From: Planctomycetota bacterium | Lineage (GTDB): Bacteria; Planctomycetota; UBA1135; UBA2386 | NCBI GenBank assembly: GCA_965228735.1 | Contig: OZ245838.1 | Span: 3,680,001 to 3,744,000 of the forward strand | Reading direction: 5' to 3' | Length of the DNA: 64,000 nucleotides | Position numbers and translations under genes: made by a program | The notes under the pieces: model-generated | Told to the model about the DNA's origin: nothing | Seen by the model: the letters and a program-made list of their open reading frames with translations, nothing else | The model's database searches: none | Part shown: piece by piece, positions 1 through 64,000 of the stretch | Layout: each line of letters opens with the position of its first letter | Position numbering within the stretch: the stretch's first letter is position 1

Positions 1-643
1 ACTTGCCCGCACCCCGACTCGCGAGCTTGGCGCGCACGCCGAGGTGCGGCCGCAGGTTCCACCGCTCGCTGACCTCGAGCACCGTCTCGAGCTCCTCGAA
101 GCGATCGACGACGATGATCGTGTGCAGGCCCATCTTCTGGGCGAGCATCGCGGTCTCGATGTAGCTCTCGTCCTTGTAGCCGTTGCAGATGACGAGGCCG
201 TCCTCGTTGGTCATGTGCGCGAGCACGACGAGCAGCTCGGGCTTGCTGCCGGCCTCGAGCCCGAGGGAGTGCTCGCGCCCGAACTCGACGAGCTCCTCGA
301 CGACGTCGCGCTGCTGGTTGACCTTGATCGGGAACACCGGCCGGTAACGCCCGCGGTACGCGAGGTCCTTGCTCGCCTTCTTGAACGCGCCGGCCAGCGC
401 CTGCACGCGCCGCTGCAGGATGTCGGAGATGCGCAGCAGGACGGGCAGTTCGATGCCGCGACTGCGCAGGTCCTCCACGAGCTCGGGCAGGGAGAACCCC
501 GGCCCCTCGCTGCCCTTGGGCTTGACCCAGAGCTCACCGCGGTCGTTGATCTTGTAGCAATCGCCGCCCCAAGCGCCGAGCTGGTAGAGCTCGTAGCTGT
601 CGCGGACGGTCCACGCGCGGAGTTCGTTCTTGGGGGCGCTCAA
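1..643 (-). CDS. speA: Biosynthetic arginine decarboxylase, N-terminal part (runs off left edge)
   Basis: Manual minus-strand translation from TTG at 643: MSAPKNELRAWTVRDSYELYQLGAWG...LPVLLRISDIL...YRPVFPIKVNQQRDVVEE...GLEAGSKPEL...ICNGYKD. PIKVNQ (PLP lysine), GLEAGSKPEL and CNGYKD are SpeA motifs. Absent from the ORF track because it is partial. Confidence 0.93.
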   Translation of the reverse strand, partial: MSAPKNELRAWTVRDSYELYQLGAWGGDCYKINDRGELWVKPKGSEGPGFSLPELVEDLRSRGIELPVLLRISDILQRRVQALAGAFKKASKDLAYRGRYRPVFPIKVNQQRDVVEELVEFGREHSLGLEAGSKPELLVVLAHMTNEDGLVICNGYKDESYIETAMLAQKMGLHTIIVVDRFEELETVLEVSERWNLRPHLGVRAKLASRGAGK

Positions 644-873
644 TGAATCGAGAGGGGTCGAAGGGGCTCGAAATCGCCAACCGGGATTGAACACTACGAG
701 CGCCGCCCATGGCAGCCGCGGTATCGCGCTTTTTTCGTCGCGGCGCCGGCGCCGCGCCGCAGTCCCCCATCGCGTTGCGGGTCCGGGCAACGGACGCCGG
801 TCGAACCGGCACGCAGGAGGGCGGGGCCGTCCGGCCCTGGCCGTCGCCCACGGCCGCGCGTAACCTCGTCGCC

Positions 874-2118
874 GTGAGCAAGCCCGAGTCAGACCCCAAC
901 AGTCCACTGCACGCCCAGGATCCGGAGATCGCCGGCTGGCTGCAGCGCGAGGATCGCCGCCAGCGCAACACGCTGACGCTCATCGCGTCCGAGAACCACT
1001 GTTCCGCCGCGGTGCGCGAGGCGTGCGGCAGCCGCATCACCGACAAGTACGCGGAGGGCTATCCCAACCGGCGATACTACGCCGGCTGCGAGGTCGCCGA
1101 CGGCATCGAAGAGCTCGCGACGAAGCGCGCCCTCGACCTGTTCGCGGGCGCGGAAGCCGTGAACGTGCAGCCGCACTCCGGCACGACTGCCAACGTGTGC
1201 GCGCTGATCGCGCTTGCCGGCCCCGGCGGCAAGATCGTCGGCATGTCGCTCAAGGCCGGCGGCCACCTGAGCCACGGTCACCACAAGAGTCACACGGGCA
1301 CGATGTTCGACGCCGCGCAGTACGGCGTCGACGACCGGGGGTTGATCGACCTCGACGAGGTCCGCGACGTCGTGAAGCAGCATCGCCCGAAGGTGTTGAT
1401 CGCCGGCGGCAGCGCCTACGCGCGCAAGATCGACTACGGCGCGTTCAAGGAGATCGCGCAGGAACACGACGCCTACCTCCTCGCCGACATCGCGCACCCC
1501 GCCGGTCTGATCGCGGGCGGCGTTCTGCCGAGCCCCGTCGGCATCGCGGACGTCGTGACGATGACGACGCACAAGACGCTGCGCGGCCCGCGCGGCGGCA
1601 TGATTCTCGCGACCAAGGACGTCATCAAGCCGATCAACTCGTCGGTGTTCCCCGGCGGTCAGGGCGGGCCGCTCGTGCAACAGATCGCGGGCAAGGCGGT
1701 CGCGTTCGGCGAAGCGCTGCAGCCCGGCTTCAAGGACTACCAACAGCGCGTGCTCGACAACGCGAAGTACCTCGGCGAGTGCCTCGTCGAACACGGCCTC
1801 GCAGTCGTCACGGGCGGCACCGACAACCACATCGTTCTCGTCGATCTGCGCAATGCGACGATGACGGGCGCGGAGGTCGAGGAGCGCGCGCTCGCGGCCG
1901 GCATCGCGGTCAACAAGAACGCAGTCCCGGGCGACCCGCGCCCCCCGATGGTCACGTCCGGCCTGCGGGTCGGCACGCCGGCCGTCACGACGCGCGGCTT
2001 CGGCCGCGACGAGATCAGGACGGTCGCCGACGTGATCGGCGGACTGGTCCGCGGCGAGGACCCGGAGCGCTTCCGGGACACGGTGCAGGGCCTCTGCGCG
2101 GCCCATCCGCTGCCGTAG
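874..2118 (+). CDS. glyA: Serine hydroxymethyltransferase
   Basis: LIASEN, KYAEGYP, NVQPHSG, GGHLSHG, TTHKTLRGPRGG, GGTDNH, SGLRVGTPA motifs. Start set at in-frame GTG 874 (ORF track begins at 709). Confidence 0.97.
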   Translation: MSKPESDPNSPLHAQDPEIAGWLQREDRRQRNTLTLIASENHCSAAVREACGSRITDKYAEGYPNRRYYAGCEVADGIEELATKRALDLFAGAEAVNVQPHSGTTANVCALIALAGPGGKIVGMSLKAGGHLSHGHHKSHTGTMFDAAQYGVDDRGLIDLDEVRDVVKQHRPKVLIAGGSAYARKIDYGAFKEIAQEHDAYLLADIAHPAGLIAGGVLPSPVGIADVVTMTTHKTLRGPRGGMILATKDVIKPINSSVFPGGQGGPLVQQIAGKAVAFGEALQPGFKDYQQRVLDNAKYLGECLVEHGLAVVTGGTDNHIVLVDLRNATMTGAEVEERALAAGIAVNKNAVPGDPRPPMVTSGLRVGTPAVTTRGFGRDEIRTVADVIGGLVRGEDPERFRDTVQGLCAAHPLP

Positions 2119-2201
2119 AGCCAGCCGAACACCCGACTTCGGGGAGGGGCAGTTTTCTCGAACCCTCCGGGCCCGGCCCGGAGATCGTTCGAGTGACCCC
2201 G

Positions 2202-2714
2202 ATGACCTCCCTCCACGACCCGCGATCGTTCTCGATCACCGCCACGCAGCGCGCGGCACTCGTGCGCTACGTGCAGGTGCTCGGCGCCGATGCGACGGAC
2301 GCCGAGGATCTCGTGCAGGAGGCGTGCCTCGTCGCACTGCGACGAACGGACTTCGACGCGAGCTCCGGCGCCGGTGTGTTCGTGTTCTTGCGGACGACGG
2401 CGCGGCAGCTGTGGTTGCGGTCGTTGAAACGCCGCGTGAGCGAACGGGACGTCGAGGAAGCGGACGCGGTCTGGGATGCGCGCTGCGCGGACGGCACTGG
2501 CGACGACTACGTCGACGCCCTGCGCCTCTGCGTCGCCTCGCTGCCCGCGAAGAGCCGCGATCTGTTGACCGCGACCTACGCGGATGGCGACGGCCGACGC
2601 GCGGCTGGTGAACGTCTCGGTTTGCGGACCGACGGGGTCAAGACGGCGCTGCGACGGCTGCGGCGCTTCCTCCACGACTGCATTCGGCGACGCACCGAGG
2701 AGAGTTCGCGATGA
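2202..2714 (+). CDS. ECF RNA polymerase sigma factor
   Basis: C-terminal part of ORF 1023..2714: DAEDLVQEA (region 2) and LRLCVASLP...GVKTALRRLR (region 4). ATGA overlap with the next gene. Confidence 0.88.
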   Translation: MTSLHDPRSFSITATQRAALVRYVQVLGADATDAEDLVQEACLVALRRTDFDASSGAGVFVFLRTTARQLWLRSLKRRVSERDVEEADAVWDARCADGTGDDYVDALRLCVASLPAKSRDLLTATYADGDGRRAAGERLGLRTDGVKTALRRLRRFLHDCIRRRTEESSR

Positions 2715-4258
2715 CGACCACGACCGAAGAGAACCAACGGCACCCGGCGGAAGAACGGCTGCTCGACGTCGCGCTCATCGAGGTGCTGCGCGATCAACCA
2801 ACTGCATCGACACCATCCGTGCTCGACCTCGAAGACCGGCGACCCCGGCGCTTCGGGCCGCTCGCGGTGGCAGCCGCGCTGCTCGGCCTCGGGGTGACGA
2901 CGGCGCTCTGGTGGAACGCGCAGCACGGCCACGAACAGCGAGACCCTGATTCGGCCGCGGGATCGACCGCGCCGGCGCCGGCCACGCCGCAACCAGACCT
3001 GCCGCAGGGCCCGCAGGGCCTGCCGACGTTGCCGCCCCCCCAGGCCGTCGCGGGCCGCAGCGCGCTCGCGGACCTGCCCCCCGATGCGCTCAACCTCGAG
3101 GTCGAGCTGCTGCGGGCCGACGAGGTCGCGGGCCTGTCGCGCTTCGTCGCGCTTCACCGGCTCGGGCTGCGCGCGCTGCGGCCGACGGTCGCCGGAGCAC
3201 GACTGCGGCACAAGCACCAGAGCTGGGCCAAGGCCGACGACGACTGCCTCGCGCCGCTCGGGCAACTGCCGTCGCTGATGATCCTGCGGCTGCCATCCGA
3301 ACTCGCGCTCCGCCCGGCGCAGCTCGCGCCGCTCGCGCAGTGCAAGATGCTCCGCCGACTCGAGCTCAGCGGGGAGAACGTCGCGTTGACCGACGCGTTC
3401 GTCGCGGCCCTCGACGACATCGAACAGCTCATGAGCCTGCGCCTCGTCAACGTCGGTGTCGACGCCGACGCCCTCGCGCGACTCGGAGCTCTCGACCTGC
3501 AGGAACTCGAGCTCGTCGATTGCGACGGCGTCGACGCAGCCGCCTGGCAATCCGTTCTCGGACTGCGATCCCTGCGGCGCCTCGGACTCGACGGCATCGG
3601 CCGCGCGAAGCTCGGCGCACCGGCCAGTGCGCCGGCACCGTGGCGTATCGGAGCCGCCGAGTTCCGCGGGCTGAGCGCGCTGCCGAAGCTCCGTGACCTG
3701 GGCCTGCGCCTGCCGATCACGGCCGAGGAGCTCGCCGCGCTGCCGGCCAACCTCACCAAGCTGCAGCTCGCGTCGCACGAACTGCCGGGCGCCGACTTCG
3801 CAGGCCTGCGCCGCCTCTCCCACCTGCAGCACCTCGACATCAGCCTGCCCCGCTACAACATCCGGTTCGCGCCACGCGACTCGACCGCGCAGATTCTCGC
3901 GGCCGGCGACGCGCTGGCCGGAGCGCTCGGCGGGATGAAGCTGCGGTCGCTGAAGCTGTTCGGCGAGGTCTCTCCCGATCTGCTCGATGCGATCGGCGAG
4001 CAGCCCAGACTCGGCTACCTGCGGCTCGTGAGTCAGTCCCTGCCGGCGTTCGACGGCTTCACGAAGGCCGCACGACTCAGCCACATCGAACTCTACGAGA
4101 TCCGCGCCCCGTCATCGCTCACGGTGGATCTCATGAAACCGCTCGGGAAACTGCCGGCGCTGCGCCTCCTCGAGCTGACGACGTTCGCCGACATCGATCA
4201 GCAGGAACTGCAAACGGCGCTCGGCAAGCGCGTCCGCGTGCAGGTGAAGACGCAGTGA
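2711..4258 (+). CDS. Single-pass membrane protein with C-terminal leucine-rich repeats; putative anti-sigma factor
   Basis: Short N-terminal cytoplasmic part, TM (LAVAAALLGLGVTTALWW), Pro-rich linker, then many LxxLxL repeats (LRRLELSG, LQELELVDC, LRDLGL, LQHLDIS). Coupled to the ECF gene. Confidence 0.7.
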   Translation: MTTTTEENQRHPAEERLLDVALIEVLRDQPTASTPSVLDLEDRRPRRFGPLAVAAALLGLGVTTALWWNAQHGHEQRDPDSAAGSTAPAPATPQPDLPQGPQGLPTLPPPQAVAGRSALADLPPDALNLEVELLRADEVAGLSRFVALHRLGLRALRPTVAGARLRHKHQSWAKADDDCLAPLGQLPSLMILRLPSELALRPAQLAPLAQCKMLRRLELSGENVALTDAFVAALDDIEQLMSLRLVNVGVDADALARLGALDLQELELVDCDGVDAAAWQSVLGLRSLRRLGLDGIGRAKLGAPASAPAPWRIGAAEFRGLSALPKLRDLGLRLPITAEELAALPANLTKLQLASHELPGADFAGLRRLSHLQHLDISLPRYNIRFAPRDSTAQILAAGDALAGALGGMKLRSLKLFGEVSPDLLDAIGEQPRLGYLRLVSQSLPAFDGFTKAARLSHIELYEIRAPSSLTVDLMKPLGKLPALRLLELTTFADIDQQELQTALGKRVRVQVKTQ

Positions 4259-4267
4259 ACACGGCCG

Positions 4268-6448
4268 TCACGGCCGCCGGATCACGAACCAGCGGAAGCC
4301 GTTCGCCGGCACCTGGACGGTCAGTCGCGCGCGTGAACGGCGATCGAGCCCAAGGACGATGCTCTGGCCCTGGTCGTCTCGCACCGCCGCGGCGTCGACC
4401 AGCCCCGTGTAATAGAGGTCGAGATCGAGCGCGCGCTCGATCGCGCGCGCGGTCGGATTGAACACGACGAGCATGCCGTGATCGTTGCCCTCCGGCTGCG
4501 CGTTGGCGTGCAGCACCCAGTCGAGGTCGCGCCCGTCCGCGCGCCGCGAACTGCCGTGGATCACGTCGCTCTCGAGGATCTCCCGGTGAGCCTTGTACCA
4601 CTCTACCCACTTCCGCACGACGGCCTTCGTCGCGTCCGTGTCGTAGAGCCGCGGACCGCGGTAGCACGCCTGCGCGCCGTAGGCGAGGTTGCTCACGATC
4701 ATCCGTTCGTAGTGCCCGAGGTGCTCGACGAGCGGCTCGACGGTCGCCGCCGCGCCGCCGCCGTGGTACTGCGTGAGCGGCACGAACATCCAGCCCATCG
4801 ACGGGTTCTTGCCACGCGTGCCGTCGAACAGGTTCTGCCGCGTGTGCAGGACCTGCTGCGCGCGCGGCAGCGACCAGTTGGTCTCGCGGTAGCCCATGCC
4901 GGTCTTGTTGCTGCCCTGCAGGAAGTACCAGTCCGGCACGTTGAGGTAGATGCCGCGACCCCGACACCAGCGGTAGAAGTCGCGGATGATCCCGAACTGC
5001 ACCCAGCGCGAGTCCTCGTAGCCACGCTGCAGTGGCGGCCGTGCGGCCGCGTCGTGATCGCCGGGGTAGCTGCCGTCGTGCTCGAGCAGGTCGAAGCCCG
5101 AGTGCTCGTAGAAGCGGTAGAGCTTCCGGAAGTACTCCTGCCCCCACGCGCTCGCGAGCGCGGGCGCGTGCCCGAAGACCTGGCCGCCGGGCTTGCCGGT
5201 CTCGACGTTGATGCAGTTGTCGCCGTCGGGCTCGATCCGCCGGCTCGAGAGCAGCGAGTAGCCGCCGAGCTCGATCCCACGCTCGTGCGCGTAATCGGCC
5301 ACGCTGCGCCAGCGATCGAGGTTCGTCGGACTGTCGTCCTCGATGTCGAACCCGCTGCCGAACGTCAGGATCGCCATCTCGAAGCCGACCTCGACGCACT
5401 GATCGATCGCCGCCTTGACGCGTTCCGGATCGGCGCTGCGCACGTGCATCATCAGCGGGTTCTCCGTGCTCCACGGCGCCAGGATGCGATACATCCGCCG
5501 CTGCGCGAGCGTCTGGCGCTCACGGTCGTCGCGGTCGGGCGCGAGCACCCACGTCCGGAACGTCGAGAACCGACCGCCGGGCGGCACGACCTGCGCGGGC
5601 CCGACGTCGGGCGCGACCTCGAGCGTGCACAGGGTCTCCTTCCGGTAGTTCACCTGCGTGTGGAACTCCTCGTCCTCGAGCCAGCGCACGCAGTGCGAGC
5701 TGCCATCCGCGCCGGTCATCGCGCGGAACGCGTAGTCCGTCTCGACGTAGACGTTCGGCAGCCGGATTCCGAGCCGCTGCGGTTCGACGCGCGACTCGGC
5801 CTCGACGAGCGGCAGCCGCAACGACGCGAACGAGTCGATCGTCAGCGCGGCGTCACCGCCGTTCTCGAACTCGAGCCAGTGCCCGAGCAGCGGGATGCCG
5901 TCGTAGAGCTCGAGGTTGACCGTCACGACGACGCCGGCGAGTCGCGCGGCGGGGCTCGCGCACCGCAGCCGAACGTGCACCCCGCGCGGCGGCCACACGG
6001 CGTCCGGCGCATGGTGACGGCCGCGGTGCCAGGCCATCCGCGGAGTGATCGGCGACGTCGCCACGCCGTAGACCTGGAACGCGCCCGCCGGCGCCGTCAT
6101 CGCGCGCAACCAGTCACGCTGCAGGAACGCGCGGTTGGGTTGCCCCTCGAGGCCACCGACGAGCACTTCCTCGCCGTCGATCACGAACGCACCGAGCGAT
6201 GACGCGGCACGCAGCAGCTGGCAGGCAGCCGAGCGCTGTTCGAGCCCGACGAGCGCGAGCCGGTCCATCGTGAGCTCGACCCGCAGCAGGCCGTTGTCGA
6301 GCGTCATAGCGCCCGTGCGGGGGTCGCGGTCGACCTCGGCGACGTAGGGCGACGGATCGAGCAACCAATCGGGCGGGGCCGGCGCCGCATCGACCTGGCT
6401 CGGAAGTCCGCCCACGAGCAGGGCGACCGCGAGAGCGATCCGCATCAT
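4268..6448 (-). CDS. Secreted glycoside hydrolase, alpha-galactosidase-like (TIM barrel)
   Basis: Signal peptide MMRIALAVALLVGGLPSQ, with motifs APWSTENPLMMH, GFEMAILTFGSGF, DLLEHDGSYPGD and YRETNWSLPR. Family assignment from memory only. Confidence 0.6.
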   Translation of the reverse strand: MMRIALAVALLVGGLPSQVDAAPAPPDWLLDPSPYVAEVDRDPRTGAMTLDNGLLRVELTMDRLALVGLEQRSAACQLLRAASSLGAFVIDGEEVLVGGLEGQPNRAFLQRDWLRAMTAPAGAFQVYGVATSPITPRMAWHRGRHHAPDAVWPPRGVHVRLRCASPAARLAGVVVTVNLELYDGIPLLGHWLEFENGGDAALTIDSFASLRLPLVEAESRVEPQRLGIRLPNVYVETDYAFRAMTGADGSSHCVRWLEDEEFHTQVNYRKETLCTLEVAPDVGPAQVVPPGGRFSTFRTWVLAPDRDDRERQTLAQRRMYRILAPWSTENPLMMHVRSADPERVKAAIDQCVEVGFEMAILTFGSGFDIEDDSPTNLDRWRSVADYAHERGIELGGYSLLSSRRIEPDGDNCINVETGKPGGQVFGHAPALASAWGQEYFRKLYRFYEHSGFDLLEHDGSYPGDHDAAARPPLQRGYEDSRWVQFGIIRDFYRWCRGRGIYLNVPDWYFLQGSNKTGMGYRETNWSLPRAQQVLHTRQNLFDGTRGKNPSMGWMFVPLTQYHGGGAAATVEPLVEHLGHYERMIVSNLAYGAQACYRGPRLYDTDATKAVVRKWVEWYKAHREILESDVIHGSSRRADGRDLDWVLHANAQPEGNDHGMLVVFNPTARAIERALDLDLYYTGLVDAAAVRDDQGQSIVLGLDRRSRARLTVQVPANGFRWFVIRRP

Positions 6449-6906
6449 TCCTGCACGGTCCGAAGTGCGGCGCGCACGCCCTCGACGCGCGCCTCGAACA
6501 CGTCGTGGCGCGCGGCGAACTCGACGACGCGGACATCGCCGTCGTCGGCCCACACCGCGATGAGATAGCCGACCCGATCGCCGTCGACGTTGGCCGCGCA
6601 GTGGAACCACGCGCCCTCGTCACCGTCGGCGTTCCTCACCACGCCGGTATCGACGAGGTCGTAGCCGCGCTGCTGCACGAACTCGTGCTGCAGCGCCTCG
6701 ACCCAGAACTTCTGATCCGCCTCGTTCTCGTCGTGGAAGAGCCGCACCCACACGCGCGCATCGTCGCCCGTGACCGCGCGGTAGTCGTGACCGGTGTCGT
6801 GGCCGGCCAGCGTGACGAAGTCGCGATCGAGCGTGATCGGCACCGCGCAACCGGCGGCGAGCAGCGTGATCGCGAGAATGCACGCAAGAGCAAGGACGCG
6901 CGGCAT
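6445..6906 (-). CDS. Hypothetical lipoprotein
   Basis: MPRVLALACILAITLLAAGC lipobox. Overlaps both neighbours (TGATG at 6906, ATGA at 6445-6448). Confidence 0.7.
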   Translation of the reverse strand: MPRVLALACILAITLLAAGCAVPITLDRDFVTLAGHDTGHDYRAVTGDDARVWVRLFHDENEADQKFWVEALQHEFVQQRGYDLVDTGVVRNADGDEGAWFHCAANVDGDRVGYLIAVWADDGDVRVVEFAARHDVFEARVEGVRAALRTVQE

Positions 6907-7745
6907 CAGAAGTCCTCCATCACGCGCTCGGCGCCGATCAGGTTGACCCAGCGAAAGCGACTCGCGCGGCGGCGGCGGCGATCCGGTGGCGGCTCGGCCA
7001 CGGCCTGGAAGCCGGCGACCAGCGTCGCGAGCGTGACCTGGTCGGCGAGATACCGCCGCCGGCCCTCCATCGTCTCGATCTCGTCGGTGAGGCGGCGCAG
7101 CTCCTTCTCGATCATGAGGATGTCGTCGACCTTCTCCGCGGCTTCGAGGAGCGCGAGCAGTCGCTCGCGCGACTTGGTCGCGTTGTTCAGCCGGATCTCC
7201 AGGTCGCGGTACTCCTCGGTCACGTCCTGCGCCGTTCGCTGCTCGGTGATGACGCGGCCGGCATTCCGCACGCCGTCGAACGCGGCATCGAAGTGCTCGG
7301 CCGGGACGCGCACCGTGAGACGATTGCCGACCTGACTCTGCATGTGGCCGCCCCATTCGGCGACCCGGGCGAGGAGTTCTGCCATGGCCGCCTCGGGGCT
7401 CGCGACCTCGACCGTGATCGCACCGGAGTAGATGAGCTTGCGCCCGTTCGCCGGGCGCTGCGGGGTCTCGAAGTCCGGCAACCGCAGATCGGGACCCGGC
7501 GGCGACGCCGTGACGGCTCGGCTCCAGGCGCCACTGTCGAACGCGGACTCCCGACTGTCGACGTTGCTCTGGAGACCGTTCGTGACGTCATCGAGCACCG
7601 CCACCGACCCCGCGGCGTCGGCACCCCATGCCGTGCCGACGACGCCGGCCTTCGGACTCGCCGGCGCGAAGTAGGCCGTGTCGGCGCAGCTGCAGAGGAC
7701 CAGCGAGAGCAGCAGGAAGAGCACCGACTCGAGGAGGCATCCCAT
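6906..7745 (-). CDS. DUF4349-domain lipoprotein
   Basis: RKLIYSGAITVEV, LTVRVPAEHFD, QDVTEEYRDLEIRL and ELRRLTDEIE coiled coil are typical of DUF4349; N-terminal hydrophobic stretch plus Cys. Confidence 0.8.
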   Translation of the reverse strand: MGCLLESVLFLLLSLVLCSCADTAYFAPASPKAGVVGTAWGADAAGSVAVLDDVTNGLQSNVDSRESAFDSGAWSRAVTASPPGPDLRLPDFETPQRPANGRKLIYSGAITVEVASPEAAMAELLARVAEWGGHMQSQVGNRLTVRVPAEHFDAAFDGVRNAGRVITEQRTAQDVTEEYRDLEIRLNNATKSRERLLALLEAAEKVDDILMIEKELRRLTDEIETMEGRRRYLADQVTLATLVAGFQAVAEPPPDRRRRRASRFRWVNLIGAERVMEDF

Positions 7746-7783
7746 CGCGCCGTTCTACCACGGCAGCGTATGATCGCCACCGC

Positions 7784-9802
7784 ATGACCCTCGCCGCCTC
7801 GCTGACGTTGTTCCTGACCGTGCTGCCGCAGGACGCTCCCGCCTCGCCCGCTGCACCGACCGACGCGGCCCACGCGCAGAACGACGCGCAGGACCCGGCC
7901 CCGATCGCGTGGCAGCGCACGCTCGCCGACGCCCTCGCGGTGCAGAAGCGCACCGGCTTGCCGCTCTTGATCGCGGTGAACTCGCGGGGCGAAGTGTTCA
8001 ACGACCGGTTTCGGAACCGCACCTACAAGAGCCGCGAGTTCATCGAGCTGACGCGCGGCTATGTGTGCGTCATCGCCTCGCCGGACCGCTACACGGCGGC
8101 CGACTACGACTCGTTCGGCAACCGCATCGAGAGCCCGGAGTTTCCGGGGTGCACGGACGGGGAACACATCGCGATCGAACCCGAACTGTTCCGCCGCTAC
8201 TTCAACGGCAACCGCACCGCGCCACGCCACATCGGTGTGAGCCCGGACGGGAAGATCCTGTTCGATCGATTCCTCGATCGCAGCATGCAGACCGCGATCG
8301 ACGCGATCGCCGAGAACCGCGGCACCCCGGACGACGCGGCGCTCCCGACCACTGTCGAAGGGCTGCTGCAACGCCGCGACGCGGCGGCGCGGCGGCGGCT
8401 CGAGGCGATGTATCGCGAATCGCGCGACCCGGCGATCCTGCAGGCCGCCGGCAACGCCGACACCGAGCCGTTCGACCTGCTGCGGCTGGCGCTGCACAGC
8501 GGCAACGAGAGTGAGTTCGAACGCGGCTGTGACGCGCTCGCGAAGACCGCGACCGCCGCCGCTCTCCCCGATCTCGAGAACGCCCTCGCCCGATCGCCCG
8601 ATTCGAAGGCACTGCGCGCCGCGCTCGAACGCGTGGCCGCGGACGACGAGCGCGCGGCGCGCTTCCTGGCGCATCTCCGGCCGGACCCGAGCACCCTGTC
8701 ACCTCCGTGGGCCGGGCAGTGGCGCGAGCCGAGCTACGAGATCTGGCAACGACCGGCGATCGAGAGCGAGCTCGACGCGTGCGAAGCCGCGGTGCGCGAG
8801 CGGCCGGAGGACGCGGCCGCGCGCCTGCGGCTCGCGATCGCGCAGCTCGCGTTCAGCAAGCACCTGATCGCGACCGGCGGCACGGGCGTCGAGTTCTGGC
8901 TCGAGGACGCGCGCACTACGGCCGGCCACGTGCAGGCTGCGGAGCTCGCGCCGGCCGCGAACGCGGTGATCGCGGTCGCGTCGTGGCTGCGCAGCGACAA
9001 CGAGCGGGCGCGCGAAGCGACCGCGCAGGCGCTCGCCGCGCGCGGCGGAGAGACGCCCGACGCGTGGCTCGCGACCCGCCTGCTCGAGGTCGCGATCCAG
9101 CTCGACACCCAGGCGGCCTACGCGCGCGCGATCGATCCGAAGGTGATCCTGCAGCCCGAGGTCGCGCGCGTGCGCGCGATGCTCGACCGCGTCGAACAGG
9201 GCCGCTGGATCGAGAGCCCGCCGCTGCTGACCGGCATCGGCCTGCTCGAATACGTCGGCGACCGGGCCACGGCCCGCCGCCTGCTCGACGCGGCGGTACG
9301 GCGCTTCCCGGCGGAGAACACGGTGCACGAACGCTGGCGCGCCCGCACCCTCGCCGACCTCGGCGCGGACGCGATGCGGCAACGGGCCGGCGCGCTCGTC
9401 GACGCGGCGGCCGACAAGGCCACGGCGCTCTGGTTCGCGGGCTACGCCGCGATCGTCGCGGCCGAGCAGCATGTCCGGGACGAACGGCACGAGCCCGCCA
9501 CGGCTGCCTACACCGACTCGATCGCGCGGTTCCTCGCGAGCGTGGAGCAACGCCCCGACTACCAAGACTCCGGCCATCACTTCGCCGTTCTCGCGCTCGC
9601 CGGCCGCGCCGCGCTCCGGGCCGCCGCGGATGACAACGAGCAGGCCGTCGCCGACCTGCAGCGCGCGAGCGAACTGCGCAGCCAGAGCTTCGAGAACAAG
9701 GACGGCCTCGGCCGATCGCCGCGCCAGATCGCGAACGACCTGCGCGACGCTCTCGAAACCGCGGGCCAGACCGACCTCGCCGCCGCGATCCCGCGCCACT
9801 GA
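7784..9802 (+). CDS. Secreted protein with N-terminal thioredoxin-like fold and helical (HEAT/TPR-like) repeats
   Basis: Signal peptide; IAWQRTLADALAVQKRTGLPLLIAVN resembles the start of thioredoxin-like domains but has no CxxC; Ala-rich helical repeats follow. Confidence 0.55.
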   Translation: MTLAASLTLFLTVLPQDAPASPAAPTDAAHAQNDAQDPAPIAWQRTLADALAVQKRTGLPLLIAVNSRGEVFNDRFRNRTYKSREFIELTRGYVCVIASPDRYTAADYDSFGNRIESPEFPGCTDGEHIAIEPELFRRYFNGNRTAPRHIGVSPDGKILFDRFLDRSMQTAIDAIAENRGTPDDAALPTTVEGLLQRRDAAARRRLEAMYRESRDPAILQAAGNADTEPFDLLRLALHSGNESEFERGCDALAKTATAAALPDLENALARSPDSKALRAALERVAADDERAARFLAHLRPDPSTLSPPWAGQWREPSYEIWQRPAIESELDACEAAVRERPEDAAARLRLAIAQLAFSKHLIATGGTGVEFWLEDARTTAGHVQAAELAPAANAVIAVASWLRSDNERAREATAQALAARGGETPDAWLATRLLEVAIQLDTQAAYARAIDPKVILQPEVARVRAMLDRVEQGRWIESPPLLTGIGLLEYVGDRATARRLLDAAVRRFPAENTVHERWRARTLADLGADAMRQRAGALVDAAADKATALWFAGYAAIVAAEQHVRDERHEPATAAYTDSIARFLASVEQRPDYQDSGHHFAVLALAGRAALRAAADDNEQAVADLQRASELRSQSFENKDGLGRSPRQIANDLRDALETAGQTDLAAAIPRH

Positions 9803-9808
9803 CGGCAG

Positions 9809-9927
9809 GCTGGCGGTACCGAACCCGCTTCGAATCCGCCACTCACCCACCGCCACAACCCCAGCCCGGCGCGGGCACTGCGGCCCGCGGCCGGTGGCGG
9901 ATCGGAAACGGGTTCCGTATCGCCAGC
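9809..9927. repeat. Palindromic element copy 1 (REP/MITE-like, ~34-bp inverted arms)
   Basis: Left arm gctggcggtaccgaacccgcttcgaatccgccac (9809-9842) and right arm gtggcggatcggaaacgggttccgtatcgccagc (9894-9927) are imperfect reverse complements. The same arms recur at 61363-61483. Confidence 0.85.
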
Positions 9928-9965
9928 TCTTGGGGTTGCATCGTCCTATATTTTAGTTTCTACTG

Positions 9966-10322
9966 ATGCATGTGAGCGAGACTCTCCAGACCAACCTGGC
10001 GGCGCTGCAGAACCCGCGGCGGCGGGAAATCCTGCGGCTGTGCTGGGGCGACCCCGTGGCCGCTGGCGCGATCCATCGCGCGTTGCCCGATGTCACGTTC
10101 GGTGCCGTGTCGCAGCACCTCCGCGTGCTCAGGGACGCCGGGCTCGTGACCGTGCAGAAGCGCGGCCGCGAGCGGCGCTATCGCGCGCGCCGGACCGCGA
10201 TCGGGCCGCTGCGGCGCTGGCTCGAACGGAGCTGGGACGACTCGCTCTACCGCCTGAAGTTGCTCGCCGAGCTCGAGGCCGCGCGGCGCGGCCCCAAGCC
10301 CGCAACGACGAGCAGCGCCTGA
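9966..10322 (+). CDS. ArsR/SmtB-family transcriptional regulator
   Basis: ALQNPRRREILRL...AVSQHLRVLRDAGLV...GRERRY winged HTH. Confidence 0.9.
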   Translation: MHVSETLQTNLAALQNPRRREILRLCWGDPVAAGAIHRALPDVTFGAVSQHLRVLRDAGLVTVQKRGRERRYRARRTAIGPLRRWLERSWDDSLYRLKLLAELEAARRGPKPATTSSA

Positions 10323-10358
10323 CCCTCCCAACGTCGCACCTCCCGACGAAGGACTCCG

Positions 10359-11135
10359 ATGGAACTGCCTCACTCCCTCTCCCGTTCGCTCGTGATCCGT
10401 GCCCCGCGCGCGGTCGTCTTCGGTTACTTCACGGACTCCGCGCGTTTCGCGGCCTGGTGGGGTGAAGGCTCGACGATCGAGCCGCGCGTCGGCGGCGACG
10501 TGCTCATCGTCTACCCGAACGACATTCGCATGCGCGGCGAGGTGCGCGCGATCGAGGAGAACGCGAGCATCACGTTCACCTGGGGCTACGAGAACTCGCA
10601 CCCGGAGCTCCCGCCCGGCAGCTCGCTCGTCACGATTCGACTGTCCGACGACCCGCACGGCACGCGGCTCGAGCTCACGCACGACCTGCCGTCGGAGACG
10701 ATGCGCGACCACCACGTCGCGGGCTGGCGCTACCACCTGTCGGTGTTCGCCAACGTCGCGACCGCGGCGCACCACAGTGGCGCTGCCACGATGATCGATC
10801 GGTGGTTCGAGGCGTGGACGACGACCGACGCCGACGAACGCATGCGACTGCTCACGGATTGCGCGATCGACGACGTCGTGATGCTCGATCCGTACTCGTG
10901 CCTCCAAGGCCGCGACGAACTCGCCGCGCACATCGCGAACTACCACGTTCACATGCCCGGCATCACGACGTCCCGGGCCGGTGACGTCCGTCAGTGCCAG
11001 GGCGAGGTGCTCGTCGACTGGTCGGCCAAGGACACGGATGGCAACCCACGTGGCGCTGGCTGCAACCACGTGAGCCTCGCACCGGACGGGCGAATCGCCG
11101 CGGTCACAGGCTTCTGGCAGCCGCCCACCCAATGA
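10359..11135 (+). CDS. SRPBCC (AHSA1-like) domain fused to SnoaL/NTF2-like domain
   Basis: N-half: IRAPRAVVFGYFTD...WWG...EPRVGG...GTRLELTH...GW. C-half: IDRWFEAW...DP...GRDEL...DGRIAAVTGF. Confidence 0.8.
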   Translation: MELPHSLSRSLVIRAPRAVVFGYFTDSARFAAWWGEGSTIEPRVGGDVLIVYPNDIRMRGEVRAIEENASITFTWGYENSHPELPPGSSLVTIRLSDDPHGTRLELTHDLPSETMRDHHVAGWRYHLSVFANVATAAHHSGAATMIDRWFEAWTTTDADERMRLLTDCAIDDVVMLDPYSCLQGRDELAAHIANYHVHMPGITTSRAGDVRQCQGEVLVDWSAKDTDGNPRGAGCNHVSLAPDGRIAAVTGFWQPPTQ

Positions 11136-11195
11136 GCCCGATCCCGTCGCAATCGCGTTGCAGCGGGCCGCAGGAACGGTGACGCTCATGGCGTC

Positions 11196-11912
11196 ATGCG
11201 ACGACTCCTGCTGATCAGCAACTCCACGATGCACGGCGGCGGCTACCTCGCGCACTGCCGCGACGAGCTCGCGGACTTCCTCGGCGACGGCAAACGACGC
11301 GTCGCCTTCGTGCCCTACGCGCTCGCCGATCACGACGGCTACGAACGGAAGGCCAAGGGCGCGTTCGCGGACCTCGGCCACGAGCTCTCGTCGGTCCACC
11401 ACGCCGACGACCCGACCACTGCGATCGCCGACGCCGACTGCGTGTTCGTCGGCGGCGGCAACACCTTTCGTCTGCTGAAGACGCTCTACGACACCGGCCT
11501 CGTCACCGCGATCCAGACCCGGGTCGCCGACGGCATGGGCTACATCGGCAGCAGCGCGGGCACCAACGTCGCGACGCTGTCGATCCGCACGACGAACGAC
11601 ATGCCCATCGTCATGCCGCCGTCGTTCGACGCGCTCGGGCTCGTGGCGTTCCAGATCAACCCGCACTACCTCGACCCGGACCCCGGCAGCACGCACATGG
11701 GCGAGACCCGCGAAGAACGGCTGTCGCAGTTCCACGAGGAGAACGACACGCCCGTGCTCGGCCTGCGCGAAGGCTGCATGCTGCGCGTCGAGAACGACAC
11801 GATGGAGCTGCGCGGCTCGACGGCCGCGCGCCTGTTCCGACAGGGACAGAAACCCGCGGAGTTCACGCCGCCGAGTGATCTCACCTTCCTCCTGACGGAT
11901 ACCGACCGATGA
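11196..11912 (+). CDS. pepE: Dipeptidase E (peptidase S51)
   Basis: LLLISNST, FVPYA, VGGGNTF, YIGSSAG (catalytic Ser), TTNDMP, INPHY, HMGETREERL. Confidence 0.95.
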   Translation: MRRLLLISNSTMHGGGYLAHCRDELADFLGDGKRRVAFVPYALADHDGYERKAKGAFADLGHELSSVHHADDPTTAIADADCVFVGGGNTFRLLKTLYDTGLVTAIQTRVADGMGYIGSSAGTNVATLSIRTTNDMPIVMPPSFDALGLVAFQINPHYLDPDPGSTHMGETREERLSQFHEENDTPVLGLREGCMLRVENDTMELRGSTAARLFRQGQKPAEFTPPSDLTFLLTDTDR

Positions 11913-13528
11913 AGACGACCCCGTTCGCCATTGCTGCACTGCTCGCCGCTGCGCCCACTGTCGCGCAGAGCGGCTACGAGAGCGCCACCTCCGCCGTCAC
12001 ACCCGAACTGCTCGAGGCCCACGTGCGCTTCCTGTCGAGTGACCTGCTCGAAGGCCGCGGCGTCGGCACGCGCGGCGACTTCCTCGCCCGCGAGTACATC
12101 GCCACGCAGATGATGTCCCACGGCCTGCAGCCGGCCGGACCCGACGGGTCCTGGGAGCAGCGCGTGCCGATCCTCGGCATCACGTCCGAGGTGACGCAGA
12201 CGATGGCCGCGGTCGGCAAGGGCGGCACGGCGACGTTCGAAGCACCGACCGACTTCACGGCCGTCGCGGGCAGCCCCGCGGCGAAGGCGGCGTGGGCCGG
12301 CGCCGAGCTCGTGTTCGTCGGCTACGGCATCCACGCGCCCGAGCAGGACTGGGACGACTACCAGGGCATGGATCTCACGGGCAAGGTCCTGCTCGTGATG
12401 AACAACGACCCGTCGAACGACCCCGACATGTTCGCGGGCAAGACGCGGCTCTACTACGGGCGCTGGAGCTACAAGTTCGAGGAGGCCGCGCGCCGCGGGG
12501 CCGTCGGCGCCATCGTGATCCACACGACGCCGTCGGCGGGTTATCCGTTCCAGGTCATCCAGGCCTCGCACGGCCGCGAGAACTTCTGGCTGCCGTTCGA
12601 GGACGGCGTGCCGACGCTCGCCGTGCGGTCGTGGTGCAGCGAAGCCGCGGCGCGCAAGCTGTGCGAACTCGGCGGCCAGGATCTCGACGCCCTCCGCGCG
12701 CGCGCGGAGAAGGGCAACCAGGCGCCGGTCGCGCTCGGTGTGTCGATGCAGCTCGACATCGAGAACACGGTGCGCGAGCTCGAGTCCGCCAACGTTCTCG
12801 GCGTGCTGCCCGGCAGCGATCCGGAGCTGCAGGACGAGTACGTGGTCGTGACCGCGCACTTCGACCATCTCGGGATCGGCAAGCCGCGTCGCGACGACGC
12901 GATCTACAACGGCGCGGTCGACAACGCGACGGGCTGCTCCGGCATGCTCGCGATCGCGCGCGCGTGCAGCCGCATGGACCCGCGCCCGAAGCGCAGCCTG
13001 CTCTTCCTCGCGGTGACGGCCGAGGAGTCGGGCCTGCTCGGTTCGAAGTACTACGCGCAGAACCCGACGGTCGGCAAGGAGCAGCTCGTCGCCAACTTCA
13101 ACGTCGACGGCCTCAACATCTGGGGCGCGACCCACGACGTCGAGTTCATCGGCTACGGCAAGAACAGCCTGACGGCGCTCACCGAGGCGATCGCAAAGGA
13201 GCACGGCCGCCGTGTCGAGCCCGACAGCAGCCCGGACAAGGGCCTGTTCTATCGCAGCGATCACTTCAGCTTCGCGCGCATCGGCGTGCCGGCCGCGTTC
13301 TTCAAGGCCGGCCGTGACTTCATCGATCAGCCCGATGCGCGTCGCCGCATGAAGGCGAGCTACACGACGGTGCACTACCACCAGCCGAGCGATGAGCTCG
13401 CGAAGTGGTGGAACTTCGACGGCGCGGTGCTCGACGTTCGCCTGCTGCTCGAGTGCATGATCCGCACGGCGAACAGCAAGGATGCGCCGACGTGGACGCC
13501 CGGCGACGAGTTCGAGAAGCTGCGCTGA
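11909..13528 (+). CDS. Secreted M28-family metallopeptidase with PA domain
   Basis: Signal peptide; LSSDLLEGRG, TAHFDHLG, NGAVDNATG, TAEESGLLGS, RSDH, YHQPSD. Confidence 0.92.
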   Translation: MKTTPFAIAALLAAAPTVAQSGYESATSAVTPELLEAHVRFLSSDLLEGRGVGTRGDFLAREYIATQMMSHGLQPAGPDGSWEQRVPILGITSEVTQTMAAVGKGGTATFEAPTDFTAVAGSPAAKAAWAGAELVFVGYGIHAPEQDWDDYQGMDLTGKVLLVMNNDPSNDPDMFAGKTRLYYGRWSYKFEEAARRGAVGAIVIHTTPSAGYPFQVIQASHGRENFWLPFEDGVPTLAVRSWCSEAAARKLCELGGQDLDALRARAEKGNQAPVALGVSMQLDIENTVRELESANVLGVLPGSDPELQDEYVVVTAHFDHLGIGKPRRDDAIYNGAVDNATGCSGMLAIARACSRMDPRPKRSLLFLAVTAEESGLLGSKYYAQNPTVGKEQLVANFNVDGLNIWGATHDVEFIGYGKNSLTALTEAIAKEHGRRVEPDSSPDKGLFYRSDHFSFARIGVPAAFFKAGRDFIDQPDARRRMKASYTTVHYHQPSDELAKWWNFDGAVLDVRLLLECMIRTANSKDAPTWTPGDEFEKLR

Positions 13529-13609
13529 GCGCGCTTCCGCAACCGCGCGATCGCGGGCCGCGAGCCGCCCTTGGTGCCGGGGCCGTGGGCGTCCAGAACC
13601 ACCGCCGCC

Positions 13610-13650
13610 TTGACGGCTCCGTGGGACGGGGTAACTTTCTGTTGCAAAGC
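13610..13650 (+). promoter_or_regulatory. Putative sigma70 promoter with overlapping imperfect palindromic operator
   Basis: TTGACG (13610-15), 16 nt, TAACTT (13632-37). ACTTTC-N5-CAAAGC (13634-50) overlaps the -10, upstream of an operon encoding a winged-helix regulator. Confidence 0.5.
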
Positions 13651-13676
13651 AACCGGCGAGGAGACCGCCCCCACCC

Positions 13677-14282
13677 ATGGAACTGCGCGACGCCTACGAC
13701 CAACTGACCACGATCCGCACGCAGCTCGCCGCGACCGAGCGGCTGCGCAGCCTGCGGGCCGTTCCCGTCGCCCTCTCCGGCGCGATGGCGATCGTCGCCG
13801 CGACGGTCCAGACCTTCGCGATCGAGAACGTCACCGAGCAGGCGACGCTGTACCTGACGCTCTGGGTCGGCACCGCGATCCTCTGCGGCTGCGCGGCCGC
13901 GATCGTCGTCGCGCGGCGGGCGCACCTCAGCGCGTCGATGCTCGACGTCGCCAACCTGCGCGCCGCGGCGCTGCAGTTCCTGCCGAGCCTGATCGCCGGC
14001 GCGGTCGTCACGACGTGGGTCGCGACGAAGATGCCGCAGCTGCTCTGGATCCTGCCCGGGCTGTGGCAGGTGCTGTTCGCGCTCGGCAACCTCGCGGCGC
14101 AGATGGTCCTGCCGCGCGCGGCCAAGTGGGTCGGCGCGCTCTACCTCTGCAGCGGCGCGTGGTGTCTGTGGCTCGGCGAAGCGGCGCTCGATCCGTGGGC
14201 GATGGGCCTGCCGTTCGCCGCGGGCCAGGTCGCGCTCGCGGGCATCCTCTGGTGGCACCACGAACGCGGAGAATGGCGATGA
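13677..14282 (+). CDS. Hypothetical multi-pass membrane protein
   Basis: About six hydrophobic segments; overlaps the downstream regulator. Confidence 0.75.
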   Translation: MELRDAYDQLTTIRTQLAATERLRSLRAVPVALSGAMAIVAATVQTFAIENVTEQATLYLTLWVGTAILCGCAAAIVVARRAHLSASMLDVANLRAAALQFLPSLIAGAVVTTWVATKMPQLLWILPGLWQVLFALGNLAAQMVLPRAAKWVGALYLCSGAWCLWLGEAALDPWAMGLPFAAGQVALAGILWWHHERGEWR

Positions 14283-14698
14283 CCGGCAAACGCAACGACG
14301 GCAGCAAGCCCGGCGCCGATACGGCCGACGAATCGGGGCGCTACGCCTACGACGGGCTCGATCGCGTGCTGCACGAGAAGGCGCGGCTCGGCATCGTGAC
14401 ATCCCTCGCGGCCCGCACCGAGGGCATCCTGTTCGGCGACCTCAAGGCGCTGTGCAACCTCACGGACGGCAACCTGTCGCGCCACCTCACGGTGCTGCAG
14501 GAAGCCGGCATCGTCGAGATCCAGAAGGGCTACCGCGGCCGGCGCCCGCAGACGCTGTGCCAGATCACCACTGATGGCCGCAAGCGTTACCTGCAGTACA
14601 TCGCGGTGCTCGAGTCGGTGCTCGGCGACGCGGCCGAAGCCGCACGCGCCACCGGCCGCGCGCGCCGCGACATGCCCGAAGGCTGGAGCCCGGCTTAG
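14279..14698 (+). CDS. Winged-helix transcriptional regulator (HTH_34-like)
   Basis: LDRVLHEKARLGIVTSL...FGDLK...LTDGNLSRHLTVLQEAG...T.DGRKRY. Start at ATG 14279 (or 14273). Confidence 0.88.
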   Translation: MTGKRNDGSKPGADTADESGRYAYDGLDRVLHEKARLGIVTSLAARTEGILFGDLKALCNLTDGNLSRHLTVLQEAGIVEIQKGYRGRRPQTLCQITTDGRKRYLQYIAVLESVLGDAAEAARATGRARRDMPEGWSPA

Positions 14699-14725
14699 CG
14701 GGCGCGGGTGCACGAGCTGGCCAGG

Positions 14726-15055
14726 CTACTGGACCAGCTTCACGGTCTCCTCGCCGGCTTCGTGCACCAGCTTGATCATCGCGTCCGGCTTGACCTTCGC
14801 CGGATCGTAGTGGATCGAGAACACGGCAGTGTCCTCATCGACATCGATCTTCGACACGCCGGGGATCTCCAGGGCACCGCGCACGGCGGTGACACAATGG
14901 CCTCAATAGGGCTTGCCGAGTTCCATCTTGACGATGGTGGTCGCTGCGTTGTTCGCCCCGGGCGCGTTGTCAGCCGGGGTGTTCACTTCCGCCTTCTCGG
15001 CGGTGCAGGCGACCAGGAACAGCGCCGAAGCGCACACGACGATCAGTCGGTTCAT
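14726..15055 (-). CDS. Heavy-metal-associated (HMA/CopZ-like) domain lipoprotein, probable selenoprotein (UxxC)
   Basis: Manual translation: MNRLIVVCASALFLVAC-TAEKAEVNTPADNAPGANNAATTIVKMELGKPY[TGA 14903-14905]GHCVTAVRGALEIPGVSKIDVDEDTAVFSIHYDPAKVKPDAMIKLVHEAGEETVKLVQ*. The TGA is codon 51, at the first Cys of the HMA CxxC. Confidence 0.85.
14875..14902 (-). promoter_or_regulatory. Candidate bacterial SECIS hairpin
   Basis: After the UGA: 11 nt, then CACCGC / loop CGUGC / GCGGUG. The loop starts 18 nt after UGA with G at loop position 2. Confidence 0.55.
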
Positions 15056-15153
15056 GGTTCTGTCCAGGTGAAGAACGGGCCGCGAACGTGCGACCCAATC
15101 GCGTCTTAAGATAGCGCGGCGGCGCCGGCCAGGGCGAATCGTGGCCGCCGGGA

Positions 15154-17418
15154 CTACCTCGGATCGCGGCAGTTCATCCCGGCGGGCAGCGCGCGCACCG
15201 TGCTGTGCAGCACCTGGAAGTGCGGCCGACCCTGGGCGTCGGGGCCGCGGAACACCAGCGTCGCGGCCGCGCCCGTCGGTAACACCCGCTGCAGCAGCTG
15301 CACGAGCGCGTCCGACTTGCGCACGGGCACGTCCTGGCCATTCTGCTGCAGGACGACCATCACGGCCCGGCCCGCGAAGCGCGCGACGTTGCCGGTCAGC
15401 TGGTCTTCGATCGCAGCCAGGTGCGCCGGGTCGGTGCCTGCGTCCACGCCGAGCAGAACGGTCGGCGGCACGCCCTGGTCGTTGCGACCGAGAACGCGGA
15501 GGCCGGGAGTCGCGCCGTTCGTGCCGGCGGCGACGATCGGGGGTGGCGCGGCGGCAGGCGCCGCTTCCGGGGCAGCCTCGGGTGCCGACAACGTCGGCGG
15601 CTCCGACTCAGGCTCCGGCTCCGGCAGCGCCTCGGGTTCGGGCAACTCTTCCGGCTCCGGCTCGGGCAACGGCTCGGGGTAGAGCGCGGCGCCGTCCGCG
15701 CCATCGACACTCTCGACCCCGTGCTCGATCAACGCGGCAAGCAGCTGCTGCGTGACGTCATCCGGGAGACCGTCGGTGGCGAGCGTGACCCGGGCACTCC
15801 CGGGCATCGAGCCCTGATCGAGCTCGCGCCCGATCGCCATCGCGCGCTGCTCCGCGTCGCGATCGGCGAGCGCGACCTCGATGCGCACGTCGTGATCGCC
15901 GCTGCGATGGAACGCGAGCAACGGCGGCAGCAGCACGTCGACCGGCCCGTGGTCCTCCATCTCGAGCCGCGACGGCCCGGCCTCGGCGACCTGATCGAGC
16001 ACCGCGCGCTGCAGCGTGCGCGACGGCATGCCGTCGCCCGCGATCACGATGCGCGCCGGCTGACCCGCGATCCGGTCGGCGAAGCGCGGCACGGCGCGTT
16101 CGACCGCCCGTACGAGCTCGGCCGGCTTGGCCGCGTCCGTGTCCACGGTCACGACGCTGCGACCGTCCGCGACGTCGAGCGTGACCGCCGGCGGCCAGAA
16201 CGGCTCCCGCTCCTCACCGCCGATCGTGCAGAACACGCGCTCGACGCCGAGCCCGTCGAACGCGCCCGCGAGACAACGCTCGGTGTCCTCGTCGACGACG
16301 AACAGCTGCGGCCAGTCGACGACGACGACCTTGCCGTAGAGCTCGGCCTCGAACGCGCGGCACTCTTGCGGGAAGAGCTCGAGCACCTCGGAATGATCGC
16401 GGCCGTGCGGCTGCACCCGCAGCTGCACCTCGCGCTTGCCCGCGGCGACGGCGAGGACGCCGGGCCACACGACCTTGGTGTTGCCGTCCGTCACGAACTC
16501 GATGTGCTCGGGCGCGAACTGCGACACGAGACGGACGAAATGGTCGGCAACGCCTGCGGCCGGCGCCGACGTCCAGGTCACGCGCACCGCCTTGCCGGCG
16601 ACGCCGAGCGCGTGCTCGGGCATCACGGTCTCCATCGCCTCACCGGTGATCGCGGGATCGGCCGCGGGGTCGATCGTGACCTGCACGACCTCGTCCCCGT
16701 CCACGACCTTGCAGCGATCGAGCAGCTCGCGGTCGAAGAGCACGCGCGCGCCGATCGCGACGCGCCGCGCGCCGGCCGCCTGCAGTTCGTCACCGATGTG
16801 GCTCCGCAGGTCCGAGTCCGGCTTCACGCCACCCTCGAACTCGAGCAGGAACTTCGCGCCATCGGCCTTGCCGCAGAGCTCCTGCAGCACGGGCGGCAAG
16901 AGCAGCGGCAGGTCATCGGCCTCGAAGCCGCTGCCGTCGATCGTCACGACGGTCTCGCCATCTTCGTCCCGGCTCGCCACCGCGAGCTCGGGCGCGGGAC
17001 CCTCGAGCAACCGCTCGGCGCCGAAGCCGCGCTTGATCGTCAGGTTCTGCGGCTTCGCCGCGCCGACGATGTCCTTCACGACGCTCTTCATCGCGGATCC
17101 GATGAGCGCCTCGCCCGCGAAGTCGACCGTCACGTCGCGGAACCGCAGCCGCGCGCCGAAGCGTTCGACCGCGCGCTGCAGCGGCCCCTCGACCGCGCCC
17201 TGCACGGCCTTCTTCTCCATCTCGGGCACGGTGACCGTCAGCGTGACGGCCGCGCCGAGGCCGTCGCCGCCTTCACACGCGATCTTGATCGGCCCGTCCT
17301 CGAGCGGTCCGTCGTCGCCGGCCGTGGGCTCGAGGGTCGGCATCTCGTCGTCGATGGCGGCACGCTTCGTGCTGCTCGGGCGCTTCCGCGGCAATCCGTG
17401 GCGGTGCTTGGAACTCAT
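15154..17418 (-). CDS. Hypothetical protein with ~6-7 tandem alpha/beta units and Pro/Glu-rich linker
   Basis: 754-aa ORF with coding-like composition. Units of ~85-90 aa often end in [VL][WLY]P; PEPEPE linker at ~15600-15680; no signal peptide. Confidence 0.75.
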   Translation of the reverse strand: MSSKHRHGLPRKRPSSTKRAAIDDEMPTLEPTAGDDGPLEDGPIKIACEGGDGLGAAVTLTVTVPEMEKKAVQGAVEGPLQRAVERFGARLRFRDVTVDFAGEALIGSAMKSVVKDIVGAAKPQNLTIKRGFGAERLLEGPAPELAVASRDEDGETVVTIDGSGFEADDLPLLLPPVLQELCGKADGAKFLLEFEGGVKPDSDLRSHIGDELQAAGARRVAIGARVLFDRELLDRCKVVDGDEVVQVTIDPAADPAITGEAMETVMPEHALGVAGKAVRVTWTSAPAAGVADHFVRLVSQFAPEHIEFVTDGNTKVVWPGVLAVAAGKREVQLRVQPHGRDHSEVLELFPQECRAFEAELYGKVVVVDWPQLFVVDEDTERCLAGAFDGLGVERVFCTIGGEEREPFWPPAVTLDVADGRSVVTVDTDAAKPAELVRAVERAVPRFADRIAGQPARIVIAGDGMPSRTLQRAVLDQVAEAGPSRLEMEDHGPVDVLLPPLLAFHRSGDHDVRIEVALADRDAEQRAMAIGRELDQGSMPGSARVTLATDGLPDDVTQQLLAALIEHGVESVDGADGAALYPEPLPEPEPEELPEPEALPEPEPESEPPTLSAPEAAPEAAPAAAPPPIVAAGTNGATPGLRVLGRNDQGVPPTVLLGVDAGTDPAHLAAIEDQLTGNVARFAGRAVMVVLQQNGQDVPVRKSDALVQLLQRVLPTGAAATLVFRGPDAQGRPHFQVLHSTVRALPAGMNCRDPR

Positions 17419-17502
17419 GAGCGGGGTGTTTCGGTCTCGAGAGGGGGGCCGCGCAGGGTAACGGGCGGGCGCGACGGGAGCGAGCGGAAGTGCCCCCAGG
17501 GC

Positions 17503-18675
<1,173 letters not shown>

Positions 18676-18746
18676 CCGCGCGCGTCACGCCAGCCCGGCG
18701 TCGGGGCCAAGTCGCGAGTATCGGTCGCGGGTATCGGTCGCGAGTC

Positions 18747-19079
18747 TCAGTGGCGCGTCCGATCGATGATCGCGGCATTCGGACCGTTGTCGCAGATCTT
18801 CTGCACCATCGTCGGCAGCGCCGCCGCGGCGACGTGCGGACTGCGGGCCAACACGTTGCCGTCGTCGTCCTTGAGCACGACGAAGTGGTTGCCGCCATCA
18901 TCCTCGTGCGGCACGAGGTGGTCCGCGCGCAGAACCTCGCGCGTGTGCATCACCTCGGTCTGGGCGTCGATCTTGCCGCGGCACGGCAGACCCTGAAGCA
19001 GCACCTGGTCGTCATCGCCGACCAGGCAGAACGAAATACGGCCGCGATCATCCGCGACCAGGTTGAAACGAGTGCTCAT
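18747..19079 (-). CDS. YegP/DUF1508-like tandem-domain protein
   Basis: Two half-repeats (RISFCLVGDDDQVLLQG; HFVVLKDDDGNVLARS) resembling DUF1508; GGAGGA RBS upstream. Confidence 0.65.
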   Translation of the reverse strand: MSTRFNLVADDRGRISFCLVGDDDQVLLQGLPCRGKIDAQTEVMHTREVLRADHLVPHEDDGGNHFVVLKDDDGNVLARSPHVAAAALPTMVQKICDNGPNAAIIDRTRH

Positions 19080-19250
19080 CTGGAATTCCTCCGTCCCGTA
19101 CGACGGCCGGGGTGGCCGTGGTGTTCCGACGAGCTGTGGAATCCCGTGGAAAGATCGCCATCCCTCCCAAAGAAGCTACAAGCACAGCCTGCACAGTGAC
19201 TTGCAAAAGAATCGACGAATGGACGCAGCGCTGTCCTATGACAGTCGTCC

Positions 19251-19676
19251 ATGCGTGCATTCCAACTCACGACTCTCGCCAGCCTCGCCGTCCTGATCGC
19301 CCTCCCCGCCTGCGGGGACGACGCGGCCGCCAAGGAGCTCCAGCAGGAGACCGGCGAGGCCCTCGAAGCCATCTCGAACTACACGAACGAACAGATGACC
19401 GAACTCAAGACCCAACTGGAGTCCAGCTGGACGACGATGCAGAGCGACCTGAAGAAACTGAAGGCCGAGGCCGACAAGCGCACGGGCGAGGCCAAGGCCG
19501 AGCTCGAGAAGGCGATCGCCGAGCTCGAGAAGCAGGCCAACGCGGCCAAGGCCAAGTTGTCCGAAGCCTCGGCCGCCGGCGCCGACAGCGCGAAGTCGGC
19601 GTGGGGCCACGCGAAGCAGGCCATGGAAGAAGCGGGATCCGCGATCTCCGAAGCCTGGAACGAGATCGGCAAGTAG
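19251..19676 (+). CDS. Coiled-coil lipoprotein
   Basis: LPAC lipobox followed by amphipathic Ala/Glu/Lys-rich helices. Confidence 0.75.
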   Translation: MRAFQLTTLASLAVLIALPACGDDAAAKELQQETGEALEAISNYTNEQMTELKTQLESSWTTMQSDLKKLKAEADKRTGEAKAELEKAIAELEKQANAAKAKLSEASAAGADSAKSAWGHAKQAMEEAGSAISEAWNEIGK

Positions 19677-19793
19677 CCCACCATCGGGGTCGAGCCCGGC
19701 GCCGACCGAGGATCGGACAACGGTCCGGCCCACGGTTCGGCCACGGGACAACGGCGGAGCCGGCCTGGCTCCGTCAGAATTCGCATCAACCCC

Positions 19794-20792
19794 ATGTCAC
19801 GCCCCAAGATCATCATCGGCGGCCGCCGCTTCGACCCCAGCAGGTTGAAAGCGCTGCGCTGGCTGCCGCTCCTTCTCCTCGTACCGATCCTCGGCCTGCT
19901 CTCGGTCTTCACCGTCGAGGCCGAATCGGTCGGCGTCGTGCTGCGCTTCGGCGCCTACAGCGACACGGTCGAACCCGGACTGCACTTCAAGGTGCCGTTC
20001 GTCGATCAGGTCCTCGAGGTGCCCGTGCAACGCCGGCTCAAGCTCGAGTTCGGGGGTGCAACGAGCCCCGACCCCTCCAATCGCTTCCAGCGCAGCAACC
20101 CGCGCGAGCGCGACCTCGAGAGCAGCATGGTGACGGGCGACCTCAACGCCGCGGTCGTCGAGTGGGTCGTGCAGTACCACATCAACGAGGACCCGCGCGA
20201 CTTCCTGTTCCAGGTGCGCGACCCGGAGTTGACGTTGCGCGACCTCAGCGAAGCCGCGATGCGCGAGGTCGTCGGTGACCGGACGATCGACGAGGTCATC
20301 ACCGTCGGTCGGCAGGAGATCGAGACCGCCGCCCGCGATCGCCTGCGCGAGCTCACGAAGGACTACCAGCTCGGCGTCGCGATCGAGGAGCTGCAGCTCA
20401 AGAACGTCAACCCGCCGGCCGCCGTGCGCGACTCGTTCAACGAGGTCAACCAGGCCGAGCAGGACCGCGAGAACATGATCAACGTCGCGCGCGGCGAGTA
20501 CAACAAGGTCGTGCCGCGCGCCAAGGGCGAGGCCGAGCAGAAGATCAGCGAGGCCGAGGGCTACAAGCTCAAGCGCATCAACGAGGCGCAGGGTGACGCC
20601 GGCGCGTTCCAGGCCGTGCTCAAGGAGTACCTGAAGGCGCCGGAGGCGACCAAGACGCGCCTCTACCTCGAGACGATGGCCGACGTGCTGCCGCAGCTGG
20701 CTGGCACCTGGATCGTCGACAGCAAGGTCACGCAGATCGTCCCGATGCTGCAGGGCATCGGCGGCAAGGCGAACTCGGGAGGTGGAGAATGA
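19794..20792 (+). CDS. hflK: FtsH protease modulator HflK
   Basis: TM then GVVLRFG, PGLHFKVP, MVTGDLN, VRDSFNEVNQAEQD, VPRAKGEA, TRLYLETM. Confidence 0.93.
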   Translation: MSRPKIIIGGRRFDPSRLKALRWLPLLLLVPILGLLSVFTVEAESVGVVLRFGAYSDTVEPGLHFKVPFVDQVLEVPVQRRLKLEFGGATSPDPSNRFQRSNPRERDLESSMVTGDLNAAVVEWVVQYHINEDPRDFLFQVRDPELTLRDLSEAAMREVVGDRTIDEVITVGRQEIETAARDRLRELTKDYQLGVAIEELQLKNVNPPAAVRDSFNEVNQAEQDRENMINVARGEYNKVVPRAKGEAEQKISEAEGYKLKRINEAQGDAGAFQAVLKEYLKAPEATKTRLYLETMADVLPQLAGTWIVDSKVTQIVPMLQGIGGKANSGGGE

Positions 20793-21730
20793 AACTCGGC
20801 GCGATCCTCGGGCTCCTCGTAGCCCTCGTTCTCGTCATCGTGCTGGGCAGCGGGCTCTACACCGTGCACCAGACCGAGACCGTCATCCTGACGCAGTTCG
20901 GCGCGCCGGTCGGCGAACCCGTCAGCGAACCCGGGCTGCACTGGAAGACGCCGTTCGTCCAGGAAGTGAACCGCCTCGAGAAGCGGATCCTCGCGTTCGA
21001 CGCCGAGGCCACGACGGTGTCGACGAAGGAGAAGACCTTCATCGAAATCGACACGTTCGGCCGCTGGCGCATCGGCGACCCGGCGACCTACTTCGTCAAG
21101 CTCAAGACCGAGCGGCGCGCGTTGTCGCGACTGGAGGACATCATCGGCAGTGAGGTCCGGTCCGCCGTCGCGAGCCACGAGCTCATCGAGGTGATCCGCA
21201 GCGACAAGGACCGCAAGGTGCCGGAGAACCTCGTCGGCCAGGTCGGCATGAACATGACCCTGCGCGAGGCCGAGCGCGGCCGGCTCGCGATCCTCGAGGA
21301 CGTCCTCGCGGCGTCGAAGCCCAAGCTCGCGCCGCTCGGCATCGAGCTGCTCGATGTCCGCATCAAGCGGATCAACTACAACCAGCGCGTGCTGCCCAAC
21401 ATCCACAAGCGCATGCAGAGCGAGCGCGAGCAGATCGCGCAGCGCTTCCGCAGTGAAGGTGAGGGCGAACGCGCGAGCATCCTCGGCGAGAAGGAGCGCG
21501 AGCTCCTCCGAATCCAGTCGACGGCCTACAAGCAAGAGCAGCAGCTGCGCGGCGAAGGCGACGCCGAGGCCACGCGGATCTACGCGGAGGCTTACAACCA
21601 GAGTCCGGAGGCGCGCGAGTTCTATCGCTTTCTCAAGACGATGGAGACCTACACGGAAGTGCTCGCGGGGACCAACCTCGTGCTGTCGACCGACAGCGAG
21701 CTGTTCCGCCTGTTCCAGTCGATGAACTGA
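20789..21730 (+). CDS. hflC: FtsH protease modulator HflC
   Basis: PGLHWKTPF, DVRIKRI, RMQSEREQIAQRFRSEGE, EFYRFLKTMETY. Overlaps hflK. Confidence 0.93.
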   Translation: MKLGAILGLLVALVLVIVLGSGLYTVHQTETVILTQFGAPVGEPVSEPGLHWKTPFVQEVNRLEKRILAFDAEATTVSTKEKTFIEIDTFGRWRIGDPATYFVKLKTERRALSRLEDIIGSEVRSAVASHELIEVIRSDKDRKVPENLVGQVGMNMTLREAERGRLAILEDVLAASKPKLAPLGIELLDVRIKRINYNQRVLPNIHKRMQSEREQIAQRFRSEGEGERASILGEKERELLRIQSTAYKQEQQLRGEGDAEATRIYAEAYNQSPEAREFYRFLKTMETYTEVLAGTNLVLSTDSELFRLFQSMN

Positions 21731-21782
21731 AATATCGGAGATCCCGCGAGACCCTGACGGAGCGCTCGCGATTGCCCGGGGA

Positions 21783-21808
21783 GCGAGGCGGCACCTGCGC
21801 CGCCTCGC
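21783..21808. other. Perfect 10-bp GC hairpin between hflC and the protease gene
   Basis: GCGAGGCGGC-ACCTGC-GCCGCCTCGC. No U-tract, so a terminator role is uncertain. Confidence 0.4.
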
Positions 21809-21853
21809 CTGAATCCGTTCCCCGAACCGGCGCAATCCGTCCGGCGCAATTCG

Positions 21854-24800
21854 ATGATCCGCAACCTCGCGGCCCTGGCCGCCCTCTCCGTCCTCGTCTC
21901 CGCACCGCTGCCGGCGCAGGCCGCACCCGCGCCGTCCCACCGCGCTCCGACCGCCTCGGAGCAGGCCTACCAGCGCTTCCTCGGCGCGGCCGGCGGCCAA
22001 TGGCAGGCCCGCTGGTGCCGCGCGACCGGCACCCCGAGCGCGATCTTCGGCACCGGCCTCCAGCTCGAACGCGGCCGCGGCACGACGCTCGCGAGTGCGC
22101 GTGAAGCCGCGCTCGAGCTGCTCGACGAACGGGCCGAACTGCTCGGAACGGGCGAATCCGAGTTCCGCGAGAGCGTCGGCCAGCCGATGGGCTGGACGTT
22201 CTGCTTCGTCTTCGATCAGTTCTTCCGCGGGCTGCCGGTGATCGGCGGCCGCGCCGACGTGCGCGTCAATCGCCGCGGCCGCATCGCGATGTTCGGCAGT
22301 CGCGCGTGGCCGATTCCGGCGGACTTCGACACGACGCCGGTCCTCGACGAGACGATGGCGACGGCGCTCGCGTGGCAGGCGCTCGACCGCGTGCCGCCGC
22401 AGAACGAGCAGCCCGGCAACGAGCGCGCCCCGCGCCTCGTGATCTGGGGTGACGTGCACGCCGAAGCCCTTGCGCCGCTCCATCTCGCCTGGGAAGTCCC
22501 CGTCGCCGCGATCGACGCGAACGGTCAGGGCCCGGCCGGCCGCTACTACGTGGACGCCAGGACCGGCGCGATCCTGGCTTTCGAGAACGACAAGCACGAG
22601 TGCGGCGTGCCCGGCTGCACACTCACGACGCCGCACGAGAACCACTCGGCACGCTCGCCGACGGCGCCGGCCGTCGACACGACGTGCGTCGTGCAGGCCT
22701 GGACCCGCCTCGGCACGAGCGCGCTCGAGCCGCTGACCCTGACGCGTCTGCCCGACGTGCAGGTCACCGTGCCCGGCAAGGGCGTCTACACGACGGACGA
22801 GAACGGCGAGTTCATCGTGCCCCTGACCAGCTCGGTGAGCGTCACGGTCGAACTCGAGGGCCGACACACCGAACTCGTCGACGGCGGCAACCGCCCTACC
22901 AAGACGCACGTCGTGTTCCCGGGGCAGACGCGCTACTTCACGTTCCTCTACCCGAGCTCACCGTCGACGCACGCCGCCCACCCGACGACCTACTACTGGA
23001 CGACGCTCAGCAACCGGTTCGCCCGCGAGTATCTCGGCGGCACGCCGCAGCTCGCGGCCCTCGACAACATCGAGCCGACCGTCAACCTCAACAACACCTG
23101 CAACGCCTACTACTACAACAACACGATCAACTTCTACGTCGCCGGCAACGGCTGCAACAACACGGCGTTCTCGTCGGTCGTCGCCCACGAGTGGGGCCAC
23201 GGGCTCGACGCGCAGTACGGCGGCGTCTCGCAGCTGCAGGGCCTCGGCGAGGGCTGGGCCGACGTCATCGCGATGTATCTGCTCGGCAGCCCGCTCGTCG
23301 GCGAGGACTTCCAGACCGGGCAGGTGCTGCGCGACGGCACCAACACGGTGCAGTATCCGACGAGCGGCGGCGTGCACCACCAGGGCAAGACGTGGATGGG
23401 CTTCGCTTGGAAGTTCCGCGAGCGCATGATCGCGACCCTCGGCAACAGCCGGCCCACGATCGTCGCAACGAACGGCATCGTGATCGACTCGATCGTCGCC
23501 AACGCGACCAACCAGCCCGACGCGCTGCTCGAGGTGTTCCTGGCCGACGACGACGACGGCAACCTGCTCAACGGCACACCGCACGACAGCCAGCTGACGT
23601 GGGCCGCCAACCAGCACAGCCTGCCGCTGCCGACCGTCGGCGCGCCGCCCAACGACCTGTGCATCGGCGCCCTGCCGCTGCAGAACGGCGTCAACGGCCC
23701 GTTCCGCAACACGGGCGCCAACAGCTCGGCCGCCTGGCCCTGCCCCAACATCGGCCAGGACGTCTGGTTCTCGTACGAGGCCGGCGTCGCGGGCACGCTC
23801 ACGGTGCAGACCTGCGGTCTCGCCAACTTCGACACCGCGATCGAGATCCTGTCCGGCAGCAACTGCACGGGCTTCACCTCGCTCGGCTGCAACGACGACT
23901 CCGCGTGCGGCAACGAGTCGCTGCTCACGGTGCCGGTCACCGCGGGCACCTACTACGTCCGCGTCGGCGGCAACGGCGCGGCGGCCGGCGAGTTCAGTCT
24001 CGCGGTGAACGGGCCGCCGTCCGCGCAGGCGACGAGCACGCCGTACGGCACCGGGTGCTACGCGACGTCGCGGAGCTTCTACCAGTACTTCGGCGACGTC
24101 TCCGAGTTCGACCTCGACGGCCGATCGTTGCGGCTGCGCTTCCAGGGCGACCACTACACGGCCGAGCCCGGCGGCCCCTTCGTCGCGCCGCCGGCAGGCG
24201 CGTTCGCTCTGCCGCTGAGCAACACGACACCGGAAGCGACGGTCAACCTGCCGGGCGGGCTGCTCTACCCAGGTGGCGTGACGCCGCGCGTGCGAGTGCA
24301 CCGTGACGGCTTCGTGTCGGCCCAGCCCGGCAACGCCGCCGCGACGCCGTCGCCACAGGCCTGGCTGAACTCGCAGACCGCCCGCTGGGGGTCGTGGAGC
24401 CACTTCTGGACCCCGGCGTCCGCGGTCGGCGACGTGTTCGTCCATTCGCAGAACGGGGTGCAGTACATCACGTGGCACCGGATGTACGCGTTCCTTTCGT
24501 TGCTCGACGAGTCCACGTTCCAGATCCAGATCGACACCAACACCGAGGACGTGACGATCGTCTGGCAGGCGATGAACCCGTCCTACGGCGAGACGCTCGT
24601 CGGCTTCGCGGCCGCGGGCCCGTCGAAGGACACGGGCGACGTCGACATCTCATCGCGTCTCGGGAGCAGCTTCCGCACGTGGCCGACCGACAGCGAGCCG
24701 CTCACGCTGACGTCGACCGTTCCGCAGATCGGCAGCAGCCTGACGTTCACGACCACGGAATACCGCGCGAACTCGGCACTCGGATTCCAGCTGCTCAGCT

Positions 24801-25048
24801 TCGTGCGACTCAACCGCGGGCCGAGCCTCGCGCCGTTCGGCATGCCGGGTTGCTACCAGCACGTCGGCCCGACGGTCTCGGCCGCGATGGTGCCGGTCAA
24901 CGGCACCAGCCACTACAGCATGGCCGTGCCGTTCGACCCGAGCTTCGTCGGCCTGCCGATCAACGGCCAGACGATCGCGTTCGCGCCGGGCGCGAATGCC
25001 GCGGGCCTGATCACGAGCAACGGCGTCACGGCGTTCGTCGGACTGTGA
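21854..25048 (+). CDS. Secreted thermolysin/fungalysin-like (M4/M36) zinc metalloprotease with propeptide and C-terminal beta domains
   Basis: Signal peptide; FTP/PepSY-like propeptide (FDQFFRGLPVIGG; YYVDARTGAIL); CNAYY; VVAHEWGHG; GLGEGWAD; PPC-like domain (DVWFSY, GTYYVRVGG). Confidence 0.85.
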   Translation: MIRNLAALAALSVLVSAPLPAQAAPAPSHRAPTASEQAYQRFLGAAGGQWQARWCRATGTPSAIFGTGLQLERGRGTTLASAREAALELLDERAELLGTGESEFRESVGQPMGWTFCFVFDQFFRGLPVIGGRADVRVNRRGRIAMFGSRAWPIPADFDTTPVLDETMATALAWQALDRVPPQNEQPGNERAPRLVIWGDVHAEALAPLHLAWEVPVAAIDANGQGPAGRYYVDARTGAILAFENDKHECGVPGCTLTTPHENHSARSPTAPAVDTTCVVQAWTRLGTSALEPLTLTRLPDVQVTVPGKGVYTTDENGEFIVPLTSSVSVTVELEGRHTELVDGGNRPTKTHVVFPGQTRYFTFLYPSSPSTHAAHPTTYYWTTLSNRFAREYLGGTPQLAALDNIEPTVNLNNTCNAYYYNNTINFYVAGNGCNNTAFSSVVAHEWGHGLDAQYGGVSQLQGLGEGWADVIAMYLLGSPLVGEDFQTGQVLRDGTNTVQYPTSGGVHHQGKTWMGFAWKFRERMIATLGNSRPTIVATNGIVIDSIVANATNQPDALLEVFLADDDDGNLLNGTPHDSQLTWAANQHSLPLPTVGAPPNDLCIGALPLQNGVNGPFRNTGANSSAAWPCPNIGQDVWFSYEAGVAGTLTVQTCGLANFDTAIEILSGSNCTGFTSLGCNDDSACGNESLLTVPVTAGTYYVRVGGNGAAAGEFSLAVNGPPSAQATSTPYGTGCYATSRSFYQYFGDVSEFDLDGRSLRLRFQGDHYTAEPGGPFVAPPAGAFALPLSNTTPEATVNLPGGLLYPGGVTPRVRVHRDGFVSAQPGNAAATPSPQAWLNSQTARWGSWSHFWTPASAVGDVFVHSQNGVQYITWHRMYAFLSLLDESTFQIQIDTNTEDVTIVWQAMNPSYGETLVGFAAAGPSKDTGDVDISSRLGSSFRTWPTDSEPLTLTSTVPQIGSSLTFTTTEYRANSALGFQLLSFVRLNRGPSLAPFGMPGCYQHVGPTVSAAMVPVNGTSHYSMAVPFDPSFVGLPINGQTIAFAPGANAAGLITSNGVTAFVGL

Positions 25049-25062
25049 TCGACGCGGCGTCT

Positions 25063-25683
25063 TCAACACTGACTGCCGTCCGCCACGTCGAGGCGGGCGG
25101 CGAGATCGGCCAGCGCCCGATGCAGCAGGTTGCGCACGGCGGCCTCGGTGCGGTCCATCGCCTGCGCGACATCGGCGCGCGACAGGCCGACGACGCGCGA
25201 GAGCAGGATCACCTCGGCGTAGTCGGGGGTGAGTTCTTCGAACGCGCTGGCCAGCTGTTCGAAGCGTTCGCGGCCGATGGCGACCCCCGACGGCGTGGCA
25301 GCCGCGGCGAACGGGTCGACGAACTCCGCGGGACCCGCCTCGCCGTCGCCGGCACCGTTCGTCGTCGGCGAGCGCTCGCGGCGCACGTCACGCCGCTCCG
25401 CGGTGTGGCGCCGGTGCTTGTCGAGGATCTTGCGCAGCGCCGTCGCGAACAACCAATGCCGGAAGCCACCCTCGCCGCCGAACCGGAACTCGGCCTGATG
25501 CTGCAACACCTCGCGACAGACCGACTGCACGACGTCCGACTCGGCCTCGCGGGCGCGCACGATCGGCCCGGCCTTGAGGCGCACGTACGCCCGCAGGCTC
25601 GGCAGGTGCCGGACGAGCAGCTCGTCGATCGCGCCGGCGTCACCGCGCGAGGCCTCGAGGCCGAGATCGTGGCTGGAACGCAT
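25063..25683 (-). CDS. ECF sigma factor (kinase-associated type)
   Basis: HLPSLRAYVRL, ESDVVQSV, FRHWL...KILD, EVILLSRVVGLSRADVA...AVRNLLHRAL. Confidence 0.9.
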   Translation of the reverse strand: MRSSHDLGLEASRGDAGAIDELLVRHLPSLRAYVRLKAGPIVRAREAESDVVQSVCREVLQHQAEFRFGGEGGFRHWLFATALRKILDKHRRHTAERRDVRRERSPTTNGAGDGEAGPAEFVDPFAAAATPSGVAIGRERFEQLASAFEELTPDYAEVILLSRVVGLSRADVAQAMDRTEAAVRNLLHRALADLAARLDVADGSQC

Positions 25684-25741
25684 CGTCGCTATTCGACCCT
25701 ACCACACGGACCCGGACCGGCGACAATGCCAGAACCCGACC

Positions 25742-28552
25742 ATGAGTGAACGCTCGGATCCCGCGGACGCGAACTTCAACGACCTCGTGGTCGAATGCCT
25801 CGCCGCGATCGAGGATTCGGGCCCCGGCGCGATCGAGGAGCTCTGCACCCGCCACCCCGAGCACGCGGCCGCCCTGCGACGCCGGCTCGACGCGCTCGCC
25901 GACACCGGCCTGCTCGAGGAGCCGGACGCCGCGCGGCCGCGGCCGGAGCGCTTCGGCGAGTACGAGGTGCTCGACGAGCTCGGCCACGGGGGCATGGGCG
26001 TCGTCTACCGCGCCCGCCAGATCGGGCTCGACCGCGAGGTCGCGATCAAGACCATCCGCCCCGAGCTGCTCGCTTCGGAGGGCGCGCGCCGGCGGTTCCG
26101 CCGCGAGATCGCGACCGTCGCCAAGCTGTCGCACCCTGGCATCGTTCCGGTCTACGCGTCGGGCGAGCAGGACGGGCTGCCGTGGTTCGCGATGGAGCAG
26201 ATCACGGGAACGTCGATGGACTACGTGCTCGAGCACGCGGGCGCCCCACCCAGTTCGCCGCCGAAGAACAGCGCGCCGCCGGGGGCCGAGGTTCGCAAAT
26301 GGGTCGAAGCCTGCAGCTCCGGCCGCGAGGTCGAGAACCCCGAGGCGCCGCTGTTCACGGGCAACGGCCTCGAGGTCACGGTCACGATCGGCTGTGAGAT
26401 CGCCGCAGCGCTCGATCACGCCCACCGCGCCGGCGTACTCCATCGTGACATCAAGCCGTCCAACGTCCTGCTCGGCACCGACGGGCACGCGCGCCTCGTC
26501 GACTTCGGCCTCGCGCGCGACCAGAGCGGCGCGGAGAGCGTCGAGCTGACCCGCTCCGGCGCGCTCGTCGGGTCGCTCCCGTACATGGCGCCCGAGCAGG
26601 TCCGCGGTGAGCCCGCCGACCGCCGCACCGACGTCTACGGCCTCGCCGCGACCCTGCTCACGTGGTTCACCGACCAAGCGCCGTTCCCCGAACGCACCGA
26701 GGCCGAGCTGCGCGCGGCGATCCTCTCGGGCCGGCCGCTCGGGCTCGCGCGCCGCGCACCGCGCATGCCCGCGGACCTCGTCGTCGTGCTCGAGAAGGGG
26801 CTCGACCCGGACCCCGAGCGGCGCTACCCGACCGCAGGCGACCTCGCGCGCGACCTCGTCGCCGTCGTCGAGCGCCGACCGATCAGCGCGCGCCCGGCGA
26901 GCATGGCGCGCCGGGTGCAGCGCTTCGCGCGCCATCGCCCCGCCACGACTCTCGGGCTCGCGGTCGCCATGATCCTGCTGATCGCGATCCCCATCGCGCT
27001 GCTGATCGTCAACAGCCAGATCCGCGGCGCGCTCGATCGGGCCGAGGCACGATTCGACGATGCCCGCCACGCAATCGTGGACCTCGCGGCGCGCGTCGGC
27101 GACGAGGCCCTCCGTGACGTGCCGGGCGCGGGGCCCATTCGTCTCGACGTTCTCGAACGTTCGCTCGCGCTCTTTCAGAACCTGCTGGCCGAGCGACCGG
27201 ACGACCCGGAGCTTCGCCTGCAGCAGGCGAGGTTGCAGCGCCAGACCGCGAAAGTGCTCAGTGAGCTCGGGCGCGGCGACGACGCCACCGCGATGACCGA
27301 CACCGCAGAATCGACGATGCGGGCGCTGCTCGACGAGCCCCGCCACGGCGCCGACTCGCTCGCGACCGATGCGGCGCTCGACCTCGCGGACCTGCTGATC
27401 TCGCGCACGACCGCGCGCGACGCGCCCGTGCTCGAGTTGCTCACCGAAGCCGAAACACTGCTCGACCAGGCCGCGAGCACGGCTGCCCCGACCCAGACGG
27501 GCCCGATTCTCGAGATGCGACGCCAGCTGCTCCACAACCGCGCCAACACGCTGCACAACAACCAGGAGGCCGCTGCCGCGCTGGCCGCGTCGAACGCCGA
27601 GGTCGAGACGGCGGATGAGTGGGTGAAGCTGGCTCCGACGCTGCCAGCGGCGCAGTTCGCGAAGGGCTCGGCGCTCTCGCTGCGGTCGATGCTGCACCAC
27701 GACGAGAAGCGAGACGAGCCGGCCGAGCGTGATGCGGCGGCCGCGACGCGGCTGCTCGAGGAGGTCGTCGCCGCCGCGCCGCGCCCGATCCACCGCGCGC
27801 GGCTCGGCCTGCACCTGATGAACCAGGCGCACCGGCACTATCAGAGCGCGCGGTACGAGCGCGCCGAGGAGTGCGCCGAGCGGGCCGTCGAGCAGTTCGA
27901 GGCGGTCACGCGCGAACAGCCGTATCGCCGTGACTGGCAGCGGCAGCTCGCGAAGGCCAACGAGGCCGTCGGCCTCGCGTTGGCCGGCAAAGAGCGCACC
28001 GACGAAGCGGTGACCTGGTTCGCGCGCAGCGCCGCCGCACTCGAGAACCTGCTCGAGTTCGACCCTTTGGACCGCCAGGTCGCGCTGCGGCTCGGCCTCT
28101 CGCACTACAACTGCGGGGTCGCGTTCCTCGAACTGGACCGACGCGTCGAGGCGCGGCCCCACGCCGCGCGTGCCCGCGAGCTGTTCGCCGCGGGCGCGGC
28201 GGCGGGTTCGCGCGGCGCCGCCCGCTTCGAGGTCTATGCCGCGCTGATCGATGACCGCGCCCGCGCGACCGCGGCCGCCACGCCGTCGCCAGCCGCGCTG
28301 GCCTCGCCGGTGGTCGAAAGGCAGTCGCAGGACGCCGAAGCGTGGTTCTTCCTCGCGATCTCCCATGCGGACCTCGCGGGGCTCGCAGCGAGTTCGGAGC
28401 ACGGCGACGCCGCGATCGCGAGCTTGCAGCGCGCGGTCGAACTCGGCTTCCGGCGCGGCGATCGCGTCGATTCGACCGCGCAGTTCGACAGCGTGCGCGA
28501 CCGCGACGAGTTCCGGACGTTGCGCGCGCGAATGGACGAGGCGGGCAAGTAG
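25742..28552 (+). CDS. Hanks-type Ser/Thr protein kinase with TM segment and TPR-like C-terminus
   Basis: LGHGGMGVVY, VAIK, HRDIKPSN, DFGLA, GSLPYMAPEQ, DVYGL; TM LGLAVAMILLIAIPIALLIV; helical repeats. Confidence 0.95.
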   Translation: MSERSDPADANFNDLVVECLAAIEDSGPGAIEELCTRHPEHAAALRRRLDALADTGLLEEPDAARPRPERFGEYEVLDELGHGGMGVVYRARQIGLDREVAIKTIRPELLASEGARRRFRREIATVAKLSHPGIVPVYASGEQDGLPWFAMEQITGTSMDYVLEHAGAPPSSPPKNSAPPGAEVRKWVEACSSGREVENPEAPLFTGNGLEVTVTIGCEIAAALDHAHRAGVLHRDIKPSNVLLGTDGHARLVDFGLARDQSGAESVELTRSGALVGSLPYMAPEQVRGEPADRRTDVYGLAATLLTWFTDQAPFPERTEAELRAAILSGRPLGLARRAPRMPADLVVVLEKGLDPDPERRYPTAGDLARDLVAVVERRPISARPASMARRVQRFARHRPATTLGLAVAMILLIAIPIALLIVNSQIRGALDRAEARFDDARHAIVDLAARVGDEALRDVPGAGPIRLDVLERSLALFQNLLAERPDDPELRLQQARLQRQTAKVLSELGRGDDATAMTDTAESTMRALLDEPRHGADSLATDAALDLADLLISRTTARDAPVLELLTEAETLLDQAASTAAPTQTGPILEMRRQLLHNRANTLHNNQEAAAALAASNAEVETADEWVKLAPTLPAAQFAKGSALSLRSMLHHDEKRDEPAERDAAAATRLLEEVVAAAPRPIHRARLGLHLMNQAHRHYQSARYERAEECAERAVEQFEAVTREQPYRRDWQRQLAKANEAVGLALAGKERTDEAVTWFARSAAALENLLEFDPLDRQVALRLGLSHYNCGVAFLELDRRVEARPHAARARELFAAGAAAGSRGAARFEVYAALIDDRARATAAATPSPAALASPVVERQSQDAEAWFFLAISHADLAGLAASSEHGDAAIASLQRAVELGFRRGDRVDSTAQFDSVRDRDEFRTLRARMDEAGK

Positions 28553-28574
28553 GTCGGGCGTAGCATCGCGGCCC

Positions 28575-29489
28575 ATGGACCGCCGCCGCTTCCTCGTCTC
28601 CGGCGCTGCTGCTGCCGCCGCCGTCTCGACGGCCAGCACCGCCACTGTCGCGAACACCGCGCCCCCTCGCGGCGAACCGTTCCGCACGCTGTTCGCGCCG
28701 CACTTCGGGATGTTTCGCAATCACGCGAAGGACCCGATCGACCAGCTGCAGTTCGCCCACGACGAAGGGTTCCGCGCCTGGGAGGACAACGGCATGCCGC
28801 GCCGCGAGCGCGCGATGCAGGACAAGATCGCGGCGAAGATGTCCGCGCTCGGAATCACGATGGGCGTGTTCGTCGCCCACGGCGACTTCCAGAAGCCGAC
28901 GTTCGCGTCCGGCAGGAAGCAGCACCGCGACCGTGTCCTGCAGGACATCGAGCAGGCCTGCGAGCTCGCCCAGCGCGTCAACGCGAAGTGGTGCACCGTC
29001 GTGCCCGGCGCGATCGACCCGCGCCTGGACGCGGGCTACCAGCGCGCCAATACGACCGACCTGCTGAAGCGCTGCTGCGAGGTCATCGAGAAGAACGGCG
29101 TCGATCTCACGATGGTGCTCGAGCCGCTCAACTTCCGCGACCACCCCGGCCTGTTCCTGACCAAGATCGCCGATGGCTTCGATCTCTGCCGCAACGTCGG
29201 CAGCCCGCACTGCAAGATCCTCAACGACCTCTACCACCAGCAGATCACCGAGGGCAACCTGATCCCCAACATCGACCGCGCGTGGGCCGAGATCCCGTAC
29301 TACCAGGTCGGGGACAACCCGGGCCGCAAGGAGCCGGGCACGGGGGAGATCAACTACGAGAACGTCTTCGCCCACCTCTGGCGCAAGGGCTTCCGCGGCG
29401 TCGTCGGCATGGAGCACGGCAACGAGCACCCCGGCAAGGACGGCGAGCGCCGGCTCATCGACGCGTATCGCGCCGTCGACGTTTCGTAG
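28575..29489 (+). CDS. Tat-exported hydroxypyruvate isomerase / xylose-isomerase-like TIM-barrel protein
   Basis: MDRRRFL Tat motif; VLEPLN, DLYHQQITEGN, QVGDNPGRKEPGTGEINY, GMEH. Confidence 0.85.
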   Translation: MDRRRFLVSGAAAAAAVSTASTATVANTAPPRGEPFRTLFAPHFGMFRNHAKDPIDQLQFAHDEGFRAWEDNGMPRRERAMQDKIAAKMSALGITMGVFVAHGDFQKPTFASGRKQHRDRVLQDIEQACELAQRVNAKWCTVVPGAIDPRLDAGYQRANTTDLLKRCCEVIEKNGVDLTMVLEPLNFRDHPGLFLTKIADGFDLCRNVGSPHCKILNDLYHQQITEGNLIPNIDRAWAEIPYYQVGDNPGRKEPGTGEINYENVFAHLWRKGFRGVVGMEHGNEHPGKDGERRLIDAYRAVDVS

Positions 29490-30207
29490 CAGGCCGTCGA
29501 TGGGCGGCAGCGGCAAGCGCCGCGGGCAACGCGGCCACGATCGCGGCGCGCACGCTCCGCCACGCACTCGCGGGCCCGAGCGGGAAGCGCTGCGACACTT
29601 CGAGTTCGATGCCGATGTAGCGCTCCGCATCGAACGTGCGCCGCAGGGTGCGCGTCAGGCCGTCCGCGGTGCCGCGATAGGGCTGATTGCGGCGCAGGTG
29701 CAGATCAGGCGCGAGCCCCGCGAGTTCGGCGAGCCAGGCCTTCGCGACCGCGACCTCACCCGATCGAGCCGGGTCGTAGAGCAGTCCGACATCGACGGTG
29801 CGGGGAACGCCATCCCAGATCGGCGTGAACGAATGCACCGAGACGTGCACGACGGCCGCGTGCCGGCGCAGCAGCCGCGTAACCCGGTCTTCGACGGCCG
29901 CGCGCGGCGGCTGCCAGTAGCGCTCGATCGCGAGCTCGCGGTCGGCGGGATCGAGGCCGCGCGACCACTCCGAGAACAGCTGGCGATGACCGCGCGAACG
30001 GTTGGCGTCGACCAGGAGCCGCGAGGCTCGGGCCTCGACCAACGGCGCCCCGTGCACCCGCGCGAGCTCGCGGGCCAGCTGCCGCGCGCCGATATCGCTG
30101 CCGCGGTGCGACGCCAGCGCCCGGTCGGCGCCCCGGAACACCGGCCGGAACCGGGCGGGGATCGCCGCAGTGGCGTGCTCGCACGACACCACGAGTCCGA
30201 CGGTCAC
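29455..30207 (-). CDS. N-formylglutamate amidohydrolase family protein
   Basis: VVSCEHA, H..SDIGA, SRLLVDANR, HVSVHSFTP, DVGLLYDP, NQPYRG, GIELEV. Confidence 0.9.
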   Translation of the reverse strand: MTVGLVVSCEHATAAIPARFRPVFRGADRALASHRGSDIGARQLARELARVHGAPLVEARASRLLVDANRSRGHRQLFSEWSRGLDPADRELAIERYWQPPRAAVEDRVTRLLRRHAAVVHVSVHSFTPIWDGVPRTVDVGLLYDPARSGEVAVAKAWLAELAGLAPDLHLRRNQPYRGTADGLTRTLRRTFDAERYIGIELEVSQRFPLGPASAWRSVRAAIVAALPAALAAAAHRRPATKRRRRDTRR

Positions 30208-31454
30208 GGCCGGAACGACCGCCCGGAGGTGAGGCAGTCGGCCAGCCGCCGATAGACCCGTCGCAGCGCGTCACGATCGAAGTCCTTGCCAAGCGCGCGC
30301 AAGATGCGCTGCGCGAGCGTGCCCTCGCGGGCGATCAGCTGCAGGTGGGCCTGCTGGGTCTTGCTGCCGTCGAAGCACTGCTCGACGAGCCGGTCCCAGA
30401 GCTGCCCCGCGGTCTGCACCTCGCCCGGGTCGGCGCCGAACGCCGCGACGTACTTGCGCGACAACGCCGCCCGCGGCCCGGACTCGAGTCCGCGATCGAG
30501 CAGCGTCACGAGCTCCTCGGACGGCCACTCGCGTTGCGCGTCATGGTGAGCCCAGCGCTCCTCGACCAGCGCATGAACGACGCCGGCCACGGCGCCGCAC
30601 ACGGCGAGGTCGGCGTACGGGCACTCCTGCGCGTCGATCAGCCGGATCTCGATCGCCATGCGATCGAACCGCGCGATCGCGCCGCGCGCGTTCGTGAACT
30701 CCTGGTCCAACAGCTCCGGCGCGGCGTCGAGGGTCCGCAACTCGGCTGCGATCGGCGCGAGCACCTCACGGCGGTAGCCATCGAAGTCGTAGATCGGCTC
30801 CGGGATCACGTCGCCTGCCATCGAACGGCAGCGTGCCGAGTTGCTGCGGTAGAACGCCAGCCGATTGTCGAGGCGACCGCTCGCGGCGCCCTCGACGATC
30901 GGAGAACTCGCGGCGATCGCGGGGATCAACGGCAACACCATTCGAACGGCGGCGAGCAGGCGCGCGAATTCGTGTTCGTCCCGGAACGGCAGGTTGAGAT
31001 GCACGCTCTGGACGTTCGCCCAACCGTGACGGCGGCAGTCGAACAGCGCGTCGTAGGCTCGGTAGATCGGACCCGACTCGTGCGGCCAGATCCGGGTCTC
31101 GGTCGCGGGCTGCATCCACGGGTGCATCCCACCCGGCAGCAGGCGCGCGCCGTGCGGACGCACGGCGTCGGCAAGTCGCTGGATGCCGCGCTCGAACGGC
31201 AGGACCAGGCCGCCGAGCTTGCTGGCCGGGACCGGGTTCTTGAGTTCGACGACATGGCTCACGAGCTCGTTCGAGAACCCGATCTCGTCACCGTCGACGT
31301 CCTCGATCCAGGGATCGTCGTCGCCGGTCGCGCCCCCGAGATCGCGGAGAACGACGTCGGCGATCGATCGGACGTCCAACGTCTCGGCGTCGACGATCAT
31401 GACCTCGATCTCGATGCCCCAGACCTCGAACAACGAGTAGGTGCGAGCGCTCAC
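30204..31454 (-). CDS. Glutamate-cysteine ligase family 2 (GCS2/YbdK-like carboxylate-amine ligase)
   Basis: WGIEIEVMIVD, SNELVSHVVELK, GGMHPWM, HGWANVQSVHLNLPF, ASSP, NARGAIARFDRMAIEIR. GTG start at 31454 overlaps the upstream stop. Confidence 0.88.
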   Translation of the reverse strand: MSARTYSLFEVWGIEIEVMIVDAETLDVRSIADVVLRDLGGATGDDDPWIEDVDGDEIGFSNELVSHVVELKNPVPASKLGGLVLPFERGIQRLADAVRPHGARLLPGGMHPWMQPATETRIWPHESGPIYRAYDALFDCRRHGWANVQSVHLNLPFRDEHEFARLLAAVRMVLPLIPAIAASSPIVEGAASGRLDNRLAFYRSNSARCRSMAGDVIPEPIYDFDGYRREVLAPIAAELRTLDAAPELLDQEFTNARGAIARFDRMAIEIRLIDAQECPYADLAVCGAVAGVVHALVEERWAHHDAQREWPSEELVTLLDRGLESGPRAALSRKYVAAFGADPGEVQTAGQLWDRLVEQCFDGSKTQQAHLQLIAREGTLAQRILRALGKDFDRDALRRVYRRLADCLTSGRSFRP

Positions 31455-32920
31455 GACAGGTCTCCCTGGCGGTAGCTCAAACGGCGAAGGAACACCTGCA
31501 TGATGCGGTTGTAGAGCTCGCCCTTGAGGATCGCGTCCTCGCAGCCGGCGTCGATATTGGGGTTGTCGTTGACCTCGGTCACGACGACCCGGCGGCCGGC
31601 CGACTTGAGATCGACACCGTACAACCCGTCGCCGATGGCCGACGCCGCCCGAACCGCGTTGCGGACGACGGCGGCTGGAACGTCCTCGAGTTCGACCGGC
31701 TCGACCTTGCCGAACCGGAACCGACCACCCTGGGTGCGTTTGACGATCTGCCAATGACCACCGGCCATGTGGTAGCGGCAGGCATACAGCGGCTCGCCGT
31801 CGATGACGCCGATGCGCCAGTCGAAGTCGGTCGGCATGAACTCCTGCAGCAGGAGCAGGTCGGAGTCGGCGAGCATGCGTCCGGCCTCGGCCTCGAGTTC
31901 GGCGCGATCGCGGCACTTGACCACGCCGCGGGAGAACGAGCTGTCGGGCGACTTGAGAACGCACGGAAAGCCGAGCTCGCGCTCGACGAAGTCGGCGTCC
32001 ACCGGGCCGGAGACGAGGGTCCGAGGAGTGGGCACGCCGAGCCGGGCCAGCGCTTCGGCCTGATACACCTTGTTCGTGCAGCGCAGTATCGACGTCGGAT
32101 CGTCCATCACGACCGCCCCTTGCGTCTCGGCACGCTGCGCGAATCGAAAGGTGTGGTGGTCCACGGCGGTCGTCTCACGGATGAACAGGGCGTCGAACTC
32201 GCCGAGGCGACCGTAGTCCTCGCGCCGGATGCGCTCGACGTCGAAGCCGACACTCCGGGCCGCCCGCTCGAACCGCTCGAGCGCGACCGGATCGGACGGC
32301 GCCGGATCCTCGTCGGGATCGTGCAGGATCGCGAGATCGTAGAGCGCCGGGCGCCTCGCCTTCTGCGGCGCACTGCGGCGACCGAGGTAGTCCCGCGCCG
32401 CCGACGCCACGAACTCACGGTGTGACACGGGCACGTCCGGGAACGCGATCGGGTTGACGCGGGTCATCTTCCAGCGGTCGTCGCGATCGCGGCGGAAGTT
32501 GGCGCGCTGCAGCGGCGCCTGGAACGACGAGAACAACCGGTTGGCGAGGCGGGCGTGCCGGCTCGCCAGGTTCTTGCCGAAGTAGACGCTGAGCTCGAAC
32601 TCGCCAGCCTCGATCTCCCGCAGCGACTTCTGGATCAGGGAGTCGAGTTCCTCGTCGATCGTGCGCACGAAGTGTCGGCTCTTCATGTCGAGCACGGCCT
32701 TGAGATCGGGGAACGGCCGGTGGCCGCGCGCTGTGGCCAGCAACGACACGTAGTAGCCCTCGCTCTGATACCGGTACGACCGGCAGAGATTCACGACGCG
32801 CAGGCTCCGCTCGCTGATCCACGCCGGGTCGGTCAGGTAGACCGAAGCGGGGACGACCTCGACCCCGGACGTGTCGAGCGGCCAGTCGTCGAGCCCGTGG
32901 CACACGACAATCGAACGCAT
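31451..32920 (-). CDS. RimK-like ATP-grasp ligase with N-terminal RLAN domain
   Basis: VVNLCRSYRYQSEGYYVSLLA.ARGH (RLAN); DALFIRETT, CTNKVY, PCVLKSPDSSFSRGV, QEFMPT.FDWRIG, YGVDLK, EVNDNP. Confidence 0.92.
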   Translation of the reverse strand: MRSIVVCHGLDDWPLDTSGVEVVPASVYLTDPAWISERSLRVVNLCRSYRYQSEGYYVSLLATARGHRPFPDLKAVLDMKSRHFVRTIDEELDSLIQKSLREIEAGEFELSVYFGKNLASRHARLANRLFSSFQAPLQRANFRRDRDDRWKMTRVNPIAFPDVPVSHREFVASAARDYLGRRSAPQKARRPALYDLAILHDPDEDPAPSDPVALERFERAARSVGFDVERIRREDYGRLGEFDALFIRETTAVDHHTFRFAQRAETQGAVVMDDPTSILRCTNKVYQAEALARLGVPTPRTLVSGPVDADFVERELGFPCVLKSPDSSFSRGVVKCRDRAELEAEAGRMLADSDLLLLQEFMPTDFDWRIGVIDGEPLYACRYHMAGGHWQIVKRTQGGRFRFGKVEPVELEDVPAAVVRNAVRAASAIGDGLYGVDLKSAGRRVVVTEVNDNPNIDAGCEDAILKGELYNRIMQVFLRRLSYRQGDLS

Positions 32921-33666
32921 CAGCGGTCCTTGCCGCCGGCATCGCGGGCGGGCTCGATGAGGATGACGTTGGCGTCGTACGTGAGCACGCCGAGGTAGAT
33001 CGCGCCGATCAGGCGGTCGACCGGGACCGGGTAGGTGTGGTTCTCGGACAACGGATTCGGATGCATCGGGTCGGTGACGTAGACCTCGCGCTTCTTGCCG
33101 CGATAGCCGGTGAGCACGACGAAGTGGCCGACCGGATCACCGACGATATCGTCGGTGACGTCGTCGGTCGGGCGCTGCCGCGCTTCCCGATAGAGGAACG
33201 TCGCGGACAGCCCCGTCAGCACCGGCACCCCGCGGCGGAGCGTGTCACTCAACAGCCGAGGCGTGAGGTCGCGGAACTCGACCCGGCCGCCGCGATCGAG
33301 GAAGTCGGCGTATGCCCTGGCAGCCCCGTGCAACTTCTCGTCGGACCGGCGCGCCTCGGCGCGCCGCAGCAGGTTGTCCCGCAGCGGCGCAGCACCCGGC
33401 TGGAACCAGGTCGGATCGAACACCCGCAGGTTCCAGGTGACGATCTTCACGCGATAGCCGCGCGACAGCGCATCGGTCGCCAGCAGAACACCGAGCGTGC
33501 CGCCGTCCGGCAACGTCGGCACGCGCGCCGCGATCGTCTGCAACGAACCCTCGTCGCCGTAGTGGCGGTAGACCGCGTGCAGGCAGGTCGGGCCACACGT
33601 GGTGTCGTCCGGCTGCCGCCGGATCTCGAAGGGCAGCAACCGGGTGTCCGGAGTCGTTGACGCCAT
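32920..33666 (-). CDS. Papain-like C39-type cysteine peptidase
   Basis: QPDDTTCGPTCL (Gln oxyanion plus catalytic Cys), GHFVVL (His), VYVTDP (Asp). Start at ATG 33666. Confidence 0.85.
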   Translation of the reverse strand: MASTTPDTRLLPFEIRRQPDDTTCGPTCLHAVYRHYGDEGSLQTIAARVPTLPDGGTLGVLLATDALSRGYRVKIVTWNLRVFDPTWFQPGAAPLRDNLLRRAEARRSDEKLHGAARAYADFLDRGGRVEFRDLTPRLLSDTLRRGVPVLTGLSATFLYREARQRPTDDVTDDIVGDPVGHFVVLTGYRGKKREVYVTDPMHPNPLSENHTYPVPVDRLIGAIYLGVLTYDANVILIEPARDAGGKDR

Positions 33667-33855
33667 GGCCAGTTCCTCGATCGGCAATCGTAGAGCCGCG
33701 GTCGGCTCGGGCCGAGCGGTATGCTCCAGTTGCCAGGTCGTCGGACCGGATCCGTTTCGGCGCAGCCCGGCCAGCACGAGCGGGCCGGGCGAAGGGTCGG
33801 ATCACGGGAGCGGGCGCGCGTATGTAGGTGCCAGCACCCCGCGAATCCAGTGCCT

Positions 33856-33881
33856 GCCCGGGCCTATTTCAGGGCCCGGGC
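33856..33881 (-). terminator. GC hairpin directly after the TlpA-like gene; possible terminator
   Basis: GCCCGGGCC-N8-GGCCCGGGC, 7 nt past the stop codon; no clear U-tract. Confidence 0.4.
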
Positions 33882-33888
33882 GGCGAGC

Positions 33889-34962
33889 CTACTCGCCCTT
33901 CATCGCGGCCAGCAGCTCACGGACGACGTCGGTCGCCTGGTTGCCGTTGTGGCCGCGGTAGCGGATCTTGAAGTCCTTGTCGAGCACGACGATCGTCGGC
34001 CAGCCGCGCACGGCCCAGTCCTCCGAGATCTTGCGCTCGCGACCGGGCTGAACGTTCTGGAAGCTGCGCCAGTTGAGCTCGTTCTCGGCGATGGCCTTCT
34101 TCGCGCGTTCGACGGTCTGGTCACTGTTCACGCCGATCAGCGCGAACGGTTCGTCCTGCAACTCTTCCACGAGCGACCGCTCGTGCGGGTACATGGCCCG
34201 GCAAGGGCCTCACCAGTCGCCCCAGAAGTCGAGGAAGACGACCTTGCCCTTGTAGTCGCTGAGCTTGAACTTCACGCCGTCGAGGTCGACGCCGGCGATG
34301 TCGGGCGCCTCACTGCCGATGCCGAACTTCTCGGTCTCGGTCGTGAGCTGCTCGAACTGCTGCCGAATGCGCGGGTCGTCGCCCTTCTCGAGCGCCGCGA
34401 GCATCTTCGCCTTGGCCTTGCTGTAGGCGCGCAGCTGCTCCTCGGCTTCCATCCACGTGAGCCACGTCATGAGGCGCGGGTTCTCGCTGCCCGCCTTGAT
34501 CTTGGCCACGATCTCGTCGCGGTAGTCCGCGCCGACCATGCGTTCGAGCCGCGGCAGGAAACTGCCGATCAGCCAGATGTCCTCGTCGTCGAGGTGCTCG
34601 TTCACGAGGATGTCGAGGACCTCCCGGTAGTGCTCCGGCTTGCTGCTGTAGTTGAGCGCCGGCACGAGAAAGCGAACGGCGGCGTCGGGATACGTCTCGG
34701 CCCCGGCGAGGAACTCACCACGCAGCGGCGAGAAGTCCGGCCGCATCGCGATCGCCTTGACCGGCTTGCCGGGCTCGGCGTTCTTCGATGCTTCGGAGGC
34801 CTTTTTGATGTCCTCCCGCCATTGTTTGATGATCTTGCCCCGCTTGCTCTCGAGCTCCTGCAGGTGCGCATCCGCGCTCTTCTTCGCGCCAGGATCGTCC
34901 TGGGCGGGCAGGCAGCCGAGGATCAGCGCGGCGGAGAGCCACGTGAGTGTTCGGTTCATCAC
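33889..34962 (-). CDS. TlpA/redoxin-family thiol-disulfide oxidoreductase, probable selenoprotein (WUGPC)
   Basis: ORFs 34210..34962 and 33889..34194 are in the same frame and joined by TGA(34210-12) GGC CCT TGC CGG GCC, giving ...APDIAGVDLDG..FKLSDYKGKVVFLDFWGDW-U-GPCRAMYPHERSL...GVNSD...WAVRGWPTIVVLD. N-terminal signal/lipobox ILGC. 357 aa from GTG 34962 (ATG alternative at 34959). Confidence 0.9.
34168..34209 (-). promoter_or_regulatory. Candidate bacterial SECIS hairpin(s)
   Basis: GGCCC-UUGCC-GGGCC immediately after the UGA, then CACGAGC-GGUC-GCUCGUG with a G-initiated loop starting 32 nt after UGA. Confidence 0.55.
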
Positions 34963-35071
34963 GGCAGTGTCGCCGGGCCGAGAGCCGGCGGCAACTCAGA
35001 CCCGCTGCAAGACGGCTTCGTGACACGCGGCGCGACGCAATCGGGGCCGAGAACCAGCGCGCCCACCGGCC

Positions 35072-37312
35072 TCACTGCCGCCGCGCCGCGACGTACTGCA
35101 CCGGCCACGCCTGGCTCGCGATCCGGCGCTCGTTGGCCGCCCGCAGCGTCATGCTGCCGTCCTCGAGGTGACCGCGCGCGATCGCGCAGAGGTCGGCGCG
35201 GCCCGCCGCGATGATCGTGTCGACGTGGTCGATGCTCTGGATCGCGCCGACGGCCATGACCGGCACATTGGCCTCGAGCCGGATGCGTTCGGCGAACGGC
35301 ACCTGATACATCCGCCCGTAGACCGGCTCGGACTCGGGCGCGTTACCGGCGGAGCTCACGTCGATCACGTCGCAGCCGCGTTCTTTGAGCCAGCCCGCGA
35401 CGACGACGGCCTCGTCGATCGTGAAACCGCGGCCCTCGTCCTCGAGCCAGTCGCTCGCCGAGATGCGCACGAACAGCGGCTTGTCGTCGGGCCACGCGGC
35501 TCGCACGGCCTCGAGCACCTCGAGCGGGTAGCGCGCCCGATTCGCGAGCTCGCCGCCGTAGTCGTCGTCGCGGTGGTTGCTCAGCGGCGACAGGAAGCTC
35601 GACAGCAGATAGCCGTGCGCCATGTGCAGCTCGATCAGGTCGAACCCGGCACGATCGCAACGCTGCGCGGCTGCGACGAACGCGTCCCGCACGCGATCCA
35701 TGTCGGCGCGCGCCATCGCGCGCGGCGTCGGCCAGCCGGCATCGAACGGCACCGCGGACGGACCGATGCTCGGCCACGCACCCTCGGTCAGCGGCGCGTC
35801 GCCCTCCCACGGCAGGCTGCACGACGCCTTGCGACCCGCGTGCGCGAGCTGCATGCCGATCTTGCTGCCGGAGTGGCCGTGGACGAACTGGACGATCCGC
35901 CGCCACGCCGCTTCCTGCTCGTCGCTCCACATGCCGGCGCAGCCATACGTGATGCGACCGTCCGCCTCGACGTTGGTCATCTCCGTCATCACGAGGCCCG
36001 CGCCGCCCGTCGCGCGGCCGCCGAGATGCACGAGGTGCCAGTCGTTCGGCACGCCATCCGTCGCCGAGTACTGGCACATCGGTGACACCACGACGCGGTT
36101 CGGCAGCGTGCAGCCGCGCACCACGAACGGCAGGAACCCGGGCGGTGTCGCCGCCGCGATCTCCGCTCCCGCGGCCTCTTCCCGCTGCACGGCCGCGTCG
36201 ACGCGTTCGACCAGCGCCGGGTCGCGCAGCCGCAGATTGCCGTAGGTGATCCGCTTGCTGCGCGTCATGAGGTTGAACACGAAGCGCTCCGGGTCCTGAC
36301 CGAGGTAGCGCGCGCTGTTCTCGAACCACTCGAGGCTCGTCTGCGCGGCCTTCTGCGTCTTCGCGACGTCGACCCAGCGCCCGTCCTCGTAGGCGGCGAG
36401 CCCGGCGGCGACATCGCCCGCATGCTCCGTCAGCGCGTCGACGAGCGCGATCGCATCCTCCATCGCGAGCTTGGTGCCGGAGCCGATCGAGAAGTGGGCC
36501 GTATGCGCGGCGTCGCCGACCAGCACGACGTTGCCGTGCCGCCACGACTCGCACTTCACCGTCGGGAACGTGCGCCAGATCGACCGGTTGGTCAGCAGCT
36601 CCTCGCCCTCGAGGTGCTCGGCGAACAGCTGCTTGCAGAACGCCGCGGACTGCGCCTCGTCGAGCTGGTCCAGCCCCGCGCGCCGCCAGGTGTCCTCGTG
36701 GCACTCGACGATCCACGTGCCCCGCCCCTCCTCGAACGGATACGCGTGCACCTGGAACAGCCCCCACTCCGTCTCCGTGAAGACGAACGTGAACGCCGTC
36801 ATCTTCTTGGTCGTGCCGAACCACGCGAACTTGCACTTGCGCCAATCCAGCGTCGGCCGGAACGAGCCCGCGAAGTGCTGCCGCACGCGACTGTTCACGC
36901 CGTCCGCGGCGACGACGAGGTCGTGCTGCGAGGCGAGCGCATCGATGTCATCCACGGTGTGCTCGAAGTGCAGCCCGACGCCGAGCTCGCGGCACCGCGC
37001 CTGCAGGATCAAGAGCAGCTCCTTGCGCGCGAGGCCGCAGAAGCCGTGCCCGGTGCTCGTGACCTTGGTATCGCGATAGAACGTGTCGATGTCGGTCCAG
37101 TAGGCGAACCGCGACTCGATCGCGGCGAAGCTCTCGGGATCCCGGAGCTTGAAGTTGCCGAGCGTCTCGTCGGAGAAGACCACGCCCCAACCGAACGTGT
37201 CGTCGGCCCGGTTCTGCTCGTAGACGTCGATCTCGGCATCCGGCGCGCGCTGCTTGAACAGCAGCGCGAAGTAGAGGGACGCCGGCCCGCCGCCGATGCA
37301 CGCGATCTTCAT
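35072..37312 (-). CDS. Bifunctional salicylyl-CoA 5-hydroxylase / anthraniloyl-CoA monooxygenase-reductase (FAD monooxygenase plus Old Yellow Enzyme domain)
   Basis: IACIGGGPA, DTFGWGVVFSD, GDAAHTAHFSIGSGTKLAMED; C-terminal NRVVVSPMCQYSA, QLAHAGRK, ELHMAHGYLLSSFLSP. Confidence 0.93.
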   Translation of the reverse strand: MKIACIGGGPASLYFALLFKQRAPDAEIDVYEQNRADDTFGWGVVFSDETLGNFKLRDPESFAAIESRFAYWTDIDTFYRDTKVTSTGHGFCGLARKELLLILQARCRELGVGLHFEHTVDDIDALASQHDLVVAADGVNSRVRQHFAGSFRPTLDWRKCKFAWFGTTKKMTAFTFVFTETEWGLFQVHAYPFEEGRGTWIVECHEDTWRRAGLDQLDEAQSAAFCKQLFAEHLEGEELLTNRSIWRTFPTVKCESWRHGNVVLVGDAAHTAHFSIGSGTKLAMEDAIALVDALTEHAGDVAAGLAAYEDGRWVDVAKTQKAAQTSLEWFENSARYLGQDPERFVFNLMTRSKRITYGNLRLRDPALVERVDAAVQREEAAGAEIAAATPPGFLPFVVRGCTLPNRVVVSPMCQYSATDGVPNDWHLVHLGGRATGGAGLVMTEMTNVEADGRITYGCAGMWSDEQEAAWRRIVQFVHGHSGSKIGMQLAHAGRKASCSLPWEGDAPLTEGAWPSIGPSAVPFDAGWPTPRAMARADMDRVRDAFVAAAQRCDRAGFDLIELHMAHGYLLSSFLSPLSNHRDDDYGGELANRARYPLEVLEAVRAAWPDDKPLFVRISASDWLEDEGRGFTIDEAVVVAGWLKERGCDVIDVSSAGNAPESEPVYGRMYQVPFAERIRLEANVPVMAVGAIQSIDHVDTIIAAGRADLCAIARGHLEDGSMTLRAANERRIASQAWPVQYVAARRQ

Positions 37313-37386
37313 GGCGTGAGCGTAGCGGGACGGCCGGGCCGATCGAAACGCCGTGCGCGGAGTGACCCCGGCGCTACGCTCGCCGC

Positions 37387-37968
37387 ATGCGAGCCTGGAT
37401 GCTACGTGTCACCCGCACAGCGGCACTCGCCGTCCTCGCGCTCGCCGCGAGCTGCGCGTCGTTCGAGTCCGGCGAACTGCCCCTGTTGGAGAACTGGCCG
37501 CCGCCCGCCAGCGCTGCGCCGACGGCCTTGACGCTCGAGTTCCACGGCATGCCGACGAAGTTCGAGGCCGGATGGGAACGGGTGATGACCGCGACCCTCC
37601 TCGACTCACGACGATTCTCGACGGTGGCCGCGGCCGAAGCCGGCGCATCCGCCGCCGATCGCCACCTGCGCATCGACGTCACGCACACCCGGCCCGACAT
37701 CCGTTGGACCCGCGCGTTCATGTTCCTGTGCGCGGCCACGGCCGGCATCCTGCCCGCGCGCGCGGCCAATGAGTTCGAACTCCGGGTCACGGTGATCGAC
37801 GGGCGCGGCATCGAACTCGGCACCATCGACCGCTCCGTCGGTACAGTGACGTGGGTCGGCTGGGTCTTCGTTCTCGCCCTGCCGTTCGCGGGCGCCGGCG
37901 TGACGCCGCTCATCGAGGACACGACGCGTTCGATCCTGCTCGAAGGGGTCGACCGCGGCTGGCTGTGA
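37387..37968 (+). CDS. Hypothetical lipoprotein
   Basis: LAASC lipobox; two internal hydrophobic segments. Confidence 0.65.
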   Translation: MRAWMLRVTRTAALAVLALAASCASFESGELPLLENWPPPASAAPTALTLEFHGMPTKFEAGWERVMTATLLDSRRFSTVAAAEAGASAADRHLRIDVTHTRPDIRWTRAFMFLCAATAGILPARAANEFELRVTVIDGRGIELGTIDRSVGTVTWVGWVFVLALPFAGAGVTPLIEDTTRSILLEGVDRGWL

Positions 37969-38001
37969 GACGTCGCTCCCGGCCGTCTCGCCCGCGGACC
38001 A

Positions 38002-39894
38002 TCAGCCGCGGCCGCGTTCCGGATCCGCCATGACCTCGGGCGCGATCGCCGCCGCGACCTCGTCGCTGTAGAGGTCGCGCTCCTGCAGCACCGCGGCGAC
38101 CGTGCGACCGGACGCCAGCGCTTCGGCGGCCACGCTCGTCGACACGTCGTAGCCGAGCACCGGCACGAGCGCGGTGACGAGGCCGATGCTGTTCTCGACG
38201 AACTCACGGCAGCGCTCGTCGTTGGCCGTGATCCCGGCGATGCAGTTCTCGCGCAACGTGTGCACCGCGTTGGCGAGGATCTTCAGCGACTCGAAGATGC
38301 TCGCCGCGATCACCGGCTCCATCACGTTGAGCTGCAGCTGGCCGGCCTCGGCCGCGAGCGTGACCGTGAGATCGTTGCCGATGACGCGGTAAGCGACCTG
38401 GTTGACGACCTCCGGGATCACGGGGTTGACCTTGCCCGGCATGATCGAGCTGCCCGGCTGCCGCGGCGGCAGGTTGATCTCACCGAGACCGGCGCGCGGA
38501 CCCGACGACAACAGGCGCAGGTCGTTGCAAACCTTGGACAGCTTGATCGCGAGGCTCTTCAGCGCCGAGCTGAACATCACGAACGCCTGCGTGTCCTGCG
38601 TCGCCTCGATCAAGTCCTTCGCGAGGCCGAGGTCGAGGCCCGTGATCGCGCGCAGGTGCTCGAGCGCCTTCTCGGGATAGCCGCGCGGCGCGTTGAGCCG
38701 GGTGCCGATCGCCGTGCCGCCGATGTTGAGCGTGCGCAGCTTGCCGCGCGCCGACTGCAGTTCTTCCAGCTCCTGCCGCAAGGTGCACGCGAACGCGGCG
38801 AACTCCTGCCCGAGCGTCATCGGCACCGCATCCTGCAGCTGGGTGCGGCCCATCTTGACGACGTCCTTGAACTCGGACGCCTTCAGCTCGCACGTCGCGA
38901 CGAGCCCGTCTACCGACTCGATCAGCCGCTCGCTGCTGAGGATCATCCCGAGCTTGAGCGCGCTCGGATAGACGTCGTTCGTCGACTGCGAGCAGTTGAC
39001 GTGGTTGTTGGGGTGACAGTGTTTGTAGTCGCCCTTCTCGTGCCCGAGGAGCTCGAGCGCGCGGTTGGCGATCACCTCGTTCACGTTCATGTTGGTCGAC
39101 GTGCCCGCACCGCCTTGCAGAACGTCCACGACGAAGTAGTCGTGCAGCTTGTCGGCCGCGATCTCGTCCGCCGCATCCGCGATCGCCTTGGCCCGACGCT
39201 CGTCGAGCACGCCGCAGTCGCGATTGGCCAATGCGCATGCCTTCTTCACCAGCGCGAGAGCGCGCACGAAGTTGGGATAGACGTGCAGGCGCACGCCGCC
39301 GATCTCGAAGTTGCCGAGCGCGCGCATCGTCTGCAGACCGAAGTAGGCCTCCGCCTGCACCTGCCCCTCGCCGAGCAGGTCCTTCTCGGTGCGCGTCCGC
39401 CCGGTCGAGAACCCGTGGGTCACGCCGCTCGTGCGGAACATCAGCTGGTCGTAGCGGCCGACGATCTCGTCGAGCAGGCTCGCGAGCATCCGCTTCTCCA
39501 ACCGGTCGTCGCCCGCGAACACCTCGGCGAGCTTGTCGCGCGTGAGGATCGCCACCTCGGCCGGCGTGATCGCGGTCGCGGTCGTCGAGTGCGTCGAACC
39601 CTCGATCAACATGCCCTCGCCGAGCAGGTCGCCGCGCAGCATCGTCGAAACCGAACGCGCCGTTCCCGTGACATCGAGGCGCGTGAGCGAGATGCGGCCA
39701 CGCAGCACCGCGATGAGCCGGACGCGCGGATCGCCCTCGGCGAACAGCACCTCGCCTTCGGCAAGCGTCTGCGTCTCGACGACCGCGAGCAACCGCTGCA
39801 CCTCTTCCGCCGTCAGGTTGCGGAAGATGTGCGACTGGCTCAGCAGGGCCGCCCAGTCGGAGTCGAAACGGCTCGGTTCTTCGATCGCGCTCAT
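38002..39894 (-). CDS. aspA: Aspartate ammonia-lyase with N-terminal cyclic-nucleotide-binding domain
   Basis: RTEKDLLG, QGGAGTSTNMNVNEV, HPNNHVNCSQSTND, KMGRTQLQDA, GSSIMPGKVNP. The first ~160 aa is a cNMP fold (IFRNL...LFAEGD...LLGE). Confidence 0.92.
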   Translation of the reverse strand: MSAIEEPSRFDSDWAALLSQSHIFRNLTAEEVQRLLAVVETQTLAEGEVLFAEGDPRVRLIAVLRGRISLTRLDVTGTARSVSTMLRGDLLGEGMLIEGSTHSTTATAITPAEVAILTRDKLAEVFAGDDRLEKRMLASLLDEIVGRYDQLMFRTSGVTHGFSTGRTRTEKDLLGEGQVQAEAYFGLQTMRALGNFEIGGVRLHVYPNFVRALALVKKACALANRDCGVLDERRAKAIADAADEIAADKLHDYFVVDVLQGGAGTSTNMNVNEVIANRALELLGHEKGDYKHCHPNNHVNCSQSTNDVYPSALKLGMILSSERLIESVDGLVATCELKASEFKDVVKMGRTQLQDAVPMTLGQEFAAFACTLRQELEELQSARGKLRTLNIGGTAIGTRLNAPRGYPEKALEHLRAITGLDLGLAKDLIEATQDTQAFVMFSSALKSLAIKLSKVCNDLRLLSSGPRAGLGEINLPPRQPGSSIMPGKVNPVIPEVVNQVAYRVIGNDLTVTLAAEAGQLQLNVMEPVIAASIFESLKILANAVHTLRENCIAGITANDERCREFVENSIGLVTALVPVLGYDVSTSVAAEALASGRTVAAVLQERDLYSDEVAAAIAPEVMADPERGRG

Positions 39895-39911
39895 GGGTGA
39901 CCTTGCTAGGG

Positions 39912-41624
39912 CTACTTGCCGCTCCGGGCCTCGCCGCCCAGCTCACGGGCCAGGGCACCCTCGTCGTAGATGTGCTCGAGCGCGGCCGTGATCGCGCCCG
40001 TGTGCACGCTGACCGCGCGATTGACCCGCTCGTCGAACCAGTAGTTGCCCGGCAATGACTCGATGTTGCCGTCGAAGATCAGCCCGACGACCTCGGCATC
40101 GCGATTGAGCACCGGACTGCCGGAGTTGCCGCCGATGATGTCGGCCGAGCAGACGAAGTTGTAGCGCGTCGACAGGTCGAGCTTGTCGCGCTTCTCGAGC
40201 CAGTGCGCGGGCAGGTCGAACGGCTCCTTGCCGCCCATGCCGGCGTGCCGGTTGTAGAGCCCATAGAACGTGGTGAACGGCGCGACCGCCGTCGTGCCGG
40301 CCTCGTAGCCGGTCACCGTGCCGAACGCGAGACGCAACGTGAACGTCGCGTCCGGGTAGTTGTCGGTGCCGTAGGCCGCGAAGCGCGCCCGCGCGATAAC
40401 TCCCTTCGACTCGGCCAGGTCCTTCTCCGTCACGCGCTGGACCGCGGGCATCATCTGCCGCGGGTCGGCGGCGCCGCCGCCGAAGCGCTCGCGCAGCCGG
40501 GCCATCGCCGCGCCGATCTCGGCGAACGCCGCCTTCAGCTGCGGCTCATCCGCCTGCGCCAGCAGGTCCGCGTCGCGCTGCCGGATCCGCTCGAGCATCT
40601 CCGCGTCCCGCAGGCCGTCGAGGTGGCCCGTGTAGGCCTTGAGCGAGTTCATCACGCCGAAGTAGCGGTCGCGCAGCTCGAACGCGGCCTCCGGGTTCTG
40701 CGCCATCGCGTCTTCGAGCTGCGTCCGGATGGTCGTGAGGAACGCAACGATCCGCGGCGCGAGCACATCGCGGTGAAACTCCATCTCCGCGTGCGTGAGC
40801 AGCCGCTCGGTGCCGCCCGGGTGACCGGAAACGAACACCAGGTCGTCGACCTCCGCGCCCTTCTCGTTCCACTCGAAGTAGTGCTCGCTGCTGTCGATCG
40901 GCTCCCCGTTCTCGTAGACGCGGAAGAACGCGCAGTCGAGGCAGTAGCGCGGGTAGGTGAAGTTGTCGAGGTCACCGCCGTAGAACGCGACCTGCTTCTC
41001 CGGCGCGAACACGACGCGCACGTCGTCGTAGACCTTATAGACGTAGACGCGGTACTCCTCACCGTCGTAGAGCGGCACGAGGTCGGCGACGATGTTCTTC
41101 TGCTTGTCGGAGAGCCGATCCGTCAGCGCCTCGGCCCGCACGCGCCACTCGTTGCCGGCCTCGGTCTCGTCCGCGGCCCTCCACTTCTTGATGTCCTCCG
41201 TGACGTCCCTGATCTCGACGAGCTGCCGCAGGGTCAGGTCGGTGCCCTGCGGCTCGCTGCCGAACAATCGCGCACTGAAGCCGTCCTCGACCCAGTCCTT
41301 CTCGGGAGTCGAGATCTTCTGCAGCGTGGTGAGCGCGACGTGATGGTTGGTCATCACGAGCCCGTTCGGCGACACGAACGATCCCGACCCGCCGGTGTCG
41401 AACCGCACCGACGCCATGCGCACCTTGCGCAGCCACGCCGGGGTCGGCTCGAAGCCGTACTTCTCCTTCAACTTCGCGAGCGGCAGCCCGTCGAACGGCC
41501 ACATGCCCTCGTCGAGCACGCGGGTCACTGCTGCGGCGGAGGCCGGCCGGGCCGTGGCGAGCGGGACGGTCGCGCCGATCGCGAGTGCGGCGGCGAGGAC
41601 ACTGGTCAGGAGGAATGGCTGCAT
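39912..41624 (-). CDS. S46-family dipeptidyl peptidase (short form)
   Basis: DEGMW, GSGSFVSPNGLVMTNHH, DNFTYPR..LD..FFRVY, SGHPGGT, YPDATFTLR, DIIGGNSGSP, LIFDGN. Confidence 0.93.
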   Translation of the reverse strand: MQPFLLTSVLAAALAIGATVPLATARPASAAAVTRVLDEGMWPFDGLPLAKLKEKYGFEPTPAWLRKVRMASVRFDTGGSGSFVSPNGLVMTNHHVALTTLQKISTPEKDWVEDGFSARLFGSEPQGTDLTLRQLVEIRDVTEDIKKWRAADETEAGNEWRVRAEALTDRLSDKQKNIVADLVPLYDGEEYRVYVYKVYDDVRVVFAPEKQVAFYGGDLDNFTYPRYCLDCAFFRVYENGEPIDSSEHYFEWNEKGAEVDDLVFVSGHPGGTERLLTHAEMEFHRDVLAPRIVAFLTTIRTQLEDAMAQNPEAAFELRDRYFGVMNSLKAYTGHLDGLRDAEMLERIRQRDADLLAQADEPQLKAAFAEIGAAMARLRERFGGGAADPRQMMPAVQRVTEKDLAESKGVIARARFAAYGTDNYPDATFTLRLAFGTVTGYEAGTTAVAPFTTFYGLYNRHAGMGGKEPFDLPAHWLEKRDKLDLSTRYNFVCSADIIGGNSGSPVLNRDAEVVGLIFDGNIESLPGNYWFDERVNRAVSVHTGAITAALEHIYDEGALARELGGEARSGK

Positions 41625-41703
41625 TGGAAGCGTCAACCCGCGGCGAGACGGGCCCGGGATCTTAGCGTGTGGAACCTGTGCCGCCGCGACCTACCATCGC
41701 TCC

Positions 41704-42942
41704 GTGGAATCTCCCCTGTTGCTCCATCCGACCGAAAGCGGCCCGGAGTCGCTCGCCGAGTACCGCGCGCGCGGCGGCTATGACGGTCTGCAGAAGCTGC
41801 GCGAAGCCTCCGACCCCGCCGCGTTCGTCGAGGAGATCGCCCGCTCGGGCCTGCGCGGGCGCGGTGGCGCGGCATTCCCGACGGCGACCAAGTGGCGCCT
41901 CGCGGCTGCGTCCGAGAGCGCCGAGAAGTTCGTCGTGGCAAACGGCGGCGAGCACGAGCCCGGCAGCAACAAGGACCGCCACCTCGTCGAACACCACGCG
42001 CACGCCGTGCTCGAGGGCCTCGCGATCGCGGGGCTCGCGACCGGCGCGACGAAGGGCTGGCTCTACCTCATCGAGGACATGGCCGGGCCGCGCGCGAGCG
42101 CCGAACGCGCGCTCGCCGAGGCCGACGCAGCGGGCCTGTTGCCGTTCCCCGTCGCGATCCACTGCGGCCCGACGACGTACGTCGCGGGCGAGGAGACGGC
42201 GGCGCTCGCCGCGATCGAGGGCGAACCGGCCAAGCCGCGGAAGAAGCCGCCGTTCCCGGGCGACGCCGGGCTGTTCGGCAAACCGACGACGGTGAACAAC
42301 GTCGAGACGTTCGCGCACGTCGCATGGATCGCGCGGAACAGCGCCGACGCGTTCGCCGCGATCGGCACCGCGGAGAGCAAGGGCACGCTGCTCTTCACGC
42401 TGCCGGACACCGTCAACCGGCCCGGCGTCTACGAACTGCCGTTCGGCGCGACCTATCGCCAGCTGATCGACGAGCACGGCGGCGGCATGCGCGACGACCG
42501 CGAGATCCGCGCGATCCTGCCGGCGATGTCGGCCGGCTTCCTGCATCGGGACCACCTCGATGTCGAGATCGCGTACGAGACGCTGCAGCCGCTCGGCACC
42601 TCGCCCGGCTGCGGCGGCGTGCGGATCGTCGACCAGCACACCGACGTCGTCGCGCTGACGATCGAGATCGCCGAGTTCTTCATGCGGGAGCAATGCGGCC
42701 AGTGCCCGCCGTGCCGCATGGAGACCAACCAGTTCGTGCACATCTTGAAGGCCGTGCAGGCCGGCAAGGGCCCCGGCTACGACGACAAGCTGAAGAAGCT
42801 CGCGGCGTTCACCCGCAAGAAGGGCTTCTGCTCGCTCATCGAGATGGCCGCCGCGCCGGTCATCAGCGCCGTCGAGGTCTTCGCCGCCGAGTTCGCGGCA
42901 GCGGCCGGCCCCGGCGCCCCCACAGGCGGGCAGGGCGGCTGA
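41704..42942 (+). CDS. NuoF/HoxF-like NADH-binding FMN/4Fe-4S subunit (stand-alone)
   Basis: SGLRGRGGAAFPT..KW, NGGEHEPGSNKDR, YVAGEETA, PTTVNNVET, CGQCPPCR...FC. GTG start at 41704. Confidence 0.88.
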   Translation: MESPLLLHPTESGPESLAEYRARGGYDGLQKLREASDPAAFVEEIARSGLRGRGGAAFPTATKWRLAAASESAEKFVVANGGEHEPGSNKDRHLVEHHAHAVLEGLAIAGLATGATKGWLYLIEDMAGPRASAERALAEADAAGLLPFPVAIHCGPTTYVAGEETAALAAIEGEPAKPRKKPPFPGDAGLFGKPTTVNNVETFAHVAWIARNSADAFAAIGTAESKGTLLFTLPDTVNRPGVYELPFGATYRQLIDEHGGGMRDDREIRAILPAMSAGFLHRDHLDVEIAYETLQPLGTSPGCGGVRIVDQHTDVVALTIEIAEFFMREQCGQCPPCRMETNQFVHILKAVQAGKGPGYDDKLKKLAAFTRKKGFCSLIEMAAAPVISAVEVFAAEFAAAAGPGAPTGGQGG

Positions 42943-42943
42943 G

Positions 42944-44101
42944 TTGACGCACCGCTACTACGCCGCGTGCACGCTCGGACTGGAGGAGGTCCTCCGGGAC
43001 GAGCTCCACGACCTCGGCGTCACGGACGTCAAGGTCCGGCGCGGCGCGTGCGAGTTCGAGGGCGACCGGGCGCTCGGCTATCGCGCGTGTCTGTGGCTGC
43101 GATCCGCGATCCGCGTGCAGGAGGAGCTGGCGCGCGGACCGGCGCGCAGCCGCGAGGAGCTCTACGCGCTCGTCTGGACCGTCGATTGGTCGCAGAGCAT
43201 CTCGCCCGAGATGACGCTCGCGATCGACGGCGCCGTGCGCAACAGCCAGTGGGCCAACGACACGCGCTTCCCGGTGCTCGTCACCAAGGACGCGATCTGC
43301 GACCAGTTCCGCAAGCACGACGGCGCGCGGCCGAGCGTCGAACGTGACCGGCCGCACCTGCCGGTCAAGCTCGTGCTCATCGACGACCACGCGATCCTCT
43401 ATCGCGAGCTCGGCGGCGAGCCGCTGCACAAGCGCGGCTACCGCAAGATCCAGCACCGCAGCCCGCTCAACGAGGCGACGGCCGCCGGCCTGCTGCTGCT
43501 GAGTGACTGGGATCGCGAGTCACCGGTCGTCGATCCGTGCTGCGGGTCCGCGACGTTCCTCGTCGAGGCCGCGTGGATCGCGGGCGACCGCGCGCCGGGG
43601 CTCGGTCGCAGCTTCGCGTTCGAACACTGGCGCGACGCCGACCTCGACGCGTGGCGTGAGCTGTTCGACGACGCCGAGGCGCGCGCCGAGGCCGGGGTGG
43701 ACCGCATCCCGCGGCTCGCCGGCAACGACCGCCACCAGGGCGCGCTCGGCATCGCGAAGGCAGCGCTCAACGCGGCCGGGCTCACGCAGCGCGTCAAGCT
43801 CGTGCAGGGCAACGCGCGCGACTTCGAACCCGCGTTCACGCCGTCGGTCGTGGTCGCCAACCCGCCGTACGGCGACCGCCTCGGCGACGACCCCGAGCAA
43901 CTCGAAGAGAGCTGGCGCGCGATCGGTGACTTCCTGCACCGCTCTGCGGCCGACCGCGCGTGGGTGCTCTGCGGCAACCCCGACGTGGCGCGGCTGCTGG
44001 GGCTGCGCAGCGACCGCCGCGTGCCGGTGCGCAACGGCCCGATCGAATGCCGCTGGCTGCGCTACGCGCTCGGCGGCAACCCGGAGTCAGGGGTCAGCTG
44101 A
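42944..44101 (+). CDS. THUMP-domain rRNA guanine-N2 methyltransferase (RlmL-like)
   Basis: GLEEVL..EL, KDAICDQFR, LHKRGYR, PLNEATAAG, DPCCGSATF, NPPYGDRL. Confidence 0.9.
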   Translation: MTHRYYAACTLGLEEVLRDELHDLGVTDVKVRRGACEFEGDRALGYRACLWLRSAIRVQEELARGPARSREELYALVWTVDWSQSISPEMTLAIDGAVRNSQWANDTRFPVLVTKDAICDQFRKHDGARPSVERDRPHLPVKLVLIDDHAILYRELGGEPLHKRGYRKIQHRSPLNEATAAGLLLLSDWDRESPVVDPCCGSATFLVEAAWIAGDRAPGLGRSFAFEHWRDADLDAWRELFDDAEARAEAGVDRIPRLAGNDRHQGALGIAKAALNAAGLTQRVKLVQGNARDFEPAFTPSVVVANPPYGDRLGDDPEQLEESWRAIGDFLHRSAADRAWVLCGNPDVARLLGLRSDRRVPVRNGPIECRWLRYALGGNPESGVS

Positions 44102-44942
44102 CGAGCGCGATCGCGCCCGCGGCCGGGAGCGCCAGCAGCACGAGCGCCACGAACGTCCAGCGCTTGGGTCGCTCCTTCGCGAACGACTTCGGCAGCACGA
44201 GCGGCAGGGCTGGCGTGATCGCAGCCAGCGCCGCGACCGTCCATGGCAGGCTGCCGAGCTCGGCACCGGCGATGAGCACGAGCGCGTGCGCGATGCCGAG
44301 CCAGACGCCGTCGGCCGGCGCGAGCTTGAGCGGCTCGTGCCACATCGCGGTCGCGATCCCGGCGACGACGGTCGCGGCACACGCGCCGATCGTCGCAGCC
44401 TGCCAGTAGCAGTCGGTCAGGTCGAGCACCGCGAAGTCGACCGCGAAGGCCGCGACGAACACGAACGCCATGAGCGGTGAATCCGACGCTCGTTCGATGA
44501 GGCTGCGAGACGCGAACACCGCCCCACCGGTGATCAGGACCGCCGCCCCGACGTGCGGCAGGATCCACGCGAAGCCCTCGCCGCGCGCCGCCTGCCAGAG
44601 CACGAACCAGGCCGACGCGCCGCCGAGGAGCAGGCCGACCCATAGCCCGCCGCGCGGCGGCAGCCAGCGCCAGCGTTCGAACGACGTCACGAGCGTCGCG
44701 AAGATCAGGCACCAGAACAGCCACGGGCGGCCGCTCGGGCGCTGCCACAGCTCGTGCGGCAACCGCGGCCAGTCGTGCAGCAGAACGGCCGCGAGCGCGA
44801 GGCCGATCGCCGCGGCAAGCGCGAGCAACCGCCCCCCGCCGACGCTGACGAGCGCGAGGCCCGCAACGAGCGACGGAGCGAACGTCTTGATCCACGACAG
44901 CCAGTCCACGGCGTGGGATCCTGCGCGATCCGGCGACCGCAA
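44094..44942 (-). CDS. Hypothetical multi-pass membrane protein
   Basis: Highly hydrophobic (~9 segments); abuts the upstream gene. True start may be GTG 44909. Confidence 0.65.
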   Translation of the reverse strand: MRSPDRAGSHAVDWLSWIKTFAPSLVAGLALVSVGGGRLLALAAAIGLALAAVLLHDWPRLPHELWQRPSGRPWLFWCLIFATLVTSFERWRWLPPRGGLWVGLLLGGASAWFVLWQAARGEGFAWILPHVGAAVLITGGAVFASRSLIERASDSPLMAFVFVAAFAVDFAVLDLTDCYWQAATIGACAATVVAGIATAMWHEPLKLAPADGVWLGIAHALVLIAGAELGSLPWTVAALAAITPALPLVLPKSFAKERPKRWTFVALVLLALPAAGAIALVS

Positions 44943-45944
44943 TCAACGCGGCAGCAGCAAGACGACGCCATGCGCCGCGACGAGGTCCGCGAAGCGCTGC
45001 GACAGCTGATAGCGCGAGAAGCGCACCTCGATCGCCGCCCGGAGCTTGCTCGCAGTGTTCCGCCGAACCACCACCGCGCCGGTCGACCCCTGCCCCAGCA
45101 GCGCGCGCAGCTCGTCCTCGTCGAACACCTCGGGCCGGCGGCCGGAGTAGTAGAGCACGCGCGGCAGATCCGACGCGACCGTCTCGTCCGGTGCGAGGCG
45201 TTCCCCCACGAACTCGCCGAGATGGCGCTCGACGATGACGGTCTTCGAGCCGGCGACGCCGCCGTTCCACGCGAGCCAGAACATGGCCGCCACTGCCAGC
45301 GTGAGCAGCAGGTCGCGCAGGCGAACATGCAGTCGGGAGAGACCGATCGCCGCGATCACGGCAACCGCGAGCATGCCGAGCGGCAACAGCCCGGGCAGGC
45401 CGCCGCGCATCGCGTCGAGGACCGCGAGCCCGACGAGAACCGCACCGAGCCCGAACCGCCGCCGGCTCAGCGCAAGGAGACCCAGCCCCGCGAGCAGGAG
45501 CTGCACCGGCGTCGCGGCACCGCCCGCCGTCGAAAGAGCCGGCTGCGGCACGCTGGCCATGAGCAGTGCCACGCTCGTGCCCGCACCGGCGCCCCGGGAC
45601 CGTTGCCAGCGCTGCGCGGCGATCGCCGCGGGCACGATCCCGAGCCCCGTCAACACCGCGCCGAGCACCATCGCGCACTCGAACGGTTCGAAGCCGAGCA
45701 GAACGCCCGGCGTGATCAGCGCGCTCCAGAGCGGCCCGGACCAGACGTGCTGCAACGCCGTGAAGTCACCGCCGCCGAGCTCGCGCGCGACCCACAGGTC
45801 GAGCACGGCATCCTCACCGGGCAGCGGCGCCCGCACCGCGAGCAGCCAGCGCCAACACACGGTCGCGGCAACGACCCACAACAGGATCCGCCGGTCGCGA
45901 TCGTCGAAGAGTGGCTGTTGCTCGGCTGGTTCGACGTTCGTCAT
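44943..45944 (-). CDS. Multi-pass membrane protein, weak GT-C glycosyltransferase resemblance
   Basis: EDAVLDLWVARELGGGDF...GPLWSALI recalls first-loop GT-C motifs. ATG 45944 overlaps the upstream stop (ATGA). Confidence 0.55.
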   Translation of the reverse strand: MTNVEPAEQQPLFDDRDRRILLWVVAATVCWRWLLAVRAPLPGEDAVLDLWVARELGGGDFTALQHVWSGPLWSALITPGVLLGFEPFECAMVLGAVLTGLGIVPAAIAAQRWQRSRGAGAGTSVALLMASVPQPALSTAGGAATPVQLLLAGLGLLALSRRRFGLGAVLVGLAVLDAMRGGLPGLLPLGMLAVAVIAAIGLSRLHVRLRDLLLTLAVAAMFWLAWNGGVAGSKTVIVERHLGEFVGERLAPDETVASDLPRVLYYSGRRPEVFDEDELRALLGQGSTGAVVVRRNTASKLRAAIEVRFSRYQLSQRFADLVAAHGVVLLLPR

Positions 45945-48900
45945 GGCAGCTGGCACCATTGGCCCGGGTCCTCGCCGTCGTCGCCGAAACCGCCGAGGCG
46001 GAACACGATGTCACGGTAGTTGCGCACGTCCAGTACGGCCATCGACTGCACGGCGCGCAACGCGCGGATGTCACGGCGCACGGCCGGCCCCTTGGCATAG
46101 ATCCCGAGCAGGCGCGCAGCCGCGACCTCGGTCGGCGACTGTTCGGGCTCGAGCTCGAGCCAGGCCGAGAGCACGGTGCGGATATCGTGCTCGTTCCGCG
46201 CCCACGCTCGCCGCAGGGGTCGCAGCGCGGTGCGCGGCAGGTCGCGGCCGTGCCGCTGCAGCCAGCGCTCGACCGGGCCCACGCGAAACAGGCCGACGAG
46301 GGCGCGCCACGAGTCGCCGAAAAGGCTTCCGGGCACGCCTTCGCGCACGATTTCGGCCAGGTGCTCGATCCGCCAGCGCTCGGCGTGCAGCAGAGTGCGC
46401 ACGTTGTCGCGATCGGCGATCCACGCGCACGTGACGGCGAGTTCGCCGGCGCGTCGATGGGCCGCGCTGTCGACCGCTGGAAACTCGGGCAGCCACGCGA
46501 TCGCGGCATGCAGCTCGCGGACGTCCCGATGGATCTCGTGCGCACGCTCGCGCAGCTCGACGCACTCGCGTTCGTGCAGATGCAGGAACGCGAGATCGCG
46601 CTCGAAGTCGCTGTCCTCGCGGAAGTCGCTGCGCTCGGTCCAGCCGATCGGTGCGCCCGAGTAGGCCGGGTCGAGCCACAACCGGGTGCGCAACGCCTCG
46701 CGCAGCCCCGGCGCCTTCATGCGATGGATCTTGCGCAGCGCGACGGCGAACGGCGCGATACCGGCCTCGCGGTTCTGCATCGCGACGTGCGGGTCGAGCA
46801 CCTCGCGGACGATCTGGTTGATCCGTCGCACGATCCACGTCACGAAGCGCGCGAAGCGCACCAGCATCAAGAGCGGCGCGAGCAGCACGCGCCCGTGTGA
46901 CATCCGCTTGCGGTAGAAGCGCAGCGGATTGAAGCTGCGCTCGTGCTTCGGCAGGTGGTGCACGGGCCGCGTGCCGAAGATCTCGCGGATCATCGTGCGC
47001 CGGTCGTGCTCGAGCACCTCGAGCACCTCGTCCCCGAAGATGTGCGCGATGTGACCGTCGCGCTCCGGATCACCGCCGACGAAGTCGATCGCGCAGAACT
47101 CGGTCGTCGGATAGGCCTCGGTGCGCACCGTCTCGAGCCCCGCGAGCGTGCGACCGGCCTTCGGATCGCGCCGGCGGTCGAGCCACAGCCCCATCGCCTC
47201 CTGCTGCTCGGGCGAGCTATCGCCGAACTCGGCGAGCGGGATGCAGAAGCGGTTGTAGCCCTCGATGCGCTTCGCGGTCTCGACGGCGATGCTCTCGGTG
47301 ATGAAGCTGAACCACAGGTAGGGCCCGGAGAACACCGTGCCGTCGTCGAGGCGCAGCTTGCGCAGCCGCTTCTTGTCGCGCCGCGTCACGCCGAGGAACT
47401 GCTCGCGCAGATTGACGAGCGCCTTGTTCGCGAGCAGCTGCTCAGTCGTCTTGACGTCGGTGATGTGCAGCGGCGCGCCGTCGAGGAAGTGCAGGTACAG
47501 CATGGCGACGCGGTTGACCCCGAAGCGGATGTGGTCGTCGACGTCGTCGTCGACGGGCACGCCGGCGCGCGCCGATCGCACCTGGTGCTGGAGCAACGGC
47601 AGCGCCTGGGCCTGGATCTCGTCGCCGTCGAACACGCGGCGCGCGAGGAACGGCAGGTCGTCGGCCTCGTAGCGCACCTTCGCGAGCTCGAGCTGCGGCA
47701 GGAAGTGGGCTTCGCTGGTGAGGCGGTACGAGTCGGCGGCCTCGCCAGCGAGGCTCTTGAGCCAGCGTCCGAGGGCGAGGCCGATCAAGCAGACGCTGCC
47801 GAGAACGATCAGTGGGGTCGCGACGATTCTCCCGAGGAAGTCGTTGATGTCTTTCAGGGTGCCCTCGGCCTTGCCGAAGATCAGCTGCAGGAGCAGCGCC
47901 AACCCCCCGAACAGCAACAACCGCACCGCCGGCCGTTGCGTCGCCCGGATCAACGCCGTCGCCACCCGATCGAGAATCTGCGGCCCCGTGACGATCCCGT
48001 GCAGATCCGCGTGGAACAGCAGTCGTCCGTGCCAGCGCTCGAGCCAGTCGGCCACGGCGCGCGCGAACGCGACGACCCGTTCTTCGGGCCCGGGCGGCAA
48101 CGGGTGCACCGCGAAGTTGCGCACGATCGGCAGCCACCGCACGGGCACCGCGGACAGGACCCGCAGCACGCGATCGATCGCGCGGATGTCGGACGGCCGC
48201 AGGTAGCGCGGCACGTCCTGCGGCCGCAGCGACCACAGCACCTCGATCGCGCCCTCGATCGGCACGTCGCGCCGGGACGAGCCGATGCGCAGGCTGCCCG
48301 CGCGAACCGGCCCGAGCATGCTCATCCGCCCGCGCAGCGCCTCGGCGCGCGCGACGATCGCGGCGGCCCGCTGCCGCGGGTCGACGAGACCGAGCAGCTC
48401 GCGCTCGCGTTCGAGCGCCTCGAACAGCACCTCACGCCGGCCGTCGAGGTCGGGCGCGCGGTGTTCGTCACTCGCCGCCGGCACGAACACGAATTCGCGA
48501 TCGAGCAATGTCGAGAAACGCTGCACGAGCCCGTCGAGGCCGCGCACGAGGAACAGGAACAGCCGCAGCGACCGCACGAGCGGCCGCAGGACCTGCACGT
48601 AACGCGCGACCCAGCCGATCCGCAGGATGCGCAGCAGTCGCACGACGACGGAGTTGTCCGCGGCCCCCGGGACGTCGACGGCGGGCAGCAGGAACAGCGC
48701 GGACGGGATCGCCGGCAGCAGGTCGACGAGGACGTGACGCACGAAGAACGAGCTGCGGCGCGGATGCAGCACGAGCTCGAACAGGAACGCGAAGACGAAG
48801 AACAGGCACGCGAGCGCGTCGGTCCACTGCAGCGCGTGCGCGACCGGCTCGGACAGCTCGACGGTGAACTCGATCGTCAGGATCGTGAGCACGACGACGA

Positions 48901-49555
48901 GCAGCGCGAAGTTGAGCGAGTGGAACACGACGACGCCGGGTCGCCCGAGCAGCTTCTCCTGCCGCAGCGCGAGCTCGCGGTCGTCGGCCTGATTGCGCAG
49001 GCGGCGGCCGTAGCCGCGCAGCGTCTTGTCGTCGCAGTGCCGGCCGAGCTCGGCCATCACGTCGCTATTGCATCGCAGCGCCATGATCTGCTGCTCGAGC
49101 GGCGTCTCCTCGACGGCCGCCGTCAGCAGCGCGACGCGTTCGGCCGCCTCCTGCACGAGCTCGGGACCGGCCTCGGCGCACGCGACGCGGTCGCGGATCG
49201 CGACGCTGCACTCGGCGGACAGGCTGTCGAGCCCGAGCCGGATCGCCTCCGCGCGGATGTCCGCGAGGTCGAAGAACGCGGCCGGATGCGTGTCGGCTTC
49301 CGCGACGAGCGCGCGCAGCCGCAGCTCGAGCCAGTCGCGCTCCGCCGCCTCGACCGCTTCGCCGACCTGGGACGAATCGCGTTCGTCCTGCCGCCGGATC
49401 CAGCGCAGCTCGGCCGCCACGAGCTCGTGCGCGAGCGCGTCATCACCCGCGACCCGATCGCGTTCGGCCGCGAGCGCGGCGGCGCGCTCGACCGGCGCGC
49501 CGTGGCCGTCCTGGAGCAGCGTGCGCAGGCGCGCGAGGGGGTCGGGGTGATTCAT
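45941..49555 (-). CDS. Large membrane protein with voltage-sensor-like (S1-S4) domain and unknown cytoplasmic regions
   Basis: S2 DALACLFFVFAFLFE, S3 VDLLPAIP, S4 RLLRILRIGWVARYVQVLRPLVRSLR; 1204 aa; no GYG filter seen. Confidence 0.8.
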   Translation of the reverse strand: MNHPDPLARLRTLLQDGHGAPVERAAALAAERDRVAGDDALAHELVAAELRWIRRQDERDSSQVGEAVEAAERDWLELRLRALVAEADTHPAAFFDLADIRAEAIRLGLDSLSAECSVAIRDRVACAEAGPELVQEAAERVALLTAAVEETPLEQQIMALRCNSDVMAELGRHCDDKTLRGYGRRLRNQADDRELALRQEKLLGRPGVVVFHSLNFALLVVVLTILTIEFTVELSEPVAHALQWTDALACLFFVFAFLFELVLHPRRSSFFVRHVLVDLLPAIPSALFLLPAVDVPGAADNSVVVRLLRILRIGWVARYVQVLRPLVRSLRLFLFLVRGLDGLVQRFSTLLDREFVFVPAASDEHRAPDLDGRREVLFEALERERELLGLVDPRQRAAAIVARAEALRGRMSMLGPVRAGSLRIGSSRRDVPIEGAIEVLWSLRPQDVPRYLRPSDIRAIDRVLRVLSAVPVRWLPIVRNFAVHPLPPGPEERVVAFARAVADWLERWHGRLLFHADLHGIVTGPQILDRVATALIRATQRPAVRLLLFGGLALLLQLIFGKAEGTLKDINDFLGRIVATPLIVLGSVCLIGLALGRWLKSLAGEAADSYRLTSEAHFLPQLELAKVRYEADDLPFLARRVFDGDEIQAQALPLLQHQVRSARAGVPVDDDVDDHIRFGVNRVAMLYLHFLDGAPLHITDVKTTEQLLANKALVNLREQFLGVTRRDKKRLRKLRLDDGTVFSGPYLWFSFITESIAVETAKRIEGYNRFCIPLAEFGDSSPEQQEAMGLWLDRRRDPKAGRTLAGLETVRTEAYPTTEFCAIDFVGGDPERDGHIAHIFGDEVLEVLEHDRRTMIREIFGTRPVHHLPKHERSFNPLRFYRKRMSHGRVLLAPLLMLVRFARFVTWIVRRINQIVREVLDPHVAMQNREAGIAPFAVALRKIHRMKAPGLREALRTRLWLDPAYSGAPIGWTERSDFREDSDFERDLAFLHLHERECVELRERAHEIHRDVRELHAAIAWLPEFPAVDSAAHRRAGELAVTCAWIADRDNVRTLLHAERWRIEHLAEIVREGVPGSLFGDSWRALVGLFRVGPVERWLQRHGRDLPRTALRPLRRAWARNEHDIRTVLSAWLELEPEQSPTEVAAARLLGIYAKGPAVRRDIRALRAVQSMAVLDVRNYRDIVFRLGGFGDDGEDPGQWCQLP

Positions 49556-49644
49556 CGGGAGCGCTCGACCAAGGGCTCCGGGGCACGCTGCCCCACCGGA
49601 CGGCGAAGCGCCCGCTGCGCCGGGTCACGGACCGGCGGATTGAA

Positions 49645-50556
49645 TCACCACGGGCGGTCGTAGTCGACCAGCCCCGACGGTTCTTCGCCGAGATAGTCGA
49701 AGCGGAGCACGCGCAGGACGCCGCGGTTGCTGCCCGTACGCAGGCCGAAGTGGCGAACGAGGCCGGTACGCTCGTCGTAGAGCAGCCACATCGAGCGCAG
49801 CCTGGAGCCGCGCGCTCCGATTTGCCGCCGCGCCTCGAGCCGCACGAGGTCGACGCCGTTCTTGCGTTCGCGGCCGACGACCTCGACCCGGAACTGCTTC
49901 GGCAGCCGCGACAGCAGCGAGTGCACGTCGACATCCACGAGGTCGAGCACGCCGTCGAGCTTCTGCCGCAGCCGACCCTGCTCGCGCAGCGGCAGCACCT
50001 GCCGCAGCTTGCCGTTGCCCGGCAGGATCCAAACCTCGTTGCCGTCGCTGCCGATCCGCAGCGGCACGCGGCGCTCGCCGCCGAACGTGAATCGGCCGTC
50101 GATGCGGAAGCGCGACCCCGGTCGCGTCACGAGCACGAAGTTGTGGTTGGCCTGCAGCTCGCCGCGCGCGACGACGCGCGTCATCACGCGGTAACGCCGA
50201 TCGACGTCGCGCCCGAGCTCGGTCACGATGCGATCGACAGCCGCTTCGGCGGTCGGCAGCTGATCCGGCAACGCGAAGAAGATCACGAACCCGGCGAGCA
50301 GCGCGGCAGCCACGCCGACGATGCCCCAGTGTCGCCGATTGCCGGCAACCTCCGCGGCATCGACGCCGGCCATGATGCGTTCGACGCGGCTCTCGCGCGC
50401 GCCGGCATCCGCCGTGTGCAGCGCCCGCAACAGACCGTGCATGGCGCGCTGCTCCGCGAGCCAGCGCGCGGCCTCCGGCGGCACGTCGGCCGGCGCCGGA
50501 CCGTCCGCGAGCGTGTCGTCGAGCGCCCGCCAATCGTCGTTGACCAGCTCGCTCAT
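49645..50556 (-). CDS. Putative anti-sigma factor (single TM, beta-rich periplasmic domain)
   Basis: TM WGIVGVAAALLAGFVIFFAL; IGSDGNEVW resembles LolA-like folds; ATGA overlap with the ECF gene. Confidence 0.65.
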   Translation of the reverse strand: MSELVNDDWRALDDTLADGPAPADVPPEAARWLAEQRAMHGLLRALHTADAGARESRVERIMAGVDAAEVAGNRRHWGIVGVAAALLAGFVIFFALPDQLPTAEAAVDRIVTELGRDVDRRYRVMTRVVARGELQANHNFVLVTRPGSRFRIDGRFTFGGERRVPLRIGSDGNEVWILPGNGKLRQVLPLREQGRLRQKLDGVLDLVDVDVHSLLSRLPKQFRVEVVGRERKNGVDLVRLEARRQIGARGSRLRSMWLLYDERTGLVRHFGLRTGSNRGVLRVLRFDYLGEEPSGLVDYDRPW

Positions 50557-51095
50557 GGCGCCTCGGCCGGGGTCGGGTCGAGTTTGTTCGACAGACAACG
50601 ATGCAGCGCCGCGCGCGCCCGCTGCAGGTGCTTCTTCACCGCTTCGAGACCGTTGCTCGTGCGCGCCGCGATCTCCTTGCAGTGCAGCCCGTGCTCGTAG
50701 TGCAGACGCACCGACTCGCGCTGCTTGCCGCTGAGCTTGCCGAGGCAGTCACGCAGCGCGTCGAGCCGTTCGTCGAAGTTGTCGCCGGGCGCGCGATCGA
50801 GCGCCGCGAACTCGCCCTCGAGGATCGCCATCACCTCGTCCCCGCAGTAGTGCACCCGGCTGCGGCCGAGCTTGCGGCGGTGGTTGAGCAGCAGCTTGGC
50901 CGCGATGCCGCGCACCCACGGCCCGAACGGCAGCTGTCGGTCGTAGCGGTCGAGGATCTTCCACGCCGTGAGGAACGTCTCCTGCACGAGGTCCTCGACG
51001 GCCACGCCGTCGCGCACGGACGCGAGCAGGAACGCGCGCACCGAGTCGATGTGCTCGCGGGCCAGGATCTCGAAGAGGTCGCGGGAATCCACCAC
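50553..51095 (-). CDS. ECF sigma factor
   Basis: VEDLVQETFLTAW, FGPWVRGIA, LRDCLGKL, HYEHGL..KEIA, VKKHLQRAR. GTG start at 51095 or 51092. Confidence 0.92.
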   Translation of the reverse strand: MVDSRDLFEILAREHIDSVRAFLLASVRDGVAVEDLVQETFLTAWKILDRYDRQLPFGPWVRGIAAKLLLNHRRKLGRSRVHYCGDEVMAILEGEFAALDRAPGDNFDERLDALRDCLGKLSGKQRESVRLHYEHGLHCKEIAARTSNGLEAVKKHLQRARAALHRCLSNKLDPTPAEAP

Positions 51096-51184
51096 GGCAC
51101 CATTGTCGCCGGCCCGCGGCGCGGGGACAGCCAACCGCGGATTTCCGCGCCCCGATTTCGGCGCTATCCGTTGCCGAATCGCCG

Positions 51185-52285
51185 ATGCGGCCGAGGATTC
51201 CGGTGATGCGCGTCGCGGCCTACGTCTACACCGGCTGGCACCCGATCGCGGAGCGCGACGCCGCATTCCACCCCGGGTTCACCGAGTGGGAGCTGGTGCG
51301 CGACTGCCGGCCGCGGTTCGCTGGCCACCGCCAACCGCGGGTGCCGGCACTCGGCGAGTACGACGACCGCGACCCCGTCGCGTTCGGGCAACGGATCGGC
51401 CTCGCCCGCGACCACGGGATCGACGCACTCGTGTTCGGCGTGTTCTGGTGCCGCGGCAAGCGCGTGTTCGAGGCCGGGCTCGACCAGGGCTTTCTCACCG
51501 GCCCGCACCGCGACATGCCCTTTGCCTGCATGTGGGCCAATCGCCTGCCGCGGCGCGTGCTGCCCGTGCGGCGCACCGATGCGGCAGTGATCGGCGACGA
51601 TCGGCGCGTGCCGAGCGACGTCGACGACTTCGTGCAGTTCGTCGCGATGCTCGCGGAGAACTACTTCGTGCGGCCCAACTACCTGACCGTCGAGGGCCGC
51701 AGCTACCTGTCGATCTTCGACTCGACGTTCTTCGCGCAGGAGCTCGGCCACGACCACGCGCGCGCCGCGATCGCGGCTGCGCGCACCTGGCTGCGCGAGC
51801 ACGGCCACCCCGATCTGCATCTCGCGGCGATCGAACCCAACGCCGACGTGTTGCCGATCGTGCGCGACCTCGGCTTCGACAGCGTGACGCATTACGTCTT
51901 CCTGCCCGATTGGAAGGGGCCGTTCGAGCAGGACTACACGGAGTACGCGCGGCTGCGGGCGGGCCAGTGGCAGGGCCAGGCCGATCGTTCCGGATTGCCG
52001 TATATGCCTGCCGTGACAACGGGTTGGGACGCCTCGCCGCGCGGCGCCGACTTCGGCCCGGCGCGCCCCGACAAATATCCGTGGGCGCCGGTCGTAACGG
52101 GGGAGCATCCCGAGTCGTTCGGGGCCGCCTTGGAGCGTGCGATCGCGTTCCGATCGCCGGTGGGAGTCGAGGACCCGCTCGTGCTCGTCGCGTCACTCAA
52201 CGAGTGGAGCGAAGGGCACTACCTCGAACCCGACGAGCGGTTCGGGACCGGCTGGCTCGAGGCCGTCCGAGCGGCGCGACGTTGA
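51185..52285 (+). CDS. GH99-like / WbsX-family glycoside hydrolase or glycosyltransferase-associated protein
   Basis: AAYVYTGWH, FTEWELV, P.LGEYD, LARDHGID, FACMWAN, GWDASPR, SLNEWSEGHYLEPD. Start may be 51206. Confidence 0.85.
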   Translation: MRPRIPVMRVAAYVYTGWHPIAERDAAFHPGFTEWELVRDCRPRFAGHRQPRVPALGEYDDRDPVAFGQRIGLARDHGIDALVFGVFWCRGKRVFEAGLDQGFLTGPHRDMPFACMWANRLPRRVLPVRRTDAAVIGDDRRVPSDVDDFVQFVAMLAENYFVRPNYLTVEGRSYLSIFDSTFFAQELGHDHARAAIAAARTWLREHGHPDLHLAAIEPNADVLPIVRDLGFDSVTHYVFLPDWKGPFEQDYTEYARLRAGQWQGQADRSGLPYMPAVTTGWDASPRGADFGPARPDKYPWAPVVTGEHPESFGAALERAIAFRSPVGVEDPLVLVASLNEWSEGHYLEPDERFGTGWLEAVRAARR

Positions 52286-52319
52286 CCCGCATCCGACCAA
52301 CCACCATCCTCCACGCCCC

Positions 52320-52886
52320 GTGCTCACGTTCCTTGCCGATATCGACATCGATGGCAGCATCGGTGGCAGTCTGCTCTTTGCGATCATCTGCGCCGTGATC
52401 GCGCCGGGCCGCGGGCGCAGCGCGCTCGCCTGGTTCTTCATCGGCCTGTTCCTGAGCTGCATCGGCCTGATCATCCTGCTGCTGATCCCGGACCTGAAGG
52501 AACAGGAGGCGCGCGAACGGTCGCGCGGCAAGAGCGTCAGACGACTGAAGGAGCAGCTGAAGAAGGAGCGTCAGGTCGCCGATCAGCGCCACGCTGCGCA
52601 CGCGGAACGACTCGACGCGCACGACCGCGCACTCGGCATCGATACGCGACCGGAACTCACCCACGAGGAGACCGCCGCGATCGACGCGCCACCGGCGTTC
52701 CCACCCCCGCCGCCGGACCCGGCCGAACGCATGTGGTTCTTCGCGGCGAACGAGAAGCAGCTCGGCCCGGTCTCGGAGTCCCAGCTCAAGGAACTGCACC
52801 GCGGCGGCCAGATCACCGACGACACCCTCGTCTGGAGCGAAGGCATGGCCGACTGGGAACCGTTCGCCGACACCCCCGAACTCTGA
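52320..52886 (+). CDS. Membrane protein with C-terminal GYF_2 (DUF4339) domain
   Basis: Two TM helices, coiled coil, then WFFAANEKQLGPVS...L...G.I..DTLVWSEGMADW. Confidence 0.85.
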   Translation: MLTFLADIDIDGSIGGSLLFAIICAVIAPGRGRSALAWFFIGLFLSCIGLIILLLIPDLKEQEARERSRGKSVRRLKEQLKKERQVADQRHAAHAERLDAHDRALGIDTRPELTHEETAAIDAPPAFPPPPPDPAERMWFFAANEKQLGPVSESQLKELHRGGQITDDTLVWSEGMADWEPFADTPEL

Positions 52887-52938
52887 CGGCCGTACGGTAC
52901 CTGGTTCATCCTGCCGGTTTCGCCGGCATCGCCACTGA

Positions 52939-53328
52939 CTACCGGGAACTCGATGTGCTGGCGGAGATGTCGTCGGCCGTTCCGAGTTCGGTGTCCGGGC
53001 CGGCACTTGTCACGGTGAACGTCAATGGCGTTCCGGCGGCACTCAATCGGTAGGCCTGGCCCCAGGGGTCCGAGCGCCCCGGCGCAACGAGGTACTGCGA
53101 CCAACGTCCCAGCGGCGGATCAACCAGCAACGCAAGCGTCGGTATGAGGCCGGTCTCGCGGTGGAAGAACACCGCGGCTTGGGAGTAAATCTGGCACCAA
53201 ATCTCGGCGGTCAGGCCCCGAGACGGCACCCTGCTGATCCCGGTACGACTCAGGTCTGCGAGCAGTACGATCGCAATGACTGCCAGCATGACCCCACCAA
53301 GCCAGGCACCCGAGCGCGACGGCTGCAC
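52939..53328 (-). CDS. Divergent GspG-like pseudopilin
   Basis: C-terminal DPWGQAY...TVTSAGPD.ELGTADDI. The N-terminal hydrophobic helix lacks the canonical G|FTLxE. Start uncertain (GTG 53328 or ATG 53289). Confidence 0.6.
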   Translation of the reverse strand: MQPSRSGAWLGGVMLAVIAIVLLADLSRTGISRVPSRGLTAEIWCQIYSQAAVFFHRETGLIPTLALLVDPPLGRWSQYLVAPGRSDPWGQAYRLSAAGTPLTFTVTSAGPDTELGTADDISASTSSSR

Positions 53329-53347
53329 TACACCATCCTGCCGACCA

Positions 53348-53749
53348 TCAGCCGTTGCTGTGACGCGACGACACGTCGTCCTCGTCACCCGCGGAGCGGT
53401 TGCGACCGAGGCTCTTCACCTCGAAGTCCGGCGGCATGCCGTCGGCGAGGATGATGTAGTCGCCGCCCCACGGGTCCTTCGGGATCTGCTCGAGGTAGGA
53501 GAAGCCGTTCCTGCGCTCGGTCAGCTCCTGCAGCTCCGGCACACGACCGCGGTCGATGAAGAACATGCGCGCTGCGCCGACGATCGTCGAGCAGTCCATG
53601 CGCGCCTTCTCGAGCTTCGCGCGCTCGCTGCTCTGCATCACGTTGGGCACGATCAGCGCCGCGAGCAGGCCGAGGATCAGCACCACGACCATGACTTCGA
53701 TCAGGGTGAACCCGCCGCTACGGCGGGCCGCGGAATGAAGTGTCGTCAT
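53348..53749 (-). CDS. gspG: Type II secretion major pseudopilin GspG
   Basis: G|FTLIEVMVVVLILGLLAALIVPN prepilin motif; IPKDPWGGDY; SLG...GDEDDV. Confidence 0.88.
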   Translation of the reverse strand: MTTLHSAARRSGGFTLIEVMVVVLILGLLAALIVPNVMQSSERAKLEKARMDCSTIVGAARMFFIDRGRVPELQELTERRNGFSYLEQIPKDPWGGDYIILADGMPPDFEVKSLGRNRSAGDEDDVSSRHSNG

Positions 53750-53817
53750 CGCCGGAATCCGACGGTGACGGCGGCCCCGGTATTCCCGAACGGAGCGGCC
53801 GAACTCAGCAACGCAAT

Positions 53818-55542
53818 TCAGCGACCCAGCGCGGCGAGCACCTTCGCCTTCACGTCGGTCGCCGCGCAGTCGCTCTTCTCCATGCCCTTGCGCACGAGGA
53901 ACTCGACCTGCCCCTCGCCCGCCTTGCGGCCGACGAAGACCTGCAGCGGCAGCCCCATGAGCTCGTGGTCCTTGAACTTGGCGCCCGGGCTCATCTTGCG
54001 ATCGTCAAGGCACACCTCGACGCCAGCGGCTTCGAGTTCGTTGTAGAGCTTCTCCGCAAGTTCCTGCTGCTCCGCGCGCTTGGAATCGAGCATCGCGACG
54101 ACGCATTCAAAGGGCGCGATCGGCACGGGCCAGACCATGCCTTTGTCGTCGAAGTGCTGCTCCACGGCCGACGCGGGCGTGCGCGACACGCCGATGCCGT
54201 AGCACCCCATGACGAACGGCGCCGGCTTGCCGCCCTGGTCCATGAACGTCGCGCCCATGGCCGAGCTGTACTTCGTGCCGAGCTTGAAGATGTGCCCGAC
54301 CTCGATGCCGCGGGCCTCTTCGAGCGGCTTGCCCGACACCGGGCAACCCTCGCCGGCGCGCGCGAGACGCAGATCGTGGAACTCGGGCTTGCTGCAATCG
54401 CGCCCGAGGTTGACGTCGAGGCAGTGATAGCCGGTCTCGTTGCAGCCGGTCAGCAGGTTGGTTCGACCCTCGAGCGAGACGTCGGCGAGCAGCCGAACGT
54501 CCTCGGGCAGGTTCACCGGCCCGGCAAAGCCCGTCTCCGCGCCCGTCGCGGCCTTGATCTCGTCGTCCGTAGCGAGCCGCACGCTCAGCGCGTCGAGCAC
54601 GTTCACGAGCTTGACCTCGTTGATCTCGAGATCACCGCGCATCATCACGGCGACCGTCTTCTCCTCGTCCTTCCACGTGGCGCGATAGAGCACGGTCTTG
54701 GCCATGCGCCCCGGGACCCAGCCGTCGAAGAACTCCTCGAGCTGGGCGACCGTCTTCACGCCCGGCGTCTCGTGCTTGCTCATGTCACGCACGTCACCGC
54801 CGGCCGGCGCGTCGGGCAGCTGGCTCGTCGCCTTCTCGACGTTGGCCGCGTAGCCGCTGTCCTTGCAGAACAGGATCGCGTCCTCGCCCGTGTCGGCGAT
54901 GACCATGAACTCCTCGCTGCCAGCACCGCCGATCGCGCCCGAGTCGGCCTGCACGATCGTGTAGTCGAGCCCGCAGCGCTCGAAGATGCGGCAGTAGGCG
55001 TTGCGCATCTTCTGATACGCGACGTCGAGTGCTGTGTCGTCCACGTCGAACGAGTACGCGTCCATCATGATGAACTCGCGCCCGCGCATCAGCCCGAAGC
55101 GCGGCCGGATCTCGTCGCGGAACTTGTCCTGGATCTGGTAGCAGTTGACGGGCAGCTGCTTGTAGCTGTTGACCTGCGCCGACACGAACGTGGTCATGAC
55201 CTCCTCGTGCGTCGGGCCGAGGCACATCTCGGTGCCCTTGCGGTCCTGCAGCGAGAACATGATCCCGTCGGTCACGTAGCGGTCCCAGCGACCGCTGCTC
55301 TGCCACAGTTCGGCCGGCTGGATGATCGGCAGCATCACCTCGTTGGCCCCTTCGCGGTCGAGTTCCTCCCGCACGATCTGCGCGAACTTCTGCACGACGC
55401 GCCACATCAGCGGCGAGTAGACGTAGACGCCCGCGGCGATCTTCACGATGAAGCCGGCGCGCGCGAGCAGCTTGTGGCTCGGGATCTCCGCGTCGGCGGG
55501 ATCGTCACGCAGGGTCGAGATCAGGATCTGGCTGAGGCGCAT
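53818..55542 (-). CDS. proS: Prolyl-tRNA synthetase (bacterial type with editing domain)
   Basis: DAEIPSHKLLARAG, LGPTHEE, KFRDEIRPRFGLMRGREF, DSGAIGG..SEEF, GIEVGHIFKLG.KYS, MGCYGIGVSR. Confidence 0.98.
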   Translation of the reverse strand: MRLSQILISTLRDDPADAEIPSHKLLARAGFIVKIAAGVYVYSPLMWRVVQKFAQIVREELDREGANEVMLPIIQPAELWQSSGRWDRYVTDGIMFSLQDRKGTEMCLGPTHEEVMTTFVSAQVNSYKQLPVNCYQIQDKFRDEIRPRFGLMRGREFIMMDAYSFDVDDTALDVAYQKMRNAYCRIFERCGLDYTIVQADSGAIGGAGSEEFMVIADTGEDAILFCKDSGYAANVEKATSQLPDAPAGGDVRDMSKHETPGVKTVAQLEEFFDGWVPGRMAKTVLYRATWKDEEKTVAVMMRGDLEINEVKLVNVLDALSVRLATDDEIKAATGAETGFAGPVNLPEDVRLLADVSLEGRTNLLTGCNETGYHCLDVNLGRDCSKPEFHDLRLARAGEGCPVSGKPLEEARGIEVGHIFKLGTKYSSAMGATFMDQGGKPAPFVMGCYGIGVSRTPASAVEQHFDDKGMVWPVPIAPFECVVAMLDSKRAEQQELAEKLYNELEAAGVEVCLDDRKMSPGAKFKDHELMGLPLQVFVGRKAGEGQVEFLVRKGMEKSDCAATDVKAKVLAALGR

Positions 55543-55579
55543 TGGGCGGAGGACTCTACCGATGGCCGCGACACAGAGG

Positions 55580-55652
55580 AATCTCCCAGCCGATCTCGCC
55601 GCCGATCTCGCAGCGAATCTCGCAGCGGGTCTCGCAATCGGGTCTCGCAATT
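55580..55652. repeat. Six degenerate ~12-bp tandem direct repeats (core TCTCGCA)
   Basis: aatctcccagcc gatctcgccgcc gatctcgcagcg aatctcgcagcg ggtctcgcaatc g ggtctcgcaatt, in the divergent proS/VWA intergenic region. Confidence 0.8.
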
Positions 55653-55731
55653 TGGGAACCGGGCCCGGGCGCTCGCGTCGAAGCCCGGCACGCCTTTCCC
55701 GCAGCCGTCCCGCGCCCGGCACCAACGACCA

Positions 55732-57345
55732 ATGCGCCAATCCGCTTCGACCATTCTGCTCCTCGCCGCCGCCGTCAGCGCGGCCGCCTGCGGCACTTCC
55801 AAGAACGAACCCATCGATCTCACCGAGCCCGCGCGGCACCGCCCCGAACGGCAGAGCCTGCTGCGCGAGCGCGACGAGATCGCCGGGCGGCCCATCGTCG
55901 TCCGGGACCAAAACGGCTGGAGCCAGCGCCTCGTCGCGGGCAGTGGCGGCGCGCGCGCAGGCGAACCATCGCGGCTCGCGAAACTGCACGCGCGCGGCCC
56001 GGGCAGCGCCGGCCCGGCGACCGGCGGACCCGGCGCCGGGGCCGGCGCGCACGACTTCTACCTCGACGGCGCCAAATCTGCCGGCCCGACGACGGGCGGC
56101 CCCGCGGGCCCGGGTGCCGGCGGACCGATGACCCCGGGCGCTGGCAGCCCCACCGCCCGACCGGTCGCCGACCCGGCCAGTCCGGCCGGCTCACCGGTCG
56201 CGACGTTCGGCGCGATTGCGGAAGGCGGCGAAGCCGCACCGGAGGCGAGGCTCGAGGCCCCCCGTGACAACGCGACCGTCGCACCGCTCGCGGCGGGCTC
56301 GACCGACGACAACGTCGAGTTCAGCGACTTCCTCGAGTTCCTCGAAGACGCGCGCAAGAACGCGGGACTGAAGAACCGCTTCGTCGACCTCGACGTCGCG
56401 GGCCGCTGCAGCATTCGCGTCGTCGACCGCGACGGCACGTGCGTGCCGGGTCGCCGCGTCACGGTCGTCAACGAGACGGGCGACAAGATCATCTGGCGCG
56501 GCACGACGCAGGGCGACGGCCGCGTGCCGTTCTACCCCGCCGTGGCCGGCAGCGGTGACGATCTGCTCATCGTCGAGGTCGCGGACGCGACCGGCACGCG
56601 CATGGTGCGCCACGCTTGGGACGGCGCGGCCGACACGGTCGTGCGCCTGCCCGAAGAACGCACAGCGCTCGAGCCGCTGCAGCTCGACGTCGCGTTCGTC
56701 ATCGACACGACCGGCTCGATGCGCGACGAGATCGCGGCCATCAAGGCGACGCTGCTGTCGACGACCGCGCGACTGCGGGCGCTGGGCCGCGAGTTCGACC
56801 TGCGCTACGGCGCGGTGCTCTACCGTGACATCGGCGACGAGTACGTGACCGCGCAGCACCCGTTCACGGGTGACATCGAGGCGTTCGACGAAGTGCTGAA
56901 GAGCGTCACGGCGAACGGCGGTGGCGACGGCCCGGAGTCGCTCAATCAGGGCCTCGCGGTCGCGGTCGACGGACTCGAGTGGCGCGCGGGCGCGGCCAAG
57001 GTCGCGTTCCTCATCGCCGACGCGCCGCCGCACCTGGACTACGAGAACGACGTGCCCTACGGCGACAGCCTGCAGGCGGCCGTCGCGCGCGGCATCCGCA
57101 CGCACACGGTCGCGGCGAGCGGCCTCGACGACGCGGGCAGCGTCGTGATGCGGCAGATCGCGCAGTTCACGCGCGGCGAGTTCGTGTTCATCGAGTACGG
57201 CGGCAGCGTGCAGAAGTCCGCTGCGGCCCACGGCGTGAACAAGGCGACGGGCAACAACCTCGACGACATCCTCTACACGCGGATCCGCGACGAGATCGCG
57301 CACTGGGGTCGCCCCGACGCGGCGCTCGTCGCCGCCGGCAGGTAG
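55732..57345 (+). CDS. von Willebrand factor A domain lipoprotein
   Basis: AAAC lipobox; Gly/Pro-rich linker; LDVAFVIDTTGSM (MIDAS), YRD.GD.Y, GGGDGPES, LIADAPPH. Confidence 0.9.
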   Translation: MRQSASTILLLAAAVSAAACGTSKNEPIDLTEPARHRPERQSLLRERDEIAGRPIVVRDQNGWSQRLVAGSGGARAGEPSRLAKLHARGPGSAGPATGGPGAGAGAHDFYLDGAKSAGPTTGGPAGPGAGGPMTPGAGSPTARPVADPASPAGSPVATFGAIAEGGEAAPEARLEAPRDNATVAPLAAGSTDDNVEFSDFLEFLEDARKNAGLKNRFVDLDVAGRCSIRVVDRDGTCVPGRRVTVVNETGDKIIWRGTTQGDGRVPFYPAVAGSGDDLLIVEVADATGTRMVRHAWDGAADTVVRLPEERTALEPLQLDVAFVIDTTGSMRDEIAAIKATLLSTTARLRALGREFDLRYGAVLYRDIGDEYVTAQHPFTGDIEAFDEVLKSVTANGGGDGPESLNQGLAVAVDGLEWRAGAAKVAFLIADAPPHLDYENDVPYGDSLQAAVARGIRTHTVAASGLDDAGSVVMRQIAQFTRGEFVFIEYGGSVQKSAAAHGVNKATGNNLDDILYTRIRDEIAHWGRPDAALVAAGR

Positions 57346-57695
57346 CGACGCCGCGGGTCGAACCGAGCGTCAGCGGCCTTTGTGTTGATCGCGACCCAGG
57401 CCTCGACCGTGAGGTGGCGCTTCGGCAGCTTCGGCTTGGACTGCTTGAAGTCGTCGGCGAGCACGACGCGCGTCGTCTTGCCGTCGAACCACAGCGACGA
57501 TCCCGACGGGCCCTTCACGAACTCCAGCTTGCCGGTGACGCGACCGTCGACACCGAGCAGCGACACGAGCTTGCCGTCCTTCACGAACTTCTCGCCGAGC
57601 CGCCAGCTGCCGATCGGGTCGGGGCCGTCGTGCGGCGTCGCCGACGCGAAGAACGGGGCGATCACGAGTGCCAGAAGGGCGAGGACGTGCTTCAT
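57273..57695 (-). pseudogene. Truncated secreted LamG/concanavalin-like protein (probable gene remnant)
   Basis: Signal peptide then SLWFDG...LTVEAWV, the start of a LamG-like jelly roll. Resemblance stops near 57375 and the frame runs on into the antisense of the VWA gene. Confidence 0.5.
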
Positions 57696-57721
57696 CGCCG
57701 CAGTCTAGGCATGATGCAGCG

Positions 57722-59188
57722 ATGCGCCGCATCGCCTTCCTCGTCGCAGCGACCTTTGCCGCACCCTTCACGCTGCCCGCCCAGGATCGCCTGCCCAACG
57801 TCGTCGTCATCTTCATCGACGACCTCGGCTACGCCGACATCGGGCCGTTCGGCGCGGACATCCCGACGCCGCACCTCGACCGCATGGCCGCGCAGGGCAT
57901 GCGATTCACCGACTTCTCCGTGCCGACCGCGGTGTGCTCCGCCTCGCGTGCGTCGCTGCTCACCGGCTGCTACAACCGGCGCCTCGGGATCTCCGGCGCC
58001 TACGGCCCGCGCAGCAAGCGCGGCATCAACCCCGACGAGGTCACGCTCGCGGAGCTCTGCAAGCAGAAGGACTACCGGACCGCGTGCTTCGGCAAGTGGC
58101 ACCTCGGCCATCATCCGAAGTTCCTGCCGCTGCAGCACGGGTTCGACGAGTACTACGGCCTGCCCTACAGCAACGACATGTGGCCGCTGCACCCGGCCTA
58201 CGCGCACCTGCCGACGGCGGCGGAGAAGCGCAAGAAGGGTTACCCCGACCTGCCGCTCATCGACGGCAACGCGGTCGTCGATCGCGAGGTCACCGGCGAG
58301 GAACAGGCGCAGCTCACGACGCAATACACCGAGCGCGCCGTCGACTTCATCGCGCGCAACAAGGACAACCCGTTCTTCCTCTACGTCCCGCACAGCATGG
58401 TGCACGTGCCGTTGTTCGTCAGCGACAAGTTCGAGGGCAAGAGCGGACACGGCCTGTTCGGCGACGTCGTCATGGAGGTCGACTGGTCGGCCGGTCAGAT
58501 CCTCGCCGAGCTCGAGGAACACGACCTGCAGAAGGACACGCTCGTCGTGTTCACGGGCGACAACGGTCCGTGGCTCAGCTACGGCAACCACGCGGGCTCG
58601 ACCGGCGGCTTCCGCGAGGGCAAGGGCACGATGTTCGAGGGCGGCATCCGCGAACCGACCGTCATGTGGTGGCCGGGCCGCATCCCGGCCGGCACGACGT
58701 GCGACGAGTTCGCCTCGACGATCGATCTGCTGCCGACGGTCGCCGCGTTGATCGGCGCGGAGCTGCCCGACCACAAGATCGACGGTCTCGACATCCGCCC
58801 GCTGATGTTCGGCGAGGACGGCGCGCAGTCGCCACACCAGGAGTTCTACGGCTACTACGCCGGCGGCCAGCTGCAGTCCGTGCGCGACCGCCGCTGGAAG
58901 CTGCACCTGCCGCACGGCTATCGCACGCTGAACGGTCGGGAAGGCGGCAAGGACGGCTCGCCCGTGAACTACGAGCAGGGCAAGATCGGCCTCGAGCTGT
59001 TCGACCTGAAGAACGACCCGGCCGAGACGACGGACCTCTCGGCCGAACGACCGGAGATCATGAAGCGCCTCCTCGCCGCGGCCGAACGCGCGCGCACGGA
59101 GCTCGGCGATCGCCTCACGAAGCGCAAGGGCAAGGGCGTCCGCCCCGTCGGCAAGCTCGAGCCCGGCGATGCCGAGTTGAAGTGGTAG
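57722..59188 (+). CDS. Secreted sulfatase (arylsulfatase A-like)
   Basis: [55 protein letters not shown]. Confidence 0.95.
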
Positions 59189-59817
59189 AGCGGCCGACGA
59201 TCGACCTCGATCCGGGGCATGGCCTGCTCGACGTCGCGCCGCCGCGGCGGCACACGCTCGGGCGCTGGTTGCAGCTCGCGCACACGAGCGGGATCGGCGC
59301 AGTCGCGCTGGCGCTGGTCGTTGTCGGTGCGGTGCTCGGCGGGATCCTCGTCATCGGCCAGCTCGCGGGCGCCGAGATGAAGGGGCTCGAACGCTACGGC
59401 GCCGCTGGATTCTACATCGCGTGTGCGACGGCGATCGCGGCCGGCTGCGGCTGCTACGCCCTGTTCTCGTGGCGGCGCCGCGAACACTTCCGCTTGTTCC
59501 GGCATGGCGCGGCCACGGTCGGCCAGGTCGCCGCGATCGAGGTGCTGTCGCGTTCGGCGTGGTGGCGGCGTTGGCGCTTCCACCACGACCTCGCGCCGAA
59601 TCCGACGCGCGGGCGCTTCGCGGTGCGCTACCGCTATCGGGTCGGCGACCGGACGTTCGAAGCCGAGGATCGCGTCGACTCGCGCCATGGCGCGCGCGCG
59701 CTCGCCACGCTGCCCGAACCGCGGCGCGGCGATCGGCTCACCGTGCTGTTCGATTCGAACAAGCCGGAGCGGAGCGTGCTGGCCCTCGCGATCGGGGAGG
59801 GTCTCGTCGATCCGTAG
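59182..59817 (+). CDS. Membrane protein, DUF3592-like
   Basis: Two TM helices then G..T.GQV...[13 protein letters not shown]...[19 protein letters not shown] start overlaps the sulfatase stop. Confidence 0.65.
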
Positions 59818-59846
59818 CGATCGGGGAGTGGCCAGGCGTCGGCCGC

Positions 59847-60668
59847 TCAGCCCCCCTCCGGCGGCGGCGGCGGCGGCGGGAACATGCCCGTGAGCCAGCT
59901 GCACCAGCCGTCCGCTTCGGCGGCGGCGGCCTTGGCGCCGTCGCCGTAGAAGAACACCTGCAGCGTCGCCATCTGCATGCCCATGCAGTCCATCGCGCTG
60001 AGCATCAGAATGCCCGGGTTGGGCTGGTCGACGGCCACCGTGATACCGCGGCCCTGCGGCAGGTCGTCGACGTCGCGCACCTTGCCGGCGATCGGAACGA
60101 GGCCGGCCGGCTCGAGCTCGACCCGCTGCGCGACCTCGGGGTCGCCGCCGAGCTCGTCGACGAGTCGCTGCCAGATCTCGGCCTTCGACTGCGCGGTCGG
60201 CGCCATGCCGACGAACGACGCCGCGGGCTGACCCGCGTAGTTCTCGAGGTAGAAGCGCAGCACGCGGAAGTAGCCGGGCCAGCCGGTCTCCGTGTGTTCG
60301 ATCTGACCGTCCCATTCGTCGGTGCTCGCGAACAGACTGTGCACGACACGGACGACGCACGTCCCGCCCCCCTTGGCCTCGACCGTCCATTCGGTAGCGA
60401 TGGTCGGCCCACCCTGGAGCCACGAGTCGTCCTCGGCGACCATCCGCATCGGCGGCTGCCACTCCGTGATCTTCGACGCCGTGACCATCCCGCCGCCGAA
60501 GTCACACGACAACGTGCCGCCGACCTTGCCTTCAACGGTCGTCGGAACGAACCACGCCGAGATGCCGGGCCCGGAGGCGATCGCCTCCCAGACCTGCTCC
60601 GGGGTGCCGGGGACTTCGACTTCGACCTGGACGCTGCGACGGCCTGAGGCCTCTTTCTTCACACTCAT
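59847..60668 (-). CDS. SRPBCC (AHSA1-like) domain protein
   Basis: EVPGTPEQVWEAIASGPGISAWF, EGKVGG, WQPPMR, VRVVHS, GWPGYFRVL. Confidence 0.88.
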   Translation of the reverse strand: MSVKKEASGRRSVQVEVEVPGTPEQVWEAIASGPGISAWFVPTTVEGKVGGTLSCDFGGGMVTASKITEWQPPMRMVAEDDSWLQGGPTIATEWTVEAKGGGTCVVRVVHSLFASTDEWDGQIEHTETGWPGYFRVLRFYLENYAGQPAASFVGMAPTAQSKAEIWQRLVDELGGDPEVAQRVELEPAGLVPIAGKVRDVDDLPQGRGITVAVDQPNPGILMLSAMDCMGMQMATLQVFFYGDGAKAAAAEADGWCSWLTGMFPPPPPPPEGG

Positions 60669-61333
60669 TCGGGGGCTCCGCTGGTTGGGGGTTGGTGGTC
60701 GGAGGGATCGTTGGTTGATGTCTCGGAGGGTTCGCCATCCGGCGCCGGCACGGGCAACGGATGCGCGACGAGCACGACGCGGTGCCGTCGGCCGCCGGGC
60801 GCCGACTCGTCGTGGTAGCGCGCGGCAAGATCCTGCACGGCCGTGGTGAGCTCGGCGCTGAACGCGGCGCGCTCGGCCGCGCTGCGAAAGCGGATCTCGG
60901 TGTCGATCGACAGCGTCGCGAGGCGCTGCTGGCGCGCAAACGCCTGCCGCACGAGGTCGCCGACCTCACGCACCGCGCGCGCCGCGAGCGCGATGAGGTA
61001 ACTCGCGGACAGCCGATCGGCCGCGTGTTCGGGCACGGCTTCGACCGGCCCCATCGCGCCCGGCGACACCACGTAGGCCGTCGCGGTCGCGACCAGCCGG
61101 CGCTCGGTCAGCCCACCCCACTTGCGCGTCGAGTCCTCGCGCACGAGCCCGTGCCGAGCCAGCGTGCGGAGGTGGTAGTGCACCTTCTGCCGCGGCATCC
61201 CGACCCGCGACGCGAGCGTCGCCGCGCTCGCGGGCGTCGCCAACTCGGCGAGCAACCGCGACCGGATCGGATCGAGCGCGACCGACGCGGCCGCAGGGTC
61301 CTCGATGACTTCGACAGCCTGCACGGGCCCCAT
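60665..61333 (-). CDS. ArsR-like helix-turn-helix regulator
   Basis: ALDPIRSRLLAEL..PASAATLA...RQKVHYHLRTL..HGLV. ATG start at 61333. Confidence 0.88.
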   Translation of the reverse strand: MGPVQAVEVIEDPAAASVALDPIRSRLLAELATPASAATLASRVGMPRQKVHYHLRTLARHGLVREDSTRKWGGLTERRLVATATAYVVSPGAMGPVEAVPEHAADRLSASYLIALAARAVREVGDLVRQAFARQQRLATLSIDTEIRFRSAAERAAFSAELTTAVQDLAARYHDESAPGGRRHRVVLVAHPLPVPAPDGEPSETSTNDPSDHQPPTSGAPE

Positions 61334-61341
61334 CGATACCC

Positions 61342-61361
61342 TTGACAACATTATTTGTCAA
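61342..61361. promoter_or_regulatory. Perfect palindromic operator TTGACAA-N6-TTGTCAA
   Basis: 8 nt upstream of the regulator ATG; contains TTGACA on both strands; likely autoregulatory site. Confidence 0.7.
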
Positions 61362-61362
61362 T

Positions 61363-61483
61363 AGATGGCGGTACCGAACCCGTTTCGAATCCGCCGCGGG
61401 GAACGAACGGTAATCGACTTAAAAGAAGACACTTAGAGAGCCCGGCGGATGGCGGATTCGAAACGGGTTCGGTAACGCCATCT
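61363..61483. repeat. Palindromic element copy 2 (REP/MITE-like, 33-bp inverted arms)
   Basis: agatggcggtaccgaacccgtttcgaatccgcc (61363-95) and ggcggattcgaaacgggttcggtaacgccatct (61451-83) differ by one mismatch. The relatively AT-rich spacer is unrelated to that of copy 1. Confidence 0.9.
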
Positions 61484-61520
61484 CTGGTTAACGGTGCTGG
61501 GGCGACGGCGTCCGGTAGGC

Positions 61521-62792
61521 ATGAAGCCATTCCTGACGGTCTCTCTCGCGGCCCTGCTCGGCCAGACGCTGACCGCGCAAGCTCCCACGCCGGCCGCCCC
61601 GGCAGACTACGTGGTTCACGAATGGGGCACGTTCACGAGCATGACGGACAAGGAAGGCGCCGTGCTCGAGGGGCTCCATCACGAGGAGGAGCACCTGCCG
61701 AAGTTCGTCCACGACCTGATGAAGGTCACGGAGGAGGGCATCCCCAAGAACGTCAAGCTGCCCGCGAGCTACGTCACGCAGAAGATGGAGACGCCGGTCA
61801 TCTACTTCTACAGCGACAGCGATGAGGCGATGCGCGCCAAGGTGCGCGTGTGGTTCCGCGACGGGCTGATGACGCAGTTCTACCCGCTGCCCGCGACGAT
61901 CTATCCGCGCATCACGACCGCGCAGAAGCAGCTCGTCGACATGCGCAAGGTCAAGGCCTCGGCGCTGACGTGGGACGTCGACGTGCTGCCGCGCTCGGCC
62001 AACGAGGGCACGACCGGCGTGCCCGCGGTCGCCGAGGACGACCCGTGGCACTTCGCGCGCCAGACGCGCGCCAACCTCGTGCGCACGCGGTTGCGGCCCG
62101 GCAGTAAGGCCAAGGCCGAAACCGAGCACTACCTGTTCTATCGCGGGCTCGGCCGCTGGCAGCCAGATGTCACGGGGACGGCGAGCACTGAAGGCACGCT
62201 GCACTTCCAGAACCGCATGGGCCAGACCGTGCCGTTCGCGCTCGCGCTGGAGCTCGGCCCCCGGGGCGGTCGCTTCGTCGTCGGATCAGTGATCGCGTCC
62301 GGCGCGACCCACGACTTCGACTTCGACAACGGCACCGGCTGGATCGAGGACCGCGAACACTTCGCCCGCCGCATCGGCGCGCACGTGCTGCGTGCGCTCG
62401 TCGACCAGGGGCTCTACGTCGACGAGGCGCGCGCGATGGTCGCGACGTGGTCGCGATCGTGGTTCCAGACCGACGGCACGCGCGTCATCTACCTGCTGCC
62501 GCGCCAGACGCTCGACGGCGCGCTCATCCTGTCGCTCGATCCGGCGCCCAAGGAGCTCGTCCGCGTCATGGTCGGCCGCCACGAGATGATCACGCCGGCA
62601 GCGCAGACCGAGGTCGAGAACGCGCTCGACCAGCAGGGCAGCAGCGATCCCACCATCGCGCGCCGCGGCGCCGAGAGACTCATGGCCCTCGATCGCTTCC
62701 TCGAACCGCACCTGCGCAACGTCGCGCGCAACGGTCGCTCGGCCAGGACGCGTCGCGCAGCCGAAGCGATGCTCGCGAACGTCACCCGGTGA
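61521..62792 (+). CDS. Secreted hypothetical protein (HEWGTFT motif)
   Basis: Signal peptide; motif-like blocks VVHEWGTFTS, KMETPVIYFY, YLFYRGLG, GLYVDEARAMVATW, RVMVGRHE. Confidence 0.75.
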   Translation: MKPFLTVSLAALLGQTLTAQAPTPAAPADYVVHEWGTFTSMTDKEGAVLEGLHHEEEHLPKFVHDLMKVTEEGIPKNVKLPASYVTQKMETPVIYFYSDSDEAMRAKVRVWFRDGLMTQFYPLPATIYPRITTAQKQLVDMRKVKASALTWDVDVLPRSANEGTTGVPAVAEDDPWHFARQTRANLVRTRLRPGSKAKAETEHYLFYRGLGRWQPDVTGTASTEGTLHFQNRMGQTVPFALALELGPRGGRFVVGSVIASGATHDFDFDNGTGWIEDREHFARRIGAHVLRALVDQGLYVDEARAMVATWSRSWFQTDGTRVIYLLPRQTLDGALILSLDPAPKELVRVMVGRHEMITPAAQTEVENALDQQGSSDPTIARRGAERLMALDRFLEPHLRNVARNGRSARTRRAAEAMLANVTR

Positions 62793-62811
62793 CCGGTATC
62801 GTCCCGCGCTC

Positions 62812-63384
62812 GTGCCCGAGGTCAGCGATATCGAGCCGGCGACCAGCGCGGTCGCTCGGCTCGTGCAACGCGCGCAGCGCGGCGACAGCGCCGCGTTCGA
62901 CGCGCTCTATCGCGACTTCGGCCGCGTCGTGCACGGCATCGTGCTCGCGCGCTGCGGGCCCGACGCCGCGGACGATCTGACGCAGGACCTCTTCATGCGC
63001 GCCTACCAGCAGCTCGGTGACCTCCGCGATCCGGCCGCGTTCCCCGGCTGGCTCTGCACCGCCGCACGCAACGCGAGCGTCGATCACCTGCGCGGCAGGC
63101 GGCGCCAGCCGACGACGTCCGCCGACGCCCTGCCCGAGATGGCCGACTCCGAACTCGATCCCGGCGAGAGAACCGCCCAGCGCGACGCCGCCGCGGCCGT
63201 GCTCGCGTGCATCGCCAAGCTGCCGGAGGCCTACCGCGAGACGCTCGTGCTACGCCTCGTCGAAGGTCTGCCCGGTCCGGCGATCGCCGCGCGCACCGGC
63301 ATGACGCACGGCTCGGTCCGGGTCAACCTCACGCGCGGCATGGGCATGCTGCGTCCGCTGCTCACGGAGGCCGGCCTGCCATGA
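62812..63384 (+). CDS. ECF sigma factor
   Basis: GDSAAFDALY, ADDLTQDLF, FPGWL..AARN, LPEAYRETLVLR, GSVRVNLTRG. Confidence 0.93.
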   Translation: MPEVSDIEPATSAVARLVQRAQRGDSAAFDALYRDFGRVVHGIVLARCGPDAADDLTQDLFMRAYQQLGDLRDPAAFPGWLCTAARNASVDHLRGRRRQPTTSADALPEMADSELDPGERTAQRDAAAAVLACIAKLPEAYRETLVLRLVEGLPGPAIAARTGMTHGSVRVNLTRGMGMLRPLLTEAGLP

Positions 63385-64000
63385 GCAATCGGAAGGACAG
63401 CCACGGGCAGGGCGATGCGCACGCCGACGACCGCTACCTCTGGGACCGGAGCGGCGAGCCGGATCCGACCGTGCGCGAACTCGAGAACCTGCTCGGCCAG
63501 TTCGCCCACGACGGTCGGCCGCTCGCGTTGCCGCAAGAGGGTCGGCCGCGGCCGTTCGTGCTGCTGGCCGGCCTCGCATCGATCGCCGCCGCCGCAGCTG
63601 CGGTCCTCGCGTTCTTCCTCTGGCCGAACGCGCTCGCGCCGGGTGCGGAATCTCGTGAGTTCGTCGCGCAGAAGAGCGCGGTCACCGTCGAGCTCGGCGA
63701 TCTCGCGCGCATCACGCTCGCACCCGGATCGCGCATGCGCTTCGAGCACTGGCGCGAGGACGAGGCGCTGTTTCGGCTGGAACGCGGCGAACTCGAGGCC
63801 TGGGTCGCGCCCCCGCCCGCGGTCCCGCCCGACTTCTTCCGCGTCGACAGTCCGCTCGGTCGCGTCACCGACAAGGGCTGCCGCTTCGTGCTCGGGATCG
63901 ACGGCGACGGCACGCAGCGCGTGCGCGTGACCGAGGGCGACGTGACGTTCGGCTTCGGCGATCGTGAGGTCTGGGTGCCGGCCGGCGCCTCGACGACCGT
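63381..64000 (+). CDS. FecR-domain anti-sigma factor (partial, runs off right edge)
   Basis: Manual translation from ATG 63381: ...DDRYLWDRSG...TM(VLLAGLASIAAAAAAVLAFFLW)...ITLAPGSRM...FRLERGEL...FRVDSPLG.VTDKGCRF...VRVTEGDV. Confidence 0.85.
   Translation, partial: MSNRKDSHGQGDAHADDRYLWDRSGEPDPTVRELENLLGQFAHDGRPLALPQEGRPRPFVLLAGLASIAAAAAAVLAFFLWPNALAPGAESREFVAQKSAVTVELGDLARITLAPGSRMRFEHWREDEALFRLERGELEAWVAPPPAVPPDFFRVDSPLGRVTDKGCRFVLGIDGDGTQRVRVTEGDVTFGFGDREVWVPAGASTT

Follow-up and report, generated by a model that had tools for sequence, protein, structure and literature searches.

On the minus strand of the 64,000-nucleotide stretch analysed here (the window), positions 14726..15055 hold a gene of 109 codons, closed by TAG, which almost certainly encodes a selenoprotein in which the UGA at codon 51 would be read as selenocysteine (Sec). 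The hidden gene is a predicted lipoprotein composed of a signal, a linker and an HMA domain, and the role favoured for it, with a probability of roughly 0.6, is the extracytoplasmic binding and hand-off of Cu(I) or another soft metal.

Full-length relatives align across residues 1-108. The predicted signal peptide II (residues 1-16) and the lipobox Cys17 (LVA-C) occupy 15005..15055 (-); they were recognised by motif, without a dedicated predictor, from a charged n-region, a hydropathy peak (the h-region) and the lipobox Cys. Cys17 is invariant in 30 of 30 aligned members, a lipobox-like motif occurs in 55 of 56 distinct members, and LspA is encoded in the genome. Residues 18-38 (14942..15004, -) form a variable linker rich in Ala, Pro, Thr and Asn and predicted to be disordered: it has low pLDDT and no secondary structure in the model, and its length differs between aligned members. 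The HMA/ferredoxin-like domain, residues 39-107 (14735..14941, -), scores 34.8 bits against the Pfam model PF00403 (HMA), whose cut-off is 24.8. It contains the single in-frame TGA, codon 51 (14903..14905, read from 14905 to 14903 on the minus strand), in the context PY-TGA-GHC, i.e., at the first position of U51-G-H-C54; Cys54 (14894..14896, -), the second ligand of this UxxC motif, is present in 56 of 56 members. These observations bear out the initial annotation, which had described a minus-strand gene of 109 codons missing from the ORF track, with a lipobox (LVAC), a flexible linker, an HMA domain with TGA in place of the first Cys of CxxC, and a frame open to a TAG. The gene is indeed absent from the list of table-11 ORFs of at least 60 aa, and codon 109 is followed directly by the TAG. 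Near the gene, no sigma-70 promoter or terminator consensus was found; the -10-like hexamers that precede some orthologs are too weak to support a promoter, and the sole RNA run matching the stretch covers 0.07 of its words.

The family appears to be spread through one planctomycete lineage. The protein query matched 36 of 101 relatives, and the aligned position in the 36 hits (30 loci) is TGA in 33 and a Cys codon in 3. When TGA and Cys at codon 51 were tabulated, as the initial annotation had proposed, the 56 distinct members scoring at least 60 bits comprised 51 TGA, 5 Cys and no other residue, in a set that leaves out 4 hits lacking the four-residue motif according to the motif finder and 16 hits of lower score, most of which are generic HMA domains. 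With the profile, matches were obtained in 56 of 301 genomes of the class, where 81 of 90 matches have one in-frame TGA (the codon position being verified in fetched loci only), and in 22 of 401 genomes of the phylum, where matches outside the order were mostly weak Cys-type HMA domains. The pattern of a UGA plus hairpin was found at 42 loci in species genomes (38 Planctomycetota by title and 4 without taxon), among them the cultured isolate Engelhardtia mirabilis Pla133, and at 50 loci in metagenomes; 102 of 104 pattern matches are family members, and 97 have a lipobox-like motif. This pattern is strict, and other phyla may still carry the family. A plasmid search returned no match to the family, and a related-locus search from the single protein alone returned no relative.

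The TGA is not an artefact of sequencing or assembly, an explanation that was rejected given that contigs from four of four runs compared (four studies) span the gene with 0 differing bases; this comparison used run assemblies, i.e., contigs and not raw reads, and three of them may be the source of this DNA. A coral metagenome is among the runs that share at least half of the stretch, while two macroalgal metagenomes share about 0.4. All four Sec genes that the initial annotation had listed for a search are present in the genome: selA, a SelB winged-helix match, selD, which carries an in-frame TGA of its own, and tRNA-Sec (selC), which scores 76.6 bits with a UCA anticodon, a call with which ARAGORN agrees. 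In the set of relatives, selA was detected in 98 of 101 genomes.

A hairpin, CACCGC-CGUGC-GCGGUG, begins 11 nt 3' of the UGA (14875..14891, -) and is a candidate bacterial SECIS with a 6-bp stem and the loop CGUGC, which starts 17 nt past the UGA; the 6-bp hairpin with a G in its loop had been noticed in the initial annotation at this same place. The bSECIS model outlined in PMC13188914 comprises a loop of 3-9 nt, a stem of 4-16 bp, a G at loop position 1-2, a spacing of 16-37 nt and an energy of at most -7.5 kcal/mol. The hairpin falls within these bounds as they are outlined there (5 nt, 6 bp, C-G-U, 17 nt and, for the isolated hairpin folded alone, -8.8 kcal/mol). Across 29 distinct sequences, 93.1% of 174 stem cells pair, against 18-55% for slid registers, and two-sided changes are seen at four of six stem pairs; the covariation score was reached by 0 of 500 shuffles, a test that relatedness can inflate. 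At least five of the six pairs persist in 45 of 51 TGA copies versus 0 of 5 Cys copies, and a full stem at the same register with a loop G accompanies 5 of 2257 ordinary TGA stops of this genome. At two stem positions, a synonymous third base (Gly, Arg) tracks a Thr/Ala change on the opposite arm, with A-T in 15 and G-C in 28 of 51 copies at one position and A-T in 32 and G-C in 14 of 51 at the other; the codons used there are rare in the genome (GGT is 12.6% of Gly and CGT 7.9% of Arg). RNAfold prefers another register when longer segments are folded (z +0.97 for 61 nt, z -0.97 for 40 nt) and beats no shuffle, hence a single sequence leaves the hairpin unproven, and RNAalifold picked a different 3-bp register. 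As judged from aligned sequences, it is covariation that establishes the hairpin.

That the UGA is instead a stop or encodes some other residue, the gene being a pseudogene, two small ORFs or a product of a variant code, is very improbable. The C-terminal 52-aa piece is stored in databases as a called protein, the single-sequence fold is unremarkable and Sec incorporation is here deduced from sequence, all of which would fit a true stop; yet this reading has to contend with a TGA that 51 of 56 diverged members share at this codon, Cys being the sole alternative in that set, and with pN < pS downstream of the hairpin in 17 of 17 close pairs (rough counts, related pairs), by which the sequence past the UGA is evidently under purifying selection. 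Moreover, more true stops in the genome are TGA than any other codon (2257 of 3505 long ORFs), so that a general reassignment of UGA is excluded; many genes of the family themselves end in TGA. Decoding as another residue is opposed by the identity of the UCA tRNA, which is the tRNA-Sec. Conserved TGA, selection and TGA stop usage thus led us to reject both the variant genetic code and the pseudogene. The initial annotation had allowed for a miscalled base and for a TGA unique to this genome with decayed sequence behind it; the assemblies keep the TGA, which recurs across relatives with constrained sequence after it. Its selenoprotein reading is thus supported by the conserved UGA, the covarying hairpin, the complete Sec machinery and the Cys orthologs, and it is the UGA together with the hairpin that makes this reading almost certain.

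In a quick tree (68 columns, many open forks), the 56 members form one group with an SH-aLRT of 95, and the five Cys rows lie in four places among Sec rows. The Cys copies of two genomes (G004 and G044) lie at the equivalent locus, in synteny with the window gene, and selB and selC are kept in four of four Cys-carrying genomes checked. Given this scatter, synteny and retention, Sec is probably ancestral in the family and replaceable by Cys, and the Cys forms look like repeated reversions. The replaceability argues for one chemistry that is also possible with sulfur. Tandem family pairs, with overlapping stop and start codons, occur in several relatives. Several variants were seen as well. At L106 (G023:C10), the family domain is fused to the end of a long exported segment rich in Lys, with no lipobox close by; protein P0002, a close homolog with S-E-A-C for U-x-x-C, shows that loss of the first ligand is possible; and two Sec-HMA lipoproteins have longer motifs, GMT-U-PSG-U-G with two Sec at L124 (G376) and GMT-U-GAG-C at L125 (G465).

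Annotation splits the Sec forms at the internal "stop", and databases keep them only as pieces of 52-56 aa. A word-based protein search yielded 14 proteins, including seven full-length Cys forms, one form with Ser at the first position, one MerT/P-like fusion and five fragments of 52-56 aa starting past the motif. Of this gene, the databases contain the C-terminal fragment and lack the full protein, as expected from the earlier statement that standard gene callers would miss it. A protein-representative search was dominated by multi-HMA ATPases, with few full-length Cys forms in the best 150. Against NCBIfam, the window protein lies under every model cut-off, and the best E-values among 30 members are similarly weak.

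The predicted model has a pLDDT of about 90-95 over residues 41-109, with strands at 40-45, 67-73 and 78-83 and helices at 52-61 and 90-99, i.e., a modelled ferredoxin-like fold with UxxC at the start of helix 1. The best Foldseek match is oxidised MerP (1osd; TM 0.84 by target, rmsd 1.7), and the top matches by fold or sequence are MerP, CCS, ATP7A/B, CopA and CopZ domains, all metal-binding HMA. The canonical CopZ/MerP site combines the methionine of GM[T/S/H]CxxC with a loop-5 aromatic residue, and neither was found here. Met two residues before the first ligand occurs in 0 of 56 members, and the loop-5 residue, Glu102 in the window protein (14750..14752, -), where ATP7B domains have the Phe of "GF", is Glu in 39 and Gln in 9 of the 56, Glu102 being at least 90% conserved in 30 aligned members. 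The middle residues of the motif are Gly-rich (G in 38 of 56 and 43 of 56). Given the missing Met and the replacement of the aromatic by Glu or Gln, the site, as read from these alignments, differs from the standard CopZ site. Loop 5 presumably lies beside the metal site; a literature search for the role of its residue returned no paper. Of the chaperone and the sensor proposed in the initial annotation, the sensor finds no support, given that no output domain is present.

At the window locus, there is no adjacent P-type ATPase or mer gene. The upstream gene (15154..17418, -) encodes a 754-aa protein of ~95-aa repeats without a hydrophobic segment, for which no credible Pfam, NCBIfam, PDB/structure or Atlas match was found; it is conserved in 9 of 38 loci at 41-69% identity, and its stop overlaps the HMA gene start in G004 and G044. 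On the other side, a convergent pair (13677-14698, +) encodes a 201-aa membrane protein without a family match and a winged-helix HTH_34 regulator. Among the 38 loci with wider flanks, classified with context markers taken from the proteins of the loci themselves, 9 are of this core type, 9 are of a copper type and 20 are neither. The core loci lie behind the large repeat protein, and 8 of the 9 also have the convergent winged-helix and membrane-protein genes. The copper loci have a Cu ATPase, a multicopper oxidase or a CusA-like gene within the fetched stretch; they fall in two related groups and, judging from their sequences, may represent only 2-3 recruitment events. The tested copper marker genes are missing from 29 of the 38 loci, including that of the window.

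Two paralogs of this genome count among the nine copper-resistance-cluster loci. The one at C1:604270 follows, at a distance of ~1.1 kb, an ATPase whose CPC, YN and MxxSS motifs we take to be of the Cu(I) type, and the one at C1:494019 comes immediately after the genes of a TRASH-like lipoprotein and a multicopper oxidase. Hence, the earlier remark that the gene stands alone, without P-type ATPase or mer genes, is right for the copy in the window and does not extend to its paralogs. Both paralogs lie in the region G000:C1 ~470000-640000, where the GC content is lower (61-67% versus 69%) and the gene content includes three Sec-HMA genes, three P1B ATPases, multicopper oxidases and RND pumps. 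In G013, which belongs to another genus, the 604270 copy is matched with the same score over the same span, and this points to a mobile metal-resistance island. A second hidden selenoprotein was noticed at G000:C1:583199-583822 (L093:9200-9823 +), flanked by an ArsR-family gene on one side and two RND pump genes on the other. It has a signal peptide and two near-identical HMA domains, each with GMT-U-GGC and hence with the canonical Met kept; it stands outside the lipoprotein family, and it too has an equal-score match in G013.

Under the favoured reading, established pathways would have SelB read the in-frame hairpin so that Sec is inserted at position 51, and the protein would be exported, lipidated at Cys17 and cut by LspA, with the 20-residue linker giving the domain reach over a membrane face. 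Sec51, exposed and acting as first ligand, would bind one metal ion with Cys54 as a selenolate-thiolate pair, and the metal would be passed by ligand exchange to multicopper oxidases, RND pumps or other proteins of the envelope. With Sec, the site would stay ionised and could be re-reduced quickly in an oxidising compartment. The core copy may serve housekeeping metal buffering, and the mobile paralogs may add capacity in copper-resistance islands. This metal role is favoured by the HMA fold matches together with the 9 of 38 loci that have copper genes, and it is weakened by the 29 of 38 without copper markers and by the non-standard site. The Se-S bond may dominate in the periplasm, which also counts against a metal reading.

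The same weaknesses lend some weight to a redox shuttle on an HMA scaffold, a possible but rather unlikely reading in which U51-x-x-C54 would run a selenol-thiol/selenenylsulfide cycle that reduces or protects envelope proteins, with the loop-5 Glu as general base and metal binding secondary. Sec occupies the N-terminal, attacking position known from Trx-like UxxC proteins, the middle residues are small and Gly-rich, the Met is lost and Glu/Gln is conserved; copper marker genes are missing at most loci, and the best fold match is to an oxidised MerP, a fold that can form the bridge. Moreover, PMC13188914 presents most of the UxxC selenoproteins in its catalogue as putative redox proteins. Nevertheless, the near-top sequence and fold matches are all metal-binding HMA domains, paralogs were recruited into copper clusters, and an unsystematic look at the gene lists noticed no Dsb-type or thioredoxin neighbour. 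It is also conceivable, if doubtful, that the rebuilt site is a redox-switched selenenylsulfide device, by which copper would be taken up or released according to the redox state of the envelope, or an UxxC oxidoreductase of non-thioredoxin fold. If this is true, the Sec and Cys orthologs at one locus, together with the cultured carrier, would directly test what selenium adds to a metal-chaperone site. Less probable still, the protein would trap Hg(II), Ag(I) or another selenophilic metal in the manner of MerP, or would serve as a small store of selenium. Foldseek ranks MerP first and 28 of 30 members weakly match the MerP model, but the window protein scores 30 against a cut-off of 92.55, no MerA was found above cut-off in this genome, no mer genes occur among 36 neighbours scanned, and the island neighbours are of the copper type. 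The Global Ocean Sampling (GOS) study (PMC2398784) lists a Sec-containing "MerP" with 2 sequences, which could speak for such a trap.

In comparison with the known proteins of PF00403 (CopZ, MerP, Atx1 and the N-terminal domains of CopA/ATP7), the window protein has the fold and ligand positions in common and differs by its Sec first ligand, lipoprotein signal and linker, by the lack of Met before the motif and by the Glu/Gln at loop 5. MerP (TIGR02052), the closest solved fold, is likewise an exported single HMA domain; it is a soluble Cys protein of mer operons, whereas the window protein is predicted to be lipid-anchored and to contain Sec, falls below the model's cut-off and has no MerA above cut-off in its genome. 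CopZ is cytoplasmic and lacks the signal peptide found here, and all CopZ models score the window protein below their cut-offs (35.4 against 91 for NF033795, 30.8 against 95 for NF033794, 26.4 against 62 for TIGR00003).

Among selenoprotein models, NF041115 ("putative mercuric reductase") also describes a stand-alone HMA-like selenoprotein and is the commonest model match (29 of 30 members). However, it is a 74-position model with UxxU, i.e., two Sec, to which the window protein scores 30.5 against 95 bits; the window protein has UxxC, with the invariant Cys as second ligand, and a predicted lipid anchor. Going by its description, the GOS "MerP" may also belong among the closest known proteins. 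The MerT/CopZ fusion selenoprotein NF045683, for which the window protein scores 23.1 against 375 bits, shares a Sec in an HMA-related metal motif, and the Sec P1B ATPase (TIGR01525) has the same UxxC motif; both are membrane transporters, whereas the window protein, of 109 aa, is a lone and presumably exported domain. A precedent for a copper-sequestering lipoprotein is CopL of Staphylococcus aureus, as presented in PMC11672702, and SaoC and SaoX are (seleno)lipoproteins according to bioRxiv 2022.07.06.499078. As far as those accounts go, extracytoplasmic metal binding has been either proposed or demonstrated for these three, and the architectures and motifs described for them differ from those of the window protein, so they are functional analogues only; the SaoC/SaoX NCBIfam models had no match from the window protein or from 30 members.

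The catalogue of 119 selenoprotein families in PMC13188914 has, in its accessible text, HMA-related entries for a UxxC P1B ATPase, the UxxU NF041115 and a MerT-type protein; that text describes no entry as a lipoprotein HMA, and the terms "lipoprotein", "HMA" and "Planctomyc" are absent from it. The comparison with printed work also took in PMC9312934, likewise in its accessible text. A literature search by title, with Haft and Tolstoy 2025, deep-Sep (2025) and supplements outside its scope, returned no paper on the family. Sec in an HMA site is already known in other architectures, and the putatively lipid-anchored single-domain UxxC family with its rebuilt site apparently matched no tested model or catalogue entry.

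These results point to a selenoprotein family that is apparently uncatalogued, occurs in a bacterial lineage about which little is known and is fragmented by automatic annotation; they also give a clear example of how an in-frame SECIS and the protein overlapping it can co-evolve. Most known selenoproteins are redox enzymes, and what Sec does in metal-binding proteins is, according to PMC13188914, unresolved. A domain of 70 residues with a well-studied fold, available in natural Sec and Cys forms and carried by a cultured species (Engelhardtia mirabilis Pla133), would be an easy system in which to study what selenium contributes to metal binding in an oxidising compartment.

Follow-up and report, generated by a model that had tools for sequence, protein, structure and literature searches.

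The locus considered here raises the question of whether the minus strand at positions 33889 to 34962 of the window, by which we mean the whole 64,000-nucleotide stretch of planctomycete DNA that was analyzed, holds two short genes or a single thioredoxin-like gene read through an in-frame TGA. Two table-11 open reading frames, 34210-34962 (250 aa) and 33889-34194 (101 aa), share one frame, and with TGA translated as U they give a protein of 357 residues in which U251, the sole recoded codon, lies in the context FLDFWGDW-U-GPCRAMYPHERSL. A first-pass annotation had joined the two frames, had recognized in FWGDW-U-GPC a WCGPC active site with TGA at the first cysteine, and had placed the cis-Pro motif GWPT beyond the TGA. 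All of this stands: there is a single minus-strand frame with one TGA, and GWPT follows 71 codons downstream. The features of the locus are as follows:

33889..34962, minus strand: complete coding frame of 356-357 aa containing a single in-frame TGA (start GTG 34962 or ATG 34959; TAG stop 33891-33889)
34903..34959, minus strand: predicted cleavable signal peptide, by sequence pattern, with basic start, hydrophobic core, and ...LPA/Q (cut between A and Q)
34327..34902, minus strand: N-terminal all-helical domain, 192 aa (model pLDDT 94.8, pTM 0.83)
33892..34332, minus strand: TlpA/ResA-like thioredoxin domain (PF00578, PF08534; Foldseek 4grf and ResA chains; phmmer on PDB)
34210..34212, minus strand: TGA within the frame, predicted to encode selenocysteine (U251) in place of the attacking Cys
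34201..34203, minus strand: TGC, resolving cysteine of UxxC (Cys in 144/144 UGA genes)
34195..34209, minus strand: first hairpin after UGA, 5 bp with a 5-nt loop (-9.0 kcal/mol)
34168..34185, minus strand: predicted SECIS, 7-bp stem and GGUC loop, over codons H-E-R-S-L-V (-10.5 kcal/mol)
33997..33999, minus strand: Pro322 in the GWPT motif, at the cis-proline loop of thioredoxin by alignment (no variation in either alignment)
33856..33881, minus strand: 9-bp inverted repeat directly after the stop codon (-21.2 kcal/mol), without a U-tail

The ATG at 34959 is a likelier start than the GTG at 34962, because close homologues start M-N/K-R/P-T. The inverted repeat after the stop codon is possibly a terminator or an mRNA end structure; the terminator scan left it uncalled. 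A promoter scan around the gene found nothing, and two terminator-like matches on the opposite strand were at chance level. Upstream, at 35072-37312 (minus strand), lies a gene for a 746-aa flavoprotein, by eye presumably a salicylyl-CoA 5-hydroxylase-type bifunctional enzyme, which adjoins the orthologue in one same-genus locus. Downstream, at 29455-33777 (minus strand), is a run of four genes with overlapping ends that is not common to the compared orthologue loci; by eye we take these to be peptidase C39-like, RimK-like ATP-grasp, glutamate-cysteine ligase family, and N-formylglutamate amidohydrolase genes. Within the 1.5-2.5 kb of flank compared around orthologues, the one upstream gene in the one same-genus locus was the only conserved neighbor, and the neighborhood gives no pointer to a substrate. 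Small shares of four RNA runs contained only pieces of relatives, 80-95% alike, around the active site.

A sequencing error as the source of the TGA was rejected. The same three letters stand at 34210-34212 in contigs from four runs of four studies, two of them near-identical and possibly the source of the window DNA, and no other letter occurs there in the covering contigs. One of these contigs, from a strain that differs at 15 other places in the stretch, has the TGA unchanged.

The 7.19-Mb genome has the complete selABCD set for decoding such a codon: selA at C1:121595, selD adjoining it, selB at C1:1542467, and tRNA-Sec at C1:2825092, each over its curated cut-off. The selD gene carries an in-frame TGA of its own, and tRNA-Sec(UCA) is the only tRNA with a UCA anticodon called in the genome. 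Judged by the names attached to its homologues, the lineage belongs to Planctomycetota.

The TGA is shared across a family. It recurs in three full-length paralogues and one more distant TlpA of the same genome, in 68 of 75 matches from 41 related genomes, and in 148 of the 150 listed matches from a phylum sample of 301 genomes, 80 of which match the thioredoxin domain at E<=1e-30 (11 further matches fell outside the 150). SelA is present in 80/80 of the genomes with the family compared to 219/301 overall, these being kin genomes and thus non-independent. UGA forms are also found in Verrucomicrobiota records. Among the best 120 database proteins, 78 end exactly at the Trp before the codon and 34 are full-length with Cys in its place, which bears out the Sec/Cys pairing expected of a selenoprotein. 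Six more (P0002, P0003, P0028, P0030, P0038, and P0045) are full-length and carry Ser, Leu, Arg, or Trp at that position, each one base change from TGA; either the attacking residue has been lost in nature or the sequences contain errors. In a tree of the thioredoxin domain, P0002 and P0003 form a group beside the window gene's clade. The family also occurs in tandem copies, up to three in 6 kb (L030, L043, L071, L079, L124, L134, and L147), and in some tandem sets the copy beside a UGA gene has Cys or Trp.

For the region after the codon, we extracted 164 distinct motif hits from all loci. Of these, 144 UGA genes and 12 Cys genes belonging to the family were retained; a distant paralogue with UGA, four TlpAs with Cys that are likewise distant, and three rows in which the site has another residue were set aside. 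The frame stays open after the UGA for a median of 109 codons in the 144 UGA genes. Two hairpins had been noted here beforehand, and both exist; only the second, likely the SECIS, is retained family-wide, and the first is variable. Six of the seven pairs of the second hairpin are kept in 136-143 of the 144 genes, compared to 85-131 of 144 for the five pairs of the first. The codons over the second hairpin are frozen (CGG in 136/136, TCG in 137/137, and CTC in 142/143, against backgrounds of 12%, 22%, and 50%), and this synonymous freeze is limited to the hairpin, codon choice being ordinary on either side. The same 12 nt encode E-R-S-L in 133 of the 134 genes with those residues, where 0.9% would be expected from background codon use; the 12-nt core is thus identical in 133/144 UGA genes, and most of the other 11 have other hairpins. 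The exact 18-mer of the hairpin occurs four times in 7.19 Mb, each time 27 nt after the TGA of a paralogue.

Bacterial SECIS elements are defined, in section 5 of PMC13188914, by a loop of 3-9 nt with G first, a spacing of 16-37 nt, a stem of 4-16 bp, and an energy of <= -7.5 kcal/mol. The hairpin at 34168..34185, whose GGUC loop starts 31 nt after the UGA, lies within every limit of that consensus model. The folding energy of the region after the UGA is no better than that of shuffles (z -0.64 to -0.77), so the SECIS case rests on conservation and not on stability, and Rfam gave no match near gathering score. None of the 12 Cys genes has the hairpin core, but none of them codes E-R-S-L either. 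A shorter DNA pattern gave seven Cys genes, of which only two code E-R-S-L, too few for a matched control; the hairpin is perfect in one and nearly so in the other, which fits a leftover SECIS after recent loss of selenocysteine but also allows some other constraint on the bases. By DNA pattern, Cys genes coding P-H-E-R-S-L-V numbered 0 in the metagenome collection and 0 in 401 phylum genomes. A plain six-frame search for the W-U-x-x-C motif was swamped by chance matches. The frozen 12-nt core can serve directly as a handle for finding family members, and it is also a natural SECIS for testing.

The part of the protein after the UGA is the better conserved half, and relaxed selection there, which would have told against the selenoprotein reading, was not seen. 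Compared with 11 orthologues, 55-79% of residues are identical beyond the SECIS and 25-46% in the N-terminal domain. In the one close, unsaturated pair, dN/dS is 0.18 in the N-terminal domain, 0.18 in the thioredoxin part before the UGA, and 0.21 after the SECIS. For the window gene itself the values after the SECIS are 0.27-0.74, blurred by saturation and GC bias, and those of the N-terminal domain against distant orthologues, 0.67-1.32, are saturated and were not taken as relaxed selection.

The UGA at 34210..34212 is thus almost certainly read as selenocysteine, as judged from the sequence record. The contrary proposal, that the TGA is a true stop which divides the locus into a 250-aa protein and one of 101 aa beginning with the ATG at 34194, or marks a pseudogene, or else that UGA is read as Trp or Cys in some other way, can draw on the in-frame ATG five codons past the TGA, on the 78/120 homologues annotated as ending there, and on the few homologues that have Ser, Leu, Arg, or Trp in place of Sec, in which the residue can evidently be lost. 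We nevertheless consider it very improbable. A split would part both active-site residues and the strands of one fold; the same TGA stands in 144 distinct genes with frozen SECIS codons; the TGA family was never found without selA; the tRNA-Sec is the only UCA-anticodon tRNA found; and the ATG at 34194 encodes a Met that is also present in Cys homologues.

What kind of protein this gives can be read from its domains. The Pfam family AhpC-TSA (PF00578) covers residues 215-335 (E 5.9e-18) and spans the TGA, as do the matches to Redoxin and Thioredoxin_8; scores are above gathering for PF00578 (65.4 vs 26 bits) and PF08534 (59.7 vs 26.6 bits). An AlphaFold model of the mature chain, made from a 75-sequence alignment with U written as C, has a pLDDT of 95.8 and a thioredoxin fold that is intact across the codon, with the UxxC motif and cis-Pro loop in place. 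Foldseek places the C-terminal domain with ResA and with TlpA-like domains from Bacteroides (E about 1e-10; TM over the target 0.87-0.88). The best NCBIfam match is ResA (E 4.9e-22), and the scores for ResA, TlpA, and DsbE (78.6/170, 50/230, and 36.2/123 bits) are all under the curated cut-off, as is the score for every other NCBIfam model.

The protein is like TlpA/ResA/DsbE proteins (PDB 4grf, 2lrn, 1su9, and 1jfu), which are extracytoplasmic, in its fold, W-x-x-P-C motif, and cis-Pro loop, and differs from them in having Sec for the first Cys, Met for Glu at +3, and a large helical domain. The Met lies three residues after the second Cys, where 2lrn and 4nmu have Glu and 3gl3 has Ser; the Glu three residues after CxxC has a role in ResA, and the title of one PDB entry among the fold matches names a ResA E80Q form.

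The N-terminal extension had been described as helical and of about 190 residues, and it indeed comprises 192 residues, all helix in the model: one 31-residue helix, a loop, and then stacked helical hairpins. Neither Pfam nor NCBIfam has a family for it, and Foldseek returned nothing at E<=0.001 and otherwise just helical repeats of a generic kind. A related domain occurs in Cys homologues as well, so its presence does not depend on selenocysteine. Ahead of it, the N-terminal sequence pattern, common to close homologues, suggests export, which we consider very probable. The Q after A at the predicted cleavage site is invariant or nearly so in 70 aligned homologues, and a lipobox is unlikely because homologues do not conserve the Cys at position 16.

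A quick tree of 201 thioredoxin domains (143 U, 50 C), midpoint-rooted on 147 columns and sampled around the Sec query, has the Cys forms scattered in many places. It requires at least 20 Sec/Cys changes, six of them forced by well-supported branches, which hints at repeated Sec-to-Cys change in the family. It suggests that Sec may be ancestral, and no more than suggests it, since the tree is quick and midpoint-rooted and the sampling favored Sec.

UxxC thioredoxin-fold selenoproteins had been cited beforehand as a recognized class, and such families are indeed entered under PF00578, cd02966, and PF08534 in PMC13188914. The window gene is a well-supported selenoprotein gene of this already catalogued kind, sharing with the catalogued proteins the Pfam domains, the UxxC motif, the decoding machinery, and a SECIS in the model range. 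It is set apart from them by description, in having the 192-aa helical N-terminal domain without a family, and its signature W-U-[GP]-P-C-R-A-M-[YFI]-P-H-E-R-S-L, with a SECIS core that hardly varies across Planctomycetota and Verrucomicrobiota, is distinct from the catalogued UxxC entries. The curated models NF041054 (ResA-like WAxxUGC) and NF053656 (TUGYCR) also describe thioredoxin-fold selenoproteins and match the thioredoxin domain weakly, at 38.4/300 and 24.7/100 bits; their motifs differ.

Table S9 of PMC4807772 (2016) lists two split "thiol-disulfide isomerase-like thioredoxin" candidates from planctomycete P1, with SECIS scored absent. These too are planctomycete genes split into two ORFs at UGA, and the table gives their closest Cys match in Singulisphaera, a TlpA of which (P0107) is also among the window gene's homologues. 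By description they are likely the same family, the difference being that a conserved SECIS is evident in the window family. Planctomycetota has 0 occurrences in the 2026 review PMC13188914. BSepDB (PMC13326102) has at least 407 Planctomycetota genomes screened and a top ten of 46 to 63 genes, so that genes of the window type may be included there. Our literature search found no work on selenoproteomes of Planctomycetota; selenoprotein-rich planctomycetes appeared only in a listing.

We propose that the locus is one gene which, with its UGA read as selenocysteine, probably encodes an exported UxxC thioredoxin-fold reductase of extracytoplasmic disulfides or oxidized cysteines, fed by DsbD. The Sec-dependent oxidoreductase of the first-pass annotation is supported by selABCD, the Sec/Cys pairing, the conserved C-terminal half, and the conserved SECIS-like hairpin. 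SelB would bind the GGUC-loop hairpin and deliver Sec-tRNA, as in the established bacterial mechanism, and the signal peptide would be cleaved after export. The selenolate would then attack a substrate disulfide, with Cys254 as the resolving residue, and the sole DsbD of the genome would reduce the resulting Se-S bond again. Substrate choice is likely the role of the helical N-terminal domain; this would account for its fast divergence and for the four paralogues differing mainly there.

In the genome, which is 93% complete, the DsbD transmembrane domain occurs once and DsbB has no match; the link to DsbD is one of co-occurrence in the genome. This DsbD (C1:4263182-4266040, minus strand) has two N-terminal domains with Cys pairs, a membrane domain, and a C-terminal thioredoxin domain. 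The last of these itself reads GFN-U-GSC with an in-frame TGA, and a TGA at some position is contained in 29/35 matches to this domain in relatives. The same genome encodes an MsrA, a predicted lipoprotein whose catalytic site carries a TGA and which is a candidate electron acceptor. A literature search for periplasmic selenoproteins tied to DsbD found none.

Three other functions would leave the selenoprotein as it is. It could be a disulfide isomerase or chaperone-isomerase of the DsbC/ScsC type, its helical domain binding unfolded exported proteins or oligomerizing (DsbC and ScsC require N-terminal oligomerization). The long first helix and helical stack are typical of binding scaffolds, and a DsbD whose N-terminal part has two periplasmic domains could supply isomerases with electrons; yet the fold matches are to TlpA/ResA/DsbE-type reductases rather than DsbC and the 93%-complete genome lacks a DsbB match, and we regard an isomerase as unlikely. 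A protein dedicated to cytochrome c maturation, reducing apocytochrome CxxCH like ResA or CcmG, appears a more doubtful proposition. ResA is the best NCBIfam match and a cytochrome c assembly protein is encoded in the genome, but the ResA score is 78.6 bits against a cut-off of 170, the assembly gene lies 2.9 Mb from the window gene, Met replaces the ResA Glu, there are four paralogues, and a cleaved signal is predicted instead of a membrane anchor. The AhpC-TSA/Redoxin fold, together with a catalogued class named "Prx-like," might suggest a direct periplasmic peroxidase or selenoxide-type antioxidant. The peroxidatic PxxxTxxC/U motif is not found, however, the sequence reading FWGDW-U-GPC without TxxU; UxxC with cis-Pro is a disulfide-exchange layout, and separate TxxU peroxiredoxins exist in the genome, which makes this function very improbable.

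A coding-score scan of the genome gave 377 TGA junctions and was then widened; 60 junctions were picked by eye for a domain scan, 46 of the 60 also in NCBIfam. In 26 genes the TGA lies inside a family domain or where one begins, which with the four TlpA paralogues makes 30. Six more candidates have a TGA conserved in relatives and eight more have a similar look, so that the genome may hold about 30-44 candidate selenoprotein genes; the remaining picked junctions were rejected as ordinary gene boundaries or unsupported. The candidates include peroxiredoxins, thioredoxin-like proteins, two deiodinase-like proteins, a glutaredoxin, two AhpD-like proteins, ArsC, a rhodanese, a SelL-related protein, HMA, MsrA, and a two-Sec VPGUxxT protein.

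One candidate gene, C1:1761543-1762646 (plus strand), encodes a cobalamin-independent methionine synthase-like protein in which PF01717 spans the codon in R-T-F-M-U-A-T-L. The site is U in seven genomes and Cys in five, a conserved hairpin (6-7 bp stem, CGUGAY loop) lies about 18 nt after the UGA, and the protein retains intact H-x-C and P-D-C-G motifs. The term "methionine synthase" is absent from the text of PMC13188914, and a literature search by title and start of abstract gave nothing on point for a Sec-containing cobalamin-independent form. The protein is a candidate for a new selenoprotein family.

Four predicted exported proteins (C1:4855623, minus; 3484699, plus; 6929513, plus; and 7087946, minus) share G-H-P-L-G-[CQ]-T-U-[NG]-N-G and match neither Pfam nor NCBIfam; a TGA is present in 25/25 matches from 18 of 41 genomes. 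Related-looking sites lie at 2546238 and 5497385, the latter with TGA in 25/26 matches. A predicted exported protein without a family match at C1:5150736 (plus strand) reads D-W-L-U-M-C-L, with TGA in 15/16 matches, the remaining match being a short piece that stops before the site. FG-GAP repeat proteins have U beside Cys (UC/CU) at C1:3065085 (plus), 5872224 (minus), 406817 (minus), and 5458926 (plus), and for the first (L197) a TGA is present in 21/21 matches; FG-GAP/ASPIC candidates are found in Table S9 of PMC4807772, and FG-GAP is absent from the text of PMC13188914. Two frames with repeated small metal-binding-like domains have two TGAs each: C1:1929-2561 (minus strand; G-G-U-A-A and L-G-U-M-G) and C1:583340-583819 (plus strand; M-T-U-G-G-C). 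At C1:4855889-4857010 (plus strand), a Cys-rich repeat peptide gene directly before a gene for an MbnB/TglH/ChrH-family enzyme (PF05114, E 1e-73) was rejected as a selenoprotein gene, its TGA being a true stop; the two likely form a RiPP cluster.

The genome also has two strong matches to heme-copper oxidase subunit I. Section 10 of PMC13188914 states that selenoproteins are rarely kept by aerobic bacteria and that Sec-to-Cys change is rare, and the oxidase genes, the four copies of this selenoprotein, and the 30-44 candidates are to be set beside that statement. What lifts the gene above routine is the combination of an unmodelled subfamily, a frozen SECIS, and a selenium-rich, oxidase-bearing host; the family is widespread, is mis-split in databases (78/120 best matches ending at the codon), and is without a curated model. 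More tentatively, the gene may be the substrate end of a Sec-based periplasmic reducing chain in oxygen-respiring Planctomycetota. In such a chain, a Sec-DsbD would pass electrons to Sec-TlpA paralogues, each aimed by its new helical domain, and these to exported Sec enzymes such as the lipoprotein MsrA. Within the subfamily, selenocysteine would be the ancestral state and would have given way to Cys repeatedly, opposite to what is usual in bacteria, and the selenoproteomes of the lineage (30-44 genes here) would be near the largest on record and absent from current reviews. A single gene is insufficient alone to carry this, but if borne out, it would make Planctomycetota an overlooked selenium-rich group that uses selenocysteine in the cell envelope.

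Follow-up and report, generated by a model that had tools for sequence, protein, structure and literature searches.

The window, a stretch of 64,000 nucleotides from contig OZ245838.1 of a Planctomycetota bacterium, carries on its minus strand a gene for a membrane protein of 1204 amino acids, whose limits and length agree with those of a first-pass annotation made from the sequence alone. The order of parts described there is likewise borne out: a helical N-terminus and four membrane helices are followed by a soluble linker of about 200 residues, a two-helix hairpin (543-599) and a C-terminal part of about 600 residues (Table 1). The surrounding 7.3 kb assemble identically in all four public runs examined, which may include the run from which the assembly came. 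Hydropathy and positive-inside bias predict that the N-terminus, residues 345-542 and residues 600-1204 lie inside the cell, and the inner membrane is the likely host membrane. The N-terminal region is the variable part; among relatives it spans 92-443 residues before G204, and only one of its first 190 columns reaches 80% conservation. Conservation in the linker is also low, up to a D517-x-x-G-x-x-T-G-P-Q motif and R541-P-A-x-R545.

Table 1. Features of the locus and predicted domains of the 1204-residue protein
Feature	Position	Strand	Remarks
Membrane protein, ~282 aa	44094..44942	-	no known family; start uncertain
Membrane protein, 333 aa	44943..45944	-	ATGA overlap with the 1204-aa gene
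Voltage-sensor-domain membrane protein, 1204 aa (P0001)	45941..49555	-	single copy in the genome
Residues 606-1196, compact all-helical domain	45968..47740	-	unrecognised fold; model pLDDT 88.7, pTM 0.87
Residues 887-912, hydrophobic or amphipathic helix	46820..46897	-	around invariant P894
Residues ~742-862, helix-short helix-helix unit	46970..47332	-	polar; weak superposition on channel S5-P-S6, Z 2.7-4.8
Residues 543-599, two-helix membrane hairpin	47759..47929	-	short variable loop; no pore helix or filter motif
Residues 345-542, helical linker	47930..48523	-	predicted cytoplasmic
Residues 325-346, arginine-rich helix extending S4	48518..48583	-	P325, R328, invariant R331, R338, D341; putative coupling element
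Residues 205-340, S1-S4 voltage-sensor fold	48536..48943	-	D246, C250, F253, D278, R306/R309/R312/R318/R324
Residues 1-200, helical N-terminal region	48956..49555	-	variable
Putative anti-sigma factor	49645..50556	-	name based on position; likely start overlaps ECF stop
ECF sigma factor	50553..51266	-	TIGR02989 cut-off passed; gene start probably downstream of ORF start

The first-pass annotation described the gene as translationally coupled to two membrane-protein genes. For the nearer of these the ATGA overlap, with its start at 45944, agrees with that description, but at the second junction the two genes simply abut (TGA/TTG), and the start there is uncertain. The 333-residue neighbor carries a weak hint of a putative glycosyltransferase (NF047440 in two of 22 members), and at least three of the relatives inspected have a YceI-type gene between the two membrane-protein genes. 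The upstream pair had been read as an ECF sigma factor with its anti-sigma factor; the former passes TIGR02989, while the latter matches no family. No sigma-70 promoter or minus-strand terminator was found within 43900-51400.

The S1-S4 module

Both profile and structure comparison place an S1-S4 fold at residues ~205-340, where a voltage-sensor-like domain had been noticed. S1 comprises residues 210-234 and S2 residues 243-263, with the pattern D246-x3-C250-x-F252-F253-x3-F257-x2-E260. The aspartate, cysteine, paired phenylalanines, further phenylalanine and glutamate of the motif first reported for S2 are thus all present, although three residues rather than two separate D246 from C250, and E260 sits at F253+7, the canonical F253+3 position being occupied by Ala256. 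S3 includes D278-LLPAIP. In S4 the register runs R306, R309, R312, (W315), R318, (Q321), R324, and R328, R331 and R338 follow.

Taken by itself the query matches Pfam Ion_trans weakly (E 0.01, model 4-122 of 241). The fold is nevertheless more than a chance resemblance, because the family profile matches S2-S4 of Kv4.2 (E 8.7e-5), the Pfam cut-off is exceeded by six of 12 scanned homologues, and profile-profile comparison by hhalign gives probabilities of 96.9% against bacterial K-type and 94.5% against Nav-type channels. The best structural matches of the full model, as ranked by VIA, are Kv4.2 (Z 9.4, rmsd 5.1, 124 aligned), Kv4.3 and Ci-VSP (both Z 9.1) and KvAP (Z 8.9); the top matches are confined to residues 186-341 and align 121-128 residues.

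Conservation extends to the residues on which voltage sensing would depend. Across a wide set of 132 sequences (identity about 30%), D246, F/L253 and R331 are each retained in 100%, D/E256 in 131 of 132 and D/E278 in 91%, and at each third residue of 306-324 Arg or Lys is present in 60-81%. The S4 arginines, whose absence from homologues would have counted against the original proposal, are conserved: among 119 near relatives R306 and R309 are invariant and R312 is missing from a single sequence. Of 131 S4 segments, 63 contain runs of at least six (R/K)xx repeats, compared with one of 2010 downstream windows; 50 of the 131 have seven or eight in register and 20 have just one or two.

The 1204-residue protein is itself an atypical member. 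The charge-transfer center consists of the S2 phenylalanine, an S2 acid one turn below it and the S3 aspartate (PMC13661669); here F253 and D278 are kept, and A256 replaces the S2 acid. Together with H212, which stands where relatives have an acid, this amounts to the loss of two conserved counter-charges, and only three S4 arginines are uninterrupted. E260, one turn below A256, may compensate for the missing acid.

The region downstream of S4

No channel pore loop follows the sensor. The first-pass annotation reported neither S5-P-S6 nor TVGYG, and this holds: channel matches end at S4, where about 200 soluble residues stand directly in place of S5, P-loop and S6. In none of the 12 homologues scanned does the Ion_trans match continue past model position 128 of 241. 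Seven downstream segments compared with K-type and Nav-type profiles reach at most 1.1%, as against 94-97% for the sensor halves. Filter motifs sought in whole sequences are not conserved (T[VILT]G[YF]G in one of 132, G[YF]GD in four, T[LM][ED]xW in three), and channel chains superpose on the full model just up to residue 320, except for three rows at rmsd 13-24 Å. Apart from the weak likeness in shape described below, structure prediction did not reveal a cryptic conventional pore, and outside S1-S4 there are only two hydrophobic helices, three at most. Sequence comparison and modelling together support the view that this bacterial protein has an S1-S4 module without a pore, in a family that conserves the S4 arginines.

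The C-terminal domain, 590 residues and helical, is modelled confidently and folds as one unit in the model (pTM 0.87). Its conserved residues are D700, W748, D851, R852, R857, R873, N876, P894, R941, K942, R945, R958, D962, D987, R1167 and D1176, and columns at 80% conservation make up 14-19% of its segments versus 13% of the sensor. The helix around P894 is possibly placed at the membrane surface or re-entrant. When representatives were retrieved with the C-terminal profile alone, all 131 of at least 1100 residues among the matches listed also aligned over S2 with D246, so that sensor and C-terminal domain co-occur. Ten shorter proteins were found, and the six examined are apparent fragments or frameshifted pieces rather than stand-alone forms of the domain. 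Phylogeny dominated the signal in a mutual-information analysis (387 rows, Neff about 213), which was left out of account.

Searches for a known counterpart of this domain gave nothing to name it by. A profile of residues 345-1195 had no match among PDB sequences at E up to 10, and Foldseek returned none at E 0.001 or better against the PDB (both models) or viral models. ESM Atlas held no usable match to residues 345-1204, and for a relative yielded only Ion_trans clusters under 0.9. NCBIfam named nothing outside the sensor, PHROGs matched the S1-S4 region only, and PADLOC matched none of five proteins. Eight catalytic patterns of known enzymes were not conserved, the most frequent occurring in 21 of 132 sequences. 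VIA gave a best Z of 5.4 and no clear fold match, and since the 591-residue model exceeds the size at which single-domain matches weaken, this result does not prove a new fold; the domain is best described as having an unrecognised one.

The family numbers 614 representatives and occurs in 74 of 401 Planctomycetota genomes, including 45 of the 49 in the bacterium's own family. Its restriction to Planctomycetota is judged by source names, among which one relative carries a Myxococcales label; in a few record titles the taxon is a different one or is missing. No published account of this pore-less family was found in titles or abstracts, subscription journals aside. The broad picture of a family widespread in Planctomycetota, inherited mostly vertically and acting as a voltage-controlled enzyme or switch, with a channel-type S4 sensor driving a newly folded domain of 600 residues, is put forward tentatively, at somewhat less than an even chance.

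A candidate voltage transducer

From sequence and models we infer that the protein senses voltage and drives an effector. The reading favored here, which we regard as evenly balanced between right and wrong, is a stand-alone voltage transducer in which S4 pulls on a cytoplasmic helical domain and no ion pore takes part. The S1-S4 sensor would shift with membrane potential, and R331, R338 and D341 of the arginine-rich S4 extension could pass the movement to the cytoplasmic domain. There the invariant Arg, Lys and Asp residues may form a single ligand-binding or catalytic site, through which the domain would bind or act on an anionic, phosphate-bearing ligand.

The hairpin invites another explanation. 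Several copies of residues 543-599, possibly joined by helix 887-912, might line a P-loop-less path on which S1-S4 would act by way of the cytoplasmic domain to gate it, making the protein a non-canonical voltage-gated channel or transporter. Six membrane helices are indeed what a 6TM channel subunit has, the hairpin helices are strongly hydrophobic (median KD 2.0 and 2.4), and G550, G586, C589, G596 and W598 of the hairpin are conserved. However, S4 and the hairpin are some 200 residues apart, the loop is unconserved (median 17 residues, with large insertions in some members), profile similarity to S5/S6 does not exceed 0.4%, and the structural matches are generic coiled hairpins; such a channel is unlikely. 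Slightly less probable again is an S1-S4 domain that reads no voltage, anchoring the protein in the membrane or responding to lipid, ligand, pH or tension in the manner of TRP channels, for which PMC13661669 describes repurposed S1-S4 domains, with the C-terminal domain as a scaffold. Ala replaces the charge-transfer Glu in the query and in the four sequences nearest to it, making five of 119 near relatives, W315 and Q321 sit within the near-clade S4, the S3-S4 segment is shortened in some distant members, and the S4 segments with one or two repeats would also fit an anchor. Against this, F/L253, D/E256, D/E278 and long S4 arginine runs are kept family-wide, and according to the same review charge-transfer residues and such runs are missing from TRP channels.

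A second kind of pore would lie further downstream, as a relict or cryptic S5-P-S6 within the C-terminal domain (~742-862 or to ~946), the whole deriving from a 6TM channel with large insertions. Among the 50 rows of a wide structural search, just three stay within model residues 137-347, and these are all channel pores: CatSper 9ubw_C (Z 4.8, rmsd 3.4, 88 aligned), CatSper 7eeb_C (Z 4.3) and Slo2.2 5a6g_B (Z 4.4, rmsd 3.4, 90 of 94). Chains of Cav3.2, TRPC3/5, TPC1, Nav1.5, Slo1 and TRPM2/7 match there as well (Z 2.7-3.9). The likeness of residues ~742-950 to a pore domain is nevertheless weak and one of shape (Z at most 4.8), these values lie inside the tool's stated background, and a TRPC4/5 pore falls on model residues 1-96 too (Z 2.8-2.9). 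The helices are polar, the S5-like and S6-like ones having median KD of 0.71 and -0.24 (seven charges in 19 residues), where real S5/S6 helices are at 2.1-2.6 and carry no charges; profile-profile probability is at most 0.3%; and the full model places the unit away from a channel-like position against S1-S4. We consider a relict pore highly improbable. Hardly more credible is the idea that the protein acts as a detached voltage-sensing subunit, gating a pore or transporter encoded by another gene, or forms one system with the ECF/anti-sigma and membrane-protein genes. The genome does encode four further proteins with a pore, some of which lack a full sensor, and near relatives have the ECF gene upstream at 42 of 53 loci, while at 32 of 58 the first membrane gene lies downstream. 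Unrelated genes, however, also take part in this synteny (wbsX-type 33 of 53, rlmL 22 of 58, nuoF 19 of 58, proS 13 of 53), none of 13 window neighbors tested is present in 25 distant loci, and the neighbors that those loci share include no conspicuous channel gene. The window neighbors are confined to close relatives, and the undescribed multi-gene system suggested at first, joining them to the 1204-residue protein, is not supported.

Relation to known voltage-sensor proteins

A 2023 review (PMC10377628) makes the database-verified claim that every prokaryotic S1-S4 domain is accompanied by a pore for K+, Na+ or Ca2+; pore-less sensors are traced there to a split in early eukaryotes. As judged from sequence and models, the present family is a counter-example to that rule. 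Should the sensor work, a bacterium would have a possible means of reading membrane potential that needs no ion flux, a new effector fold would be added to the short list of voltage-coupled proteins that are not channels, and natural variants of S4 by the hundred, some without the charge-transfer acid, would be on hand for work on sensor mechanics or voltage reporters. The voltage-controlled enzyme or switch, if real, would provide a direct path from membrane potential to intracellular biochemistry in bacteria, and voltage-coupled effectors would gain a new class.

With Kv channels (Kv4.2 7e7z, Kv4.3 7w3y, Kv2.1 9o10, KvAP 1ors; the S1-S4 half of PF00520) the protein shares the four-helix fold, the S2 Phe with acids (one of them replaced by A256 in this copy), the S3 Asp and S4 arginines at every third position, whereas it lacks S5-P-S6 and the filter and has about 860 more residues, unrelated and helical, with the two-helix hairpin. 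Hv1 proton channels and TMEM266 also have S1-S4 without a pore domain. Hv1, however, has a mid-S1 Asp and RxWRxxR in S4, conducts through the sensor itself and, according to PMC10377628, is not known from prokaryotes; in this family the Asp occurs in none of 132 sequences and the S4 motif in one. Ci-VSP (4g7v) shares a pore-less S1-S4 (Z 9.1, rmsd 5.1, 125 aligned) and, after it, a large cytoplasmic domain. The present protein is, by comparison, bacterial, with an extra membrane hairpin and a downstream domain modelled as all-helical, and the phosphatase CX5R signature is rare among 132 sequences (HCx5R in five, CxxGxxR in three), with no Pfam match to a PTEN-like domain. From SLC9C1, the sperm Na+/H+ exchanger, it differs in lacking the 13-helix exchanger and CNBD, by Pfam and hydrophobic-helix count; the two share a sensor without an attached pore and a long S4 entering intracellular helices, in which that of SLC9C1 is embedded (PMC13095418). 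The logic of the proposed mechanism would, by analogy, be like that of the voltage-sensing phosphatase or SLC9C1.

The S1-S4 sensor

The open reading frame of 1204 residues in the first-pass annotation is confirmed on the minus strand, and the gene is present as one copy in its 7.2 Mb genome. The 7.3 kb around it form one contig with zero differences in four of four public runs, any of which may be the genome's source.

The voltage-sensor-like four-helix domain noticed there is borne out by profiles and by structure. Query residues 211-330 fall under the Pfam Ion_trans cut-off (E 0.01, model positions 4-122 of 241); of 12 further homologues, six pass it. Built from 46 near relatives, a profile aligns with Kv4.2 across S2-S4 at E 8.7e-5, and the alignment ends there; with hhalign, residues 195-345 score 96.9% against a profile of 11 K-type bacterial channels and 94.5% against one of 15 Nav-type bacterial channels. 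When residues 1-1200 are modelled with AlphaFold2 (119 sequences; pLDDT 83.6, pTM 0.73) and the model is searched against 48,161 PDB representatives, the best match is Kv4.2 (Z 9.4, rmsd 5.1, 124 aligned), followed by Kv4.3 (Z 9.1), Ci-VSP (Z 9.1), Kv2.1 (Z 9.0) and KvAP (Z 8.9), all on residues 186-341. A CHMP1B hairpin equals them at Z 9.0, but it lies on residues 525-621 and is a generic coiled hairpin.

A profile of residues 345-1195, with the sensor excluded, finds 614 cluster representatives at E ≤0.001 and 334 at 1e-30; the query and the 131 representatives of at least 1100 residues among 150 listed make an alignment of 132 rows (identity 24-60%). In it D246 and R331 are invariant, and C250 (97%), F/L253 (100%), D/E256 (131/132), K/R260 (129/132), D/E278 (91%) and D341 (98%) are nearly or fully so. 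Counted back without gaps from D341, in 60-81% of rows Arg or Lys fills each of positions 306, 309, 312, 315, 318, 321 and 324. Of the 131 S4 segments, 63 have six or more consecutive (R/K)xx and 20 have just one or two; six or more appear in one of 2010 windows taken downstream in these proteins. Among 119 near relatives the S4 arginines hold (R306 in 119, R309 in 119, R312 in 118), with Trp at 315 and Gln at 321. Position 256 is where, according to PMC13661669, the charge-transfer centre has its S2 glutamate; the query and its four closest matches carry Ala256 with Glu260. Judged by sequence, the sensor of the family is therefore textbook, and that of this copy, with A256 and H212, is somewhat altered. 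Positions 256 and 260 covary family-wide: distant members pair D/E with K/R, and most near members pair D with E.

Features of the gene, its product and nearby genes
Feature	Position	Strand	Remark
Family gene	window 45941-49555	(-)	ORF, 1204 residues
H212	window 48920-48922	(-)	His in query alone
A256	window 48788-48790	(-)	S2 charge-transfer acid absent in query and four closest relatives
Membrane hairpin	residues 543-565 and 574-599		median best-19 KD 2.03 and 2.44
Third, weaker hydrophobic helix	residues 887-912		median KD 1.63; around invariant P894, then basic stretch
Next gene downstream	start 45944		ATGA overlap with family gene
WbsX-type gene	window 51185-52285	(+)	glycosyltransferase family; divergent from ECF gene
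NuoF-like flavoprotein gene	window 41347-42942	(+)	TIGR01959 under cut-off
Lyase gene	window 38002-39894	(-)	fumarase/aspartase family (Lyase_1, FumaraseC_C); N-terminal cyclic-nucleotide-binding domain, E 1.4e-14

Neighbouring genes and inheritance

The first-pass annotation also proposed a multi-gene system, with translational coupling to two membrane genes and an ECF/anti-sigma pair upstream. The first membrane gene does overlap the family gene and may, from its sequence, encode a membrane glycosyltransferase (NF047440 matches two of 22 members, best E 0.003); the second only abuts the first, and in relatives a YceI-type gene may sit between the two. Upstream, at a distance of 89 bases, are the ECF sigma factor gene (TIGR02989) and a presumed anti-sigma gene. 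Among near-relative loci with enough flank (53 on one side, 58 on the other), these occur in 42/53 and 41/53 and the membrane genes in 32/58 and 22/58, but unrelated genes show this synteny too: wbsX-type in 33/53, proS in 13/53, rlmL in 22/58 and nuoF in 19/58. None of the 13 window neighbours tested is present in 25 distant loci. The proposed system is thus gene order inherited inside one clade.

Across 33 near loci the WbsX-type gene keeps 74-82% identity, above the conservation of the sensor protein. The NuoF-like gene adjoins an rlmL-type methyltransferase and, over the stretch inspected, does not lie in a group of nuo genes; the domains of the lyase suggest a cNMP-regulated aspartate ammonia-lyase. 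Seven of the 25 distant loci (L073:4277-5056, L075, L077, L112:5942-7006, L119, L124 and L125), from two lineages, have an NYN-domain gene no more than a few kb from the family gene, on differing sides and possibly by chance.

Of 401 genomes in the phylum, 74 have a match to the profile (70 strong, four only at E 1e-5 to 1e-6); the counts are 73 of 201 for the class, 45 of 49 for the family to which the window belongs and zero of 28 for a second family in that order. Nearly all named matches are Planctomycetota, with one Candidatus Brocadiia record and one Isosphaeraceae record among them; a single match bears the label Myxococcales. In a 39-sequence tree eight of ten multi-member families are monophyletic (support at least 0.9 in seven, 0.0 in one) and two are not, which fits mostly vertical inheritance with losses. 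Several short relatives (P0341-P0349), apparently one subgroup with one member labelled Isosphaeraceae, look frameshifted or fragmentary, which may reflect either errors in sequencing or a decaying gene.

The region beyond S4

That no S5-P-S6 or filter follows S4 is supported. No Ion_trans match extends past model position 128 of 241 in 12 homologues, seven segments downstream of the sensor score 0.03-1.14% by hhalign against K-type and Nav-type profiles, and just 1-4 of 132 sequences have a filter-like motif at any position. In a second structural comparison of 50 rows, the Kv, Nav and Cav chains align no further than residue 320, except in three rows (rmsd 13-24 A). About 200 soluble residues and then a two-helix hairpin follow S4, as had been described. 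The third hydrophobic helix may be membrane-surface or re-entrant, given its weaker hydrophobicity, its proline and the basic stretch after it.

Residues 606-1196 are modelled from 104 sequences as a single, confident all-helical unit (pLDDT 88.7, pTM 0.87), for which Foldseek returns zero matches at E 0.001 among PDB and viral models; the top Z with VIA is 5.4. Its conservation is on par with that of the sensor: D700, W748, N768, D851, R852, R857, R873, N876, R941, K942, R945, R958, D962, D987, R1167 and D1176 are 91-100% conserved. None of eight known catalytic patterns is conserved. Arg/Lys and Asp are over-represented among the invariant residues, which points to a putative site for a phosphate-bearing ligand.

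Part of this domain has weak shape matches to channel pores. Each of the three structural-search rows confined to query 742-952 (model residues 137-347) is the pore domain of a channel (CatSper twice, at Z 4.8 and 4.3; Slo2.2, Z 4.4, 90/94 residues, rmsd 3.4), and Cav3.2, TRPC, TPC1, Nav1.5, Slo1 and TRPM chains converge there with Z values of 2.7-3.9. However, TRPC pores match model residues 1-96 too, profile similarity is at most 0.3%, and the S5-like and S6-like helices are polar (median KD 0.71 with 2 charges and -0.24 with 7, respectively, versus 2.1-2.6 and none in real S5/S6). As it stands the unit cannot be a membrane pore, and its descent from one, as a relict fold, is very unlikely.

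A predicted voltage transducer and its analogues

The most probable of the readings, to which we give an even chance, has the protein act as a voltage transducer that lacks a pore. S4 would shift with membrane potential, and the arginine-rich helix 325-346 that continues it would pass the movement to cytoplasmic helices; the hairpin would tether the C-terminal domain to the membrane, and the conserved charged site of that domain would be switched there. A non-canonical channel assembled from hairpins is unlikely; the hairpin loop (median 17 residues) is unconserved in sequence and accepts insertions up to ~70 residues. Slightly less probable still is an S1-S4 sensor repurposed for a non-electrical input, and we doubt strongly that the protein is a subunit with a separate pore, or its own neighbours, as target. 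The genome holds four ordinary pore-bearing channel genes at other sites.

Members are labelled "ion transporter" or "hypothetical protein" in databases, and the titles and abstracts returned by full-text searches contain no description of the family. All known prokaryotic S1-S4 domains come with a selective pore, according to PMC10377628. By the features tested, the protein falls outside Kv/Nav, Hv1, VSP and SLC9C1. From sequence and models the protein is predicted to belong among pore-less voltage-sensor proteins, and tentatively, at somewhat less than an even chance, the family would be the first enzyme or switch of bacteria that is coupled to voltage. The nearest working analogues of the proposed transducer are Ci-VSP and SLC9C1, the latter with a long S4 embedded in intracellular helices (PMC13095418).
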